A stretch of DNA of 64,000 bases from a virus. Lineage: Duplodnaviria; Heunggongvirae; Uroviricota; Caudoviricetes. Below, piece after piece: positions 1 to 64,000 of this stretch. A model generated the notes under the pieces. It was not told the origin of the DNA, did not search any database, and worked only from the letters and a program-made list of their open reading frames with translations. Position 1 is the stretch's first letter. Each line of letters opens with the position of its first letter. The translations under genes were made by a program, and so were the position numbers. The stretch is from the IMG/VR virus record IMGVR_UViG_3300037466_001997, positions 64,001 to 128,000 of that record; one strand, written 5' to 3'.

Positions 1-90
1 CATGGGCTTCGATGTGCATTGTTCGGTTATGTGGAGCTTGATCGTTTCCTGTCGTGAGCGGTGGCAGAAAAACTTTCGAGGTTTCCAAAA

Positions 91-384
91 TTACTCTTTA
101 TCTTGATGATGTGTGTAGGGCAGGGCTTTTTTCCATTTTTCCTGCTTGTAATAGGCGACATTGACGGCCTGAACGTCTTCTTTCAGTTCCATCTGTTCTA
201 GAATGCCAAGGAAGTCGCCAATTTCTTCCTCTAGCAATTGTCTGTTTGTAATTTCCGGATTGTCCGGATGGGAGCTTTCATAACCATGTCGAAGTATCTT
301 CATAACGTTTTTAATAACTTCGCTCGCTTCTTCGGCAAGCATTTCTAGACGTTCGATTTCTTGTGGTGTCATAGATTTCCCCAA
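91..384 (-). CDS. MazG-like nucleotide pyrophosphohydrolase
   Basis: Helical protein with EEASEV...EEEIGDF acidic motif typical of MazG/all-alpha NTP pyrophosphatases. Confidence 0.65.
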   Translation of the reverse strand: MGKSMTPQEIERLEMLAEEASEVIKNVMKILRHGYESSHPDNPEITNRQLLEEEIGDFLGILEQMELKEDVQAVNVAYYKQEKWKKALPYTHHQDKE

Positions 385-563
385 ACGTCATCATATGATT
401 CACGAACATGAATTTCTGTACCATTGGGGTAACGGATTACTGTGCATCCGTTACCGTTAGGTATTTCTTCGAAATTCAGAATATGGTTCACATTGATTAT
501 AATTTTCTTGTCGTTTCTGGTATTGTGCCAATCAACGACCTTAGTAAATTCTACAAATTTCAT
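369..563 (-). CDS. Small hypothetical protein, FlbD-like pattern
   Basis: IIINVNHILNFEEIP...TVIRYPNGTEIHVRESYDDV resembles FlbD-family pattern. Confidence 0.4.
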   Translation of the reverse strand: MKFVEFTKVVDWHNTRNDKKIIINVNHILNFEEIPNGNGCTVIRYPNGTEIHVRESYDDVWGNL

Positions 564-573
564 TTAGTTCCAA

Positions 574-816
574 TTAGTTTTTGACAAGCGATCTAACTAG
601 ATCGTCATGACCGCCTATGTAACGATGGAAACCATCACCTTCGCTTAGGAAGATTTGCGGTACTGTTCTTGCGCCGGGTGCGAGTGCCTGTAGTTCTTCG
701 GCAATTGCAGGGGCTGAGTCGATGTATTTGACGTTGTAGTCTTTTCCTTGCTGTGTCAGCAAGTTCTGTGCAGCATTGCACCAATGGCAGGTTTTAGTAG
801 CGTAAATAGTGTACAA
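574..816 (-). CDS. Glutaredoxin (NrdH/GrxC-like)
   Basis: CHWC active site, TVPQIF and YIGGHDDL motifs; TTG start. Confidence 0.9.
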   Translation of the reverse strand: MYTIYATKTCHWCNAAQNLLTQQGKDYNVKYIDSAPAIAEELQALAPGARTVPQIFLSEGDGFHRYIGGHDDLVRSLVKN

Positions 817-817
817 T

Positions 818-994
818 TTAAAATTTTCTCCGTGATCTAGCTTTGTCTTCCAAGATCACAGACACAGTAATAATGGCTATCCATACACAAACTACAAAAA
901 TAATTGGGGAAAGAACCAACCACCAAGACCAAGTAATGATACCAATAAGCTTTAGTGCAATAAAGAGTAACGTTAATAGTCCAATAAAACTCAT
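818..994 (-). CDS. Small membrane protein, 58 aa (not in ORF track)
   Basis: Hand translation MSFIGLLTLLFIALKLIGIITWSWWLVLSPIIF...; two hydrophobic segments; ATG overlaps upstream TGA. Confidence 0.75.
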   Translation of the reverse strand: MSFIGLLTLLFIALKLIGIITWSWWLVLSPIIFVVCVWIAIITVSVILEDKARSRRKF

Positions 995-1161
995 TCTGGT
1001 AGAATAATCCTGAAAGACGTGGTATTTCTGCCGGAATCAGTCTTCATTCTGATTTCAGCACCGTATTTAGCAATTAGCATTTTTATGCTAAACTCCCACT
1101 CTGCGAGGGTCATATCGCCGTCTCGCAGAGCGTCTAGAAGTTCATCCTCGAAAACGGTCAT
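991..1161 (-). CDS. Hypothetical protein (start refined to MTVFEDE)
   Basis: ATGA overlap with the upstream gene's stop at 1158-1161. Confidence 0.6.
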   Translation of the reverse strand: MTVFEDELLDALRDGDMTLAEWEFSIKMLIAKYGAEIRMKTDSGRNTTSFRIILPE

Positions 1162-1376
1162 CGTGCGGCTAGCTCCAAAGCTTCTAGCTGCTTGCGGATA
1201 TAGCGCATGAACAGGATGGCCTTGTCTGTAGCAAGGAAGGTGGCATCGCCAATGTCCGAAATCGGTACAGGAAATTCCATACCGTTTTCGCACTTGTACC
1301 ACAATTCGCCCGCCCGATAGCGAACGAACTGGACTTGCTTGTCCTTTACAAGGTCTTTGATGTTAGGCAGTTCCAT
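1158..1376 (-). CDS. Hypothetical protein
   Basis: ORF coupled within operon. Confidence 0.6.
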   Translation of the reverse strand: MELPNIKDLVKDKQVQFVRYRAGELWYKCENGMEFPVPISDIGDATFLATDKAILFMRYIRKQLEALELAAR

Positions 1377-2364
1377 TATCGTACCCTAGAATAGAGTTTA
1401 AGTTCAGATAAAATTGGCTTGGATTTTTCGTATCTAAGGTATGATTAGTCAAAAAATCATTTAGAAACGAACGATACCCTACCACATTTGCCGGTTCTTT
1501 GTCAAGTGGTTTATTGTAATTAACAAAGTTCTGGTATTCAGAGCGACCATAAGTGAAGATAGGCTTTTCGTGCAGCATGGCTTCAAAACCAACACCAGAA
1601 TTGACCATCACCACGATATCACAAAGCTTTATGGCATCATGGATTGACAGATGGTCCGTCCATGTGGCTGTTTCAGGAAATAGGTCTGCGATTTCCTTTA
1701 GCGGTGCCATGGAACCGGGGTTGACAGGATGTCCTTTGACCAAAACTTTCCAGTCTTTGGCTTTGGCTTGAATAAGTGTGTATCTAAGCGCATTCTCGAC
1801 AGAGACATCAGAATGAAATTTTATCGTTTCATCGTGCGGAAGTTGGCATACGAATAGAGCGTCAAATCGCTCTGCATCTAGGATATGATTTGGCAACATA
1901 TTCGGTTGGTCAAACTTCGACACATTGTTGTCGATGCGTTCTTTCAGATGATTGAAGAACGGTTCAGCTTCGTCCCAATCCTGCGATTCCAGAGGCAGGA
2001 AGGATAGGTTAGCGCCCCAACCCTTCGGATCGAGCGTGAAGCGCTCCGGAAACACTGTCTGCATCAGAAAGAGCATCTTGTCTTTGACACACTGGCGAAC
2101 GCCAGCCAATTGCTCTAGCTGACGATGCGGGACGATGATCCTGTCATAATCATCGAACATCGCATCATCGAAAAATTTTTCTGTGATCTTCCATACAGGA
2201 ACAAGATATTCCTCTACTTCATGGTCACAGGCTTTCAGAAGCTCATAGCAAGCCGCCCACGGCTGGCGAATAGGTGGAAGGGCACTGTAGTCTTTGGATG
2301 GAATTCCGCCGCCAAAATCTTTAAACGGGATGTCAAGTCGCCCGTGGCACAATAGAATTCGCAT
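1363..2364 (-). CDS. Capsule-synthesis (KpsC/KpsS-like, GT-B) glycosyltransferase
   Basis: FVCQLPHD, LVKGHP, VNSGVGFEAMLHEKPIFTYG motifs of the Capsule_synth family; start refined to MRILL. Confidence 0.75.
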   Translation of the reverse strand: MRILLCHGRLDIPFKDFGGGIPSKDYSALPPIRQPWAACYELLKACDHEVEEYLVPVWKITEKFFDDAMFDDYDRIIVPHRQLEQLAGVRQCVKDKMLFLMQTVFPERFTLDPKGWGANLSFLPLESQDWDEAEPFFNHLKERIDNNVSKFDQPNMLPNHILDAERFDALFVCQLPHDETIKFHSDVSVENALRYTLIQAKAKDWKVLVKGHPVNPGSMAPLKEIADLFPETATWTDHLSIHDAIKLCDIVVMVNSGVGFEAMLHEKPIFTYGRSEYQNFVNYNKPLDKEPANVVGYRSFLNDFLTNHTLDTKNPSQFYLNLNSILGYDNGTA

Positions 2365-2554
2365 TCTTTGCTTCTTCTTTCTCTTTCTTTTCCTGTTCAT
2401 CCATTTGTTTTTGAATGATTTCAGTCAGTTCTTCCAAATCACTGGTAGGAACTGGATAGTCGTTTTTCAATAGAAATTCTGCCCTTTCTTCGGCAGATAC
2501 GACCGAGCCATCCAATTTCTTGGATTGCTTGTTTGATAGAACAATTTCTCCCAT
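2333..2554 (-). CDS. Hypothetical protein
   Basis: ORF coupled within operon. Confidence 0.55.
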   Translation of the reverse strand: MGEIVLSNKQSKKLDGSVVSAEERAEFLLKNDYPVPTSDLEELTEIIQKQMDEQEKKEKEEAKNANSIVPRAT

Positions 2555-3234
2555 TAGAACCTCATGCTAGAATAAAAATCTACTAATTCCTGATATTCAG
2601 GCCAATTTTTTCTATCACCCTTGGCCGTAAGAATGGCCGCATTGTCTAATTGATCTTTTGAAAAATCCCAGTTCATGAAATATGGGTCATTGGCTAGATT
2701 GTGGACATTGATCCCCAAGGCGAATTCATCCATGGTTTCAGCCAATGCGACTTGATCGGCAAACCAGTATTCAGGCAGAGCCTTGATCTTGTCGGCAACA
2801 GTCTTGGCAAACAGCCATGCCGTGGAGTCATACATCACGGCACCAGCGGCGACACGGGTTCCCCGGCGTTCCCAATCATTGGCACCAAATGGTTCACGCA
2901 TCCATAGGCCAACGGCAGCGTCTGGAAGTTCGATCTTTTTTCGAATGATGCAGTCGATATCGAGAATCAAAAGCTTCATATCGTCAGCCTGATTGGCCAT
3001 CAGGATTTCAGGGGCGATGAAGAACCTATTCGCAGCGTAATATTCACGTGTGCGGGGTGTGCCTTCCTCGAAACTATATGAAGCCAGAGGATGTTCAGTC
3101 TTATCCAGACCGATATCAGCATTGATAATATGAACGTGTACCCAATTTCCATGGGCTATTGCCGAATGGACGAATGCTTTGGCATATTTTTTGTAATACA
3201 TTACATCGCAAGAGGCAAATAGCAGTGTTCTCAT
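2554..3234 (-). CDS. GT-A fold nucleotide-sugar glycosyltransferase-like protein
   Basis: LLILDIDC (DxD), AAGAVMY and DQVAL motifs. Confidence 0.65.
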   Translation of the reverse strand: MRTLLFASCDVMYYKKYAKAFVHSAIAHGNWVHVHIINADIGLDKTEHPLASYSFEEGTPRTREYYAANRFFIAPEILMANQADDMKLLILDIDCIIRKKIELPDAAVGLWMREPFGANDWERRGTRVAAGAVMYDSTAWLFAKTVADKIKALPEYWFADQVALAETMDEFALGINVHNLANDPYFMNWDFSKDQLDNAAILTAKGDRKNWPEYQELVDFYSSMRF

Positions 3235-3521
3235 TCAAATCTTACCCTTGATAGTTTTGTCCAGCTTGCGGAGTGGTCGTCTAGATATCCCGGCTGGCCA
3301 TCGTGTCTGTGTATTCCGATATGGATAGTAATTCCCCAACTATCAGCATGATCTGCCGCAAGAATAGTAGCTTTTCTTTCTTGCTTCTTACCATTCTTCC
3401 AATAATCTATGGTACATACTTTACCAACCAAGATTTTGTTCAGGTTTATATGGAAATCTTGTTTCTCACCCATAAAATGTTCATACAAATTATGAATGTC
3501 TTCCATTTCTGCATCAGTCAT
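3231..3521 (-). CDS. Hypothetical protein
   Basis: ORF coupled within operon. Confidence 0.55.
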   Translation of the reverse strand: MTDAEMEDIHNLYEHFMGEKQDFHINLNKILVGKVCTIDYWKNGKKQERKATILAADHADSWGITIHIGIHRHDGQPGYLDDHSASWTKLSRVRFE

Positions 3522-3793
3522 TCAAACTCCAATTCACTGGTATTTGCATATTTCAGAATTACATCACCATGACAGGCAAGCGGTGCACACCAACACACCA
3601 AATCCTTACCTTTCAGCCTTTTCACTTCCACCATCAATTCGGCATTAGTGCAAAGATATTGTTCGAATTTCCTGATTACTTCCGCTCTTGAACCGTCTTT
3701 CCCTAGTATATAGGGATTTCCGAAGATGGATGGACGGCCTATGTAAACAGCTTGACGTGGAAAGTTGTCTTTCCTATTGTATAGTAATGGCAT
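3518..3793 (-). CDS. DUF4326 family protein
   Basis: VYIGRPSIFGNPY and LKGKDLVCWCAPLACHGDVI signature. Confidence 0.85.
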   Translation of the reverse strand: MPLLYNRKDNFPRQAVYIGRPSIFGNPYILGKDGSRAEVIRKFEQYLCTNAELMVEVKRLKGKDLVCWCAPLACHGDVILKYANTSELEFE

Positions 3794-4005
3794 TCCAAAT
3801 TCAAGCCGACAATAGTTTTAATCTTATGCAAAACGTCGTTCACTAGTTGATTATGTTGTTCACCAACCAATTCAAGTTCAGTGGTTGAAATAGCAGTAGA
3901 CATCTTGTTTTTATAATTATTGATAGAGGCAGCATGTAACTCTTTGAGATAAAGCATCGCCTCTATCTTAATATCATCATCAGACAACATCATATCATCT
4001 GTCAT
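3739..4005 (-). CDS. Hypothetical protein
   Basis: ORF in operon. Confidence 0.5.
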   Translation of the reverse strand: MTDDMMLSDDDIKIEAMLYLKELHAASINNYKNKMSTAISTTELELVGEQHNQLVNDVLHKIKTIVGLNLECHYYTIGKTTFHVKLFT

Positions 4006-4006
4006 A

Positions 4007-4828
4007 TCATTGACCTTGCGTTACGTCATATCCATTATTAGATGAATAGAGCGCCTGTGACTGTTTCTTGTACTGTAGCTGACGATTTGGAACGTAGTTG
4101 GCTACGGAATAACCTTCCGCAAGAGCCTCGTCATAATACTGCTTGAAAATATCCACGCAATCCTGCCTGCGGTGGCGCACAAGCGGTCCATCGTACCAGT
4201 GATGGGCCTGACCACCCAGGCGATCTACAGCCATGTGAACGCCCGGATTGGAGCGCATATCCGTGAAATGCAGGATACCAATATCCTCGATATCCATGTG
4301 TTCACCATCGTAGCAATTCCAGCGATCATCAATGATTGTGGTTAGCGGGAAGGTCTTGGATTTCATCATTTCAACGAAATCCGCATTCTTGTTGCGACGA
4401 TGGATAGACCAGCCAAGCGGGCCACCTTGAATTTCCTGTCCAAATCGCTGGCAATCGATCACCGACACGCAATGGCGCACTTCTCCGTTCGGCAGAAGCT
4501 TACCGGTCATCACGTCGCCATCCAATATCATTTGATTGAACAAATGGACAGGATCATCAAGCCATAGCTGATCATCGTCACAGTAGATCGCCCGGCCCTT
4601 GAATTCACATGCCTCTGCAATGCCATAGCGGAAGCCAGAGAACGGGGTTGACCATGTGTCGGTATTCCAGCCATACCAGAATGACTCTGGATCATCAGAA
4701 ATTTTCATCCAATAAATTTCGACTGGCACTGATGCGTGTTTGCGCAAGCTGTACTCAAACACCATCTGGCATTCGGCGCATCCGCCGTTTACGTCTGTTC
4801 CTACAAAAACCTTGATCGGTTCTGTCAA
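4007..4828 (-). CDS. GT8-like glycosyltransferase (start refined to TTG, MTEPIKVFVG)
   Basis: TPFSGFRY, AIYCDDDQ (DxD), RWNCYDG, LHFT motifs; TTGA overlap with upstream stop. Confidence 0.75.
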   Translation of the reverse strand: MTEPIKVFVGTDVNGGCAECQMVFEYSLRKHASVPVEIYWMKISDDPESFWYGWNTDTWSTPFSGFRYGIAEACEFKGRAIYCDDDQLWLDDPVHLFNQMILDGDVMTGKLLPNGEVRHCVSVIDCQRFGQEIQGGPLGWSIHRRNKNADFVEMMKSKTFPLTTIIDDRWNCYDGEHMDIEDIGILHFTDMRSNPGVHMAVDRLGGQAHHWYDGPLVRHRRQDCVDIFKQYYDEALAEGYSVANYVPNRQLQYKKQSQALYSSNNGYDVTQGQ

Positions 4829-5385
4829 GCTAAAGCCTTTCTGATAAAAACCTTGCCAGTCTTCTTCATGAACCCTTTGTGCATGGTTGAAGCCTGTCTT
4901 ACATTTTCCGTGGCAATGTCGGAATAATTGAAGCCATATTCTGAAAATTTCGCAATCCACCATGCCTCGGTCTGTAGATTGACATGGTGATGTCCCGCTG
5001 TTTCACCGGGCAGCGCATGGGTACAAATGACAATACGACAACGCCTGAACGTGTCCATAATGTTTGGAATGAACCGTTCCTCTACATGTTCCAAAAATTC
5101 TGTGGATAGACCAACGTCGAATTCGAACAGTTCGATACTATTTGGGAGAGTACCTAAAGTGTAGTCGTGTTTGAAAATGATAGGATCATTTTGCGGATTG
5201 AGACGTTGAAGTTCCGGATCACCGTCAATTCCAATGGCGGTGAAACCGTATTCCCTAGCCATCAGCACATTGCCGCCCGGTCCACAACCAACGTCAATCA
5301 AAGACCTGTATCCGCAATGATGCAAATACTTTATCACGCCTTCATCGACATGGGTTTTCCACAGATGTCCGCCTAGATGGTTCAA
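4825..5385 (-). CDS. Class I SAM-dependent methyltransferase
   Basis: LIDVGCGPG motif I, IGIDG, STEFLEHV, HHHVNLQ. Confidence 0.85.
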   Translation of the reverse strand: MNHLGGHLWKTHVDEGVIKYLHHCGYRSLIDVGCGPGGNVLMAREYGFTAIGIDGDPELQRLNPQNDPIIFKHDYTLGTLPNSIELFEFDVGLSTEFLEHVEERFIPNIMDTFRRCRIVICTHALPGETAGHHHVNLQTEAWWIAKFSEYGFNYSDIATENVRQASTMHKGFMKKTGKVFIRKALA

Positions 5386-6122
5386 TTAATTTCCTCGATA
5401 CCGATTTCGTAGTTCAGTGGGTCTGTAAAACGCTCGCCAATTGTTCCCAACGGATTGCACACGACCTTTGTATCACCAATCATGTATTCGTGCTTGTGAT
5501 GAACATGCCCGCAAATCCACAACTTGATGTTGGATGCCGCAATCTCGTTACCCAATTCGGGCATGAACGCTTGGTTTGACTGGATAGGAAAATCCCGGTA
5601 GTTCGGCCCTACAGACTGCATGGAAGGCGGATTGTGGGTCATCACCACATCCGGTTTGGCCGAAAAAATAAATCTTTTTTGTTCACCATGCAAAAAAAGC
5701 ATTTCTGCCAATTTGAAATTTTTTATTTTGATCGCATCCGGCATGTTGTGGTGGAACCACATGCGGGACGCCAAATTATCGTGGCAATCTGTCCAAAGTG
5801 TAGTTGCCGCAACAGTCAAACCACCATCGAAAATTTTACAGTCATCCATCAATTTATGACCGAAGAAATCGTGGTTTCCCATGACCCATATGTACTGCCA
5901 AGGATTCCCAACAGCACCAAATTTGTTGTGTGCATAGCCGCCACGGGCATCCTCGATACCGTCAACCATGTCGCCAGCGAACATCAGCAAGTCCACACCA
6001 TGATCGTGTGCCTGTTCATAGATGCTGTCAACAATGCGTTCGGACATACGTTTCCCGTTAAAGGAACCATGATGCCTATCCCACACTTCTAGGTGTAGGT
6101 CGGAAATATAGCCTATTTTCAT
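5382..6122 (-). CDS. Calcineurin-like metallophosphoesterase
   Basis: SDLHLE, AGD, GNHD, THNPP, CGHVH motifs. Confidence 0.9.
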   Translation of the reverse strand: MKIGYISDLHLEVWDRHHGSFNGKRMSERIVDSIYEQAHDHGVDLLMFAGDMVDGIEDARGGYAHNKFGAVGNPWQYIWVMGNHDFFGHKLMDDCKIFDGGLTVAATTLWTDCHDNLASRMWFHHNMPDAIKIKNFKLAEMLFLHGEQKRFIFSAKPDVVMTHNPPSMQSVGPNYRDFPIQSNQAFMPELGNEIAASNIKLWICGHVHHKHEYMIGDTKVVCNPLGTIGERFTDPLNYEIGIEEIN

Positions 6123-6412
6123 GACATGTAATAGTTATTCAATAACTGCGCTTCTTCTGTCTTATCTGCATCGGCTTTGTTGCGCCACTTCGTATATAGA
6201 TCGAGATAGAGCGTCTTAAGTTCTTCAAATTCGTCTGGGTTAGATTCTTCAATGATAATAGTTGACGCTTCACCAAATGTCAAGAAAATTCGCAGAACCT
6301 TGATAGGTTCTCCTTCATCATCCTCTGAACAATATGTGATATAAGCCAAATCATTTAGATTGAATGTTGCAGAAATATCTTGATAATCGATGCGAACTAC
6401 GGTTGATGCCAC
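6119..6412 (-). CDS. Hypothetical protein
   Basis: ORF at operon start. Confidence 0.55.
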   Translation of the reverse strand: MASTVVRIDYQDISATFNLNDLAYITYCSEDDEGEPIKVLRIFLTFGEASTIIIEESNPDEFEELKTLYLDLYTKWRNKADADKTEEAQLLNNYYMS

Positions 6413-6493
6413 GAAATGTAATCCTACAAGTTGTTGATAATACTATATAGTTGTAACAACAACGGGCGTTCGCCCAAAAATAGGAAAATACAT

Positions 6494-6670
6494 TTGGCAA
6501 TTAGTTACAAGGGAATGTGCCCCTGCGAAGATTTTGAATTCACACTTAGATATTCTAGCCCGACAGAGGAAGCGGTAGAATTGTTCTGCCCATTCTGTGG
6601 TGTTGCTATCGAAGAAGAAACCAAAGACGCACACGACGAAGACGAAGACGACGCTTACGATGACGAATAA
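6494..6670 (+). CDS. Small zinc-ribbon protein with acidic tail
   Basis: CxC...CPFCG plus D/E-rich tail; TTG start 8 nt after AGGA. Confidence 0.65.
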   Translation: MAISYKGMCPCEDFEFTLRYSSPTEEAVELFCPFCGVAIEEETKDAHDEDEDDAYDDE

Positions 6671-7082
6671 TTGGCTCTACCAAGGCCAAGAGTTCACTGA
6701 ACCATCAACTGAATATGTCGGCTTCATATACCGGCTGGTGAGTAAAGAAACTGGCCGGAAATACATCGGAAAGAAAAATTTCTGGGGTACTAAAATATCC
6801 CAGAAAAAGAACAAAAAGACAGGGAAGGTCAAGAAGACCAGAACCAAGGTTCCATCTGATTGGCAGGACTACTATTCGTCCAACGATGAAATCAAGGCAG
6901 AAGCCGCTGCGGGGAAACCATTTGAGCGGGAAATTTTGCGCCTATGCAAGAGTAAGGCGGAAATGACATACTGGGAAACCAAGCTCCAATTCCAGTATGA
7001 CGTATTGCTAGATGAATCTTACTACAATGGCTGGATTATGTGCCGGGTTCGCCGTGCACATCTGATGAAGATGGAACGATAA
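6660..7082 (+). CDS. GIY-YIG nuclease superfamily protein
   Basis: GFIY...KYIGKK, YYSS, EILRLC, YWE and YNGWI motifs; start refined to MTNNWLY. Confidence 0.75.
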   Translation: MTNNWLYQGQEFTEPSTEYVGFIYRLVSKETGRKYIGKKNFWGTKISQKKNKKTGKVKKTRTKVPSDWQDYYSSNDEIKAEAAAGKPFEREILRLCKSKAEMTYWETKLQFQYDVLLDESYYNGWIMCRVRRAHLMKMER

Positions 7083-7277
7083 TTACTCATTGTAACAACG
7101 GCAACGATTGGGATCATCGTCGCACGTCCAGCAATCAGGCTCATTGGAGAGAATAAGATCATCCTTCCAATCGTCATCGTGACGCTTCTCAAAGCGTTCC
7201 TTACGATCTGGAAGGGCATGTGAGCGCATGTGATTGTTCATCAACATGTGCTTGGCCATAAAATCACGCTTGCCCAT
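7083..7277 (-). CDS. Hypothetical protein with Cys-rich C-terminus
   Basis: Start refined to MGKRDF downstream of its own promoter. Confidence 0.55.
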   Translation of the reverse strand: MGKRDFMAKHMLMNNHMRSHALPDRKERFEKRHDDDWKDDLILSNEPDCWTCDDDPNRCRCYNE

Positions 7278-7299
7278 TGTCTTCCCTTTCTTCAATTGG

Positions 7300-7328
7300 T
7301 ATATAACCAATCTATTTAGAAAAGTCAA
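7300..7328 (-). promoter_or_regulatory. Sigma70-type promoter
   Basis: TTGACT-N17-TATATA. Confidence 0.75.
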
Positions 7329-7332
7329 TAGC

Positions 7333-7365
7333 AAAAATGCGGGGAGTGGAACTAAGCCACTCCCC
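7333..7365 (-). terminator. Intrinsic terminator
   Basis: GGGGAGTGG/CCACTCCCC 9-bp stem followed by T-tract on minus strand. Confidence 0.8.
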
Positions 7366-7397
7366 TAGCATAACCCTTTGCCCGCCAAGGAAAAGGG

Positions 7398-8006
7398 TTA
7401 TGCGTTCTCCGTTTCCGGAACTGCAATCAGGCCGGTAGCCTGATCGACCAGAGCCGCAACACCCGATTGACCGTTGTCCTTCAAGATGCTTACGACGCTG
7501 GACAGGATGTCCGTCGCACGGTCGAGATTGGCACGGGGAGGCATTGATGCCGCCATATGCATTTCCGGCTGTGCTGGTGCCGCCTGAACCGGTTCCGCCT
7601 TCGGCTTGGGCTTGCGGACATAGGTGCGAACGTTTTCGATTTGAATGCCGAACTCGTCAGCGACTGTGGCACGAAGCTGGTAGCCGAAAGTTTTGATGTT
7701 CTTCGGAATGCTGGTATCCCGGCTGCGATAGATGCCTTCCGACACCTTGAACAGTTCACCGGCTTCCTTGGCAGTTACCGGAACTTCCGGCCCCCACTTG
7801 CGTTCACCAGCGAGCTTGATTCCAGCCTTCTCGGCCTTCTTCTGAATCGACTCCGGAAGCATTGCGAGATACTGCTTGTTTACGAACAATGCCAGCGGAA
7901 TGCGGATCATCTTGGTTTCCGGCTTGGCACGTGCTGGCGAATGTCCGCCATTGCCTTCCTTGCCGGTTGTGGTTTCATGTGCTCCCACGTTTTCAGTTGT
8001 GTCCAT
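7398..8006 (-). CDS. Hypothetical protein, stand-alone early transcription unit
   Basis: 202-aa ORF flanked by its own promoter and terminator. Confidence 0.75.
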   Translation of the reverse strand: MDTTENVGAHETTTGKEGNGGHSPARAKPETKMIRIPLALFVNKQYLAMLPESIQKKAEKAGIKLAGERKWGPEVPVTAKEAGELFKVSEGIYRSRDTSIPKNIKTFGYQLRATVADEFGIQIENVRTYVRKPKPKAEPVQAAPAQPEMHMAASMPPRANLDRATDILSSVVSILKDNGQSGVAALVDQATGLIAVPETENA

Positions 8007-8085
8007 TTGTTTACGCCCTTACACAGTTAATGTTTTGCCTTCACCGTTCTGGTAAAGACACCCCGAAGCCATTCGGTTAAGGGGT

Positions 8086-8114
8086 CATATATGCCGGGAT
8101 CAAAACTTTTGCAA
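8086..8114 (-). promoter_or_regulatory. Sigma70-type promoter
   Basis: TTGCAA-N17-TATATG. Confidence 0.65.
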
Positions 8115-8142
8115 GGAAAAACAAAGGAAATCAAATAGATAA

Positions 8143-8172
8143 TTCGGCTAGAATTAAAAAACCCTAGCCGAA
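8143..8172 (-). terminator. Probable terminator after nrdJ
   Basis: TTCGGCTAG/CTAGCCGAA inverted repeat. Confidence 0.55.
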
Positions 8173-8205
8173 TCAATGACTTACAAGCCAAAAAAATATT
8201 TGAAT

Positions 8206-10152
8206 TTAAGCCTTCAAAAGGTCCACGATTTCACAATTTCCAGCCACACAGGACAATTCTTGGCTACCGCTGGTTTTATCTTCCGTTTCATATTTGGACA
8301 ATGTAGACCAGTCAACCTCTGTCGGCATCACAGCCAAGAGCTTTTCATATTCCTCTGCCGTGCATTCCTGATAAGGGGCTTGCTGGTATGAGTGATCCGA
8401 GTGAGGCAAGAACGAAACACCGCCAATGTCATCAAAGTTGGCATACACCCAAGCGCCAACGCTGAACCACTCGTCTTCCTTGACCGTGATGGTAATCGAG
8501 GGGTTGTGTTCCGTCCAATAGGTTCGATAAATTTTCCAAATTTCTAGATGTGTAATGGCCGATATGGAATCACGGAAAACCGCCCCTTCCGGGGATTTGA
8601 TCGGGAATGAAAAGACATAATTATGATTTGGGTTCATCACATCATCTTCCACTGGGAACCCCATGTCAACCATCATTTGTGCCAGTGGGTCTTTTTTATC
8701 CGCACGAACTGTTCTGATATAATATGGGCTATGTCTGGTATGAATACCGGATGCAGCATCAGTCAATTGTGAGATTGTGCCAGACGGCTTGACGGTTGTG
8801 ATAGCGGCTGATGGCGGAATGCCCAGAGCGGCGGCAATTTCCTTGTTGACATCAACAGTTTCTTGACGAAGGATTTGGAGCCATGATATCAACTCAACCT
8901 TGCTTTTCGAACCGTTCATGACTTCATGGTCCATGATGCCGGTCAAGGAAACGCCTAGCAGACGTTCTTCATCACAGTTCTGTTTCCATTTCTTGTTGAT
9001 GTATTTGAAATCTGTAAGGGTGGATTGGAACGTACCCAGAATGGTCGCCAAACGCACCTTGCGTTTCAAACTTTCCAGTGTGTCGGTTGGACGAACCACA
9101 ACTTCCGATAGGTTGCAGAATTCGTATGGACGAAGGATAATTTCGCCACAAGGGTTGACACCCCAGTCCTTATCGGGTTCTCGACGGCCATATTTGGCGA
9201 CTTGCTTGTTAGCCGAAACACGATTGAAAACGCCACGTTCACCAGATTTCGAACGGTATAGAGACAGCCATTCTTCCATGAAAATGCCAATTTCTGGCTT
9301 TTCGGTATAAGCGGCTGAATTGTTGGCAATCGAACGCTGTGGATTGATTTCCCACCATTGACCAGACTTCGCATTGCGCATACGATCATCTGAAAGGTTC
9401 GAAAGGGAAATCAATGCCGAGCGGCGGACACCACCCACGACAACGATTTGGGCAATCTTGCAAACCAAATCATGGGCTTCGACTGATGTCAGCTTTCGTC
9501 CGGCTGCGTTTCGGAACAAGCGAACCGCAAAGCGGAAAAGGTCTTCCAAAGGGGCGGGACCAGAAGAACGGCCCCCGAAAGTCTTAAGGCGGGCACCGGC
9601 TGGACGAAGCTTGGATGTATCCCATTTCGGAATCTGTCCACCATAGAGAAGATGGATAAGTTCCTTTAGAGCCTTGGCCCAACCAAGCTTGGAATCGGCA
9701 ACCACAATGGTTGTATCGGTTGGAAAAAATTCATCTGCAATTTCTGGAAGCTTGGAAACGAACTGGCGTTCAACAGAGAAGCCGACGCCAGTACCATTCA
9801 TGAGAATGTAGAGAATTTCGTCAAACGCCGTAGTGCGGTCGATTGGCAGGAAGGAACAGTTATAACCGGCGATGTTGTCACGCTCTAGGGCGGGACCAGC
9901 GGTCATAAGCGCTCGCATGGAAGGCATGACTTCCAAATTCAGGATGGCTTCTTCGATTTCTGATCTTAGTTCGTCAGTCAAAGAATAATTATGGTTCTTG
10001 GCAAGATGCCCAGAAAAGAAATTAAAATATCGAGCAACAGTTTCTGGCCATTCTTCACGTCTATTTTCTTCTTCTATCCATTTTGAGTAGCGGCTCTTGA
10101 AAATGAATTGTTGATAAACGTCCATTCCATAATTGTTCTTCTTACTAAGCAT
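8206..10152 (-). CDS. nrdJ: Class II (adenosylcobalamin-dependent) ribonucleotide reductase, monomeric RTPR type
   Basis: YNCSF, GVRRSALISL, NPCGEI, TTVKPSGT, C-terminal C..C; no intein or intron evident. Confidence 0.95.
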   Translation of the reverse strand: MLSKKNNYGMDVYQQFIFKSRYSKWIEEENRREEWPETVARYFNFFSGHLAKNHNYSLTDELRSEIEEAILNLEVMPSMRALMTAGPALERDNIAGYNCSFLPIDRTTAFDEILYILMNGTGVGFSVERQFVSKLPEIADEFFPTDTTIVVADSKLGWAKALKELIHLLYGGQIPKWDTSKLRPAGARLKTFGGRSSGPAPLEDLFRFAVRLFRNAAGRKLTSVEAHDLVCKIAQIVVVGGVRRSALISLSNLSDDRMRNAKSGQWWEINPQRSIANNSAAYTEKPEIGIFMEEWLSLYRSKSGERGVFNRVSANKQVAKYGRREPDKDWGVNPCGEIILRPYEFCNLSEVVVRPTDTLESLKRKVRLATILGTFQSTLTDFKYINKKWKQNCDEERLLGVSLTGIMDHEVMNGSKSKVELISWLQILRQETVDVNKEIAAALGIPPSAAITTVKPSGTISQLTDAASGIHTRHSPYYIRTVRADKKDPLAQMMVDMGFPVEDDVMNPNHNYVFSFPIKSPEGAVFRDSISAITHLEIWKIYRTYWTEHNPSITITVKEDEWFSVGAWVYANFDDIGGVSFLPHSDHSYQQAPYQECTAEEYEKLLAVMPTEVDWSTLSKYETEDKTSGSQELSCVAGNCEIVDLLKA

Positions 10153-10239
10153 AGTAGTCCTTCTTCTTATTATTAATATAGGGAGTCTATGTATCCAGAT
10201 GGTTGCTGGATACAGTAGAACTAAATTCTAATGTTGATG

Positions 10240-11142
10240 TTATAGAGAAATATTTTCCCACGAATCTGGGATGTAATTGTTGTCAATGAACTTTCTATGC
10301 TGTTTCCAGCCAAAAAAGTTTCCGTGTTTTTCGGGGAATTCCCAATCCTTGCGGCCAAAGTGTGGATTTCCGGCCTTTACCACCATAATATCAGGGGTTG
10401 CCTGATGTTCGGTGGGTGAAGCATGGATTGGAGTAGAGCCTACCAGATTGAAATATCTTTCTATTTCTTTCTCTGGTGACGCATTACCGTCAAAAGGTGC
10501 ATAGCTCACACGGGCACAACGGGCGGTAGAAAGTTTCAATGCGTCCCTATAATCGCCTGTCTGTGAGACAGTGAATTTTTCTTCGAACGTGCAATATGGC
10601 AGATGCCATTGACCCTGTTTCAGGGGAGTCGGTTTGGAGGCGGCACGGGCGGCAATGATCGCCTTGGCCAGAACCTCAATTTCAGGCTGTGCGTCCGGAT
10701 GATCACGCAAAGCCTCGAAATTTGCCCAATGCGTCGATGATACGAGCGAATCCACATACATGAAGGGCTCTAGAACACGTCCAGCCCATTGCTTATGCAG
10801 ACCGGTAGCGAACAGAGCTTCGGCATAATCGGCGGCTGATGCAGCGGCTTGACGCCAGAGCGCTTCCGCCTTCACGGCGTCTTCTGGTGACATGGGTTCG
10901 GTAGCCTGCATTCCCGGCTTGTTTTTTAGCCATTTAACGGGAATGAAAGGCTTGGTGCGAACTTCGTCAATTAGTTTGAGAGTAGGGACGGCCCGAGTAG
11001 AGCGGGCATTTTTGGAAATTTGTCTGTGGGTATTAAGTTCGGCCAGAATAAATCTGGGAAATCTAAGTTGTAATGTTGTAAGTCTGATACCAAGTTCTGA
11101 TATACTATCTTCGATAACTTGTGCTGAAATTTCCGTTAGCAT
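10240..11142 (-). CDS. thyX: Flavin-dependent thymidylate synthase (ThyX/Thy1)
   Basis: THRQISKNARSTR matches the ThyX RHRxxSxxxxSxR motif; ARCARVSY, HASPTEHQA. Confidence 0.85.
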   Translation of the reverse strand: MLTEISAQVIEDSISELGIRLTTLQLRFPRFILAELNTHRQISKNARSTRAVPTLKLIDEVRTKPFIPVKWLKNKPGMQATEPMSPEDAVKAEALWRQAAASAADYAEALFATGLHKQWAGRVLEPFMYVDSLVSSTHWANFEALRDHPDAQPEIEVLAKAIIAARAASKPTPLKQGQWHLPYCTFEEKFTVSQTGDYRDALKLSTARCARVSYAPFDGNASPEKEIERYFNLVGSTPIHASPTEHQATPDIMVVKAGNPHFGRKDWEFPEKHGNFFGWKQHRKFIDNNYIPDSWENISL

Positions 11143-12169
11143 TAATTTCTAATTTTTTCCAATCTGTAAGTTTTAATTTCAAAATCATACCTGAATACAC
11201 ATTATCATCAATAAATTTTTTCACTTTATCAGCCGGAATGATATTATCAATAACATTCTGATTGATGTCTTTTCTCAAATCTTTACGAGACGGCCAAACA
11301 AGCATCGGAAAACCAGCGGCAACAGTTTTGTCTATGCGCTGGATAACTTCCTTGTTGCGTGGCTGATTGTCTACAACGACAATCATTCGTTCTTTCGGCA
11401 CCATGGTTTCAATCTTCGAAAAGTCGATACCAGATGCAGCAACGGAATTTTCCACAAACATGCTGTCGAAAGCGCCTTCAAAGGCATAGACCGGTTTGGA
11501 TAGGTCTATTCGTTCGATGTTGAAAATCAGCGGTTCATCGTCTGATTTTCGCAGCATGACATAACGAAGGTTGGATGGTTTGTACGCTCTGGCGGCAACG
11601 CCTACCAATTCCTTCTGCCGATTGTAGATCGGGATGATGATACGGGGTTCACGGGCGAACTTGGTATCATCATATTTACCGGGAAACAGGGTAGCTATCT
11701 CATTCAAATTGTCCGAGAAATACAGCCTGTCAAACCAGACGGCTGGTAGCTTTCTCGCTTTGAGGTAGCGATACGCCTCATGACTTTCGTCCAGAGTCGA
11801 TATCTTCTGTGCCAGTTTTTCGATGGAATTGGTTTGTAGAGTGAAATACATTTCACCGGCTTTTTTGTCCGGCGTCACTTCTTTCTCGACAAACGAATCG
11901 CTATCACGGAATTTTTCAAAACGATATTCACGGTAGAGATTCGGGTTGACATGTTCCAATAGTTTCGAGAAATACATGCTAGCGCCACAGTTATGGCACA
12001 TAAAGCGGTAGTTCCGAGCTTTCAGGAATATGTAACCACGGGCTTTCCTCTTATTTGTAGCTGAATCGCCACAAATTGGACAGGAAAACTCCCATACATT
12101 ATTAGACTTTTTCTTGAAGTTTCGAACGGAAGACGATAAGAGAGAAATATACTTTTGATCAATCCACAT
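11105..12169 (-). CDS. gp61: DNA primase (T4 gp61-like)
   Basis: CPICGDS...CHNCG zinc finger, FEGAFDSMF TOPRIM, DNQPRN. Confidence 0.95.
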   Translation of the reverse strand: MWIDQKYISLLSSSVRNFKKKSNNVWEFSCPICGDSATNKRKARGYIFLKARNYRFMCHNCGASMYFSKLLEHVNPNLYREYRFEKFRDSDSFVEKEVTPDKKAGEMYFTLQTNSIEKLAQKISTLDESHEAYRYLKARKLPAVWFDRLYFSDNLNEIATLFPGKYDDTKFAREPRIIIPIYNRQKELVGVAARAYKPSNLRYVMLRKSDDEPLIFNIERIDLSKPVYAFEGAFDSMFVENSVAASGIDFSKIETMVPKERMIVVVDNQPRNKEVIQRIDKTVAAGFPMLVWPSRKDLRKDINQNVIDNIIPADKVKKFIDDNVYSGMILKLKLTDWKKLEINANGNFSTSYRR

Positions 12170-12176
12170 TCGAAAG

Positions 12177-12205
12177 ATAGTAGCACCAGAACCCTGTTAT
12201 GTCAA
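12177..12205 (-). promoter_or_regulatory. Sigma70-type promoter for primase operon
   Basis: TTGACA-N17-TACTAT. Confidence 0.75.
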
Positions 12206-12212
12206 CAGAATT

Positions 12213-12288
12213 TGGTGGAGCCTGTCGGACTCGAACCGACCACCCTCTGCTTGCAAAGCAGATGCTCTCCCAGATGAGCTAAGGCCCC
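12213..12288 (-). tRNA. tRNA-Ala(UGC)
   Basis: 76-nt cloverleaf GGGGCCT...GGCTCCACCA, G3.U70, anticodon TGC. Confidence 0.95.
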
Positions 12289-12306
12289 ATTTCGTTATGG
12301 ATAACC

Positions 12307-12314
12307 TATTTATA
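12307..12314 (-). promoter_or_regulatory. T4-type late promoter upstream of tRNA-Ala
   Basis: TATAAATA. Confidence 0.65.
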
Positions 12315-12322
12315 CCTCGATG

Positions 12323-12448
12323 TCAATCGTTCTGAACCACAATCACAAAAAATTTGTGTTCCATATGTTTGTAGGCCGTGAAGAAGCATCCCCCAACAAT
12401 CAAGCCAACAATCAGAACCGCTACTGGTTTTCTAATGATGGCTTTCAT
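12323..12448 (-). CDS. Small single-TM protein, 41 aa (not in ORF track)
   Basis: Hand translation MKAIIRKPVAVLIVGLIVGGCFFTAYK... Confidence 0.55.
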   Translation of the reverse strand: MKAIIRKPVAVLIVGLIVGGCFFTAYKHMEHKFFVIVVQND

Positions 12449-12449
12449 A

Positions 12450-12680
12450 CTATTTTAAAACGCCCGCAATGAATAGCTTGATGGAATCCCAAAACGTGAA
12501 CAATGTTATAAATCCACCGATGGCAACCAGAATAACATTTCTGAAATATCTTCCGAGCCATCCAAGAGCTTCTTGCTTGCGGATCATTTCACGCATAATC
12601 TCATAATCTTTTCTAGGCAATTTTACGTCAATAATTTCATCTTCTTTGCTTGAATCTCTTAACTGAAAATCATCCGACAT
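12450..12680 (-). CDS. Membrane protein in lysis block (C-terminal TM)
   Basis: Hydrophobic ILVAIGGFITLFTFW segment. Confidence 0.55.
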   Translation of the reverse strand: MSDDFQLRDSSKEDEIIDVKLPRKDYEIMREMIRKQEALGWLGRYFRNVILVAIGGFITLFTFWDSIKLFIAGVLK

Positions 12681-12690
12681 TTGGAGTCCC

Positions 12691-12999
12691 TTATTTCTTT
12701 TTTATGTTGGGTGGCGTTAGTGCCTCAATTTGAGCATCACGGTATTTTATAGCGTCACCAAGGTATCCATGTCTTTTAGCGCAAATGATGAGATTTTTGC
12801 GATCTATCCCCCAATAATGTTCGACTTCTTGTTGTGTCAACATTCTGTCCGGCAGTTGAACCGGTAGATCACATTTCTTCAAAAGGCTTGAATCAATCTT
12901 CCGCAATTGAATTGGTGCGGGCGGCATAACACTGACCTTGCTAGTGGTCTGACATCCTGTCAATACAAGTGCCATAATAATTGCGGCTAGTAGTCTCAT
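12691..12999 (-). CDS. o-spanin-like outer-membrane lipoprotein
   Basis: Lipobox LTGC, Pro-rich linker, periplasmic Cys residues; follows i-spanin-like gene. Confidence 0.75.
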   Translation of the reverse strand: MRLLAAIIMALVLTGCQTTSKVSVMPPAPIQLRKIDSSLLKKCDLPVQLPDRMLTQQEVEHYWGIDRKNLIICAKRHGYLGDAIKYRDAQIEALTPPNIKKK

Positions 13000-13011
13000 T
13001 TGGTTGCCCCT

Positions 13012-13368
13012 TTATTGGATTGAATTTAGGCGACCAACCGAGTCCTTTCCAATGCCATTTGTGTTAGCATTCGGGTCTTTGTGTGCCAATTCTTCATTGA
13101 TCTGTAGTTGCTTTTGCAAATCGGATTCGGCTTTATCAAGCTGATCAGAAAGCTGTGATTGGTTCTGTTCTGCTCGACGTGCTGCCTCTGATAGAGCATT
13201 CAATTGGTCCGCATATTGCTTCTGAATATCAGCCTCAATCTGAACGATCTTGACATTAGATACGGCAATACCGTGGTCATAGCCAATCGCATAACATTTC
13301 CAGACAATCAGTCCGAAAATTACAGCGCCTGCGACGGCAACCCATAGATTTGAAAATCCAAACATCAC
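13012..13368 (-). CDS. i-spanin-like inner-membrane protein
   Basis: N-terminal TM followed by long coiled coil. Confidence 0.7.
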   Translation of the reverse strand: MMFGFSNLWVAVAGAVIFGLIVWKCYAIGYDHGIAVSNVKIVQIEADIQKQYADQLNALSEAARRAEQNQSQLSDQLDKAESDLQKQLQINEELAHKDPNANTNGIGKDSVGRLNSIQ

Positions 13369-13724
13369 TCTGTCCCGCTACTTCCGCCACCAGAACTGTC
13401 GCCAGAATTGCTCTGGTCTGTCTGGGTATCCGACTGATTATCACCCGTATTTATAAATTCACCAGAGCTACCGCCAGTTGCATCCAACTGTGCTTGGTGC
13501 ATGGAAGCGATGGTATTCATGTAGTTTTTATCATCCCAGACAGCACCAAATACGTATTGCCCAAGCAATGCTACGCCTGCGGCAATAAGCGCAATGACTG
13601 ATTGCTGATAGATGACAGCATCATTTCCTTTGAAAATGATATAGAAAACAAGTACCAGAATAGAAAGAAGACCAAGATCAAGTCTCAGTCTTCTTCTTTT
13701 CCATTCAGATTGCTTTAACGTTAT
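13365..13724 (-). CDS. Putative holin (2 TM); start ATA at 13724 proposed, alternative ATG at 13817
   Basis: WKRRR then two TM segments ending YVFGAVWDD; adjacent to spanins. Confidence 0.6.
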   Translation of the reverse strand: MTLKQSEWKRRRLRLDLGLLSILVLVFYIIFKGNDAVIYQQSVIALIAAGVALLGQYVFGAVWDDKNYMNTIASMHQAQLDATGGSSGEFINTGDNQSDTQTDQSNSGDSSGGGSSGTE

Positions 13725-14125
13725 CGAACGGCGAGAGTAGGGTCTGGACTGTGAAAGTTTTTCTTTCGCATTATTGTTTTGGCCACTATTTCCATCATTC
13801 TTTTTACTGGATTCCATTTGAATACTACCGGTGTGTTGATGTCGGTTTGCATGTCTTTTAGAACAGCTTCCGACGAAGGTTTCATGAACTTGATTTTTCC
13901 GCCAAATTTTTGGTAAACTAGCTTGAACAAACGAGACAATTCTTGAAGTGTGATATGCGGTCTATTTCGCATGTCGTTCACTCTTTCCATGAAATGTTTG
14001 GTGAAGGAAACATCGACGCCAATTGTATTGAAAAGAGCATCAAGATATTTCTCGATATGTTTCATTGCTTCCCAAGAAATCTGGGTTTCTTGTTGTTCTG
14101 TTAAATATTGCTTAAAGCCCTGCAT
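13721..14125 (-). CDS. Conserved T4-like hypothetical protein with capsid-targeting-like N-terminus
   Basis: MQGFKQYLTE; HFMERVND and AKTIMRKK motifs. Confidence 0.7.
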   Translation of the reverse strand: MQGFKQYLTEQQETQISWEAMKHIEKYLDALFNTIGVDVSFTKHFMERVNDMRNRPHITLQELSRLFKLVYQKFGGKIKFMKPSSEAVLKDMQTDINTPVVFKWNPVKRMMEIVAKTIMRKKNFHSPDPTLAVR

Positions 14126-14512
14126 CTAGTAACCTCTCCTTTTTTCGCCCTTTTCGTTGGTCCAATGAATAGTTCCGACTGGCTTTGGCCTATCCTTATA
14201 TGCATCATGCCATTCTGGACGCATTCTGGCCTTACCACCACGGCGCACAACTTCTGCTTCCAATGCATCACGACGCTTTCGTGTTTCGTCGGTATGATGT
14301 TTTTCCGAAATGTTGTTGTGCTTTTCATATTCCGATACCAGAAAGTCACGGGCATAGTTGCGAGGATGATCTTTCGGATTGCGGGAGGTAAATCCGGTCT
14401 TTGGAGCGGGAGCCGGATTCGACGCTGGTTTAGCGGCTGTCTGTGGTTGTGGCTGTGGAGCCTTCTTTTTGAAGAAGCCCCATTCTAGCAAATATTCTTT
14501 GAACGATTCCAT
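14126..14512 (-). CDS. Putative head-internal protein
   Basis: MESFKEYLLE N-terminus, basic low-complexity body. Confidence 0.55.
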   Translation of the reverse strand: MESFKEYLLEWGFFKKKAPQPQPQTAAKPASNPAPAPKTGFTSRNPKDHPRNYARDFLVSEYEKHNNISEKHHTDETRKRRDALEAEVVRRGGKARMRPEWHDAYKDRPKPVGTIHWTNEKGEKRRGY

Positions 14513-15012
14513 TAGATGACCCTCTTTGTCATAATCGACATCGACATTCTTCGACGCAACAATTTCTTCTTTACCTTTTCTGGGTTGCCGGGTGGATTGT
14601 CGTCCAGACCGGCCATAGCCGAAGCATCACCAACTGAATTCGTGGGAGCATCTTCCATCAACATGGTTTGCGCTTCCTCGAAATATGTCTGCATCTTCCA
14701 CCACAGTATGTCTTCATCGTCTGGGTCTAGGTTCTCGCCTTCACGCAAGAGCATGATAGCGGCGGCGTATGAGGCGATTGTGGATTTACCGCCCGGCACC
14801 TTTCCTAGCAATTTCTTAAGGTTAAGCAGAAGCAAATCATACATTTTGAATGATCTATTCTGCACAGTTGTTCTCTGTTTTTTTGGTGTTATGATGTTAC
14901 CTTGACCATCAATAACGCCAGTCTTATAGGCATTCCACTTATTGAACGGCGTCACCAGTCTCTTGATAAAAGAGTACAATAATACAGAATCGAAAACGCC
15001 AAGTGCTGCCAT
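14512..15012 (-). CDS. Conserved T4-like virion-associated hypothetical protein
   Basis: FIKRLVTPF...AYKTGVIDGQG, LKKLL, AAAIMLLRE, EDAPTNSVG. Confidence 0.7.
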   Translation of the reverse strand: MAALGVFDSVLLYSFIKRLVTPFNKWNAYKTGVIDGQGNIITPKKQRTTVQNRSFKMYDLLLLNLKKLLGKVPGGKSTIASYAAAIMLLREGENLDPDDEDILWWKMQTYFEEAQTMLMEDAPTNSVGDASAMAGLDDNPPGNPEKVKKKLLRRRMSMSIMTKRVI

Positions 15013-15411
15013 TTATTTCAATCTTTCTTCGTCCAGTGTTCTTAGAGCCTTGACCACACCATGATCGATAATGATACCTTTTGTCTCAATATTGGTCCCA
15101 TCATCCATATGTACTATTTCGGGCAGATACCCAAGATACATTAGGAATGGAACCAAACAATCATGGTAACCGTCTAGTTTGAAAAACAACATCTTTGTAC
15201 AAGCCTTGACTTGAAAAACGTTGTATAAGACTACCAGATGATTAATGATCAATCGTTCTCTAAGAGAATTCTTGTTCTTGAAACCATAGAATAGTTTCTT
15301 CAAATATTTAATTCTATTCAAATCTTCCATGAATTCTTCTGGTGACAGACAATTCGGATTATCATAGTATTTCGCAGCATACAGAGTAAAGTTGGCTTCG
15401 TTCAGTATCAT
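15013..15411 (-). CDS. Conserved T4-like hypothetical protein
   Basis: LNEANF...YDNP..EEF.EDL.RIKY...RLIINH. Confidence 0.75.
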   Translation of the reverse strand: MILNEANFTLYAAKYYDNPNCLSPEEFMEDLNRIKYLKKLFYGFKNKNSLRERLIINHLVVLYNVFQVKACTKMLFFKLDGYHDCLVPFLMYLGYLPEIVHMDDGTNIETKGIIIDHGVVKALRTLDEERLK

Positions 15412-15419
15412 TTCTTACC

Positions 15420-16139
15420 TTATTGATTACGCTTGTTGCCGATAGCGTCACCATATGCTGTAAGAAGCTTCAAAAGTTTATTCAATGGCATATCTATTAC
15501 CAAGGTTGACATTCTAATATTCGGGTTTACCAGCAATGCGAACAACCATCTGTGGTGACCGTCGATGATGAAATTATCTGCCGATGAAATCATGAACGAA
15601 TTGGCGACCATTCTTTCGAATTCATCGGTGTGCATTCGCAGACCGAATGTGATTGCCTTGTCAAGATAAATCTGTTGCTGAATGGGTTTCAGACTCCCGG
15701 CTGGCTTCAAGTCAGCATGGAACTTCACCACATCATCAGATATCTTTCCGTCACGAAATCCATTGGTCAAAAATTTCTGTGCTTGCGCTCCGGACAGACC
15801 TTCTGGAAACGGATTGTGTTCGTCCGTCCCCTTAGCAAAAGGTGCCCTGATGTCCAAGGCACCTCTAGCAAGCCTGCGCTGCAAACCAAAAGCGTCTGAT
15901 CGGCGTATGACAGGCATATCTTTTCTCTTGGTCTTACCCAAAGAAGCCATGCGCTGTGCAAACAGATAATTTTGATCGAAATTCGGCATCACCCTATGGG
16001 GTGCTACAGTATGGTTGTTCAGATAAACATCTGCCACCAACTGCTTTGCGACCGGCAACGGGGTGCTGACGATTTCATAAGCGCCAGCCTCGGCACCGCC
16101 ACCTACCTTTTCAATCAGAAATTTCTTGAAACCAGACAA
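15420..16139 (-). CDS. ParB/Srx-like domain protein with capsid-targeting-like N-terminus
   Basis: LKPIQQQIY...FIIDGHHRW; MSGFKKFLIE. Confidence 0.65.
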   Translation of the reverse strand: MSGFKKFLIEKVGGGAEAGAYEIVSTPLPVAKQLVADVYLNNHTVAPHRVMPNFDQNYLFAQRMASLGKTKRKDMPVIRRSDAFGLQRRLARGALDIRAPFAKGTDEHNPFPEGLSGAQAQKFLTNGFRDGKISDDVVKFHADLKPAGSLKPIQQQIYLDKAITFGLRMHTDEFERMVANSFMISSADNFIIDGHHRWLFALLVNPNIRMSTLVIDMPLNKLLKLLTAYGDAIGNKRNQ

Positions 16140-16151
16140 TTTCTACCTTTC

Positions 16152-16556
16152 TTAGAACGTCGAAAGTGACACTCGTTTGATGACTGTATTCGACGTTTTT
16201 ATGTATAAGTAGTTGTCATCATAAAAGAATTTTCCCGCAGAAATAGATGAAACCGACGAGTTAGCCGGTGTCAATTTTGTAGAAATCACGATACCATTTG
16301 ACGCTACCGTGGTTTGACCAAGCGTTGTCGGGCCAGTTACAGCCATCTTGGCAACTGTTGTGTTGGAAAGAGTTGTTTGACCCTGAACGTTGAAATTTGC
16401 GATAATGTTTGTATTCGATGGAACATGACCGAAAAGAGTATCCAATGATATCTGCTTGCCGGTCGGTGTTCCCAGAGTATCGACAATCACATATAGGACG
16501 TTAAGTCCTACTGGTGTTGTCGCTGATTCCATTTCTGTGACTTTACGTGATGGCAT
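16152..16556 (-). CDS. Virion structural protein (fiber-like)
   Basis: T/S/N-rich beta sequence, C-terminal YDDNYLYI...KRVSLSTF. Confidence 0.55.
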   Translation of the reverse strand: MPSRKVTEMESATTPVGLNVLYVIVDTLGTPTGKQISLDTLFGHVPSNTNIIANFNVQGQTTLSNTTVAKMAVTGPTTLGQTTVASNGIVISTKLTPANSSVSSISAGKFFYDDNYLYIKTSNTVIKRVSLSTF

Positions 16557-17654
16557 TTAGCAATCCTTTTTCTTCATCATAGCTTTCGCCAAAGCCAAAC
16601 CTCTTTCACGCTTTCCAATAGTCTTTGTAGCCTTTGATCTTGCCTTATCGTCGTCAAGGTAATCAGCGCCGCCACGATCAATGTGAGCGTTAGCTTTTGA
16701 ACGCCAAGCTCTGTCACCATACTTTGTCAATGTATCGGCTGAAAGTTCGTCAAGCTGTTCAACGTCTTCTTTTAATTTCTGGTCTTTTCTGTCCAAAGCT
16801 TTTTCGGCTCTATCCATACCAATATTTCTATTGTTAAGCTTACGTTGTAGCTTTGGGCCATGTTTATAAGGTTCTGGCCAATGACGATCACCTTCTTTTT
16901 CAGCTTCAATTTTTTGGGGCAATACACTAGCATCTTTTTGTGCTTTTCTGATGTAACGACCAAGTGTCGAAGCTTTTAGTTCGTCAAGCTGTTCTACTTC
17001 TTCCTTGTGGAGAATCTTCTGTAGAACGGCACCAGCCACACGCTTTCCAGCGGCTTTGGAACCATATTCCTTGGCAGCTTTCGCAGCGACTTTCTTGAAG
17101 TTCAGTCCGGGCTTACCGATGTCTTCACCCTTTTTGAATTCGTTAAGCTGTTCCGCTTCAACTAACTTTTTTTTTGAAAGTTGTTCCTCCAAACGTGCTA
17201 CCTTTTCTTCCAAGGTTTCACGCTTTGCAGGCTTGTATCGAGTGCGATTCTGTGCTGTCAGTGACGATGTGATTTCCGAAATATTTTCGGCCAACACTTC
17301 TGCCTTGATTGGCTTCTTGTTGGGATCGATAGACGGGTTCAGGCCCGCTACGGATTCCTTCATGGATTCCAATGTGATCTTTTTCTTTTCAGGCGCTGGT
17401 GCAGCAACTGGCTTTGGAGCCGGTTTGTTTTCTTCCCAGAGTTTCTGTGCCCATGGTTGACGCTTCGGCTTCAAAGCGTCCGCCACAAGATTGATATCCT
17501 TTGAAGTCGGCTTCGCTTGGCTTTCTTCAAAACGAGACTGTTCTTCAACAATGTTGATTGGTGTTGAAGGTGCAGGCTGTGCCTTCTGTTCACGCTTTTC
17601 CAGAAGCCCCTTTTTTAGGGCTTCCGCCAGCTTATCCTTACTTCTGTAGTTCAT
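16557..17654 (-). CDS. Prohead-core/internal-type protein with EEVEQLDEL repeats
   Basis: K/E-rich; two KE(E/D)VEQLDEL units; start refined to MNYRSK. Confidence 0.6.
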   Translation of the reverse strand: MNYRSKDKLAEALKKGLLEKREQKAQPAPSTPINIVEEQSRFEESQAKPTSKDINLVADALKPKRQPWAQKLWEENKPAPKPVAAPAPEKKKITLESMKESVAGLNPSIDPNKKPIKAEVLAENISEITSSLTAQNRTRYKPAKRETLEEKVARLEEQLSKKKLVEAEQLNEFKKGEDIGKPGLNFKKVAAKAAKEYGSKAAGKRVAGAVLQKILHKEEVEQLDELKASTLGRYIRKAQKDASVLPQKIEAEKEGDRHWPEPYKHGPKLQRKLNNRNIGMDRAEKALDRKDQKLKEDVEQLDELSADTLTKYGDRAWRSKANAHIDRGGADYLDDDKARSKATKTIGKRERGLALAKAMMKKKDC

Positions 17655-17667
17655 TGTGTTTCCCTTC

Positions 17668-18249
17668 TTAGGAGATTGTGAACGTTCCGTTCGTGTTCGA
17701 TACAACGGCGCTGATGTTGTTGTTTACGGTTTCGGTGATACCTGTACCCGAAACGGAGTAAACTTTCGTAGCAGCGGTGTTCGATAGGTTCTGTGCCTGA
17801 ATCTTGTATGTTCCGGCTGTCGCTACCTTGAAACGGAAATCCAACGTGTTGTTGGCATTTACGATAGATGCCTTGTTGGTATTCGACGTTGCGACCACGT
17901 TGTTACCACCAGCGGTGTTAGCAATGGTCAAGCGGAATGGCGATGGTGAAGCAGCAATCGAAAGAGCTTCTGTGAACACGACATAAACGTGATTGAGTTG
18001 ATTCTTTTTAAGTGATGTTCCGCCAGTCGAGTTAGCAACGTAAATCTGTGTAATATCTGGATTACCCATTGTAACTTCTTTATCCAAGTTACCAAGAGCT
18101 ACCAGAGTGATATCCTTTACACGGTTGTTACCGTTTACGTCAGTGTAAACAAGACGGCGTGTCCATCCTGCTTTCGTTGCAATTACATTTCTCTTTTCAG
18201 CGGCTGTAAGGTGTGTAGGAACCTTACCTGATTTATTCCAAAGTGACAT
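17668..18249 (-). CDS. Virion structural protein (Ig-like beta domain likely)
   Basis: MSLW...AGW N-terminus, T/N/S/A-rich beta strands; late promoter upstream. Confidence 0.6.
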   Translation of the reverse strand: MSLWNKSGKVPTHLTAAEKRNVIATKAGWTRRLVYTDVNGNNRVKDITLVALGNLDKEVTMGNPDITQIYVANSTGGTSLKKNQLNHVYVVFTEALSIAASPSPFRLTIANTAGGNNVVATSNTNKASIVNANNTLDFRFKVATAGTYKIQAQNLSNTAATKVYSVSGTGITETVNNNISAVVSNTNGTFTIS

Positions 18250-18308
18250 TTGTTTAATTCCTTCGTTTTTCGTTATAATTAACTACTCGGCATAATATAC
18301 TTCACCCA

Positions 18309-18316
18309 TATTTATA
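18309..18316 (-). promoter_or_regulatory. T4-type late promoter
   Basis: TATAAATA upstream of structural operon starting 18249. Confidence 0.75.
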
Positions 18317-18327
18317 AATTCGGGGTA

Positions 18328-18356
18328 TTGACATTTTCCAATAGAATGGCTATCTA
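18328..18356 (+). promoter_or_regulatory. Sigma70-type promoter
   Basis: TTGACA-N17-TATCTA. Confidence 0.7.
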
Positions 18357-18377
18357 TAGGAAAACGAAGGGATTCTA

Positions 18378-18842
18378 ATGCTAAAAGAGAATTTGGAACA
18401 AAGAGTTGCGATGTTCGACACAATGAAATTTCCATCGCTGATGGAACGTTTCGTGTTGCGCAATTCGCCGGGTGAAATGACAGGCATCCCATTCGATGAC
18501 GAACTGGGTGAACCAAAGATGTGTTTCATGAACGCAACACATCTGTCTCTGGAAACTCACGTCGAGTATTTCGAAGGTTATTGCATGAGGGACGATCTAC
18601 AGATTCCGTTCCATCATGCGTGGTGCGTCGATGACGGCATGATCCTTGATCCGACGCTGAAAGAACCGGAGCGCTATCACTACCTTGGCGTTGAAATTCC
18701 CAAGCCAGACCTAAGAGCCGAACTGGCTAAAAGCGGCTATTACGGCATTCTGGATAACGGCATGATCAATTACGGGTACATGTTCAAGCGTGATCCGGAA
18801 CTGAAAGAGATTGCCGAACGCATCATGGGGCGGGCGATCTAG
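18378..18842 (+). CDS. Hypothetical protein with C-F-x-N-A and HAW motifs
   Basis: MCFMNA...YFEGY...HHAWCVD; possible Cys-His catalytic fold. Confidence 0.6.
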   Translation: MLKENLEQRVAMFDTMKFPSLMERFVLRNSPGEMTGIPFDDELGEPKMCFMNATHLSLETHVEYFEGYCMRDDLQIPFHHAWCVDDGMILDPTLKEPERYHYLGVEIPKPDLRAELAKSGYYGILDNGMINYGYMFKRDPELKEIAERIMGRAI

Positions 18843-18884
18843 TCACATTTTTGCAACGGAGGGAAACCATGTGAAATAGCCATA

Positions 18885-18912
18885 TTGACGGAACACCCAA
18901 AGCGCATATCTT
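18885..18912 (+). promoter_or_regulatory. Sigma70-type promoter for omp gene
   Basis: TTGACG-N16-TATCTT. Confidence 0.6.
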
Positions 18913-18939
18913 CATCTGAAATCAACAAGGGACTAACAC

Positions 18940-19653
18940 ATGAAAATCTCTGGACTTTTGGCAGGCGCTGTCCTGCTTATGGCTGGTCATGCCTATGCGG
19001 CTGATGCGGTCGTTTCCGAACCGCCAGTGGTGGCACAGACCTATAACTGGTCCGGCCTCTACGTTCTTGGCACAGGCGGCTATGGTTGGGGTGAATCGGA
19101 TCACGAACACCAGAACGTCAATACGTTTGGTGGGCCGGGTGGAACCTATTCCGACAGCGGGCATAGTTTCGTTGGTGGTGTCGGTGTCGGCTACAACTTC
19201 GCTTTCACCAACGGCATCGTACTTGGTGTCGAAGGCCAGCTTCGTTCCGGCATGAAGATGGATGACGGCGGCGAATTCGAAATCTATCACAATTCCACCA
19301 CGACCAAATCGAAATACGTGGCGACCATCGCCGGGCGGCTTGGCTATGCGGTGGATAGCTTCCTGCCATACGTCAAGGCGGGTTGGGCTGGTGCCGATGT
19401 CGAATCGACACAGGATTACCATCCGGGCGGCACACCGACGACTTGGAGCGACTCCAAGTTCATGAACGGTTTCGTGGTCGGCGCTGGCGTGGACTATGCC
19501 GTCACCGATAACATCTTCGTCGGCGTGGAATACAACTACATCGACTTCGGCAAGAAGACGTTCAGTGGGCTGGACTCGAACGGGACGTTGACGGAAATTT
19601 CCGGCAAACTGCGGGAACAGACCGTCATGGCACGTATCGGTATGAAATTCTAA
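18940..19653 (+). CDS. RopB/Omp25/Omp31-family 8-stranded outer-membrane beta-barrel protein
   Basis: Signal peptide ending AYA-AD, YNWSGLYV.G..GYGWG, GRLGYA.D..LPYVKAG, G.GVDYAVTDN, C-terminal Phe. Confidence 0.9.
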   Translation: MKISGLLAGAVLLMAGHAYAADAVVSEPPVVAQTYNWSGLYVLGTGGYGWGESDHEHQNVNTFGGPGGTYSDSGHSFVGGVGVGYNFAFTNGIVLGVEGQLRSGMKMDDGGEFEIYHNSTTTKSKYVATIAGRLGYAVDSFLPYVKAGWAGADVESTQDYHPGGTPTTWSDSKFMNGFVVGAGVDYAVTDNIFVGVEYNYIDFGKKTFSGLDSNGTLTEISGKLREQTVMARIGMKF

Positions 19654-19680
19654 GCAAGGGTGGCAACCCGATACAAAAAG

Positions 19681-19707
19681 AAAAGGGAGCGTTAAGCTCC
19701 CTTTTTT
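19681..19707. terminator. Bidirectional intrinsic terminator
   Basis: AAAAGGGAGC-GTTAA-GCTCCCTTTTTT between convergent genes. Confidence 0.8.
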
Positions 19708-19901
19708 AATGTCCTGATGACTTTTTCAACCAAATCCTTGGCTTGCGGATGGATGATAACCGTATCGTTTTTGGTTTGCACCAAATCGGCCTTATCTTCG
19801 GCAGAGAAATCTTTGAACTTCTGATCTTTCTTTTCGTCGCCTTTGTCTTTGGCCTTGTCGCCGCCGCCAAAGCCACCAGAGTATGACTTGTTTCCGAACA
19901 T
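19692..19901 (-). CDS. Small charged hypothetical protein
   Basis: ORF; CTAAATA late-like element upstream. Confidence 0.55.
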   Translation of the reverse strand: MFGNKSYSGGFGGGDKAKDKGDEKKDQKFKDFSAEDKADLVQTKNDTVIIHPQAKDLVEKVIRTLKKGA

Positions 19902-19930
19902 GGTTTATCCCTATGAGTTTTCACATATAT

Positions 19931-21136
19931 TTAGTGAAAATTCTTATTCATCGACTCTTCGTCGGGAAGGGGCATCCGGGTTCCATCGGAATTCCGGACA
20001 TTGGTGAACCGGGTCGGATATTGAAAGAATGGCGTCCCAAGGTGAGAAACCTTGTAGATCGTCTGACTGTAGACCGTGAACTGGGCACCGTCTTTGAAGG
20101 TCACCAGAAGTTCGTTTTCCAGATGACCACCCTTCAAACGATTGTAGATGATCTTGATTTCATCCATGTTCTGCTTTTTGTCCACAATCGCACCAAGCTT
20201 GGCGGTGTTCTTGTTCACAAAGCCTTCAAGGATCAGGTTCACCGTGCGCACTGCATCAGCGTGGCAGATTTCTTTCCAATTCGGCTTCATGTTCTCGTAA
20301 GGTTTGCCCTTCTGGAAATCGATGCAATCCTGAACAAGCTGGCCTGAACCGTGCGGAGCCGCCATCCACCATGATTGACCGTGGCGCTTGGTTCGATCCT
20401 TGGTTTCCGAAGTGACCTTGGCAATGATCGAAGCTTCGTCTTCATCCTTTCGACGGAAACGCTTGCGGCTTTCCACTTCCTTATCGATCATGTTCTTTTC
20501 CATGATCGCCGTGAGCTTGTCGATGTTGCTGAAAGCCCACGTCACATCCTTGATGTTCATTTCCTCGAAATACTTTTCGTAGGTCGGACGAACCTGTTCC
20601 ACCAGCTTGCGAAGGATTTCGGTCATGCGCTTGGCAGCGCCATGGGAAACCATCGCCTGAAACTGTGCCTTGGCGGCTTCCTTCTTTTCGTCCGGCTTGC
20701 GGCCCGACTTGATGTAGCCCTTAAGCTCTTTCAGCATGTCGGGGAAGCTCTGCATCCCGGCGAGCAAGGCGTAAGCTTCCGGAAAATCATTCTTGAAAGG
20801 CGTGATTTCCTTGAACGACTTCTTAATACCAACCGGGCTCTTGTTCATCCAATAAACGGCATCGAACTTTTTACGGTCGGGATGCCCATGGGGAATGTCC
20901 AGATACTTTTTTGAAACGGTCTGTTCCATAGCCGTTTCCCAACCACGGGAGAAACCGTAGGAGTACAAATCCTTGTACTCGGCGTTGTAGATATCCTTGG
21001 TTTCAATGCCCTTCTGGAAAAGATCGATGGCCTTTAGATACTGTTCCTTTTCCCGACCTTCAAGGTATTCGGCTGGCTTGCGATATGAATCCCAATCGTA
21101 GCCAGCCTGTTCAGCGAGAAATTGTTTGAAGCCCAT
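19931..21136 (-). CDS. Large hypothetical protein with capsid-targeting-like N-terminus
   Basis: Start refined to MGFKQFLAE after AAGGGA; 401 aa, no family recognised. Confidence 0.7.
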   Translation of the reverse strand: MGFKQFLAEQAGYDWDSYRKPAEYLEGREKEQYLKAIDLFQKGIETKDIYNAEYKDLYSYGFSRGWETAMEQTVSKKYLDIPHGHPDRKKFDAVYWMNKSPVGIKKSFKEITPFKNDFPEAYALLAGMQSFPDMLKELKGYIKSGRKPDEKKEAAKAQFQAMVSHGAAKRMTEILRKLVEQVRPTYEKYFEEMNIKDVTWAFSNIDKLTAIMEKNMIDKEVESRKRFRRKDEDEASIIAKVTSETKDRTKRHGQSWWMAAPHGSGQLVQDCIDFQKGKPYENMKPNWKEICHADAVRTVNLILEGFVNKNTAKLGAIVDKKQNMDEIKIIYNRLKGGHLENELLVTFKDGAQFTVYSQTIYKVSHLGTPFFQYPTRFTNVRNSDGTRMPLPDEESMNKNFH

Positions 21137-21137
21137 T

Positions 21138-21629
21138 TTACTGTCCCTTCTGATTCTTGACCACGATGGTATCAACCCGCACTTCAAAATCAGGAAGCTT
21201 CACGTCACTTATCACCGGGGTTCCCGAGTAACTGTAGCTCACTGAAAGATGGGGTTTCCACTCTGGCCATGAATCCTTTAGACCGGTTGTTTCGTACAGC
21301 TTCCTTATATTCACTAATTCATTGGATTTGTCAATGAGAATTGTAGGCACATTTTTTTCAGGCCCTAGCAATTCCATTTGCTTGAGTTTCAGTGGCACAG
21401 GCTCAATAGGAAACGTTCCATTAGCCACATATTTTTGGTTATCTGAATAGAATACGGTAATATGGAAATCGAACTTTTTTGGATCGATTGCTTCACCAGA
21501 AAACGACTGGCTGATGTTAAAGCCTTGCGCCTTACACCATTCTCTCATTTTCGTTTGAGAGGCTTCGTCCAATATCAACGAAACATATTTTTTGCCGTAA
21601 TTTTTTAGGAAATGTTTAAATGAAAGCAA
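21138..21629 (-). CDS. 2H phosphoesterase, T4 gp57B/Acb1-like
   Basis: HITVFYS and PHLSVSY (two HxT/S motifs) with Acb1-like spacing and length. Confidence 0.75.
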   Translation of the reverse strand: MLSFKHFLKNYGKKYVSLILDEASQTKMREWCKAQGFNISQSFSGEAIDPKKFDFHITVFYSDNQKYVANGTFPIEPVPLKLKQMELLGPEKNVPTILIDKSNELVNIRKLYETTGLKDSWPEWKPHLSVSYSYSGTPVISDVKLPDFEVRVDTIVVKNQKGQ

Positions 21630-21637
21630 TTAGTGGG

Positions 21638-21985
21638 TTAGGCTTTCTCCGAATCCACCATGCGGACATGCGGGAACCCGCCACACTTCTTGCCTAGCGC
21701 CATCGCTTGGCTTCTATCATCATGACTGCCCATGATTTCACCGGTCTGATTGTGAATAATTCTATAACGACCTAGGACTTTTTCATTGCGTTCCATAATA
21801 ACTTCTTCCTTGAACAACTTAGACATCGCTTCTTCTTTTTTGCGATCTTGGTGAGCTTTAAGATTAGTATTGATGCGATCAAGATGTGCTTTGAACATCT
21901 TGACTTGTCTCTTTAGACTTTCTTCCTTTTGATCTACTACCCTTGCTTCCGCAAGTTGAAAAGCCTTGGAAAAGTCGATTGCCAT
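21638..21985 (-). CDS. Hypothetical protein sharing a domain with 60004..60621
   Basis: LGRYRIIH..TGEIMGSHDD. Confidence 0.6.
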   Translation of the reverse strand: MAIDFSKAFQLAEARVVDQKEESLKRQVKMFKAHLDRINTNLKAHQDRKKEEAMSKLFKEEVIMERNEKVLGRYRIIHNQTGEIMGSHDDRSQAMALGKKCGGFPHVRMVDSEKA

Positions 21986-22002
21986 ATAGAACCCTTTTGA
22001 TT

Positions 22003-22530
22003 CTATTTAGCATTTCTCATTGTGTTGTAGAGCATAAGAGCGGTATTGGCGGATATCGTCTCTGGTAGATTGTTCAAGAACATATACCTTTGTTCCTGTA
22101 CAACGTAGTCTTTCATTTTTGAACTTGAAAGACCTTCTATCCCGGCCTTGGATGCATCCCGCTTGCCGCCAGAAATGGCAGATAGGGCGATAGGAAGTCT
22201 GGATTCTTTCTCATAGACCGCAAGCATCCTCTGGAAATCTGCTAGTCTGTCTTGACCTATGACCATGATGGCAGATTCGTATTCGCAGTCAACGATATAA
22301 TTGATGACATCGCAAAATCTTTGAAAAGAAAGCACGGAATCGCCAAAAACTTCCCTTAGAACTTCCAACCTCTGTTCATTGGTCAAAGGATAGTTCTTGG
22401 TGGAACAAGGCGTGAAAATCATGTAGTCGCCGGAATTTTCTTCGGCCAACTGCTTGACAATATTCACGATTTTCATGTGGCCTTTATGCGGGGGCTGAAA
22501 GCGGCCCCACGTAAAAAACAGCTTAGTCAA
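22003..22530 (-). CDS. Cytidylyltransferase-like (HxGH) nucleotidyltransferase
   Basis: FTWGRFQPPHKGH, GQDRL, SSSKM. Confidence 0.85.
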   Translation of the reverse strand: MTKLFFTWGRFQPPHKGHMKIVNIVKQLAEENSGDYMIFTPCSTKNYPLTNEQRLEVLREVFGDSVLSFQRFCDVINYIVDCEYESAIMVIGQDRLADFQRMLAVYEKESRLPIALSAISGGKRDASKAGIEGLSSSKMKDYVVQEQRYMFLNNLPETISANTALMLYNTMRNAK

Positions 22531-23332
22531 ATTCGACCCAACATTTGATTTCGTGAGGCATTTCGAGTTTAGCCGATTGAATCATGAATCCGGCTTCACG
22601 CATGATCATTTGCATCATGTCGTTGGCTGTATCCTTGACATAATACTTTTTCATTAGAACTTTGTATACATTCTCGAAACAATCAAGCTCATACCAAAGG
22701 ATTTCAGGAAAGAAGCTTTCTATGATAGAAACAAAACCATGATTCTTGGAAGACATCAATGTACGCCTATCCACAGTGCTGTATCGCTTGGCACCCCTAG
22801 TTGTTTGAACCAAGAACACTAGACCTTCATATAGATCAAGATACTCTTTGGTCCGCAAATCATATTCACCTAAATTCATTTCCTTAGTTGTCAATATGTT
22901 CAGATACGCCTGTAACAGGATATTTCTGTGGGCACTTTTATACAATGATGTAGCAGAAGACCAAAACATATTGACAGAAAAATCAATACTTTGCGTTTGG
23001 TTGAAATCCAACTGATAAGTTGCCGTAGGATCATCACCCATAGGAAACGGAGACGGGATTTCTACCGACATACAATGTTTGGTGATATTCTTGGTGCTAA
23101 ACCCGGCGTCTTTGATATTGGTGCAGAATAATATCCATTCATCGTCCCGCATTTTTACGGCCACATCGACATCACCAATTTCACCCGTTCGTTTCCATCG
23201 ACCAGAACCAACTATTTCCCATAAATGACCATAGTTAAAAGAAAAACGAAGCAATTTTTCAATAACAGGTTCGATATAGTAAATATTTTCAGCTTTAAAA
23301 GGTTTGGTGTTAGGAAACGACTTCCCGCCCAC
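22523..23332 (-). CDS. Pol-beta superfamily nucleotidyltransferase (start refined to GTG, MGGKSF)
   Basis: GSG......GDVDVAV and YQLDF motifs; AAGGA 8 nt before GTG. Confidence 0.7.
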   Translation of the reverse strand: MGGKSFPNTKPFKAENIYYIEPVIEKLLRFSFNYGHLWEIVGSGRWKRTGEIGDVDVAVKMRDDEWILFCTNIKDAGFSTKNITKHCMSVEIPSPFPMGDDPTATYQLDFNQTQSIDFSVNMFWSSATSLYKSAHRNILLQAYLNILTTKEMNLGEYDLRTKEYLDLYEGLVFLVQTTRGAKRYSTVDRRTLMSSKNHGFVSIIESFFPEILWYELDCFENVYKVLMKKYYVKDTANDMMQMIMREAGFMIQSAKLEMPHEIKCWVEFD

Positions 23333-24221
23333 GGGTTCTATCCTTATTGAAATTTCTAGAAGAAAATTGTATTCGATCAACCATCTTAACCAGTTTGGTC
23401 CCCGTGTCAATCACCAATCCTTCATGACCGAAACCGGGAGCCGGGGCGGCGTGATTGTTGACTACCTTCATACTTTGCAGAAGTTCATTCTTCCATTCAG
23501 CCATAGACATATAATTGCGCATCAGAACAATCCAGTTGTGCTGATTTGCTGCAATGAATTGTTTCTTGTTCGGCGGTGCGAAATGCCACAAGTCAGATAG
23601 GTTCAAATCCCATTTGCCCAGACGAACACGGGAATTGACATATTTTTTGAACATTTCCTTGTCGGCGTTCGGCAAACCCTTGGCATCATTGGCCCTGAAC
23701 GGTTCGGCATGGTACTCGATTTTGGGCATGACGTTGACGGCAAGCATGTTGATTGGGCTTGTCGGTGCCCAATTGGACATACGTCCGCCGACCGTGTGGA
23801 TAGCCACACCAAGCGCATAGTCTCGGAACATATCCAAGGAATGCAGCTTATATTTCACCACGTTTGGCGTGAAATAGCCGTTCGTTATGGTGTACATGTC
23901 AAAAAGGAAGTCGCCATGCAGGACATGTGGAAGACGCATGTCCTTGAAAGCAATGAATAGTTCAGACATGATTCGCATCAAGTCTGGGTCTGTGATCTTC
24001 TGTGCGATTTCCTCGAATTTCCGGAACAGTTCGGGTTCTTTTTTCAGATACCCGTTCTTGAACGCCAGAAAGAAACCTTTGTTGTCGTTGCCAACCACGA
24101 ATGCGGGCGAACCATCCCATTTCACAGAAACGGGATATTTCTTGGCAGCGATGTTGTGGATAATATGGTTTACGTCAATGCTGTTTTCAAACAGCAAATC
24201 TTCAAAGTGACAAATTCTCAA
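23310..24221 (-). CDS. DUF6267-like protein with ligase-type KxDG motif
   Basis: HFEDL, SVKWDGSPA, HGDFLF, FTPNVVKY, HEGLV, KMVDR.QFS. Confidence 0.7.
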   Translation of the reverse strand: MRICHFEDLLFENSIDVNHIIHNIAAKKYPVSVKWDGSPAFVVGNDNKGFFLAFKNGYLKKEPELFRKFEEIAQKITDPDLMRIMSELFIAFKDMRLPHVLHGDFLFDMYTITNGYFTPNVVKYKLHSLDMFRDYALGVAIHTVGGRMSNWAPTSPINMLAVNVMPKIEYHAEPFRANDAKGLPNADKEMFKKYVNSRVRLGKWDLNLSDLWHFAPPNKKQFIAANQHNWIVLMRNYMSMAEWKNELLQSMKVVNNHAAPAPGFGHEGLVIDTGTKLVKMVDRIQFSSRNFNKDRTRGREVVS

Positions 24222-24232
24222 TCAAGTTTCTT

Positions 24233-24403
24233 TCATTTAGTATCATCATATTCGGCGGCTTCGACACCCTTTCGGTAGCCGAGTGTATAAGCTTCCATCC
24301 ATGCTTCCTTGGCAATATTTTTTGTCATTTGGGGTATAGGGCCAGATTGACCCTTGAAATATTCCCAGTAATATTCTTCCCACCACTTTTCGAACGTGTT
24401 CAT
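24233..24403 (-). CDS. Hypothetical protein, 56 aa (not in ORF track)
   Basis: Hand translation MNTFEKWWEEYYW...; ATGA overlap with upstream stop. Confidence 0.6.
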   Translation of the reverse strand: MNTFEKWWEEYYWEYFKGQSGPIPQMTKNIAKEAWMEAYTLGYRKGVEAAEYDDTK

Positions 24404-24954
24404 TTCAGTTCCTCTTTCAGAAGATTCATAACACGATCAAGCTCTGCCTGTGAATGAGGGGTGCCACCGGAATTCATTTCCAGATACCACGTTAACACTT
24501 CGGCCCGAGTTTTCAAGGTGTTCACATGCACTTTGAATGAACCGGAGTTGCCGCTTAACACCCGCAACTGCCCACCATACTCTTTGAACATCGTCCCGAA
24601 TGCAGGAATCTCATTGTTCATGAAACGACGAACTGCCGTAACACGCTGTAGACCATCCACAAGTTGCAATGGCGTGTTAAAATCGCCCATCCATGTAGAG
24701 CAATTGAAATAGATGTCTCGACCACTCTTGCCACCACGCAAAGCGTATTCGACATAGGCAATCTGTTGAGCTTCGGTCCAAACATGACCACGCTGGAAAT
24801 CCGGGCACAATTCAAGTGGGGTATCGTCGGAAAATTCTTTTCCTTCAACCCAATGACGGATGAAATATCCCCAATCGGCATCCACCGCATAAGGCGCTTC
24901 CCGTGTGAATTGCGGGATATCACGAAAATCTTTGTATGGACCTAACTTAATCAT
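24400..24954 (-). CDS. Stand-alone DUF262 (ParB-like, GmrSD N-terminal type) protein
   Basis: PDFQRGHVWT, LVDGLQR.TA, MNSGGTPH. Confidence 0.8.
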   Translation of the reverse strand: MIKLGPYKDFRDIPQFTREAPYAVDADWGYFIRHWVEGKEFSDDTPLELCPDFQRGHVWTEAQQIAYVEYALRGGKSGRDIYFNCSTWMGDFNTPLQLVDGLQRVTAVRRFMNNEIPAFGTMFKEYGGQLRVLSGNSGSFKVHVNTLKTRAEVLTWYLEMNSGGTPHSQAELDRVMNLLKEELK

Positions 24955-24985
24955 ACTTTCCGTATATCCAACTTTCTACAATACG

Positions 24986-25540
24986 TCAAGCGATATTATA
25001 ATCAGGCTGTTTCATTGCCTTGATAAGGAATGAACGTAGGTTCGGGTCGCTCTTGCACAATGCCTCGAATTTTTCTGTGACCATTTCTATGATCGCCAGA
25101 AGGGTTAGATTGGCATCGTGTTCCCACGGAAGCAAGGCGTACAATTCGTGCGCCTTGTCCCTGTGCATCGCAACCAACTGGTGAACCGGCATGTATTCGT
25201 CATGTTCCCAGTACACCATATCCTTGGACCTATCGATCCGGAACCCGTTTTCCATATACTGCTTGACGTGGACAAGCTCATGAGAAAGAACGGATATCAT
25301 TTTCTTGCGGGTATCCTTGAAGATCACCACATTGAAACATCCGGGGGCGTATTGGTCCGTGAAACCACCCGAATCAGGGTAGATAGAGTCCGATTTCTCT
25401 TTGATAAAAATTTTCACGATAATTTTTTCGTGGGGTTCTGTCAGAACCGTTTCAAGAAAAAGTCGTGTGTAGCAAATGGCACCATCTAACTCTACAGGCG
25501 TAAAGGCTTCCGGTAGGCAAAAATCAGTAATAGTAATCAA
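24986..25540 (-). CDS. Zincin-like metallopeptidase
   Basis: SHELVHVKQY (HExxH) and PWEHDA. Confidence 0.7.
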   Translation of the reverse strand: MITITDFCLPEAFTPVELDGAICYTRLFLETVLTEPHEKIIVKIFIKEKSDSIYPDSGGFTDQYAPGCFNVVIFKDTRKKMISVLSHELVHVKQYMENGFRIDRSKDMVYWEHDEYMPVHQLVAMHRDKAHELYALLPWEHDANLTLLAIIEMVTEKFEALCKSDPNLRSFLIKAMKQPDYNIA

Positions 25541-25728
25541 TTGAAACTCTTAAGAATAAATGCTGGTGTCCATCCTTCGAAACCACGTCCCATTTTCAGT
25601 GATTGATACAGTTTGTTCGCTTCTTCATGGGTATCAAATTCATCAATTACGTTTGTGCTTTCGATTTCAACAACACGGAATTTATTCTTCTGTTTCGAGA
25701 GTTTGTACATTTTCTTCCCAACACACAA
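25537..25728 (-). CDS. Conserved small hypothetical protein
   Basis: C-terminal GFEGWTPAF. Confidence 0.6.
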   Translation of the reverse strand: MCVGKKMYKLSKQKNKFRVVEIESTNVIDEFDTHEEANKLYQSLKMGRGFEGWTPAFILKSFN

Positions 25729-25879
25729 TGGCTGAATAACGTTGTTTCACAGGGGTAGTTGTAAGATGCGCTTTCTTGATTCTAACTACTTCATACTTGA
25801 TGCCCGATAATGAGAGTTGTCGAATTAGTTCTGAATAGCCTGATTTGTCGTTTTCTTTAAAAATTCTGGTACAATACAT
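25682..25879 (-). CDS. Hypothetical protein
   Basis: ORF coupled to helicase stop. Confidence 0.45.
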   Translation of the reverse strand: MYCTRIFKENDKSGYSELIRQLSLSGIKYEVVRIKKAHLTTTPVKQRYSAIVCWEENVQTLETEE

Positions 25880-27264
25880 TAGAAACTGAGTCCGTTGAAA
25901 TTCTTGCCTGCATTCGTATTTGCGGTCTTGGTAGGCGCTGGTGCCGAAGTGATATTGTTTTCGATCAAGCCCGCCAGAGGGTCGTCAAGATCGTAATAAC
26001 GCATCTTTGGAATATCGACGCCGACGAAGAACATCGGAATGTTGTTCTTGTGATCGTAGCGAGATTTCAATTGCTTGAACAACAATAGATTCTGCTTGGC
26101 CAATTCTTCACTCGAAACCAGCGCTCCAACCCAGTCAGCGGTGAAGTTGATGCCAAAGGCTTCCGATGTGTCGTCAATATCCGGATTCGTGTTGGCGTGA
26201 CCACCACGATTAAATTGCGATGCCGAAACAATCGGCACGTTCATTTCGACGCCAAGGCCACGCATTTCCTCGGAAATGGCCTTGTAATATGTGTTGGTGT
26301 TCGATATCTGGCCCGCCTTGAAGCGGTTTGAAACGAAAATGTTCAGATAATCGATAAAAATTACATCTGGTACAAAATGCTTCTTTAGAAGAAGTTCATT
26401 CAGAAGAATCCTGATATGGTTCACGGAAGCCGAAGAAGTCGGATATTCCTTGATCTTCAATCGGCCATTGGTCTTGCCTTTTAGGCGAGTCAGTCTGTTA
26501 TCGAAAGAGCTTTTCGATACATTTGCCAACTCTTTGATTTCTATATCCAAAACGTTCGCATCGATACGCTTGGCGATTTCTTCTTCCTTCATTTCTCCGG
26601 AAATGTAAAGGACATTTTTACCGTCTTTAAGCATGTTCGCTGCGATGTTGCACATACACAACGATTTACCCACGTTTGTACCAGCTAGGAACAGGTTGAG
26701 GGTCTTTTTCGAGAAACCACCGCCTGTCACCTTGTCAAGGTAGCCAATGCCGGTTGCAATCTTTTCTTCCTTGCGGTTATAATATTCGTAACGTTCATCG
26801 GAATTTTCGAAATAGTCGTGTCCGATGGTCGTTTCGAAGCCAACCGCCAAGGCGTCCTGTAGAATGGACGGGATAACACCTTTTGCTCGGCTCTTATCCT
26901 TGCCTTCATAAATCAGGATGGATTCCTGCAAAGCCAGTTCAAGCGCCCGGTCTTTGCAGAACTGTTCTGTGGTCGTAAGAAGCCATTCCATGTCTGGCTT
27001 CTTGATTTCCTCTTTCACCGAACCCATGACGGAATCGATGTCGGAAAATGTATCCTCGACAATCGTATTGTCGTTTGACATTTCGATCATCAGCGCTTCA
27101 ACAGTAGGTGGATTGTTGTAGTTATCCACATAGTTCTTGATGTGCTTGAAGATCGTCTGTTCGCCCTTTCCAACGAAATATTCGTCTTTCAGGAAAGGTA
27201 TCACTCGTCTCATATAATCATCATTATCAATTAGGCTTTTTATGATTATATTACTTACTTGCAA
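25879..27264 (-). CDS. gp41: Replicative DNA helicase (T4 gp41-like)
   Basis: AGTNVGKS Walker A, IFIDYLNI, SASQFNR; TTG start after AGGA. Confidence 0.95.
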   Translation of the reverse strand: MQVSNIIIKSLIDNDDYMRRVIPFLKDEYFVGKGEQTIFKHIKNYVDNYNNPPTVEALMIEMSNDNTIVEDTFSDIDSVMGSVKEEIKKPDMEWLLTTTEQFCKDRALELALQESILIYEGKDKSRAKGVIPSILQDALAVGFETTIGHDYFENSDERYEYYNRKEEKIATGIGYLDKVTGGGFSKKTLNLFLAGTNVGKSLCMCNIAANMLKDGKNVLYISGEMKEEEIAKRIDANVLDIEIKELANVSKSSFDNRLTRLKGKTNGRLKIKEYPTSSASVNHIRILLNELLLKKHFVPDVIFIDYLNIFVSNRFKAGQISNTNTYYKAISEEMRGLGVEMNVPIVSASQFNRGGHANTNPDIDDTSEAFGINFTADWVGALVSSEELAKQNLLLFKQLKSRYDHKNNIPMFFVGVDIPKMRYYDLDDPLAGLIENNITSAPAPTKTANTNAGKNFNGLSF

Positions 27265-27352
27265 ATTAATTCCTATATTAGTGGGTAAGAAAACCCTACC
27301 GTTGTGCACGGTAGGGTCAAAAATTCATAGATTTTTCGGGGGTTTGGAAGGA

Positions 27353-28474
27353 TTATTCTTCGGTAAGTGTTACCGAGTCTTCCACATCTGTATCATCATC
27401 TATAGCATCAGAATCAAATTCTGTCAACGAAAATTCTGTATCGCCAGAACCAAGACTGAAATGCTTCTTTGCAGCTTCCTCTAATTTGGCCAATATTTCC
27501 GGATGGTTAAAAAACTTTTCGCCATCTTTGTTAATATCCTTTTCAAAATGGCTTGAACCATCCGGAAATTCATATTTTGTAGATATTTTTTTGACAATTC
27601 CATATTGTACAGCCAACGGGAGCAAGCCGTAATATCTATCCACACCCTTTTGGAAATGAAGCTTTATTTGTACTGTTCTACCTTCACGGGAGAAGCGGGA
27701 CTTATCAACTTTCACAACAATGATGTTACCATCATGAAGTTTGACTTTCTTTCCACCTACCTTGATTTCTTCGGTATCCTTTTTCTTGGACATACCTAGA
27801 ATGGTCGAAGCTGCATATTCAAGACCGCCACCGCCAGACATCTTCTGTGGCGCACCGTAGCTCATGATGTCTGTATATGAGTGTGCACAGATAAAGAACG
27901 GAATGTGAGCGGTTCCAAGCTTCTGTGTGATCGTTCGGAAAAGCGAACGAACACCTTGTTGCTTGGTCATATCCTTGGTGCCTTGCTTCTTTTCATCCTC
28001 GGAATCGGCACTTTCCTTCATCGAAGGAAGCATACCAAGGGAGTCAAGAACCAAGATCATTTTCATGCGATCTTTTTCCGGAAGTTCCATGTATTGAGAC
28101 AGGAAATTCAGGGAACGCATCTTGAATTCTTCAATGTGTGCCGGTTGATCGATCAAACAGCGAGCCGGATCAATATCACGACGCTTCAAAAAATCTTCGT
28201 CAATGGCAAATTCTGTATCGTAGTAGAGTGCGCAAGCTTCCGGGTCGGATTGCAAAAGCGCCTTGACAGCCGACATAGCCAGATATGTCTTACCTACACC
28301 CGCTTTGGAGTGAACTGCCGTAATTCTGTTGTTTGGGATGCCGCCATAAATTGAGGTTGAACATGCGGCGTTTAGGATATATGAACCGGTATCTAGGAAG
28401 CCAGTGGTAGTAACTGGACCATCATAATCCGGATTAGACTTCTTCAATAGCTTAAGGAACGCTGAATCTTTCAT
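27353..28474 (-). CDS. uvsX: RecA-like recombinase UvsX
   Basis: DTGSYILN, AGVGKT, YDTE, VLDSLG, GGGGLEYAAS. Confidence 0.95.
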   Translation of the reverse strand: MKDSAFLKLLKKSNPDYDGPVTTTGFLDTGSYILNAACSTSIYGGIPNNRITAVHSKAGVGKTYLAMSAVKALLQSDPEACALYYDTEFAIDEDFLKRRDIDPARCLIDQPAHIEEFKMRSLNFLSQYMELPEKDRMKMILVLDSLGMLPSMKESADSEDEKKQGTKDMTKQQGVRSLFRTITQKLGTAHIPFFICAHSYTDIMSYGAPQKMSGGGGLEYAASTILGMSKKKDTEEIKVGGKKVKLHDGNIIVVKVDKSRFSREGRTVQIKLHFQKGVDRYYGLLPLAVQYGIVKKISTKYEFPDGSSHFEKDINKDGEKFFNHPEILAKLEEAAKKHFSLGSGDTEFSLTEFDSDAIDDDTDVEDSVTLTEE

Positions 28475-28483
28475 CGTTGCTGT

Positions 28484-28561
28484 AATACTCCGTTGTGTGT
28501 CGTGTAGTAGGATGTTGTTAATTTTAATTCGCCCATCCTGATTAAGCGAACGGAGTATTTA
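28484..28561 (-). promoter_or_regulatory. uvsX 5'-leader hairpin with embedded late-promoter-like element
   Basis: 11-bp AATACTCCGTT/AACGGAGTATT stem containing GGAG, inner 6-bp stem, TAAATA at 28556-28561. Confidence 0.6.
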
Positions 28562-28589
28562 GGCTTTTGAGAAGTCTATAAGAGTAGTA

Positions 28590-28967
28590 TTATTTTTCCT
28601 TTTTCAGTAGTTCTTTCTCTTTTTCTAGCAAATCTAACCACATTTCTTTTAATGCAAAGTATGCATTTGCTTCACATTCATATCTAACTATGTTGTATAG
28701 TTCTTCTTCAACCGGAATGCCGTAAAGAGGTTTTGCTTGTGCTTCTTTTGGTTTCAATGACTCCACATGCATGAAGCGTTGAACATAGGCTCTGTATCCA
28801 GCTTCCAAATCCTTTCTAGGATTATCAAATTCATTTACTATACCGCCTTCATACAAATAGTTTTCTAGCAAATTCTTGTCGGCATTCATTTCTTCCAAGG
28901 TTTTTGATTTACCATTGTATGCAGTGATATCTGAAAAAAGTCGTTCGTAGTCCCATCTGTTATTCAT
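28590..28967 (-). CDS. Hypothetical protein
   Basis: ORF in replication operon. Confidence 0.55.
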   Translation of the reverse strand: MNNRWDYERLFSDITAYNGKSKTLEEMNADKNLLENYLYEGGIVNEFDNPRKDLEAGYRAYVQRFMHVESLKPKEAQAKPLYGIPVEEELYNIVRYECEANAYFALKEMWLDLLEKEKELLKKEK

Positions 28968-29233
28968 CGTGTTAACGCCAAAAATTCCTTTATCTTTTCT
29001 TCTAGTTGTGGCTTGCGATTAGGCCAAAAAATGGTGTCGCCTTCATCTGCCGAAGCATGAAGATTAGCCAACAGAGGCATAATAAGTTCTTCAATTTTCT
29101 TGATTTTTTCCTTGTATGCGTCGATAGCAAGGTTCTGATTGTCCACCACTTCCTTGGCATTGGAAGTGGTGAACCCAAAATCATTTTGTTCAGAATATTC
29201 TTTGATTATACTATTGATACTTTTAGCAGTCAT
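28964..29233 (-). CDS. Conserved T4-like hypothetical protein following gp43
   Basis: DFGFT...IMPLLANL...IFWPNR. Confidence 0.7.
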   Translation of the reverse strand: MTAKSINSIIKEYSEQNDFGFTTSNAKEVVDNQNLAIDAYKEKIKKIEELIMPLLANLHASADEGDTIFWPNRKPQLEEKIKEFLALTR

Positions 29234-31746
29234 TAAGCGAAAAATCCCTCTAGTGTCGAAAGTTCTTCTTCACGCCAACCAATTACCTTGTTCATGGCTT
29301 TTACAGCGTCCAAAAATGTCTTGTCGAACTGTGTGTCGTAATCTATATATTCTTCTAGTGCAAATTCCTTTGGCAGAGTACGGGGTGCCGCAATAACGTT
29401 TTCACCAATTGGATTTGGCATTTTCAAATAACAATATTTGATCTTTTCACCTTCAAGAATTTCTTCGATGTCAGTCAAACCCTTCGATTTGAGAAGGTGA
29501 TTATACAACAACGAGCCACGGACATGAATTGGGACAGCCAATCCTTTGACACGCTTGTAGACAGTATGAGGATCACCATATTTGTCCAGACCCTTGACGC
29601 CTTTTGGCGATGCCACTTGATCGAACTTCAACGTTAGGAATTCTTCACGAACCTTGCCGATAAATTCTCGCATAGTCTGTTCGTCTTTGTTCAATACAAT
29701 ATCATAGAATTCTTTCAGCTTGTTGCGGCAGAATTCAGGATTGACTGTTCGAACCGCTTCCAACCCAGTGACTTCGATCTTGGGCGTCTCATAGCGAACG
29801 CCTTCATTGTCCAACACCTTTTGGGCGTATCTTTTCTTCGCAAGCCAAACTGCTTTCTCGGAAATTTTTTCACGCTTCATATGCAGCTTTTGCTGAAATG
29901 AATTCATGTAGGTAGAAAGGTTTTGGAAAAACTTGTTCAGTTGTGGCTGAACCTTTTCTTCTGCAAAGCGATTCAGGAATTCACATTCCTTGCCTTCCGG
30001 CACCTTGAATTTTTGAATAATCGGATCAAAATTGATGTACAGCGAGTCCGTGTCGGCACCAATCACATAGTCAACGCCTTGTGTCCCCATGAGCTTGTTC
30101 AAAAACTCATTCATATGACGTTCAGCCCATTTGATGGTAAGCTGGCCTGAAATCGTGATCGCCTCGGCATGAATCAAATCATAGAAGCGGAAACCCTTGT
30201 TTCCGTTAGCCCCATACAAGGCATTCAGAGAGATTTTGAAGTTCTGTTGATAGATATCATAGATAACGGCCAAAGCCTCTTGCTTGACCTTCTCTGCCTT
30301 GTCCTTGGCCGCTTCCTTGGCCTTCTTGGCATCCTTCATCAAGGTTTTGTATTGCTGGCGCTTATCGAAATAATACTGAATGATTTCCGTCATGAATGAT
30401 GGAAATTCTCTGGTATAGGTAGCGCCGTTAGCCGCCATGGATAGGTTCTTGGATTTCAGGAAATCTTCGAAACCATGGGGATTGCCCGAAAGCAATGTGG
30501 ACATATTAACGTCCTGTTTGCCTCTGAACGTGTCAACACCGATGTTATAGTGCATGAACAGAGACGGATACAGCGAAGTCAAGTCGAAAGACACGACCCA
30601 CTTGTACAATCCCGGCGTCGGAACCTTGACATATGCACCTTCAAAGCCTTGATCGTCCGTTTCTTCCTGCTTGGTGATTGGAACGATGATCTTTCGATCT
30701 TTCAGGAAACCATAGATGATGGAATCCCAAAGCTTCGTTGGCATGAAGCATTCTTGAATGTTAATCTTCGCAGAATACGCCATGTTGAATAGCAGACGTA
30801 TTATGTTCAACTTTTCTTCCATTCGTTGAACAAGGCGAGCGTCTTTGATGTTATATTCAAAGAATAGTTGCGGATTTTCTTTATACAGCTTGTTCAATGA
30901 GCCATATTCAGAATAATCAACCTTTTTTTCGCCTAGAACCACATAGGCAACGGTATCGAGCTTGTTGTCATCTGGGTTCAGCGATGGCGGACGAAACTTC
31001 TTAAAGGCAGGCAGATAATCGATATCGATGATACCATAGATATCAAAAATTTCGATTTCTTGACCACGATAGGACTTGATGTTGCGTGGCTTGACAATAC
31101 CCCAAGGCGACAGGCGCTTGGCCCAATCGAAGCTGATAAGGCGAGTGATACGGCGCACAAGGTAGGGCAAGTCGAATGCGGTCGTGTTCCAACCGGACAC
31201 GGCGTCGAGCGCCAGCTTTTCCCAGAACTTGACAAAATGGCGCAACATTTCTTCTTCGGTTTCAAACCAAAAGAAGTCAACGCCTTTGGGAGCCTTGAAA
31301 TCCTTCATGGCCCAGAGGAATGTTCGTTCCTTATACACCAGACCGATTGCGGTAATTTCCTTGTCGGCTTCCATCACATTGGGAAAGCCGCCTTCCGAAT
31401 CGGTTTCAATGTCGAGATATCCAATCTTGATCAGCGAGTCATCGTATTCGACTTCGACTGGGAATTCCTCGTGGATGAAATTGTTCACCCAGTTTTGCTG
31501 GCCAAAGACGTTAAAATTTGCTACATCTTTGTACTGCTTGACGAATTCACGTGCAGCACCGATTTTTTGGAACTGCATCGGTGCGAGCTTGGCACCCTGT
31601 AGTGACTTGTGCGTGGCTTCGCTGGTATTGGATGGAACAAAGAGCGTTGGCTTGAACTTCAAGCGTTTTTTGAAAGGCTTACCGTCTTTATAACCACGAA
31701 CTAGGATATCATCGAACTGTTGTTCGATCTTGGTATAGAAAATTAT
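29233..31746 (-). CDS. gp43: Family B DNA polymerase (T4 gp43-like); start extended to ATA at 31746
   Basis: DIETD exonuclease, FDLTSLYPS, KISLNALYG, ADTDS; conserved N-terminus FYT..E....ILVRGY lies upstream of ORF-track start 31662. Confidence 0.95.
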   Translation of the reverse strand: MIFYTKIEQQFDDILVRGYKDGKPFKKRLKFKPTLFVPSNTSEATHKSLQGAKLAPMQFQKIGAAREFVKQYKDVANFNVFGQQNWVNNFIHEEFPVEVEYDDSLIKIGYLDIETDSEGGFPNVMEADKEITAIGLVYKERTFLWAMKDFKAPKGVDFFWFETEEEMLRHFVKFWEKLALDAVSGWNTTAFDLPYLVRRITRLISFDWAKRLSPWGIVKPRNIKSYRGQEIEIFDIYGIIDIDYLPAFKKFRPPSLNPDDNKLDTVAYVVLGEKKVDYSEYGSLNKLYKENPQLFFEYNIKDARLVQRMEEKLNIIRLLFNMAYSAKINIQECFMPTKLWDSIIYGFLKDRKIIVPITKQEETDDQGFEGAYVKVPTPGLYKWVVSFDLTSLYPSLFMHYNIGVDTFRGKQDVNMSTLLSGNPHGFEDFLKSKNLSMAANGATYTREFPSFMTEIIQYYFDKRQQYKTLMKDAKKAKEAAKDKAEKVKQEALAVIYDIYQQNFKISLNALYGANGNKGFRFYDLIHAEAITISGQLTIKWAERHMNEFLNKLMGTQGVDYVIGADTDSLYINFDPIIQKFKVPEGKECEFLNRFAEEKVQPQLNKFFQNLSTYMNSFQQKLHMKREKISEKAVWLAKKRYAQKVLDNEGVRYETPKIEVTGLEAVRTVNPEFCRNKLKEFYDIVLNKDEQTMREFIGKVREEFLTLKFDQVASPKGVKGLDKYGDPHTVYKRVKGLAVPIHVRGSLLYNHLLKSKGLTDIEEILEGEKIKYCYLKMPNPIGENVIAAPRTLPKEFALEEYIDYDTQFDKTFLDAVKAMNKVIGWREEELSTLEGFFA

Positions 31747-31769
31747 GGGGGAACTCCGTATAATGGACT

Positions 31770-31830
31770 ACTATATATTCATCTTGAAAGCTTGTCAAGG
31801 CTTGACATTCCTCTAGGGTTTCATTATATT
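31770..31830. promoter_or_regulatory. Back-to-back divergent sigma70 promoters
   Basis: Minus TTGACA-N17-TATAGT (31798-31770); plus TTGACA-N17-TATATT (31802-31830). Confidence 0.8.
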
Positions 31831-31858
31831 GGAAATCAAGGTAAGAGAGGAAGTGAAT

Positions 31859-31990
31859 ATGAACCTGTTAATTGCAATCATTGCCGTAATGCACATGCAC
31901 ACGGCTCACCCGGTCACATGGAATTGTTCGCCTTCCGGCGCTGGCCAGACCACGATATGTCACCAAACGTATAAGATCATGCACCCATGA
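31859..31990 (+). CDS. Small exported-type peptide, 43 aa (not in ORF track)
   Basis: MNLLIAIIAVM..., two Cys; GAGGA RBS; ATGA coupling. Confidence 0.55.
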   Translation: MNLLIAIIAVMHMHTAHPVTWNCSPSGAGQTTICHQTYKIMHP

Positions 31991-32169
31991 TGGAAACGGA
32001 ATGTAAATATTTTCCATTTTTGCCGGGCCTATGGTCATACGAAGTCGTGGCGTTTCGCAATCCGGAACATGGCGAATTCTTTCTGGAAAAGGGGCAGGTT
32101 TTCAAAGCCGCTTCCAACCTCAAAGTGAAAGACCGGCAAATTGTAAAACCAATCGAGAGGGTTCGATGA
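31987..32169 (+). CDS. Hypothetical protein
   Basis: ATGA-coupled early operon. Confidence 0.55.
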   Translation: MMETECKYFPFLPGLWSYEVVAFRNPEHGEFFLEKGQVFKAASNLKVKDRQIVKPIERVR

Positions 32170-32498
32170 AGAAATTTTCACAATTCCCATCAGAACGTTT
32201 CCTGAACCGGGTAAATGGCCTTCGGTCATTGCTCTTGGCTCTGGATGGTTATGACGAACGCTCTGACGAACGCATTCGTGGTATGCGAGTCGTCTTTCCG
32301 GGCGTTCGTGCGTCGTCTCGTATGTTCCTTGATATGCGAAAATTCACGCAAAGCCAAATCAACAGTATCATCAAACACGGCGAACGGCTTGGTTTGGTGA
32401 AGGAATTTTTCATGAATCCTTATTTTCTGGGGAGTGGTGAACATTTCGTCGCTCTTACGAAAAAAGGTGTGTCTATCATCGACAGGACATCGACATGA
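32166..32498 (+). CDS. Hypothetical protein, possible winged-helix
   Basis: Start refined to MKKFSQF; C-terminal FVALTKKG. Confidence 0.55.
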   Translation: MKKFSQFPSERFLNRVNGLRSLLLALDGYDERSDERIRGMRVVFPGVRASSRMFLDMRKFTQSQINSIIKHGERLGLVKEFFMNPYFLGSGEHFVALTKKGVSIIDRTST

Positions 32499-32689
32499 CA
32501 AAAAGATGGATCAAGTGGCCGCAACCCGGCCAAATTCGGGGTGAAGGAAAATGGGAGGAATCAACGCCCATAACTTCCGACTATTTCGAACATTGCAAAC
32601 GAACCGGCTGGTTACCAACCGCCGAACAGGATGAAAAACCAGATGATGACGGACATCAATCACGTCTTTCGAAGGAAGAAACAGAATGA
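32495..32689 (+). CDS. Hypothetical protein
   Basis: ATGA-coupled. Confidence 0.5.
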   Translation: MTKRWIKWPQPGQIRGEGKWEESTPITSDYFEHCKRTGWLPTAEQDEKPDDDGHQSRLSKEETE

Positions 32690-32910
32690 TCGGCCATTTC
32701 TACAGGCTTCGTTCTTGGAACCATTATTTCCCGATCAAGAAAGGAGAACATGGCATCATCAACGAAAGCTTCAAGATGCAGAAGAAAGATGAAGTGGCTG
32801 TGTTTCTTCTGGTAGGATATGAAAAGACCGATGGTTCTGGTCCACTGGTCGATATCGATCATGTGTTCAAGGCATGGGGCTACGTCAAAGAAAAGGAAGG
32901 GGCTGATTAG
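32686..32910 (+). CDS. Hypothetical protein
   Basis: ATGA-coupled. Confidence 0.55.
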   Translation: MIGHFYRLRSWNHYFPIKKGEHGIINESFKMQKKDEVAVFLLVGYEKTDGSGPLVDIDHVFKAWGYVKEKEGAD

Positions 32911-32919
32911 GCCCCTTCC
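32895..32919. terminator. Hairpin between convergent operons
   Basis: GGAAGGGGC/GCCCCTTCC. Confidence 0.6.
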
Positions 32920-32925
32920 CGATTA

Positions 32926-33027
32926 TTATTCCGTGCCGTCCTTCTTCTGGTCGTTCTTCGGCTTTACGATGAAATACCAGTAAGCGGCAGCGATTACCAA
33001 TACGAATGCAATAATATCAATCAACAT
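32926..33027 (-). CDS. Small single-TM protein, 33 aa (not in ORF track)
   Basis: MLIDIIAFVLVIAAAYWYFIVKPKNDQKKDGTE. Confidence 0.55.
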   Translation of the reverse strand: MLIDIIAFVLVIAAAYWYFIVKPKNDQKKDGTE

Positions 33028-33433
33028 TTGTGTTTGTTCCTAAGATTTTGTTAACATCTGCGGGTCTGTACAAATTTGATTTGATCACTTTGCCAAGCGA
33101 GTTGTACACAGGCTTGCCATTTTCATCCAACTTGGACATATTGGAAGAATGAACTTCCTCAAATACCTTGTCGATGTCGATACCAAAATCAACAGCCATA
33201 CCGTAGCAGACGTACAGTAGGTCTGAAAGCTCTTTCGCCACGTTGACGAGATTGACGGGTTCAGTACCCGAGCTATCGATGTACGGATCAATTTCCGCCA
33301 TCAGTTCCTTGTATTCTTCATTAATCAACTTCTTGCGAAGCACTACCGACGATAGAGCGGGCACTGTCGGTTTATCATTATCAAGCAATTTGAAGACTTG
33401 ATGGAATTCTCTTACTTGTTCAAAATTAGTCAA
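33017..33433 (-). CDS. MazG/PRA-PH-like NTP pyrophosphohydrolase
   Basis: VREFH, INEEYKEL, KELSDLLYV, VHSSNMSK. Confidence 0.85.
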   Translation of the reverse strand: MTNFEQVREFHQVFKLLDNDKPTVPALSSVVLRKKLINEEYKELMAEIDPYIDSSGTEPVNLVNVAKELSDLLYVCYGMAVDFGIDIDKVFEEVHSSNMSKLDENGKPVYNSLGKVIKSNLYRPADVNKILGTNTNVD

Positions 33434-33631
33434 TTATTGTTCCCAGTGCAATTCTTCGTCTTCCGAAATTGCTTCAAGAGGCGAGTATTCTTCGTTGTAA
33501 TAGTCTTCCCAGTTCTCTGCTGAACCATAGTTTGCAATCACAGTGTCGTTAAATGCGTACTTGTCACGCATGATACCGTGAAGTTCAGTCATCCAAGCAG
33601 AGAAGTCTTCCAGATTATAAGCAGTTGTCAC
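33434..33631 (-). CDS. Hypothetical protein
   Basis: ORF in operon. Confidence 0.55.
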   Translation of the reverse strand: MTTAYNLEDFSAWMTELHGIMRDKYAFNDTVIANYGSAENWEDYYNEEYSPLEAISEDEELHWEQ

Positions 33632-33632
33632 G

Positions 33633-34070
33633 TTATGCTACCTGTTTTGATTTGTTGCCGATTGTGTACTTGGCCGTGAGTGTCCATTCCTTCTTTTCCT
33701 TGTAGGCAATGACCTTGATCTTGCCTAGCGGACACACCGGGGATTTTGTTTTTTCAGGCTCTACAATCTTAATCAAGCCCCATTGCGCCAAGAGATTGGC
33801 GATAGTGTTACGCCTCGATAGATCATCTTCCGAGAAATTCGTTGGCTTGCCGTCCAGCAAGAACATTTCCTTGAAATGGACCAAGGCGTATTTACCCTGC
33901 TTGTGCAGGATGTGACAGGACTGGTATAGTTCCTTCTTAACCGGGGAAGCGACACCAATTCTGGTTAATGTTTCCTTCACCTTCAAAAAATTATCAGGTT
34001 CAGGCAGTTCAATCCAAATGAAATTATCTGTTACATTACTGTAATCTTGTTGTTCATTCAATGAAGTCAA
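33633..34070 (-). CDS. regA: Translational repressor RegA
   Basis: FLKVKETLTRIG, LYQSCHILHKQGKY..VHFKEMF.LDGK. Confidence 0.95.
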   Translation of the reverse strand: MTSLNEQQDYSNVTDNFIWIELPEPDNFLKVKETLTRIGVASPVKKELYQSCHILHKQGKYALVHFKEMFLLDGKPTNFSEDDLSRRNTIANLLAQWGLIKIVEPEKTKSPVCPLGKIKVIAYKEKKEWTLTAKYTIGNKSKQVA

Positions 34071-34089
34071 AGTGAAGTATTTTCCTATA

Positions 34090-34467
34090 TTACTGCCCCT
34101 CTACAGTGAGGGAGCTTATTAATTGTTTCAATTCAGTTTCAGTCAATATATTCATAATTTCCACAGCACGATCATAACGAATAGATAGTTTTTCAGACAA
34201 AAAGACTGCATCAGCATCCTTTTGCTGCTTAATCCATTTACTATACCGTGGCTTCTTCGACACGGCATGGTAAAGGAAATCATAATGGGCTTTGGGCTTT
34301 GTCTCTGGATACATGTTCAACTCGTTAGCGAGGAAGATTGTATCTGGGAAGAATGAGAAAGCCTTGTTTACAATGTAGCTCGAATATGCCTTCTTGTCAA
34401 TGTCTTCATGGAAAGAATATTTCTTTTCGTTGATAGATTTGACAAAATCCCAAGGGTTCATATACAA
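34090..34467 (-). CDS. gp62: Clamp loader small subunit (gp62)
   Basis: PWDFVKSIN...YIVNKAFSF...KPRYSKW; synteny. Confidence 0.9.
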   Translation of the reverse strand: MYMNPWDFVKSINEKKYSFHEDIDKKAYSSYIVNKAFSFFPDTIFLANELNMYPETKPKAHYDFLYHAVSKKPRYSKWIKQQKDADAVFLSEKLSIRYDRAVEIMNILTETELKQLISSLTVEGQ

Positions 34468-35387
34468 TCCGTCATTATTTCGAGCAACATAGCAGCGATG
34501 TTGATTTCCCGGTTTGCCACAAAGGCATTCTGGTAATCGTATTTGTTCAGAATGAGGGTCAAGAACGGGATTTTTTGCGGCTCAATCTGTTCCGAAAACT
34601 GATTGTACAAATCATCGATGAAGACAGCGAAATCCAAATCGGAATTTTCCGCTACCCATGTGCGCATGTCTGTAAATTTTTTTGTTTTCAAAATCTTCAT
34701 GATTTCACCGATGTCCGAGCGCTTGGCGAGAATGCCAGCATCGATCCGACCGGTTGCAGAATAATCCTGTAGCTCGTTGATGACCTTGCGCAGATTCGGA
34801 AACAAATCATTGGTGAGGGTCGCAATCACCTTCATATCATGCGGGATGCCTTCTGCATCCAACATGTCTCTGATGGCCCGTAGCGCCTGTTTCAGAAGCT
34901 CTGAACGTTCATCGTTGGGGACGACGAAGTTAACCGTAGCACACCGGCCTTTAAGAGGGTCGATAATGCGGTTCGGGTAGTTGCACGTCATGATGAATCC
35001 GCAGTTGATAGCGTATTCTTCCATGAAGTTGCGAAGCGCCGGTTGTGTCGAATTGGCGTTCAGATAGTCAGCCTCATCAAGGATGACCACCTTGCGCTTG
35101 TCACCAAACATAGAGACGGACGAAGCGAATTGCAAAATTTCACTTCGCAACGTGTCGATGTTGCCGTTCATAGAACCGTTGATGACGATATAATCCACGC
35201 CCATTTCTTCGCACATGGCCTTGGCGACCGTGGTCTTGCCAGTGCCCGTGGCACCGACAAGCAACAAGTTTGGCAACCGACCGGATGCTACTTGTTCCGA
35301 AAATTTCTTTTTCATATCCTTGGGTAGGATGCAGTCTGCGATACGCTTTGGTCTATATTTTTCCGACCAAATTACATGTTCTAGCAT
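34458..35387 (-). CDS. gp44: Clamp loader AAA+ subunit (gp44)
   Basis: WSEKYRP, GTGKTT, ILDEAD, SRC-like GRC. Confidence 0.95.
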   Translation of the reverse strand: MLEHVIWSEKYRPKRIADCILPKDMKKKFSEQVASGRLPNLLLVGATGTGKTTVAKAMCEEMGVDYIVINGSMNGNIDTLRSEILQFASSVSMFGDKRKVVILDEADYLNANSTQPALRNFMEEYAINCGFIMTCNYPNRIIDPLKGRCATVNFVVPNDERSELLKQALRAIRDMLDAEGIPHDMKVIATLTNDLFPNLRKVINELQDYSATGRIDAGILAKRSDIGEIMKILKTKKFTDMRTWVAENSDLDFAVFIDDLYNQFSEQIEPQKIPFLTLILNKYDYQNAFVANREINIAAMLLEIMTDCI

Positions 35388-36052
35388 TAAATTCCTGAAA
35401 AGTTGGCTTCCGCTGGTACAGCATAGAAAAGGTTCATGTTCTTGGAACGGAACATGACAAGTCTGTTTTTAGAAATCGTCACGTCATAGGAATGAGGCAA
35501 AAATTTCAAATTCTCGACTTTCAGAACGATACGGAATTTCTGGTCCGATTCACCGATTTTATGGGAAAAGTAATCAGCACCTTGGTCTTTTGGGTTCATG
35601 GTTCGCACCACGATATCCGTTCCGTCGCAATCGATAGAAATATATTCTTGTTGATACAGGCTGACAGCCTTAAGGATGGTCCTGTAGTGTTCGGCTGATA
35701 GCTCAAATGAGAACATCGCTTCACCGAACTGCAAATTCTTTTCCTTGTCCGGATGGACAATGAGAGACGGATTGCAATAGCGATAGGTAGCTGTGTGGCT
35801 ACCTTCCTGAATAGTCACCTTGGTATCAGAGAATGTCAGTTCTGGGTCTTTAAACAGGGACAGAAGCCCAAGGAATGTAGGCAATTCATAGATCGCAAAA
35901 TCCCTTGGGAATTCTTCCTGTATAATTGCTTCCCCATACACCACTTTCAGCTTAGTGAAAGTGCGTTGACGGTTTCCCTGAAACACCATGATCGACTCGT
36001 TGATGGTCGAAAAATTTTGTAGAATTTCTAGTGTTTCTTTGGAAATCTTCAT
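35387..36052 (-). CDS. gp45: Sliding clamp (gp45)
   Basis: MKISKETLEILQNFSTIN, FAIYEL..FL; synteny. Confidence 0.95.
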   Translation of the reverse strand: MKISKETLEILQNFSTINESIMVFQGNRQRTFTKLKVVYGEAIIQEEFPRDFAIYELPTFLGLLSLFKDPELTFSDTKVTIQEGSHTATYRYCNPSLIVHPDKEKNLQFGEAMFSFELSAEHYRTILKAVSLYQQEYISIDCDGTDIVVRTMNPKDQGADYFSHKIGESDQKFRIVLKVENLKFLPHSYDVTISKNRLVMFRSKNMNLFYAVPAEANFSGI

Positions 36053-36450
36053 TCGTTAGGGTTATTCTCTGAATAGTAGTGTAGCAGTATAATATAATGA
36101 ATGGCTTTGAACAAGTCTTTTTTGTTCTTTCCTTCCTTTTTTCCGTATCGAGCAAGGTATTTGATAGCGTTGCCCTTAAGAAAATCTAGACTTTCGGAAT
36201 TAGCCATAATATAGTCTAGAGTTTGCACACCACCCTTTTCAGAGTAATGTGCTTCATAGGTAGAATTGATATAATCCATTACTTCCTTGAAAGTAATATC
36301 TTCTTTGAATTTGTAATCTATTTTCTGCAATGGTATTGTTTTACTTTGAATTGTGATGTTTGACCATGATTGATCCCAATCATCCAAGGGATCAAATGGT
36401 CTATGCCAGTAGTCAGCCCGCATATACCACGGAATAGGGTCGCCGGTCAT
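36049..36450 (-). CDS. DUF3310-like protein
   Basis: FLKGNAIKY..RYGKK.G...DLFKAIHY. Confidence 0.75.
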   Translation of the reverse strand: MTGDPIPWYMRADYWHRPFDPLDDWDQSWSNITIQSKTIPLQKIDYKFKEDITFKEVMDYINSTYEAHYSEKGGVQTLDYIMANSESLDFLKGNAIKYLARYGKKEGKNKKDLFKAIHYIILLHYYSENNPNE

Positions 36451-37292
36451 TTCTTCAATCCCTTGACATCAGCCTTGTCGGCTGTAGGGCTTGACTTTGT
36501 GGACGCCACGGCTGGCAAATTACCAACGAACTTGTAGGTGCCGATATGATTGACGTTCATCCATGGGCAAATCCAAATCGATACCCCGAGACGGCGAGAT
36601 TCCTGACAGAAGAAATAATCTTCTGACAGATGCCGGTCATTCATGATGGGGTCTTGGAAATACGCCATAATACGGCGTTCGCCGTCGAAATTCTTGGAAC
36701 GAACGTGATCCGGCGAATAGAGGAAATTCGGACGTTCCTTGTTCCACTTTTCGAACACGCTCTTGCGAATAAGCATGAAGCCTGTACCAATTTCCAGAAC
36801 TTCAAGCGGCTGGTCTAGATACACCGGCCCTTCACGGACTGGATTGAAAACGAAATCACCCGCATATTGTTCTAGCGTGAAAGGATTTTCGTCGGCAAAG
36901 CCTTGATCTACAGCCCGCTTGACCTTTTCCCAAGAAATCGACTTCTTTGGGTATGGTCCACCGATGATGCTCTTATCTTCATCCTCGGAAATTTGCAACA
37001 TCGCAACCACGTCCATTGGATTAAACTCGATATCCGAGTCCAAGAACAGAAGGTCTGTGAAATCGCTACGCATAAATTCATCGGCGCAATAATTTCTAGC
37101 TCTGGTTATCAGAGACTCATTGAACAATGAGAAGAATATATTGCGAATTCCATAGTTATTCAGGATGCTAATCAAATCAATAACAGATTTGGTGTAGAAC
37201 CCCGAACACTGTCCGCCATACATTGGCGTGGCAATAAATACTGAACGTTTACGTAGTTGGTCTATATTAAGTGTAATCTGTCTATCTGTCAA
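36447..37292 (-). CDS. GT2-like glycosyltransferase
   Basis: IATPMYGG, ESLITRARN, LFLDSDI, GTGFMLI, LSEDYFFC. Confidence 0.75.
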   Translation of the reverse strand: MTDRQITLNIDQLRKRSVFIATPMYGGQCSGFYTKSVIDLISILNNYGIRNIFFSLFNESLITRARNYCADEFMRSDFTDLLFLDSDIEFNPMDVVAMLQISEDEDKSIIGGPYPKKSISWEKVKRAVDQGFADENPFTLEQYAGDFVFNPVREGPVYLDQPLEVLEIGTGFMLIRKSVFEKWNKERPNFLYSPDHVRSKNFDGERRIMAYFQDPIMNDRHLSEDYFFCQESRRLGVSIWICPWMNVNHIGTYKFVGNLPAVASTKSSPTADKADVKGLKK

Positions 37293-37301
37293 AAGTAATC
37301 C

Positions 37302-38240
37302 TCAGAGCCATGGCGTCCATGGCTGTATTAGCTCTTTGTCTCCATCTACAACATCACTGGTTACATTCTTAGGTTTCACAGATTCGTATTCAAGTTTAAA
37401 TATATCCATCAAAGCGTTCTTGGTATGAGTATTGAAACGACTCATACAGTATTCAACTGCCAGCATATCATTTTTCCAAATGGAATATGCTTTCATTATT
37501 TGAACTAGTCGTCTGGTGGATATAGTGTGATCTATGCGGCCATTCTTGTAAGATGCTCTAACTTTGTTGGCAAAGCTTACAGCGGCCTTGATCAAGGTAT
37601 CGTTCTTGACATTATATGATTTAAGAACGGTTGTCAATATCTTTTTTTCGATCTTTTCCTCTGGATAATCACATTCGAATGTAATGGGAAATCTTTCCAG
37701 AAAGGCTTCGTTCAGGATTTGTGTTCCTACGAATGATCCTGTATCGTCGCCTATGCCCTTGGTATTGGCGGTCGCAAACACCTGAAAACCGTCTTTTGGG
37801 CGAACCCATTCTTTGGTTTTCTTGATCAAGTATCCCTTGCCTTCCAAGATGCTCTGCAAACACATGATCAGCATCGGAGAAGCCAAGTCCAGTTCGTCAA
37901 GCAGCAACACGCCACCGGTTTCCATGGCGTCAATTACCGGTCCCTTCGAATATGTTGTGGAACCGTCTTCCAATCGAATGCCACCAATCAAGTCGTCTTC
38001 ATCGGTTTGAAAGGTGATGTTCACTCGAAAATAATCACGCTGTTTGACAGCGCATATATGTTCGATGGTTTCAGTCTTGCCACAGCCGGACGGGCCGGAA
38101 AGCAGGCAGGGGAAATAGATGTTAGACTCTAGAAGTTTCGTACAATCGTCATAAACGCCAAAAGGAATGAATAATGGATTCTTATCTGGTATCAATCTTG
38201 CCGCCAAATTCCGACATCCTGTCCACGAAATCGTTGACAA
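37302..38240 (-). CDS. MoxR/CbbQ/CobS-like AAA+ ATPase
   Basis: GPSGCGKT, LLLDELD, ATANTKG, AFLERF, STRRLV. Confidence 0.9.
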   Translation of the reverse strand: MSTISWTGCRNLAARLIPDKNPLFIPFGVYDDCTKLLESNIYFPCLLSGPSGCGKTETIEHICAVKQRDYFRVNITFQTDEDDLIGGIRLEDGSTTYSKGPVIDAMETGGVLLLDELDLASPMLIMCLQSILEGKGYLIKKTKEWVRPKDGFQVFATANTKGIGDDTGSFVGTQILNEAFLERFPITFECDYPEEKIEKKILTTVLKSYNVKNDTLIKAAVSFANKVRASYKNGRIDHTISTRRLVQIMKAYSIWKNDMLAVEYCMSRFNTHTKNALMDIFKLEYESVKPKNVTSDVVDGDKELIQPWTPWL

Positions 38241-39873
38241 AGATGTTAGGATTGTTTTTCAAAAGTTTAGTTCCGATGGTAAACACCCCAGACATGCCAC
38301 CCACTTCCGGTTTGAAATCGTAAGTGTTACCCGACTTGATAAAATAGGTCCAAAGGTTGGCACCGGTCCTGTGCCTCAAAATTTTCGAGAGGGGCGCAAG
38401 CGCCGTGTCTCGACCCATGAAGTCATTAGCCGATGATGTCATGAATCTAGATTTTTTGTCGATATATGTTGCGGCCTTCACAGAATTGGTACAGCCGCCA
38501 TCGGTCAAAAAGATGACATTCATCACGTCGATATAGTTCTTGTCGATGAAGTCAAGAGTCAAAGTTTTACTATAATGTAGTGCGGAAGTCAACGGGGTAA
38601 ATCCACACAGGTCAAAATTTTCAATTTTTGGGAGAATATCAGTGATGGCACCGATAGAATCCTTGGAAGTGAAGAACGGACGCAATGAAAATTTTGTACC
38701 GGTCAATGCACATTCGTTCTTGCCATCCGTAAATCCGTATGCCTCGAATGGCACATTGATTTGCTTACAAAACAACGTCAATATATACAAATGTTCTACA
38801 ACAGCATCCCAGACCCCAGACATAGAAGAACTGGTGTCAACGATCATAATGAAACCATGGTTTTTCTGCTTATCGACAATGGTCTTTCGCAACATGATAT
38901 CATTGTTGAATTTGTAGGTGTACAGCTTCAACGGATCGATAATGCCGGTCTTGTTGGTCATAACCCTAGAGAACAGTTTAGCGTTCTTTTTGCGCTGAAA
39001 AACGGACGCCATCTTATTGATAAGGTTTTTATGCCGTGGCGGTGCCGTTGTCTTGGCGAGCGTACCAGAAAAATAGGATAATACGTGTTTGTAGTTGCTG
39101 TCCGGCACATAGAGGGTTCCGTGTTCCTTCCATGTAAGGTTCGGCGGCTTGGGATTGATGTTCGTCACCCGCTTTACCAGCCCCTGCAAATCCTTCTGGG
39201 TTTCGAGCAAGGTCACTTCAACGTTGAAATCACCAACACCGATGCGAAGTAACAGAGGCTCTGATTCCGAACCCGCCGTCTTGGCGGCATCGTCCATCTG
39301 TTCAAAAAAATCATCCGCAATTTTTTTTATTTCGGCAAATGTTCGTGCAGCATTGGTTCTGGAAATCCATTGATCGTCTGGGTGCGGGAAAACCAGATGA
39401 TATGGATTGGTGAGGAAAATCGTCTTGTAATAGAGGTTGATTCGGTCAATCAGACTGAAATCATGGGCCTTGGCCGGATCATGGGCGATGCCCCACAAAT
39501 CCTGTACATTGACAAATTCGTGATTGCCTTGCGCATACCATTGACGCATGGCCACATATTTTTCCGTCATCAGACGGTCCACACGGGCATCCTCGAATAC
39601 GTTCAGCACATCCATATAGGAGCGCTGATGTTCATCGGGACGTGATTCGATGGCCTCTAGCCATTCACGACAAGGCGTAAAAATTGCATGGGAAATTTCG
39701 TGACAAAGCAGATACCGCAACAATTCATGGGCTGCATCCCATTGCGGGAGCGTTAGAACTCTGGTGTTGAGATTGAACCGGGCGGTATCTGCTTGTTGGT
39801 CTATCGAAATCGTAATGTCTTCTTCCGCCAAGATGTTGGAAAACACATTGGCGTATTCGATAGAAAATGCCAT
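38182..39873 (-). CDS. CobT-like metallopeptidase plus VWA domain protein
   Basis: HEISH, NVFEDARV, VDTSSSM (MIDAS), FLTDG. Confidence 0.8.
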   Translation of the reverse strand: MAFSIEYANVFSNILAEEDITISIDQQADTARFNLNTRVLTLPQWDAAHELLRYLLCHEISHAIFTPCREWLEAIESRPDEHQRSYMDVLNVFEDARVDRLMTEKYVAMRQWYAQGNHEFVNVQDLWGIAHDPAKAHDFSLIDRINLYYKTIFLTNPYHLVFPHPDDQWISRTNAARTFAEIKKIADDFFEQMDDAAKTAGSESEPLLLRIGVGDFNVEVTLLETQKDLQGLVKRVTNINPKPPNLTWKEHGTLYVPDSNYKHVLSYFSGTLAKTTAPPRHKNLINKMASVFQRKKNAKLFSRVMTNKTGIIDPLKLYTYKFNNDIMLRKTIVDKQKNHGFIMIVDTSSSMSGVWDAVVEHLYILTLFCKQINVPFEAYGFTDGKNECALTGTKFSLRPFFTSKDSIGAITDILPKIENFDLCGFTPLTSALHYSKTLTLDFIDKNYIDVMNVIFLTDGGCTNSVKAATYIDKKSRFMTSSANDFMGRDTALAPLSKILRHRTGANLWTYFIKSGNTYDFKPEVGGMSGVFTIGTKLLKNNPNIFVNDFVDRMSEFGGKIDTR

Positions 39874-40293
39874 TTAGAATGAAGTGACGAACTGTTTAAT
39901 CAGATTAGCCAATTCGATGCGTTCGTTGATAGCCCGTTTCTCGGCTTCTTCGGCTTGGCGACGATCTTTGTCGTCTTGATATTCCCGTGCCTTGTTTATC
40001 ACCATGTTGGCGAATTTCTGTGACAGCTTATATTTGTCTGACATGTAAATATAGTCAAAAATAGCATTCCAACTGTATCCACCATTTTTGGTGTCATAAA
40101 CACAGAAACGATGTGTGGAAGTGTCGGCATCAGGTCCAGAAACAACAACCTTCACTGATGATACTTCACCCTTGAAATACAATTCATACTGATCTTGCAT
40201 AACATGCCCTGAATATGGTTCCATAACGGAAAGTTTTCGAACCACCGTATCATAGGCCGTTTGATTTAGTTCCAACAATTCTTGTGGTGTCAA
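39874..40293 (-). CDS. Hypothetical protein
   Basis: Start refined to TTG overlapping def stop. Confidence 0.5.
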   Translation of the reverse strand: MTPQELLELNQTAYDTVVRKLSVMEPYSGHVMQDQYELYFKGEVSSVKVVVSGPDADTSTHRFCVYDTKNGGYSWNAIFDYIYMSDKYKLSQKFANMVINKAREYQDDKDRRQAEEAEKRAINERIELANLIKQFVTSF

Positions 40294-40826
40294 TTTCGCA
40301 ATCCCAAAAGTTGTGTAGTGTTGTAGTGAATTCCAGTACGCTTGGCACACTTCTTGACCATCATTTCGATCTTAAGCCTGCTAAATCCGGCAAAGAACGG
40401 CTTGCCAAGCATATGGCACATTTCGTGCTGGAATATGCGGGCGGTCAATCCATCGAACTTGATCGTGTCCACATGGCCATTCACATTGGCATAGCGCACC
40501 CGGATAGAGCGGGCACGTTCAACCTTGGCAATCAGACCGGGGAATGAAAGGCACCCTTCTTCCAAAAGCTCTGTCTCGCCAGATACGGAAACAATCTGTG
40601 CGTTGAAACATGGAATGATCGAATTTTTCGTGCGTCCGTCCCCAAAGACAAACAGCCGATACGGCAGGCCGACTTGATTAGCGGACAGACCGTAGCCCTT
40701 CATTTCAGCAAGCTTGTCTCGTAAATTTTCGAATGCCTCTTGGGCATTCTCTGTCTGAAAATCGAACGGTCTAGTTTCGGTATAAAGGATTGGGTTATCA
40801 AAATCTACCAAATCAAGATGGCTCAT
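40290..40826 (-). CDS. def: Peptide deformylase
   Basis: GLSANQVG, EGCLS, QHEMCH. Confidence 0.9.
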   Translation of the reverse strand: MSHLDLVDFDNPILYTETRPFDFQTENAQEAFENLRDKLAEMKGYGLSANQVGLPYRLFVFGDGRTKNSIIPCFNAQIVSVSGETELLEEGCLSFPGLIAKVERARSIRVRYANVNGHVDTIKFDGLTARIFQHEMCHMLGKPFFAGFSRLKIEMMVKKCAKRTGIHYNTTQLLGLRN

Positions 40827-41448
40827 TTTCTTCCTTTTCGAACAAACTCTCTACAGCAAATTGACCTTGTATATTTTCAATTTGCTGTTCAAGGGTTGGT
40901 TCATAACTAAAATTTGACAACAATGATTTGTTTCTATCCACTGTCGCATACTGCCATTCAGACAGATGGATTTTGAGAACTTCCATCATATCATCGTATG
41001 AGTGGAAAAATTTCAGATTGTTACCCTGTGTTTCGGATACAATCTTGACGTTACCATAGCGCCAGAAATCTTCCGAACATACGACAAATTTGGTCTGTTC
41101 CTTTTCAGCATACAGACCAAGCTCTAGCAGAGTGATTGGTGACTGGGTTCCGGGCAAGAAATTGTAGATGATGAAATTAGCGGCATCCTGTGCCTTCAAT
41201 TCCCAATCGACTTGCTCGTAAAACTGTTCACCGGGGACAGGAGTTTGCTTCCACGACGCATCCCAGTCGGTTCGACGGGGATTGAAAATGATCACATCGA
41301 AATTTTCATCAAGTTCAGTTTCGGTCTTGGCTTGCCAATCATCGGCCTTGCCCATTTCAATGGAACCGCCAAGGAAGACTTTCGGGTAATTGTATGGTAG
41401 AAGTGGGATACCTAGCTTGTCAAATGTATTAGGCTTTAAGATTGGCAT
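40813..41448 (-). CDS. Nucleoside 2-deoxyribosyltransferase-like protein
   Basis: VFLGGSI...DWQ, NPRR, QVDWE, SPITLLELG. Confidence 0.8.
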   Translation of the reverse strand: MPILKPNTFDKLGIPLLPYNYPKVFLGGSIEMGKADDWQAKTETELDENFDVIIFNPRRTDWDASWKQTPVPGEQFYEQVDWELKAQDAANFIIYNFLPGTQSPITLLELGLYAEKEQTKFVVCSEDFWRYGNVKIVSETQGNNLKFFHSYDDMMEVLKIHLSEWQYATVDRNKSLLSNFSYEPTLEQQIENIQGQFAVESLFEKEENEPS

Positions 41449-41617
41449 TTTTGGTTCTTCTGTAATCGTCCAGCGCTCGAATAGCGGGACGGGCTTCGTC
41501 TCTAAATTCTTTCCACATCGTACAACCGGTATGGTCGCACATAAGGCATTGTACCTTGTTCACAGACATACCAGCGGCTTTACATATCGCCCGGCTGACT
41601 GCTTCCACTTCCGACAC
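41429..41617 (-). CDS. Hypothetical protein
   Basis: VEAVSRAIC...ARPAIRAL, CxxC. Confidence 0.45.
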   Translation of the reverse strand: MSEVEAVSRAICKAAGMSVNKVQCLMCDHTGCTMWKEFRDEARPAIRALDDYRRTKNANLKA

Positions 41618-42377
41618 GATACTTTTCCTCTACCTTGATTGGATAGTTTCGTTCGATCTTAGAACGAATGACTGGCTTTGACGGATGATATGCATCTGGT
41701 ATAGTCGCCAGTTCCTGCATTGTCAAGAATCGTTCTTCTGTTGTCTTAGTTATCTCTGTACCAACACGGAAACTTGGTGGATATTGATCAAAGAACTTGA
41801 CGCCAGATTCGTGGAGCATTTCCAGCTTTTCTCTGGTATTCTTGTTCATCAGCTTGGAATGACCGAAGAAATAATGTGCGGCTGATTGAACAGAATTCTT
41901 GAAAGCGTCTTGTTGCCTCCACAGAATCATGTTTTCCGCTTCTTCCCAAGAAGGCACGTTGATGATCCGGCAGTCGAATGACGGGATCACTTTTGGCATT
42001 CCGCCAAAATACATCGTGTAGGCCATGGCAAACTTTGCCGAACACAGGCTGGCCAGAACGGATGCTAGTTTCTGAATCTTGCCATCGAACATGAATTGTG
42101 CGGGAGGCGCACAAGGTTCCCAGAGCAACGAAATCTCGTCTGACTGGGTGTATCCAAGCGATGCTTTGGTTTCGTTAACCAGAAATTCCGTGGTTTCGAT
42201 CATACAGGCCGACATGTCACGGTCAAATGGCCGCTTCATCTTCCGAGTGAAGGAAGAAAAAGAGCGACCATCGAGTCTGGCGTAAACTGGTAGAGTGGTA
42301 TCTAGTCTTGCTTCCGTGAATGGCTTTTCATATGCCTTCATGCGGTCGCCAAAATTATCATGATGCTTTACTGACAA
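41580..42377 (-). CDS. Thg1-like protein (tRNAHis guanylyltransferase family, 3'-5' polymerase)
   Basis: GDRMKAYE, ARLDGRSFSSFT, GYTQSDEISL, FDCR, WRQQDA. Confidence 0.9.
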   Translation of the reverse strand: MSVKHHDNFGDRMKAYEKPFTEARLDTTLPVYARLDGRSFSSFTRKMKRPFDRDMSACMIETTEFLVNETKASLGYTQSDEISLLWEPCAPPAQFMFDGKIQKLASVLASLCSAKFAMAYTMYFGGMPKVIPSFDCRIINVPSWEEAENMILWRQQDAFKNSVQSAAHYFFGHSKLMNKNTREKLEMLHESGVKFFDQYPPSFRVGTEITKTTEERFLTMQELATIPDAYHPSKPVIRSKIERNYPIKVEEKYRVGSGSSQPGDM

Positions 42378-42585
42378 ATTGGTTCATTACCTTATAAATT
42401 TTATCGAATTCTTCGTTGGTATCTTTTTCAGTCAGAACAACGTGGTTATCCGTTCGGGCCTTGAAACAAATAGGCTCTGGTAGGTCAAACAGAACATAGC
42501 TGGTGCCTTCGAAATCCTGACAGAGGATTCCTCTGAAATTCTTCCGAGCGTAATCCACACAATCTTCAAAGGTAGCCATCATCAC
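42358..42585 (-). CDS. Hypothetical protein
   Basis: ORF in operon. Confidence 0.5.
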   Translation of the reverse strand: MMMATFEDCVDYARKNFRGILCQDFEGTSYVLFDLPEPICFKARTDNHVVLTEKDTNEEFDKIYKVMNQFVSKAS

Positions 42586-43490
42586 ACCAACCTTGGGTCT
42601 TTTACCTTCCCAAGGTACAGCATTTCATCTACTGCGTCAACCTTCGAACAGAAAGTTTTGAAAATATCTTTTGCTTCTGTTTCCGTCAAGTCAAAAGATT
42701 CAATTTCAGCTTTAGTTTGGAACAAAAATTTTCCATTCGAACCATTCTTTGCAATTATATTTGGATTTGGTTCTTTTTGTTTCTCTTTGACGACATATGT
42801 CTTCGGAAAACTACGGGAAGTGTCCATATAATCACCTTGCATGAAGATATGCCAAGGTTTATCATCCCACCCCAAAACTAGATCATAGTGATAAGTTCTT
42901 GAACCAAGCCAACTGGTACTTTCCGTATATCTTACCTTTGTTCCAACTCTGGCCATATAGAATTTACCCATATAAATGCCAGATACATTCGTTCCTTCGA
43001 TTTCATCACCGGGAACTGGTGTGTAGTCTTCCTTGGGCTTGATGGATTCGAGATATTCCGGATGATCGCCACGAACCAAATAGTTCTGACTTCCATCACG
43101 TGCCCAGACGAATGACCCTAGAAGTTTGCCATGATCGATCACACCGGTATCGATAATGTCAGTGAGATTGTAGGCAGAAATCTCGACCATGAAACCACGA
43201 GGATCATGGATACGAAACCACTTATTATCCGTGGTCCAGCGGGATACGGTATCCGCTATCCTAAACCCCTCTACCGGAACGTTATCGAACACGTATTCTT
43301 TCGGTTCGGGATCATCTTCTTTTTTCCGGCCATACCAGTAACCACCGGCCCATTGACGGGCTGTGTCTTTGCGTTTGGCGGCGGCGGCGTCGTTGCCGTC
43401 TGGGGTCAAAAAAGAAAGCGGGAAATCACCCGCTTCGTTTAGTTTTTTGACTACTAGATATTGTGGAGGATACTTTCTTGGAAGTGCCAA
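42582..43490 (-). CDS. Conserved phage hypothetical protein
   Basis: N.P.EGFRI, DPRGF..EIS, WARDG motifs. Confidence 0.65.
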   Translation of the reverse strand: MALPRKYPPQYLVVKKLNEAGDFPLSFLTPDGNDAAAAKRKDTARQWAGGYWYGRKKEDDPEPKEYVFDNVPVEGFRIADTVSRWTTDNKWFRIHDPRGFMVEISAYNLTDIIDTGVIDHGKLLGSFVWARDGSQNYLVRGDHPEYLESIKPKEDYTPVPGDEIEGTNVSGIYMGKFYMARVGTKVRYTESTSWLGSRTYHYDLVLGWDDKPWHIFMQGDYMDTSRSFPKTYVVKEKQKEPNPNIIAKNGSNGKFLFQTKAEIESFDLTETEAKDIFKTFCSKVDAVDEMLYLGKVKDPRLV

Positions 43491-43511
43491 TCAATAAGCT
43501 TTCATTTTTTA

Positions 43512-43785
43512 GAATTAGACGGGCGTCCTGACCAGACTAGACGAACCCGTCCATAGTGTGGTGGACAGGTATGGGATTCGAACCCTATGTTTCCCGGTTC
43601 TGTGGTGGGCTAAAGCCGCTTGCATTTCACCACGTATTCGTGGAATTGGCTGTTTTTAGAGCGCTGTTTTGCCCGGATATCTCAAACCCGGCAGTCTCAC
43701 ATTACCCCCTTCTAATACTCACCGGAGTAGCCACATGGGTCTAGTCCGTCGCCGCTACGGCGTAAAGGAGCGGGGCACCAATTCT
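43512..43785 (-). ncRNA. Structured non-coding RNA with circularly permuted tRNA-like domain
   Basis: T-loop GGGTTCGAATCCC and ACCTGTCC-A-CCA precede a 6-nt spacer and a tRNA 5' half GGACGGGT-TC-GTCTAGTCTGGTCAGGAC; own promoter; several hairpins. Confidence 0.6.
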
Positions 43786-43791
43786 TCATTT

Positions 43792-43820
43792 ACTATATAT
43801 CAAAGTTTTTAAGGAGTCAA
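43792..43820 (-). promoter_or_regulatory. Sigma70-type promoter driving the ncRNA
   Basis: TTGACT-N17-TATAGT. Confidence 0.8.
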
Positions 43821-43823
43821 CCC

Positions 43824-52233: not shown

Positions 52234-52674
52234 ATGGAAACAGCAGGCAGAGACAAAAAAGAAGCCTTTGACAGGCTTTCAGTTGCTCGCTTAAAAGACT
52301 TGGCACGTGCGGCCAAACTCACTGGTAATCTCGGCAATCAGTACAATTACACCTTCACAAAAGAGGGTATAAACCATATCATCGTGGAGGCAAGAGAGAT
52401 TTTCGCCACGATGGAAAAACGACTTCTTGAGTCGTTTGCCGAGCCGAATGGCGAAAAGAAAAAGGGGCGACCAAGACGAAATCGTATCCCCGAATCAGAA
52501 GCCACCACCACTGCTAATATCGCCAAGGAAATGGGTGAGGAAGCCAAGCAGGAACTGATCGCTGGCCCAATTCTCACAACCAAAGAACACCGACATGCTG
52601 ATGTCGAAATGCCATCAGATGACGACATACCGGACTTTCTGAAAAAAGATTTCCAGAAAAAGAAAGCCGTATGA
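52234..52674 (+). CDS. Hypothetical protein: helical N-domain, disordered linker, DDIPDFLKK tail
   Basis: F.RL...R......GNL.NQYNY.FT N-terminal pattern. Confidence 0.7.
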   Translation: METAGRDKKEAFDRLSVARLKDLARAAKLTGNLGNQYNYTFTKEGINHIIVEAREIFATMEKRLLESFAEPNGEKKKGRPRRNRIPESEATTTANIAKEMGEEAKQELIAGPILTTKEHRHADVEMPSDDDIPDFLKKDFQKKKAV

Positions 52675-52709
52675 GCGCATTCACTTTTCGTTAAATCCAG
52701 AGAATATCT

Positions 52710-52742
52710 AGGGTCGCCGGTTATCCCGAGCGACCCTTTTTC
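52710..52742 (+). terminator. Intrinsic terminator
   Basis: AGGGTCGC/GCGACCCT stem plus T-tract. Confidence 0.8.
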
Positions 52743-52798
52743 ATAAATACTTAATAATTCCTTACGATGTAAATCCCTCTCACTTCGAAAGTTAATAT

Positions 52799-53575
52799 TT
52801 GGTTTCATTTAAGTATATTGTAGACGGTATTAAAACTCTTACAATAGTCGGCCTAGTTGCTCTAGCAGCAACCCCATATTACCACAAATACAACGATATC
52901 ACAGTACAACAGAATTTGCAGAATGCCGTGTACATCGAAAACGGCGTTTTCAGAAAAAATCCAGAAACTGGTCAAATGGAAGCTGGTGTTCAGCTTGGCG
53001 CTGGTGTTCTGGTTAACAATCAATACGTTATCACAGTTCGACATCTTCTCAATCAGAATGAGGGTTCTGACGGGAAGAACGATTTGACGGTGGTCACCAA
53101 GGATGGTGTTCAGCATAAGGCTGTTGTCTATGGCCTACCAGACAATAACGATCTTGATTTGGTCATCCTGAAAATGGACGACACAACCGATGTGCCACTA
53201 ACAACACGGTTTTCGTGCCAGACCCCTTCGGCAGGCGAAGAAGTCTATACAATCGGTTCGCCAGAAGGTTTCGAGAACATGATCACCTATGGGCACGTCG
53301 CTATGGGAGCCATCCCATATCCGACCGAATCAAAAGACCCAGAAATCATGAAACTGATCAAAACCGATTTCCGGTACGTCATCAACATGGCATCGTTCCA
53401 TGGCAACTCTGGTGGCGCTGTCTATGGTTCTGATGGCAAGGTATTCGGCCTTGTCGATGCAATCCTGTACTGGACCGACGAATTCGGCAAACATCCGGCA
53501 CCTATTACTTATGTCATGGCACCATCCGATATGTGCGCCTTGATGAATAAATTTCACGTAACCTACAAACAGTAG
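52799..53575 (+). CDS. Membrane-anchored trypsin-like serine protease
   Basis: N-terminal TM; TVRH, DLVILK, GNSGG catalytic triad; CATAAATA late-like element upstream. Confidence 0.9.
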   Translation: MVSFKYIVDGIKTLTIVGLVALAATPYYHKYNDITVQQNLQNAVYIENGVFRKNPETGQMEAGVQLGAGVLVNNQYVITVRHLLNQNEGSDGKNDLTVVTKDGVQHKAVVYGLPDNNDLDLVILKMDDTTDVPLTTRFSCQTPSAGEEVYTIGSPEGFENMITYGHVAMGAIPYPTESKDPEIMKLIKTDFRYVINMASFHGNSGGAVYGSDGKVFGLVDAILYWTDEFGKHPAPITYVMAPSDMCALMNKFHVTYKQ

Positions 53576-53688
53576 TTGACTTTCTATCCATTCTCATTAT
53601 ATGTGGGAATGGATAGAAAAGGAATGGAACTATGAAGGAACCTCGTTTCGCCGTCGATTAAGGTACTCAACCTTAATCGGAGAAACAA

Positions 53689-54225
53689 ATGCCCAATATT
53701 ACCGTCAAGTCTCTCTACAAGACTTGGACATTCGATTCACTTGAAGACGCTGTTGTCTCTGTGGATCGAAGCTTTCCTATCGCCAATCTGAAATACGGTT
53801 GGCTGAAAGAATGGAGCCGCAGTTTTAACTTTACCTTTGGTGCTGGCGATGATGTTGTGTTCTATGACGAAATCGGCTTGCTTCCCGTCTGGCGTGTCAA
53901 GGAAGCTTTCTACAATCTTCCGGTAGATGTCCGTGATCCGCCTTATCGTGGCTACTGGCGTTGGTGGAAGTACCATCGCAAGCCGGAACACTTCCGTAAG
54001 GAGCCGGTTCCGCACACAGGGAAGCGCAGCTACGGCCACGACCGCCGTATCCGCACCTTGCACGAACTGAAAGCCGAAAAGGCTTTCGAATCAGACGAAT
54101 ACCGTCTGGAATACAGAATCAAGCATCGTACCCGCTACATTCCGGGCGACAGAGACGATCATATCACTTACGTTCCGAAATGTCACAATTGGAAAAAACA
54201 CCGGGCGCATCAGTGGAAGGGTTGA
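53689..54225 (+). CDS. Conserved phage basic hypothetical protein
   Basis: R/K/W-rich C-terminus ...NWKKHRAHQWK. Confidence 0.65.
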   Translation: MPNITVKSLYKTWTFDSLEDAVVSVDRSFPIANLKYGWLKEWSRSFNFTFGAGDDVVFYDEIGLLPVWRVKEAFYNLPVDVRDPPYRGYWRWWKYHRKPEHFRKEPVPHTGKRSYGHDRRIRTLHELKAEKAFESDEYRLEYRIKHRTRYIPGDRDDHITYVPKCHNWKKHRAHQWKG

Positions 54226-54446
54226 CTGTGGACGGCGGAAATGCGACAAGAGCTAGCTTTGTTCTGGAGTCCCTTCTCGACAGAGTGGCGGTTGGGCCGA
54301 AGCCCCCCGAAGCCCAACCGCCTTTACAATCTGGTATGCAAGCGCTTGGACGATTGAGCCGTGACCTAGTGGCTCTTTATAACGTCGCAAAGCAGAGAGG
54401 GTGTGTCACCACCTTCGACCGGGTTCGCTCCGGTCACTTCCCATGA
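54180..54446 (+). CDS. Hypothetical protein (true start probably ~54222)
   Basis: ORF coupled in operon. Confidence 0.4.
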   Translation: MSQLEKTPGASVEGLTVDGGNATRASFVLESLLDRVAVGPKPPEAQPPLQSGMQALGRLSRDLVALYNVAKQRGCVTTFDRVRSGHFP

Positions 54447-54652
54447 AAATTTTTTCCCGAATCAAAGACTGGTGGCGCTGGCGCAATCGTCGGCATTTGC
54501 ATCCGTGTGACGTTTGCTACAAGATGATGTATGCGAACGGCTATGGCATATGTGATTCATGCGTGGATGCATTTTACTCGGATGATGATGCTATCCTAAA
54601 AATTCGTATAGAATTGGCCAAAATGGGCGAAAAAGACGGTTGCTTTTACTAG
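54443..54652 (+). CDS. Small CxxC...CxxC protein
   Basis: Start refined to MKIFSRIK; CDVC...CDSC. Confidence 0.55.
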   Translation: MKIFSRIKDWWRWRNRRHLHPCDVCYKMMYANGYGICDSCVDAFYSDDDAILKIRIELAKMGEKDGCFY

Positions 54653-54810
54653 AGTATTGTGTTACCAGAAAATAACCCCAGTATTCCTGAAACGATAGGG
54701 AATACACCACGGTCAATTGGTTAAGGATGGTCTGCCCGGCCACCAGAGATTTCTGATTGATTTGTGTAGGGTTTAAAAAAGGCCGGGCATTTCCATTATA
54801 GGATCATTTC

Positions 54811-55059
54811 ATGCAAGCTGTAAAATGCATCAGATGTGATGATGGGTGGCGACATCCGGTCGGTAATTGCGTACTGTGTGGTCGTGGACCGTCCCCATGT
54901 GCACAGGAATATCTCCCCAAAACAGAACTTGGAAAATTTTTGTCGGTTTCCATCATTCGATCACAACCGAATTTTCCCGGTCATTGGCGCATTGATTGGG
55001 ATGCAGCCGCTGTTTCTGGTGAGTATGACCATCTGATTAATATGGGGACAAAGCAATGA
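54811..55059 (+). CDS. Zinc-finger hypothetical protein
   Basis: CIRC...CVLC; AGGA RBS. Confidence 0.55.
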   Translation: MQAVKCIRCDDGWRHPVGNCVLCGRGPSPCAQEYLPKTELGKFLSVSIIRSQPNFPGHWRIDWDAAAVSGEYDHLINMGTKQ

Positions 55060-55259
55060 AATTTTCTATGCGCCACAAATTTTTCAAAGATGTGGTTGAT
55101 GAATTTGACGAAGAAACAGCACCAGATTGGTTGACGAGTAAGAATACCGTCAAAGGTTCAACCATGGATAATCGTTGGTTCTGGAATGAACATGTGCTGA
55201 CTTTGAAGGTTGGCGAGTCGGTTGAAACTGATTTCCAGACGATTACCCGGATTGGATAA
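55056..55259 (+). CDS. Hypothetical protein
   Basis: ATGA-coupled. Confidence 0.55.
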   Translation: MKFSMRHKFFKDVVDEFDEETAPDWLTSKNTVKGSTMDNRWFWNEHVLTLKVGESVETDFQTITRIG

Positions 55260-55450
55260 TGTTCAAGTTGTTCACATTTTCAAGTAGCATATCATCTGTG
55301 CCAATTGTTGATTCTGGTAGTAGTCAGTATGACTACGATTCCATGCAGCAATGCATGGAAGCCGGAACAAACGTTTCGAGCCAAGCTGGCGATGGTAGCT
55401 TAGGTATCTACTATGTTTGTGTGCCGAGCAAAAGGGCGCTAGAAAAATGA
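55259..55450 (+). CDS. Hypothetical protein
   Basis: TAATG coupling. Confidence 0.45.
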   Translation: MFKLFTFSSSISSVPIVDSGSSQYDYDSMQQCMEAGTNVSSQAGDGSLGIYYVCVPSKRALEK

Positions 55451-55662
55451 TGGATTTCGATGAAAGACAGGAAATTCGTGACTTCCTGAAAGCGGCGGCT
55501 GAAACATTTTCAAAAGATTTATGTTCCGGAACGCCAATTACTATTTGGGCTTTGAAATACCAAGCCAAACATAATCCGGAAGCCATACTAAAATATAAGC
55601 GTGATCAAAATGCTTGGGCACGTTCTCACTGGCTGGCAGAGCCATTTCCGGATGTAAAATGA
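55447..55662 (+). CDS. Hypothetical protein
   Basis: Start refined to MMDFDE. Confidence 0.5.
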   Translation: MMDFDERQEIRDFLKAAAETFSKDLCSGTPITIWALKYQAKHNPEAILKYKRDQNAWARSHWLAEPFPDVK

Positions 55663-55686
55663 AAAAGGGGAACCGAAGTTCCCCTT
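55662..55686. terminator. Bidirectional terminator
   Basis: AAAAAGGGGAAC-CGAA-GTTCCCCTT. Confidence 0.75.
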
Positions 55687-55690
55687 AGTC

Positions 55691-55822
55691 TTACTGTGCT
55701 GGTGTGTTGCTGTTGCCACCGGCATGGTCGCCAACGGCAGGAACGTTAACTGGACCATTGCCGCAAGCAGCAACAGAAACGCCAACGATTGCAAGCATGA
55801 TAATTGCTACGAATGTCTTCAT
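55691..55822 (-). CDS. Small lipoprotein, 43 aa (not in ORF track)
   Basis: MKTFVAIIMLAIVGVSVAAC (lipobox VAAC), GAGG RBS, TATAAATA at 55869-55876. Confidence 0.75.
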   Translation of the reverse strand: MKTFVAIIMLAIVGVSVAACGNGPVNVPAVGDHAGGNSNTPAQ

Positions 55823-55890
55823 TTGGTATACCCTCTTAATGTGTGTATGACGATTTATTCGTCTGTTCTATTTATAAAAAAAGAGTCGAT

Positions 55891-56133
55891 ATGAAATTAT
55901 ATTGTATGGTTATTCGAGCCACTGATGATCCGGACAAAGTGAAATTTTTTGTATTTGATTTCTTGCCTTCAAAAGAAACAGAACAAGAAGCTCTAGACAA
56001 GTGCGAGGAAGAATTTGGTAAAAATCTTTATGGTCATAGTTTCATCGTTGATGAAATAATTAAACGGAGTGACACTAAGGAAACCCCAAAGATAAAATTT
56101 TTTGATAGTGTTAAAACATTCAAGCGATCTTAA
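55891..56133 (+). CDS. Hypothetical protein
   Basis: Start refined to MKLYCMV. Confidence 0.5.
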   Translation: MKLYCMVIRATDDPDKVKFFVFDFLPSKETEQEALDKCEEEFGKNLYGHSFIVDEIIKRSDTKETPKIKFFDSVKTFKRS

Positions 56134-56140
56134 GACAAAT

Positions 56141-56169
56141 AAAAAGGGGAGCCGAAGCTCCCCATTTTT
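56141..56169. terminator. Terminator downstream of gp23
   Basis: AAAAAGGGGAGC-CGAA-GCTCCCCATTTTT. Confidence 0.8.
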
Positions 56170-56182
56170 GGTGTTTGGTAGA

Positions 56183-57550
56183 TTATACCAAGTTCTTTAC
56201 AACGAAGCCACGGTAGTAGCTGTTCTTCTTGTTTACGTGGATTGCGCCGTCCGCTGCCGAAGTAGCGAATGGGTGAGCAACCATGCCGTAACGTGTCTTG
56301 AAGCCAATCTTTGGCTGGAAGGTATCCTGACCAACCGCACGGTACATCTGTAGAGGTACGTATGGGCAGTAGAACATACCAGCGTCGAATGACGAAGTAC
56401 CCTTGTAACCTACAACGGCAATCTGATTGCCAGCCGATGAGTTAGCATATGGGTCGATGTATACCTTGTACTGGCCGAATAGAGTACCAGCGAAGGTGTT
56501 GCCTGTGTCGTCAACTTCAAGAGTTTCCTTCTGCATTGCCGACTGGTAGTCAAGATAGCCAGCCATACGGAAGGCAGATGCTACGTCTGACGAGCAGAGA
56601 ACGAAGTTACCCTTGCCACGACGAGTCGCCTTAGCAATCTGGTTAGCTTCACGTTCAATCTGGAACAGAAGACCCTTAAACTTTTCAACCATCCAACGAC
56701 CGTTCGAGTCAACGTCAAGGTCGTAGTAACCGGCTGTTGCAACGTTGTCCTGTGCACCGATTGTAGCGGTTGCATAGATCGAACGGATAACCTGACGGTT
56801 GATTTCGGCAAGGATTTCTGACGACAGAATGTTTGACAATTCTGTTTCAGCGTCCAGACCATGAACAGCCTTCAAGTCCTGTGCAAGTTCGTGTGAGTAT
56901 TCAGCCTTCAAAGCCTTCGATGTAGCAGTTACCGAAATCTTTTCGATGCTGAATGACATTTCTTGGAACGCATTCTTTGTGCCATCGCCAAGAGCTTCGG
57001 CAGCGTTACGTGTCATACCAGTTGCGAATGTGTATGCTGTGTTACCAGTAGTAATCAGCAATGTTGGGTCAGTACCTGTCTGAACACCTACGGCTGTCTG
57101 CGATGCTGTGTTACCAGCCGCCGAAGAAGCCCAAGTGCCATTTGGTTCATTGAACAGAGCTTCTGTACCTGTCTGGTTGCCGTAACGTGAACGTAGGGCA
57201 AAGATCAAGCCAGTTGGCAATGTCATTGGCTGAACGCCGCACAGATCGTAAGCGATCAAGTTTGGCATCGAACGGCGGATCAACGAAATCAACACAGGGT
57301 CATAAGTATCGATAGCACCATCAGATGCGTTCGATGACGAGTTACCCATTGAGTTGGTTGGTGCAGCTTCCAAAAGGTATGTCAATGACTGAGTACGGTC
57401 ACGACCAATAGTTTCGATGTTAGCCTTAAGCTGGTTTTCCAGAAGAATAGCTACAGTCGAACGACGGTGCGAGTCTCTGATCTTTGGCAAATCTTCATGG
57501 TCAAGGACTGGTGCCCATTTTTCCATTAGTGTGTTGATATCATATTCCAT
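56183..57550 (-). CDS. gp23: Major capsid protein (T4 gp23-like)
   Basis: EKWAPVL, DPVLISLIRR, GVQPMT.PTGLIFA, ALKAEYS.ELAQDLKAVHGLDAE, FYCPYVPL. Confidence 0.98.
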   Translation of the reverse strand: MEYDINTLMEKWAPVLDHEDLPKIRDSHRRSTVAILLENQLKANIETIGRDRTQSLTYLLEAAPTNSMGNSSSNASDGAIDTYDPVLISLIRRSMPNLIAYDLCGVQPMTLPTGLIFALRSRYGNQTGTEALFNEPNGTWASSAAGNTASQTAVGVQTGTDPTLLITTGNTAYTFATGMTRNAAEALGDGTKNAFQEMSFSIEKISVTATSKALKAEYSHELAQDLKAVHGLDAETELSNILSSEILAEINRQVIRSIYATATIGAQDNVATAGYYDLDVDSNGRWMVEKFKGLLFQIEREANQIAKATRRGKGNFVLCSSDVASAFRMAGYLDYQSAMQKETLEVDDTGNTFAGTLFGQYKVYIDPYANSSAGNQIAVVGYKGTSSFDAGMFYCPYVPLQMYRAVGQDTFQPKIGFKTRYGMVAHPFATSAADGAIHVNKKNSYYRGFVVKNLV

Positions 57551-57586
57551 TTTAGTTTTTTCTCCTGTAGGAATTTCTTAATTATA

Positions 57587-57594
57587 TTTATATT
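57587..57594 (-). promoter_or_regulatory. T4-type late promoter for gp23
   Basis: TATAAATA about 40 nt upstream of gp23. Confidence 0.7.
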
Positions 57595-58830
57595 TTAGCG
57601 AATCTTACGAATGTTCTTGGTGATCGACTGTGCAATGACATCACCAATTGATGTTTTTGCAGAAGCCTTGTCTTCAAGTTCTTCGGTCAGAACTACTGGT
57701 TCATCGTCGGCATCAATAGAAGTTGACTTTACGTTGTTGAAATAAGATTCTTTCAAATCTTCAATCTGTGATACAAAGTCTTCTTCTGTTTCAAAGTCGA
57801 TACCTTCGGCAAGCATACGCAGACGTTCCTTCTGATTGTCAGAAAGACCTTCCAAGTGTTCTGCTACCAACTGTTCTTTCTTTGATTCAGTAAGTTCAGC
57901 TACCAGAGCAACGTTCTTGTTGATTTCTTCGTCAAGAGAAGCTTCAAGAGCTTCAACCTTGGCTACGAGTTCTTCAACAACTTCAACCTTATCTTCTGGG
58001 ATTTCGATATAATGTTCTTCGAATAGTGTCTTCAAACCAGCCAAGAACGATTCCGCAATTTCTGTGCGAACGTTCGACTGAACCTGAACACGATTTTCTT
58101 CAAGCCATTCCGACACAACCTTGTCGAGATACGAGTCCATCTGTTCAACCATGTTGTCGATGAACTGTTCTTGTTCAGTTGCGTTTGCTTCAAGGATTTG
58201 TTCTACTGTTTCCGAAATAACTTCGTTAGCAGCGGCTACAACAGCGGTTTCGAAGATGTTCTTAACCTTTGACTTGAACGATTCTGAAAGGTCTTCCTTA
58301 CCGAATAGAGCGTCTAGGTGTTCAGCAACGTCCAAGTCTTCCTTGGTTACTTTGCGAATCTTGATGTCAACTTCACCCTTGTCATCGTCGTCGCCAGAGT
58401 CGTCGTCATCCGAGCCTGAATCATCTGGCTTCTTGATCTTGACTTCCTTACCGGCTTTGTTGTCGTCATCGTTTGCGCCGTCATCGTCATTGTCGCCATC
58501 AACTTCGTCGTTCATGTCGTCGTTGTCGTCGCCTTCACCGATGACAGAAGCCTTGTCCTTCTGCTTGTACTTCTTGTGGTTGATGTCTTTCTGATTGTCG
58601 TTCTTAGCCTTGTCGATACCAGCATCGATCTTGGCATTGTCAGCCGCAACGTTATCAACGTCGCCCGGCAGGTCTGGACCAGTCTTTTTCAAGTCCTTCT
58701 TCGCAGGAACGTTCTTACGCTTGTCAAATGTTACGTCCGGAACTTCCGATACCTTGTCATCTGACTTGAAAGCTTCTTCAAGTGCCTTTTCTTTTACTGA
58801 TTTCTTGATTGAATCCAAAATCTTCGACAT
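57595..58830 (-). CDS. gp22: Prohead core scaffold protein (gp22)
   Basis: LSESFK.KV..IFETAV, YLDKVV.EW..EN, FIEHY.EIPE, LKESYF; synteny. Confidence 0.9.
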   Translation of the reverse strand: MSKILDSIKKSVKEKALEEAFKSDDKVSEVPDVTFDKRKNVPAKKDLKKTGPDLPGDVDNVAADNAKIDAGIDKAKNDNQKDINHKKYKQKDKASVIGEGDDNDDMNDEVDGDNDDDGANDDDNKAGKEVKIKKPDDSGSDDDDSGDDDDKGEVDIKIRKVTKEDLDVAEHLDALFGKEDLSESFKSKVKNIFETAVVAAANEVISETVEQILEANATEQEQFIDNMVEQMDSYLDKVVSEWLEENRVQVQSNVRTEIAESFLAGLKTLFEEHYIEIPEDKVEVVEELVAKVEALEASLDEEINKNVALVAELTESKKEQLVAEHLEGLSDNQKERLRMLAEGIDFETEEDFVSQIEDLKESYFNNVKSTSIDADDEPVVLTEELEDKASAKTSIGDVIAQSITKNIRKIR

Positions 58831-58896
58831 GTTAATTATTTTCTCCTGAAAGAGTATATTTCTTGGTGATATTTAGCATTCTGAATATTTTAACTG

Positions 58897-59538
58897 TTAT
58901 GATTTCAAAAACTTACGGAAAGCAGCGAGGAATTGTTCTTCACGTAGTTTCTTATTGGCAACAGTCTTAATTTTTGTTACTTCTTCGTTAATCTGTTCTT
59001 GACGTTTCCACTCTAGACCGTCGAAAATCCATTCAACGTTTTCCACTAGAGATTCAACAAAACAGCCCGGTCCCGATGGTTCTGCCACGATATCAACTGT
59101 CATCAGCTTGAAGTCCGGCTGAACAATTTTCAGGCCGTTTGATTCTTTGATCGAACCAAGACCACGGCTGGAAACACCAAGGCGAATACCTTCGTCCAAG
59201 AATGTCTTGGCGATCTTGCCGCATGGGGTATCGAGAATTTTTGCTTTACCAAAAACAATATTTTCGTTCATGGTAAGCTGTGTGATGATGTGTGAAACAC
59301 GATCAAGGTTCAGGGTTGGGTTAGCAGGATGTCCAAGTTCGCCCATGGCTCTGTTTTCCGAGATAATCTGTGCGTAGCGACCTAGCTCACCTTCAAGCAC
59401 TGCCTTTGGGTACATGCGCTTATTGCCATTCAGAGTTTCAGCAACCATGAATGGGCCTTTGATAAAGTATTGCTTGACGCCGTTCTTTTCTTCGGTAAGT
59501 AGTTCGATTTCTTCGTTAAGTTCTGTAAGCAGTAGCAT
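58897..59538 (-). CDS. gp21: Prohead protease (gp21)
   Basis: N.NKRMYP, MGELGHP, GVSSRGLGS, DIVAEPS. Confidence 0.95.
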   Translation of the reverse strand: MLLLTELNEEIELLTEEKNGVKQYFIKGPFMVAETLNGNKRMYPKAVLEGELGRYAQIISENRAMGELGHPANPTLNLDRVSHIITQLTMNENIVFGKAKILDTPCGKIAKTFLDEGIRLGVSSRGLGSIKESNGLKIVQPDFKLMTVDIVAEPSGPGCFVESLVENVEWIFDGLEWKRQEQINEEVTKIKTVANKKLREEQFLAAFRKFLKS

Positions 59539-59981
59539 TAATCGTTGTACCTATAGTGTTTCTTGAAATGCCAAGTTTCCATCTTTGGCGTACCATCATC
59601 ATTTTCATCCACAGCGACATGCGCTCTGGTGCCTTTTACGTTGCCGTAACGGTAGTCTGAATGAAGGCCAGCGCTATTGCCGACTTTAATTCTGTGCTGC
59701 AATCCGTGCTTCTTTGCCCATTCGTTGTCATGACCGGAGTATTGGAACTGATGGCCGTGATCTTTTTCTGTGAATGCGCCGAGAGGCTTATGCTGTGCGT
59801 AGTCTTTGTCACTGAAAATAAAAGAACTGGTAGGCTTGTAACCTTCAATGAAAACAGATTCCGCTAGTTCTTCCGCAATGAACGGAATCACTGTCTCAAC
59901 TTTTTCTTGAAGCTGTGCCCTAACGGCGTCAAAGAATGGCGAAGGCTTGCCTTCGAATAATTTCTTGATTTCTTTTTTCAT
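59538..59981 (-). CDS. Prohead core-like protein (gp67/gp68-region)
   Basis: Position between gp20 and gp21; LFEG anchor shared with neighbours. Confidence 0.6.
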   Translation of the reverse strand: MKKEIKKLFEGKPSPFFDAVRAQLQEKVETVIPFIAEELAESVFIEGYKPTSSFIFSDKDYAQHKPLGAFTEKDHGHQFQYSGHDNEWAKKHGLQHRIKVGNSAGLHSDYRYGNVKGTRAHVAVDENDDGTPKMETWHFKKHYRYND

Positions 59982-60003
59982 TATTTCTTGATTTCTTTTT
60001 TCA

Positions 60004-60621
60004 TTATTGTTTCGTGTGCTTATCCCAAACGGTTTCTTTTGGTGTGGCTTTCTTGATCATGTCCTGCCACTTGCGCTGTGACGCTTCCTTGGAAACACGC
60101 TTCTTGTTGACTACAAATGTGGTGAATGACTTGCCGTGCTTGCCGCCATGCTTTGTGGAAATGGTGTGTGCGCCAAGGTCTTCATTCATACCCTTGTTGG
60201 TATCGACCAAACGGCATGATCCGGCACCGGCCTTGCGACCAATCTCGATTGCCTTGGCCTTGTCGTCATGGCTACCCATGACAGCGCCAGTTTCTTTGTG
60301 AACCACACGGTAACGGCCAAGCATCTTGACATCCTGCTTTTCAGCAATGATAGATTCACCCATCGTTGAAATAGCCTTTTTGTTCTTGATTCTTTCAGGC
60401 TCTTTGTTTTCGATGTTTTTTTGAATATTTTTATTGGAAACAGTTACCTTATCTTCGTCACGGTCGGCTTTCTTGCCTTCTTCGAAAACAGTATCAGCGA
60501 CTGTAGAAGCTACTGATTCAACAATGTTAGTTGCCTTGGCATCCAACTTTGTTCTGATTTCACCAAAAAACTTAGAAGGTGAGCCTTCTAGCAGACGCTT
60601 TACTGAATTCTTCATTTTCAT
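60004..60621 (-). CDS. Prohead core-like protein (gp67/gp68-region)
   Basis: LLEG anchor; shares domain with 21638..21985. Confidence 0.6.
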   Translation of the reverse strand: MKMKNSVKRLLEGSPSKFFGEIRTKLDAKATNIVESVASTVADTVFEEGKKADRDEDKVTVSNKNIQKNIENKEPERIKNKKAISTMGESIIAEKQDVKMLGRYRVVHKETGAVMGSHDDKAKAIEIGRKAGAGSCRLVDTNKGMNEDLGAHTISTKHGGKHGKSFTTFVVNKKRVSKEASQRKWQDMIKKATPKETVWDKHTKQ

Positions 60622-60623
60622 TT

Positions 60624-61685
60624 TTAGTCCTTTTTAGCTTTTTCTTTTCTGCCGAGAGTATTAAGTCCTTTTACTCTATTCCAGAACTTCTTATCTGTGT
60701 TGTGGCTCTTACCGTCATAACGAAGAATTTGAGCACTTGCATGATCTTTGTACTTTGCCAGTTTTTCTTGTGACAATTCTTCCAAAGGTTCTACTTCTTC
60801 TTTGGCAAGACGTTTCAGAGCGGAATCAACACCCTTTTCTCTCTTGTCGATTTTTCTATTCAGACGATTTGCTGTATCTCTAAAATTTCCACCACCAGTA
60901 CGCATGTGATGGTCAAAAGCTCTGTCTTTTTCAGACTTAGCATTGTCTTTGCTCTTTATTGACTTGGATGCATAACTAGCCAAAGTTCCTCTCGACAATT
61001 CGTCAAGCTGTTCAACGTCTTCCTTGACTTCTTTCTTTTTGCCAGAGAAAAATTTCTTGATGCTGTCTTTGCGAGCCTTCTTACGATCTTGCGCCTTTTC
61101 GTATGAATCTACGCCAGAGCCATGCCAGTTTGTCGCAAGAGCAATGTCTTTCATCATGCCTTCGTCAAGGTCTTCTTTGACTGGCTTTTCGTTGGCCTTA
61201 GCCCGAGCAAGATTTTTCTTATTATCTTTGGCTTGTTGTTTTTGCATTTTCCAAGCAGCCCATTTTCCGATCTTATCCTGATATTCTTTTTCGGACTCTA
61301 CAGATTCGGAACGAAGGGCACGTTCATTGGTTGTGTAGGTCTTGCCGACAAAATTTGTGTTCTTGCCAGACTTAGCCGCTTGGAAATCGTCTAGCTGATT
61401 GTAGGCGTCACGATCATCCGGACGCTTGATATTCTTGATGCGAGGGTCTTGTGTCTTCTTTGGCTTGGTAGGCTTACCGAATTCATCTGTGTAATCGACA
61501 ATATCGACATTATCCAAATGCTGCTTCATCATAGCCTTGTGGCCCGGAGTCATTTCTGACAGAAGTGCTTCCGATACTTCGCCAACGATGTCGGCAATTG
61601 AGTTTTCAGCCTTTTCGTTCAGAGCATCGGACAGGATGTCCAACTTTCCTTCGAAAAGTTCTGCCAGTTTTTCTTTACTGATCAT
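60624..61685 (-). CDS. Prohead core-like protein with EEVEQLDEL repeats
   Basis: K/E/D-rich; LFEG anchor; late promoter upstream. Confidence 0.6.
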   Translation of the reverse strand: MISKEKLAELFEGKLDILSDALNEKAENSIADIVGEVSEALLSEMTPGHKAMMKQHLDNVDIVDYTDEFGKPTKPKKTQDPRIKNIKRPDDRDAYNQLDDFQAAKSGKNTNFVGKTYTTNERALRSESVESEKEYQDKIGKWAAWKMQKQQAKDNKKNLARAKANEKPVKEDLDEGMMKDIALATNWHGSGVDSYEKAQDRKKARKDSIKKFFSGKKKEVKEDVEQLDELSRGTLASYASKSIKSKDNAKSEKDRAFDHHMRTGGGNFRDTANRLNRKIDKREKGVDSALKRLAKEEVEPLEELSQEKLAKYKDHASAQILRYDGKSHNTDKKFWNRVKGLNTLGRKEKAKKD

Positions 61686-61710
61686 GAATTTTTACCCTTA
61701 TTAGTTTCAA

Positions 61711-61718
61711 ATATTTAT
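61711..61718 (-). promoter_or_regulatory. T4-type late promoter
   Basis: TATAAATA. Confidence 0.7.
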
Positions 61719-61730
61719 AATAATTGGGTT

Positions 61731-63422
61731 TTACCCAATCCAACCCTTATTGTTCTGGTCGTCTTCATCTTCACGATCTTGATCATTGTCGCCCGGATCA
61801 CCCGGTTGGCCCGGCATTGGAGCGCCTTGGCTAGGATCACCACCGGGGAATCCACCCATGCCGCCATCCATGCCACCACCGAATCCACCATCCATTCCGC
61901 CGCCCATGCCCATCATGCTCGACATCTGGTATGGCGGTTCTTCATCGATTTCCTGCTTGATTTGAATCCATTCTTCTTCCGACATGCGAAGCACGTTGGT
62001 ACGAACCCAATTCTGGGAATAGAATTTGCCAATGTAAGGTTCGATATCACGCAAGTTGTTGATACGGTTCTGCATGATTTCACCTTCTTTTAGTTCGGTG
62101 AAATGGTTATTTTCCAGAAACGTGATAATGATATCGTCTTTGTACTTGTCCCATTCTGTTGAAGTCAGAACAGATTTCAAGATCAATTGGTCGCCAAGGA
62201 TATCGATGAATACTTCTGCGAAACGCATACGAAGGCGGTTCACAAAATCAGAAAATTTCAATTCGTCACGGGTGATTTCCGATGGACGGCCAAGATTGAA
62301 TGTGGCTTCCGAGTCGAGACGGCCAATCGGCACGTTCAGCGCTTCGTAAAGCTTTTTCTTCATGTACTCGATATCGGCTGTCTGGCCCAGATTCTCACCG
62401 GCTGGTAGAGTTTCAACGGTCGTGCCTTTGCCGTCACGCTGCGGGAACCAAAAATCTTCCAACATCGTGGCAATGCGCTTGTCGTCTGAAACCTCACCAG
62501 TTTGAGGATCGAATTTCAGCTTCTTGTTGTGCTTGCGCATGATTTCAGCCACATATTGTTCGGCTTTCATCTTCGGCAAGTTGCCAACTTCGATGTTGAA
62601 AATTCTTCTTTCTGGCGCACGGGCAATACGATAGATAACCATCGCATCTTCGATCATGCGCAGCGTGTTAAACGCTTTGATGGCCTTGTGAAGATTTGAC
62701 AGGATGATCGTGTTCGATTTGTCCGGGATACCAGAGTGGACGTAGGTGATAGAATTCGGTGAAAGCGGAATACCCTGTGGATTCTTACGATTTACACCAG
62801 CACCATTGTACACATAATATTCGATATATTTTTTATTGACTTCGAATGAACTGTTGATGATATTGGCATATGAAGGGACACGCTTGTTTCCCTTGATTTG
62901 CTCTTTCACTTTCTTGATCTTGCGAGGATCGATATAGCGAAGTTCGAAGATACCTTGACTGGTATCCTTTTCGTTAAGCATCTTGTGGTAGTAGATACGA
63001 CCATCAACATACCAAGAACGGAAGATGCGGTAGCAATCTTTCTTGAAGTTCATCATCTTCAAGATTGCGTCAAATTCTTTTTTGATTTTGTGACGAGTGG
63101 TTTCGCCAATATCCAGCTTGGACGTGTCGATATCGACCGGCCCGTTTGGATTGTCATAGGCAAAGGCTTCATTGATGATGTCGTCAATGGCCTTGTCCAC
63201 TTCTGGCTGTAGGCCCAATTCACGATATTTCGTGATAAGAGCGCCTTCGTCTACTGTAGAGTTATCGAGTGAAACACCATAATTGTAAAAGCCGGAAGCC
63301 GATGACCCAATTTCCATTGCGCCATCGTTATCCTGCTTTTCTACAACTTGAATAGTTGTTGCTTCACGTGCCTTCTTTTCTTCGTCAACGGCACGATTGA
63401 TCTGATATCCAAAAAAACGCAT
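61731..63422 (-). CDS. gp20: Portal protein (gp20)
   Basis: FRSWYVDGR, YIDPRKI, IYRIARAPERRIFNIEVGNLPK, EDFWFP.RDG. Confidence 0.97.
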   Translation of the reverse strand: MRFFGYQINRAVDEEKKAREATTIQVVEKQDNDGAMEIGSSASGFYNYGVSLDNSTVDEGALITKYRELGLQPEVDKAIDDIINEAFAYDNPNGPVDIDTSKLDIGETTRHKIKKEFDAILKMMNFKKDCYRIFRSWYVDGRIYYHKMLNEKDTSQGIFELRYIDPRKIKKVKEQIKGNKRVPSYANIINSSFEVNKKYIEYYVYNGAGVNRKNPQGIPLSPNSITYVHSGIPDKSNTIILSNLHKAIKAFNTLRMIEDAMVIYRIARAPERRIFNIEVGNLPKMKAEQYVAEIMRKHNKKLKFDPQTGEVSDDKRIATMLEDFWFPQRDGKGTTVETLPAGENLGQTADIEYMKKKLYEALNVPIGRLDSEATFNLGRPSEITRDELKFSDFVNRLRMRFAEVFIDILGDQLILKSVLTSTEWDKYKDDIIITFLENNHFTELKEGEIMQNRINNLRDIEPYIGKFYSQNWVRTNVLRMSEEEWIQIKQEIDEEPPYQMSSMMGMGGGMDGGFGGGMDGGMGGFPGGDPSQGAPMPGQPGDPGDNDQDREDEDDQNNKGWIG

Positions 63423-63474
63423 TATGCCTTCTTTGTTTTAATTAAGCTATACAATTATATAGCAAAATCAATTA

Positions 63475-64000
63475 TTAGATATCGACGCCACCAGCGAAAC
63501 CAGTTGTCGAAGTGTCGCCAACGGTCCAGTAATCCACAGAAAATGTTACATTGAATGAAGTAACGTCATCTGTTCCCCAGTCCAACTGAATAGAAGATAC
63601 TGACAATGGCCATACACCATTGAACTTGTATTCTCTCAAAACGTTGCCTGTCTGGGAATAGTGTGTTACGTCTGCAATAGATTTGTACAGTGTCTGTTCA
63701 GATGTAGGAAGTCTTCTGATGTTGCCGATTGGTGAATTGATTGCGTGTACCCATTCTTCAAGAGCATTTCTGATCAAGAAATCTTCGTCATTGATTACTG
63801 TGACATCCCAATCAGCATAATTCTGGGTAACACCCGCAACCTTGATATTTCTACCGAAGTACGGAACTGTGATTGCATTCGTATCCTTTTGTGGGATCGA
63901 AGCTGCACGGCACATCAAAGTGAATTCCTGATCGCCAGCGCCGTTGACTGGGTTCGTCAATTTAACCTGAAATAGGTTTGAACGAGCGCCACCATATCTC
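63475..64000 (-). CDS. gp19: Tail tube protein (gp19), 5'-truncated by window edge
   Basis: GGARSNLFQV, YFGR.IKVAG, W.VTVINDEDF, IQLDW, F.VTF.VDYW. Confidence 0.93.
   Translation of the reverse strand, partial: RYGGARSNLFQVKLTNPVNGAGDQEFTLMCRAASIPQKDTNAITVPYFGRNIKVAGVTQNYADWDVTVINDEDFLIRNALEEWVHAINSPIGNIRRLPTSEQTLYKSIADVTHYSQTGNVLREYKFNGVWPLSVSSIQLDWGTDDVTSFNVTFSVDYWTVGDTSTTGFAGGVDI

Follow-up and report, generated by a model that had tools for sequence, protein, structure and literature searches.

An orphan variant of the YrlA-type tRNA mimic, fused to a second structured RNA domain, upstream of a Thg1-like gene in a phage genome

The window, a stretch of 64,000 nucleotides (positions 64,001 to 128,000 of IMG/VR record IMGVR_UViG_3300037466_001997), comes from a soil T4-like phage. 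On its minus strand, a gp46/Rad50-like gene (43824-45539) ends with its stop codon directly 5' of a sigma-70-type promoter, TTGACT-N17-TATAGT (43792..43820), that matches the consensus at 10 of 12 positions. Its -35 hexamer TTGACT (43820-43815) and -10 hexamer TATAGT (43797-43792) are separated by a spacer of 17, and transcription is predicted to start near 43786. An earlier sequence-only reading of this DNA had proposed that the promoter drives an RNA of ~270 nt containing a circularly permuted tRNA-like domain. We found the promoter as stated, followed by room for an RNA of about 270-300 nt, and every motif and coordinate given in that reading was correct in the sequence.

Downstream of the RNA, also on the minus strand, lies a gene for a 302-residue protein, P0001 (42582..43490). 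P0001 has no Pfam family, belongs to PHROGs of unknown function, and had no usable match in the Atlas. Its start, TTG at 43490, comes 28 nt after the tRNA-like domain and is a weak start codon with a poor Shine-Dalgarno sequence. The N-terminus aligns with the homologues in two relatives (L003 and L188, below) with synonymous differences. The AF2 model of P0001 reached a pLDDT of 73.5 and had no significant match in the PDB; the best structural matches were tandem OB-fold proteins at E-values of 0.04-0.1 and low probability, and its AFDB neighbors were unnamed. A 75-codon open reading frame (42358-42585, minus strand) separates P0001 from a gene of the Thg1-like tRNA-His guanylyltransferase family (41580..42377, minus strand; Pfam PF04446, E = 1.5e-28; phrog_4717, E = 2e-74). 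The sequence-only reading was thus right in placing a Thg1-like gene downstream on the same strand.

The 3' part of the RNA is a circularly permuted tRNA-like domain (Module B, 43519..43597, minus strand), identified by its motifs, by covariation, by ARAGORN calls on its de-permuted halves, and by a covariance model. Its elements run in the order anticodon-stem 3' strand, AAAC, T arm, acceptor hairpin, UC, D arm, G, anticodon-stem 5' strand. Reading along the minus strand, CCGGG (43597-43593) is followed by AAAC (43592-43589) and then by the T arm (43588-43571), which has the canonical UUCGAAU loop and one bulged A in its 5' strand, ATAGGG. The acceptor hairpin (43545..43570, minus strand) opens with the 3' strand ACCTGTCC (43570-43563; ACCUGUCC in RNA form), continues with A (43562), CCA (43561-43559), and the loop CACUAU (43558-43553), and closes with the 5' strand GGACGGGT (43552-43545; GGACGGGU in RNA form), after which comes UC. 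Its two strands form an 8-bp helix of seven Watson-Crick pairs and one G.U. The D arm (43542-43525) is composed of GUCU, AGUCUGGUCA, and GGAC; it is followed by G (43524) and by CCCGU (43523-43519), the anticodon-stem 5' strand, whose CCCG pairs with CGGG. As read from the sequence, the nucleotides of U8-A14, G15-C48, the G18G19/T-loop contact, and T54-A58 are all present. A linker, CUAAUUCUAAAAAAUGAAAGCUUAUUGA (43491..43518, minus strand), connects Module B to the next start codon and contains no terminator. The earlier claims of a real D arm and of no convincing tag ORF were borne out: no ORF beyond the D arm is conserved, and the 28-nt tail runs into the start of P0001.

Relatives were located by way of neighboring proteins, independently of the RNA. 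Starting from the gp46-like protein we reached L003/L004, from an alignment of P0001 we reached L017, and from a P0001 homologue of 51% identity we reached L188, which lies on a contig of 261 kb. Searching by peptide pattern with just P0001 gave no relatives; the alignment-based search did. The element occupies one site, behind a conserved promoter, in four lineages (the window, L003/L004, L017, and L188), and L017 has two tandem units, giving a clade total of five. Between these lineages, gp46 is 78% identical or P0001 is 33-51% identical. The promoter has kept its position, with the same hexamers in L188 and with TTGACA-N17-TATATA in L003 and L017.

Among the five units, four of the eight acceptor positions vary with compensation, the exception being one G.G mismatch in the second unit of L017, and the top acceptor pair is invariably G-C. 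The T stem also covaries, and the anticodon-type stems read CCGGG/CCCGU, CGGGG/CCCUG, UGGGG/CCCCA, UAGGG/CCCUA, and UCGGG/CCCGC. Compensatory changes, which the sequence-only reading had suggested looking for in homologues, are therefore present in the acceptor, T, and anticodon-type stems of the relatives, and the arrangement it described, with a tRNA 3' half before the 5' half, an 8-bp acceptor (seven pairs plus G.U), and a CCCG/CGGG stem, is confirmed in the window, with its helices kept in the relatives. Also upheld was the lack of a G3.U70 pair: the window has A-U at position 3, and none of the relatives has G.U there. The acceptor tail is A-CCA in the window and in the first unit of L017, and A-CAA in L188, L003, and the second unit of L017. 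A conformational switch between GACGGG and CCCGTC had been suggested as well; this pairing occurs only in the window and has no complement in L188, L003, or L017.

A covariance model of Module B (R1), built without L188, scored L188 at 79 bits and the window locus at 72 bits. It detected two copies in the L017 phage and a single copy each in the window's genome and the L003 phage. Covariation was computed first on 15 sequences and then on 30 model-aligned members. In the latter alignment, which was fitted with the covariance model and leans towards the structure, 94.3% of cells are paired, both sides change in 17 of 21 pairs, and none of 500 shuffles reached this level, while slid controls were 37-57% paired. 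Acceptor complementarity served as the selection filter for pattern-derived loci, so these pairing statistics are partly circular; the T stem, the anticodon-type stem, and the members found by synteny were not subject to that filter. The de-permuted ARAGORN calls, the homologues found by synteny, the L188 score, and the 30-member covariation together place Module B beyond chance, and on comparative sequence grounds we consider a tRNA-like fold highly likely.

Standard tools miss the domain. In native order, ARAGORN reported nothing at the locus while finding four ordinary tRNAs elsewhere in the window, and Rfam gave no match there at gathering thresholds or at E ≤ 10 with relaxed filters. Neither ARAGORN nor RF00005 called a contiguous cloverleaf with an anticodon loop at the locus. 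The search for a known family proposed in the sequence-only reading hence came back empty with both tools. When the two halves were rejoined in normal order with a dummy loop, ARAGORN called a tRNA in all five clade units. With the locus as query, blastn matched none of 50,697 phage records, and exact-core and clade-specific patterns recovered no contigs beyond the known ones in IMG/VR and the JGI metagenomes. A looser metagenome pattern yielded 26 tandems of ordinary tRNA-Lys/tRNA-Glu, which we used as a negative control. The sequencing runs containing the locus are DNA from rhizosphere and soil, and contigs from the same samples held no variants of the locus, only an L003-type relative alongside. 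The single-sequence minimum free energy fold of the 300-nt RNA was no better than shuffles (z = -0.94). That fold proposed a helix closing the 5' and 3' ends and a pairing that disrupts the D arm, neither of which survived in the two-sequence consensus.

The 5' part of the RNA had been described as ~190 nt of hairpins. It is indeed structured, although most of it turned out to be a separate conserved domain, and the CCACG/CGTGG hairpin included in that description is not kept. This domain, Module A (~145 nt; 43643..43784, minus strand), is closed by helix P1, in which GAAUUGGU (43784-43777) pairs with GCCAAUUC (43650-43643), and encloses P2 (GCCCC/GGGGU), inner hairpins, and a third helix, P3. 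Module A is kept in L188, and a further copy with its own promoter occurs at another site in the L003 phage (G006:233441-233554), 13 nt upstream of an ordinary, long-armed tRNA-Lys(UUU) inside a tRNA array. Among the three copies, seven pairs are double-changed, the G006 copy has acquired a matching U.G pair in P1, and two of the hairpins are not always present. A covariance model of Module A (R2) scored 155 bits in the window and 102 bits in G006, and found no copy beyond the known ones among 46 phage records, the 44 others being empty. No Rfam family matched Module A. A 15-mer scan gave 66 matches, of which 65 were due to chance and one, that in G006, was real, and an 18-mer was absent from 185,579 species genomes. 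Module A is a separate, conserved, structured domain specific to the clade. A 25-codon open reading frame inside it was considered as coding and rejected, as it is cut to 11 codons in L188.

Between the two modules lies a connector hairpin, GUGGUG...CACCAC with an inner GGC/GCC stem (43602..43633, minus strand), which is the GTGGTG/CACCAC hairpin of the earlier description. It was kept by RNAalifold with three double changes, a count that comes from just two sequences, the window and L188, and so suggests rather than establishes its conservation. The RNA of the locus is thus a composite of Module A, the connector hairpin, and the tRNA mimic, and its modules occur independently of one another.

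The order of elements in Module B is that of a known bacterial RNA. [quoted passage not shown] 2014, PMC4201824). The structure of the YrlA tRNA-like domain has been solved (Wang et al. 2018, doi 10.1101/312249). Module B has the identical order and topology to YrlA (RF02553): its ends form an anticodon-type stem without an anticodon loop, and it retains the tertiary nucleotides of the T-loop and D-loop. It is phage-encoded, as are some YrlA RNAs (the mycobacteriophage Y RNAs). Its acceptor helix is of tRNA length and has a CCA-like tail, as in Mycobacterium smegmatis YrlA. The acceptor of that YrlA is 7 bp long; RNase P cleaves the RNA in vitro, and in vivo it is cleaved and given a CCA tail (PMC4201824; doi 10.1101/312249). 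Pseudouridine-55 and dihydrouridine (TruB, DusA) have also been shown for YrlA. Two differences are that the acceptor of the window has 8 bp rather than the 6-7 of YrlA, and that its mimic is fused to another structured domain and is apparently an mRNA leader. The locus RNA is therefore an orphan variant of the known YrlA-type mimic and not, as the sequence-only reading had supposed, a new kind of permuted tRNA-like RNA. What is new here is that it is orphan, composite, and leader-embedded, with an 8-bp acceptor.

We then considered how widely this body occurs among phages. To this end, IMG/VR was scanned for a T loop followed by the start of a D arm within 24-34 nt, with complementarity of the flanking acceptor strands as a filter. 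About 25 further phage loci have the permuted body, mostly in large phages with tRNA arrays, and ARAGORN calls none of them a tRNA. In several jumbo-phage loci the flanks resemble the Ro-binding strand (CGGGCCGA ... GGGUUAUC ... ACUUGCCCG), and a TROVE protein is encoded in four of the five jumbo-phage records with a Y-stem-type RNA. Among the other members, L025 has a DUF2828/DUF7788 neighbor and ACAGCAA on both flanks, while L039, L069, and L105 have a DUF7873 neighbor. These mimics score with R1 and have the body of T arm, acceptor hairpin, and D arm in common with the window. In contrast, the window clade lacks these proteins, with DUF2828 sought in G000 alone, and there is no ACAGCAA 3' of the D arm in the window. 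No neighbor gene common to all loci with the tRNA-like body was found. Ro-associated phage members have seven acceptor pairs followed by N-CCA, as against eight pairs in the window clade; some members of the wider family have a tetraloop-closed acceptor, most CCA-type members keep a U at -1 (UAU|G), and an NCCA-like tail is recurrent across that wider family.

We judge with moderate confidence that the best explanation is a Ro60-independent YrlA-type tRNA mimic made of two modules that is also an operon leader. The early-type promoter would drive an RNA of about 270-300 nt comprising Module A and Module B. Module B would fold into a cloverleaf or L-shape from its T arm, D arm, 8-bp acceptor, and an anticodon-type stem of 4-5 bp, and the RNA would also serve as the leader of the operon of P0001, the small ORF, and the Thg1-like gene. 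Host RNase P may then cut between U43553 and G43552. We propose this cut on the basis of the U at -1, the tRNA-like acceptor/T stack with ACCA, and the analogy to M. smegmatis YrlA, and regard it as plausible without leaning further. Bacterial RNase P prefers substrates in a manner that agrees with U at -1. The substrate features are mixed, with U-1 and ACCA in the window, ACAA in three of the five units, and a stack of 8+5 rather than 7+5 bp. Since three of the five units encode ACAA, a CCA end in these units would need trimming and CCA addition.

Such a cut would leave Module A and the 3' half, ending near CCA, paired to the 5' half at the head of the mRNA. The situation would resemble mascRNA/MALAT1-type signals and tRNA-mRNA co-transcripts, in which a tRNA-shaped element lets RNase P part the upstream and downstream RNAs. 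However, those elements are in normal tRNA order, whereas the cut proposed here would split the mimic itself, and its products would stay base-paired. The RNA is incapable of decoding. Its most likely mode of action is to be taken for a tRNA by tRNA-binding proteins of processing, modification, or repair, possibly including the Thg1-like enzyme or P0001.

The case for a leader comes from the linkage between the RNA and its downstream genes. P0001 lies 3' of the RNA in all four RNA-bearing lineages, which share the gene order P0001, small ORF, Thg1-like gene, nucleoside deoxyribosyltransferase-like gene, and peptide deformylase. The RNA is likely an operon leader because no terminator precedes P0001 in the window, L188, or L017, where the linkers are short. 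Co-transcription of the RNA with P0001 is on balance probable, but it is made uncertain by a good terminator hairpin between the RNA and P0001 in L003 and by a terminator-like hairpin in the window (43436-43415), which lies within the P0001 coding sequence and is not conserved. Within the close clade, four lineages have both the RNA and P0001, while the complete relative G011 has neither and nonetheless has Thg1. Distant P0001 homologues also occur without the RNA. Given G011 and these distant homologues, the links of the RNA to P0001 and Thg1 amount to cassette-level synteny and not to a proven partnership.

These same observations could be read as the mark of a purely cis-acting leader, that is, a tRNA-shaped signal for processing and stability, or else an operator mimicking a tRNA, acting on the P0001/Thg1-like mRNA. 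An RNase P cut or the tRNA-binding product of the operon would then set the 5' end, stability, or translation of the mRNA, and the released RNA would have no role. The short terminator-free linkers, the joint presence or absence of the RNA and P0001 in the close clade, and the weak TTG start with its poor Shine-Dalgarno sequence would all suit such an arrangement. It is harder to reconcile with the terminator in L003, with the many phages whose tRNA-like body sits within a tRNA array and has no downstream mRNA, with the two tandem units of L017, which a simple operator would not need, and with the copy of Module A that precedes a plain tRNA elsewhere. On this evidence we consider an exclusively cis-acting role unlikely.

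The YrlA architecture of the tRNA-like module, together with the TROVE or DUF2828-type genes beside its phage relatives, raises a second alternative: a strict Y RNA that binds the host's Ro60/Rsr or an unrecognized Ro-like protein of the phage and redirects it in infection. Searches for TROVE (PF05731), DUF7788, and DUF7873 were negative in the genome of the window (G000, 100% complete), in G006, and in G007, and a search for DUF2828 confined to G000 was negative too; the DUF7788 search, which covers the Ro-like family, detected its positive control G008, whereas the controls of the DUF2828 and DUF7873 searches were silent. Hence, it is very probable that the phage encodes no Ro60-type partner. 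The RNA itself also lacks the expected signatures. RF02553 had no match at the locus even at E ≤ 10 (its gathering score is 69 bits), with the weak matches elsewhere in the window's genome being ordinary tRNAs, and the GNCGAA motif is absent from the RNA strand within the transcript. In L003 and L017, the promoter leaves 3-6 nt before the anticodon-type stem, the -10 box being only about 7 nt away from it, and with the promoter so near, no terminal Ro-binding stem is possible there. A strict Y RNA is accordingly quite improbable.

A third alternative is a genuine circularly permuted tRNA, the ends of which would be trimmed and ligated, for instance by a phage RNA ligase, into an anticodon loop and the acceptor loop of which would be opened to give a decoding tRNA. 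The 3' half does precede the 5' half across an A-CCA-CACUAU linker, the de-permuted halves pass ARAGORN, and the sequence after the anticodon-stem 5' strand begins with CU in all units. However, no conserved anticodon or 7-nt loop assembles from the flanks, which differ by lineage: ~190 nt of structured RNA in the window and L188, the transcription start in L003, or another unit. The acceptor is 8 bp long, and the tetraloop-closed acceptors of the wider family can never open. To our knowledge, there is no bulge-helix-bulge motif or bacterial splicing endonuclease for such a reaction. The permuted tRNA genes of Cyanidioschyzon merolae (Soma et al. 2007) likewise have the 3' half upstream and a loop-closed acceptor in the precursor, but their termini form a spliceable stem leading to a true anticodon loop, whereas the RNA of the window cannot form an anticodon. 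We therefore regard a decoding permuted tRNA as very unlikely. The lack of an anticodon loop likewise weakens the earlier suggestion of a decoy for anticodon nucleases.

Phage tRNA regions often rearrange, and most raw pattern matches in our scans were tandems of ordinary tRNAs, so the element might be thought a functionless leftover of tRNA gene rearrangement or duplication. Such a remnant would not be expected to hold one conserved site in four lineages with the protein identities given above, showing compensatory changes and retaining a conserved promoter of its own, and ordinary tandem tRNAs in the metagenome scan were complementary at only 3-4 of 7 positions between neighboring acceptor strands; this origin is highly improbable.

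Weakest of all is the tmRNA analogue put forward in the sequence-only reading, which we consider extremely unlikely: the RNA shares with the two-piece tmRNA of Alphaproteobacteria (RF01849, RF04321) the permuted topology, with a T arm/CCA piece preceding the 5' acceptor piece and an intervening loop that would be excised, and the window has a CCA tail, but it differs in having no alanine identity pair (G3.U70), a full canonical D arm, no tag frame with a resume codon, and no pseudoknots, ARAGORN in permuted mode, RF01849, and RF04321 give no match at the locus, and a genuine alpha-type two-piece tmRNA lies elsewhere, at G000:132534-132948 (ARAGORN tag ANDNVAHEFAVAA; RF01849, 130 bits). The alpha-type tmRNA suggests an alphaproteobacterial host, which agrees with the rhizosphere and soil origin of the samples.

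Returning to the Ro60-independent mimic, the identity of its partner is the least certain part of the reading. The phage has 26 tRNAs and no tRNA-His, and its Thg1-like enzyme belongs to the tRNA-His guanylyltransferase family; that this enzyme or P0001 is the partner is conceivable but doubtful. A more elaborate version, which we offer as speculation with little expectation that it holds in full, has RNase P opening the body into two pieces and the extra top G-C pair mimicking G-1:C73 of tRNA-His. The RNA would then be a substrate, template, or regulator of P0001 and/or the co-transcribed Thg1-like enzyme, a 3'-5' polymerase, and Module A would represent a new class of RNA that depends on RNase P acting on a tRNA-shaped element downstream of it.

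These results have implications for the annotation of phage genomes and for the biology of tRNA mimics. Loci of this type are missed by tRNA finders and by Rfam, and so stand unannotated in phage genomes. Module A is a small structured RNA, as yet undescribed, that can precede a tRNA mimic as well as a tRNA. In this variant, the tRNA body stays under purifying selection and stands first in a Thg1-like operon. YrlA-type mimics are not known outside a partnership with Ro60, in which the tRNA-like half has no known role. A mimic that has dispensed with both the Ro-binding half and the gene for Ro60 therefore suggests an independent function for the tRNA-shaped half, and this phage offers a compact system for finding what binds it.

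The phage genome containing the window (G000) carries a genuine alphaproteobacterial-type two-piece tmRNA in circularly permuted form. This tmRNA was identified with ARAGORN, RF01849 (130 bits) and RF04321 (115 bits) on the plus strand at G000:C1:132534-132948 (L264:235-649), outside the window, and ARAGORN read its tag peptide as ANDNVAHEFAVAA. Across the whole genome, ARAGORN found 26 tRNA genes, none of which was a tRNA-His, tRNA-Gln or tRNA-Cys gene. G000 has a Thg1-like gene (tRNA-His guanylyltransferase family) despite having no tRNA-His among these 26. Two phages share a conserved 90-nt tRNA-Lys(UUU) whose variable arm is long, an unusual feature for a tRNA-Lys, with normal tRNA-Lys genes on its flanks (G000:C1:42820-42909, minus strand; L263:1627-1716).

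In a related phage, G006, we found the structured 5' domain of the RNA (Module A) in a second context, at G006:C1:233441-233554 (L206:4062-4181; also on L263). There it has its own promoter (TTGACA-N17-TATATA) and lies between two tRNA-Lys(UUU) genes, with the 90-nt one beginning 13 nt after it. The same two genes are just 4 nt apart in G000. Given this difference in gene arrangement, the promoter and Module A together appear to behave like a movable cassette.

In the window, codons 19-26 of the 302-aa ORF P0001, the gene that follows the RNA, contain a classic intrinsic-terminator-like hairpin (43415-43436, minus strand; AAGCGGG ... CCCGCUU, then a U-rich tract). It had no conserved counterpart in the relatives L188, L003 or L017, and may be an attenuator or a chance occurrence.

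Permuted tRNA-like units on other phage contigs varied in their neighbors. A unit flanked by ACAGCAA (L025:4899-5006, minus strand) adjoins a 558-aa ORF for a Ro60-like DUF7788/DUF2828 protein (L025:5229-6905, minus strand). Units on three unrelated contigs each adjoin a DUF7873 gene (L039:2470-3216, E 5e-88; L105:4768-5535, E 5e-66; L069:48-392, assigned by BLAST clustering only), and TROVE was absent wherever sought on these three.

Family members also differed at the acceptor end. Five lack CCA and have an acceptor helix capped by a short loop, a UUCG tetraloop being one example (L074:4918-5018, L084:4414-4514, L051:10134-10234, L107:6845-6944 and L112:753-852). They probably represent a never-cleaved subtype beside the CCA-bearing one. 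Moreover, phages already holding one strong copy gave additional matches of 34-43 bits to R1, the covariance model of the permuted body (L105:4408-4515, L112:589-673, L103:4844-4930 and 8692-8773, L083:5891-5977, L040:2294-2385, L027:8608-8690 and L039:3458-3545). These are candidate units that may include ordinary tRNAs. Their occurrence in phages with a strong copy suggests that such genomes each encode several tRNA-mimic RNAs.
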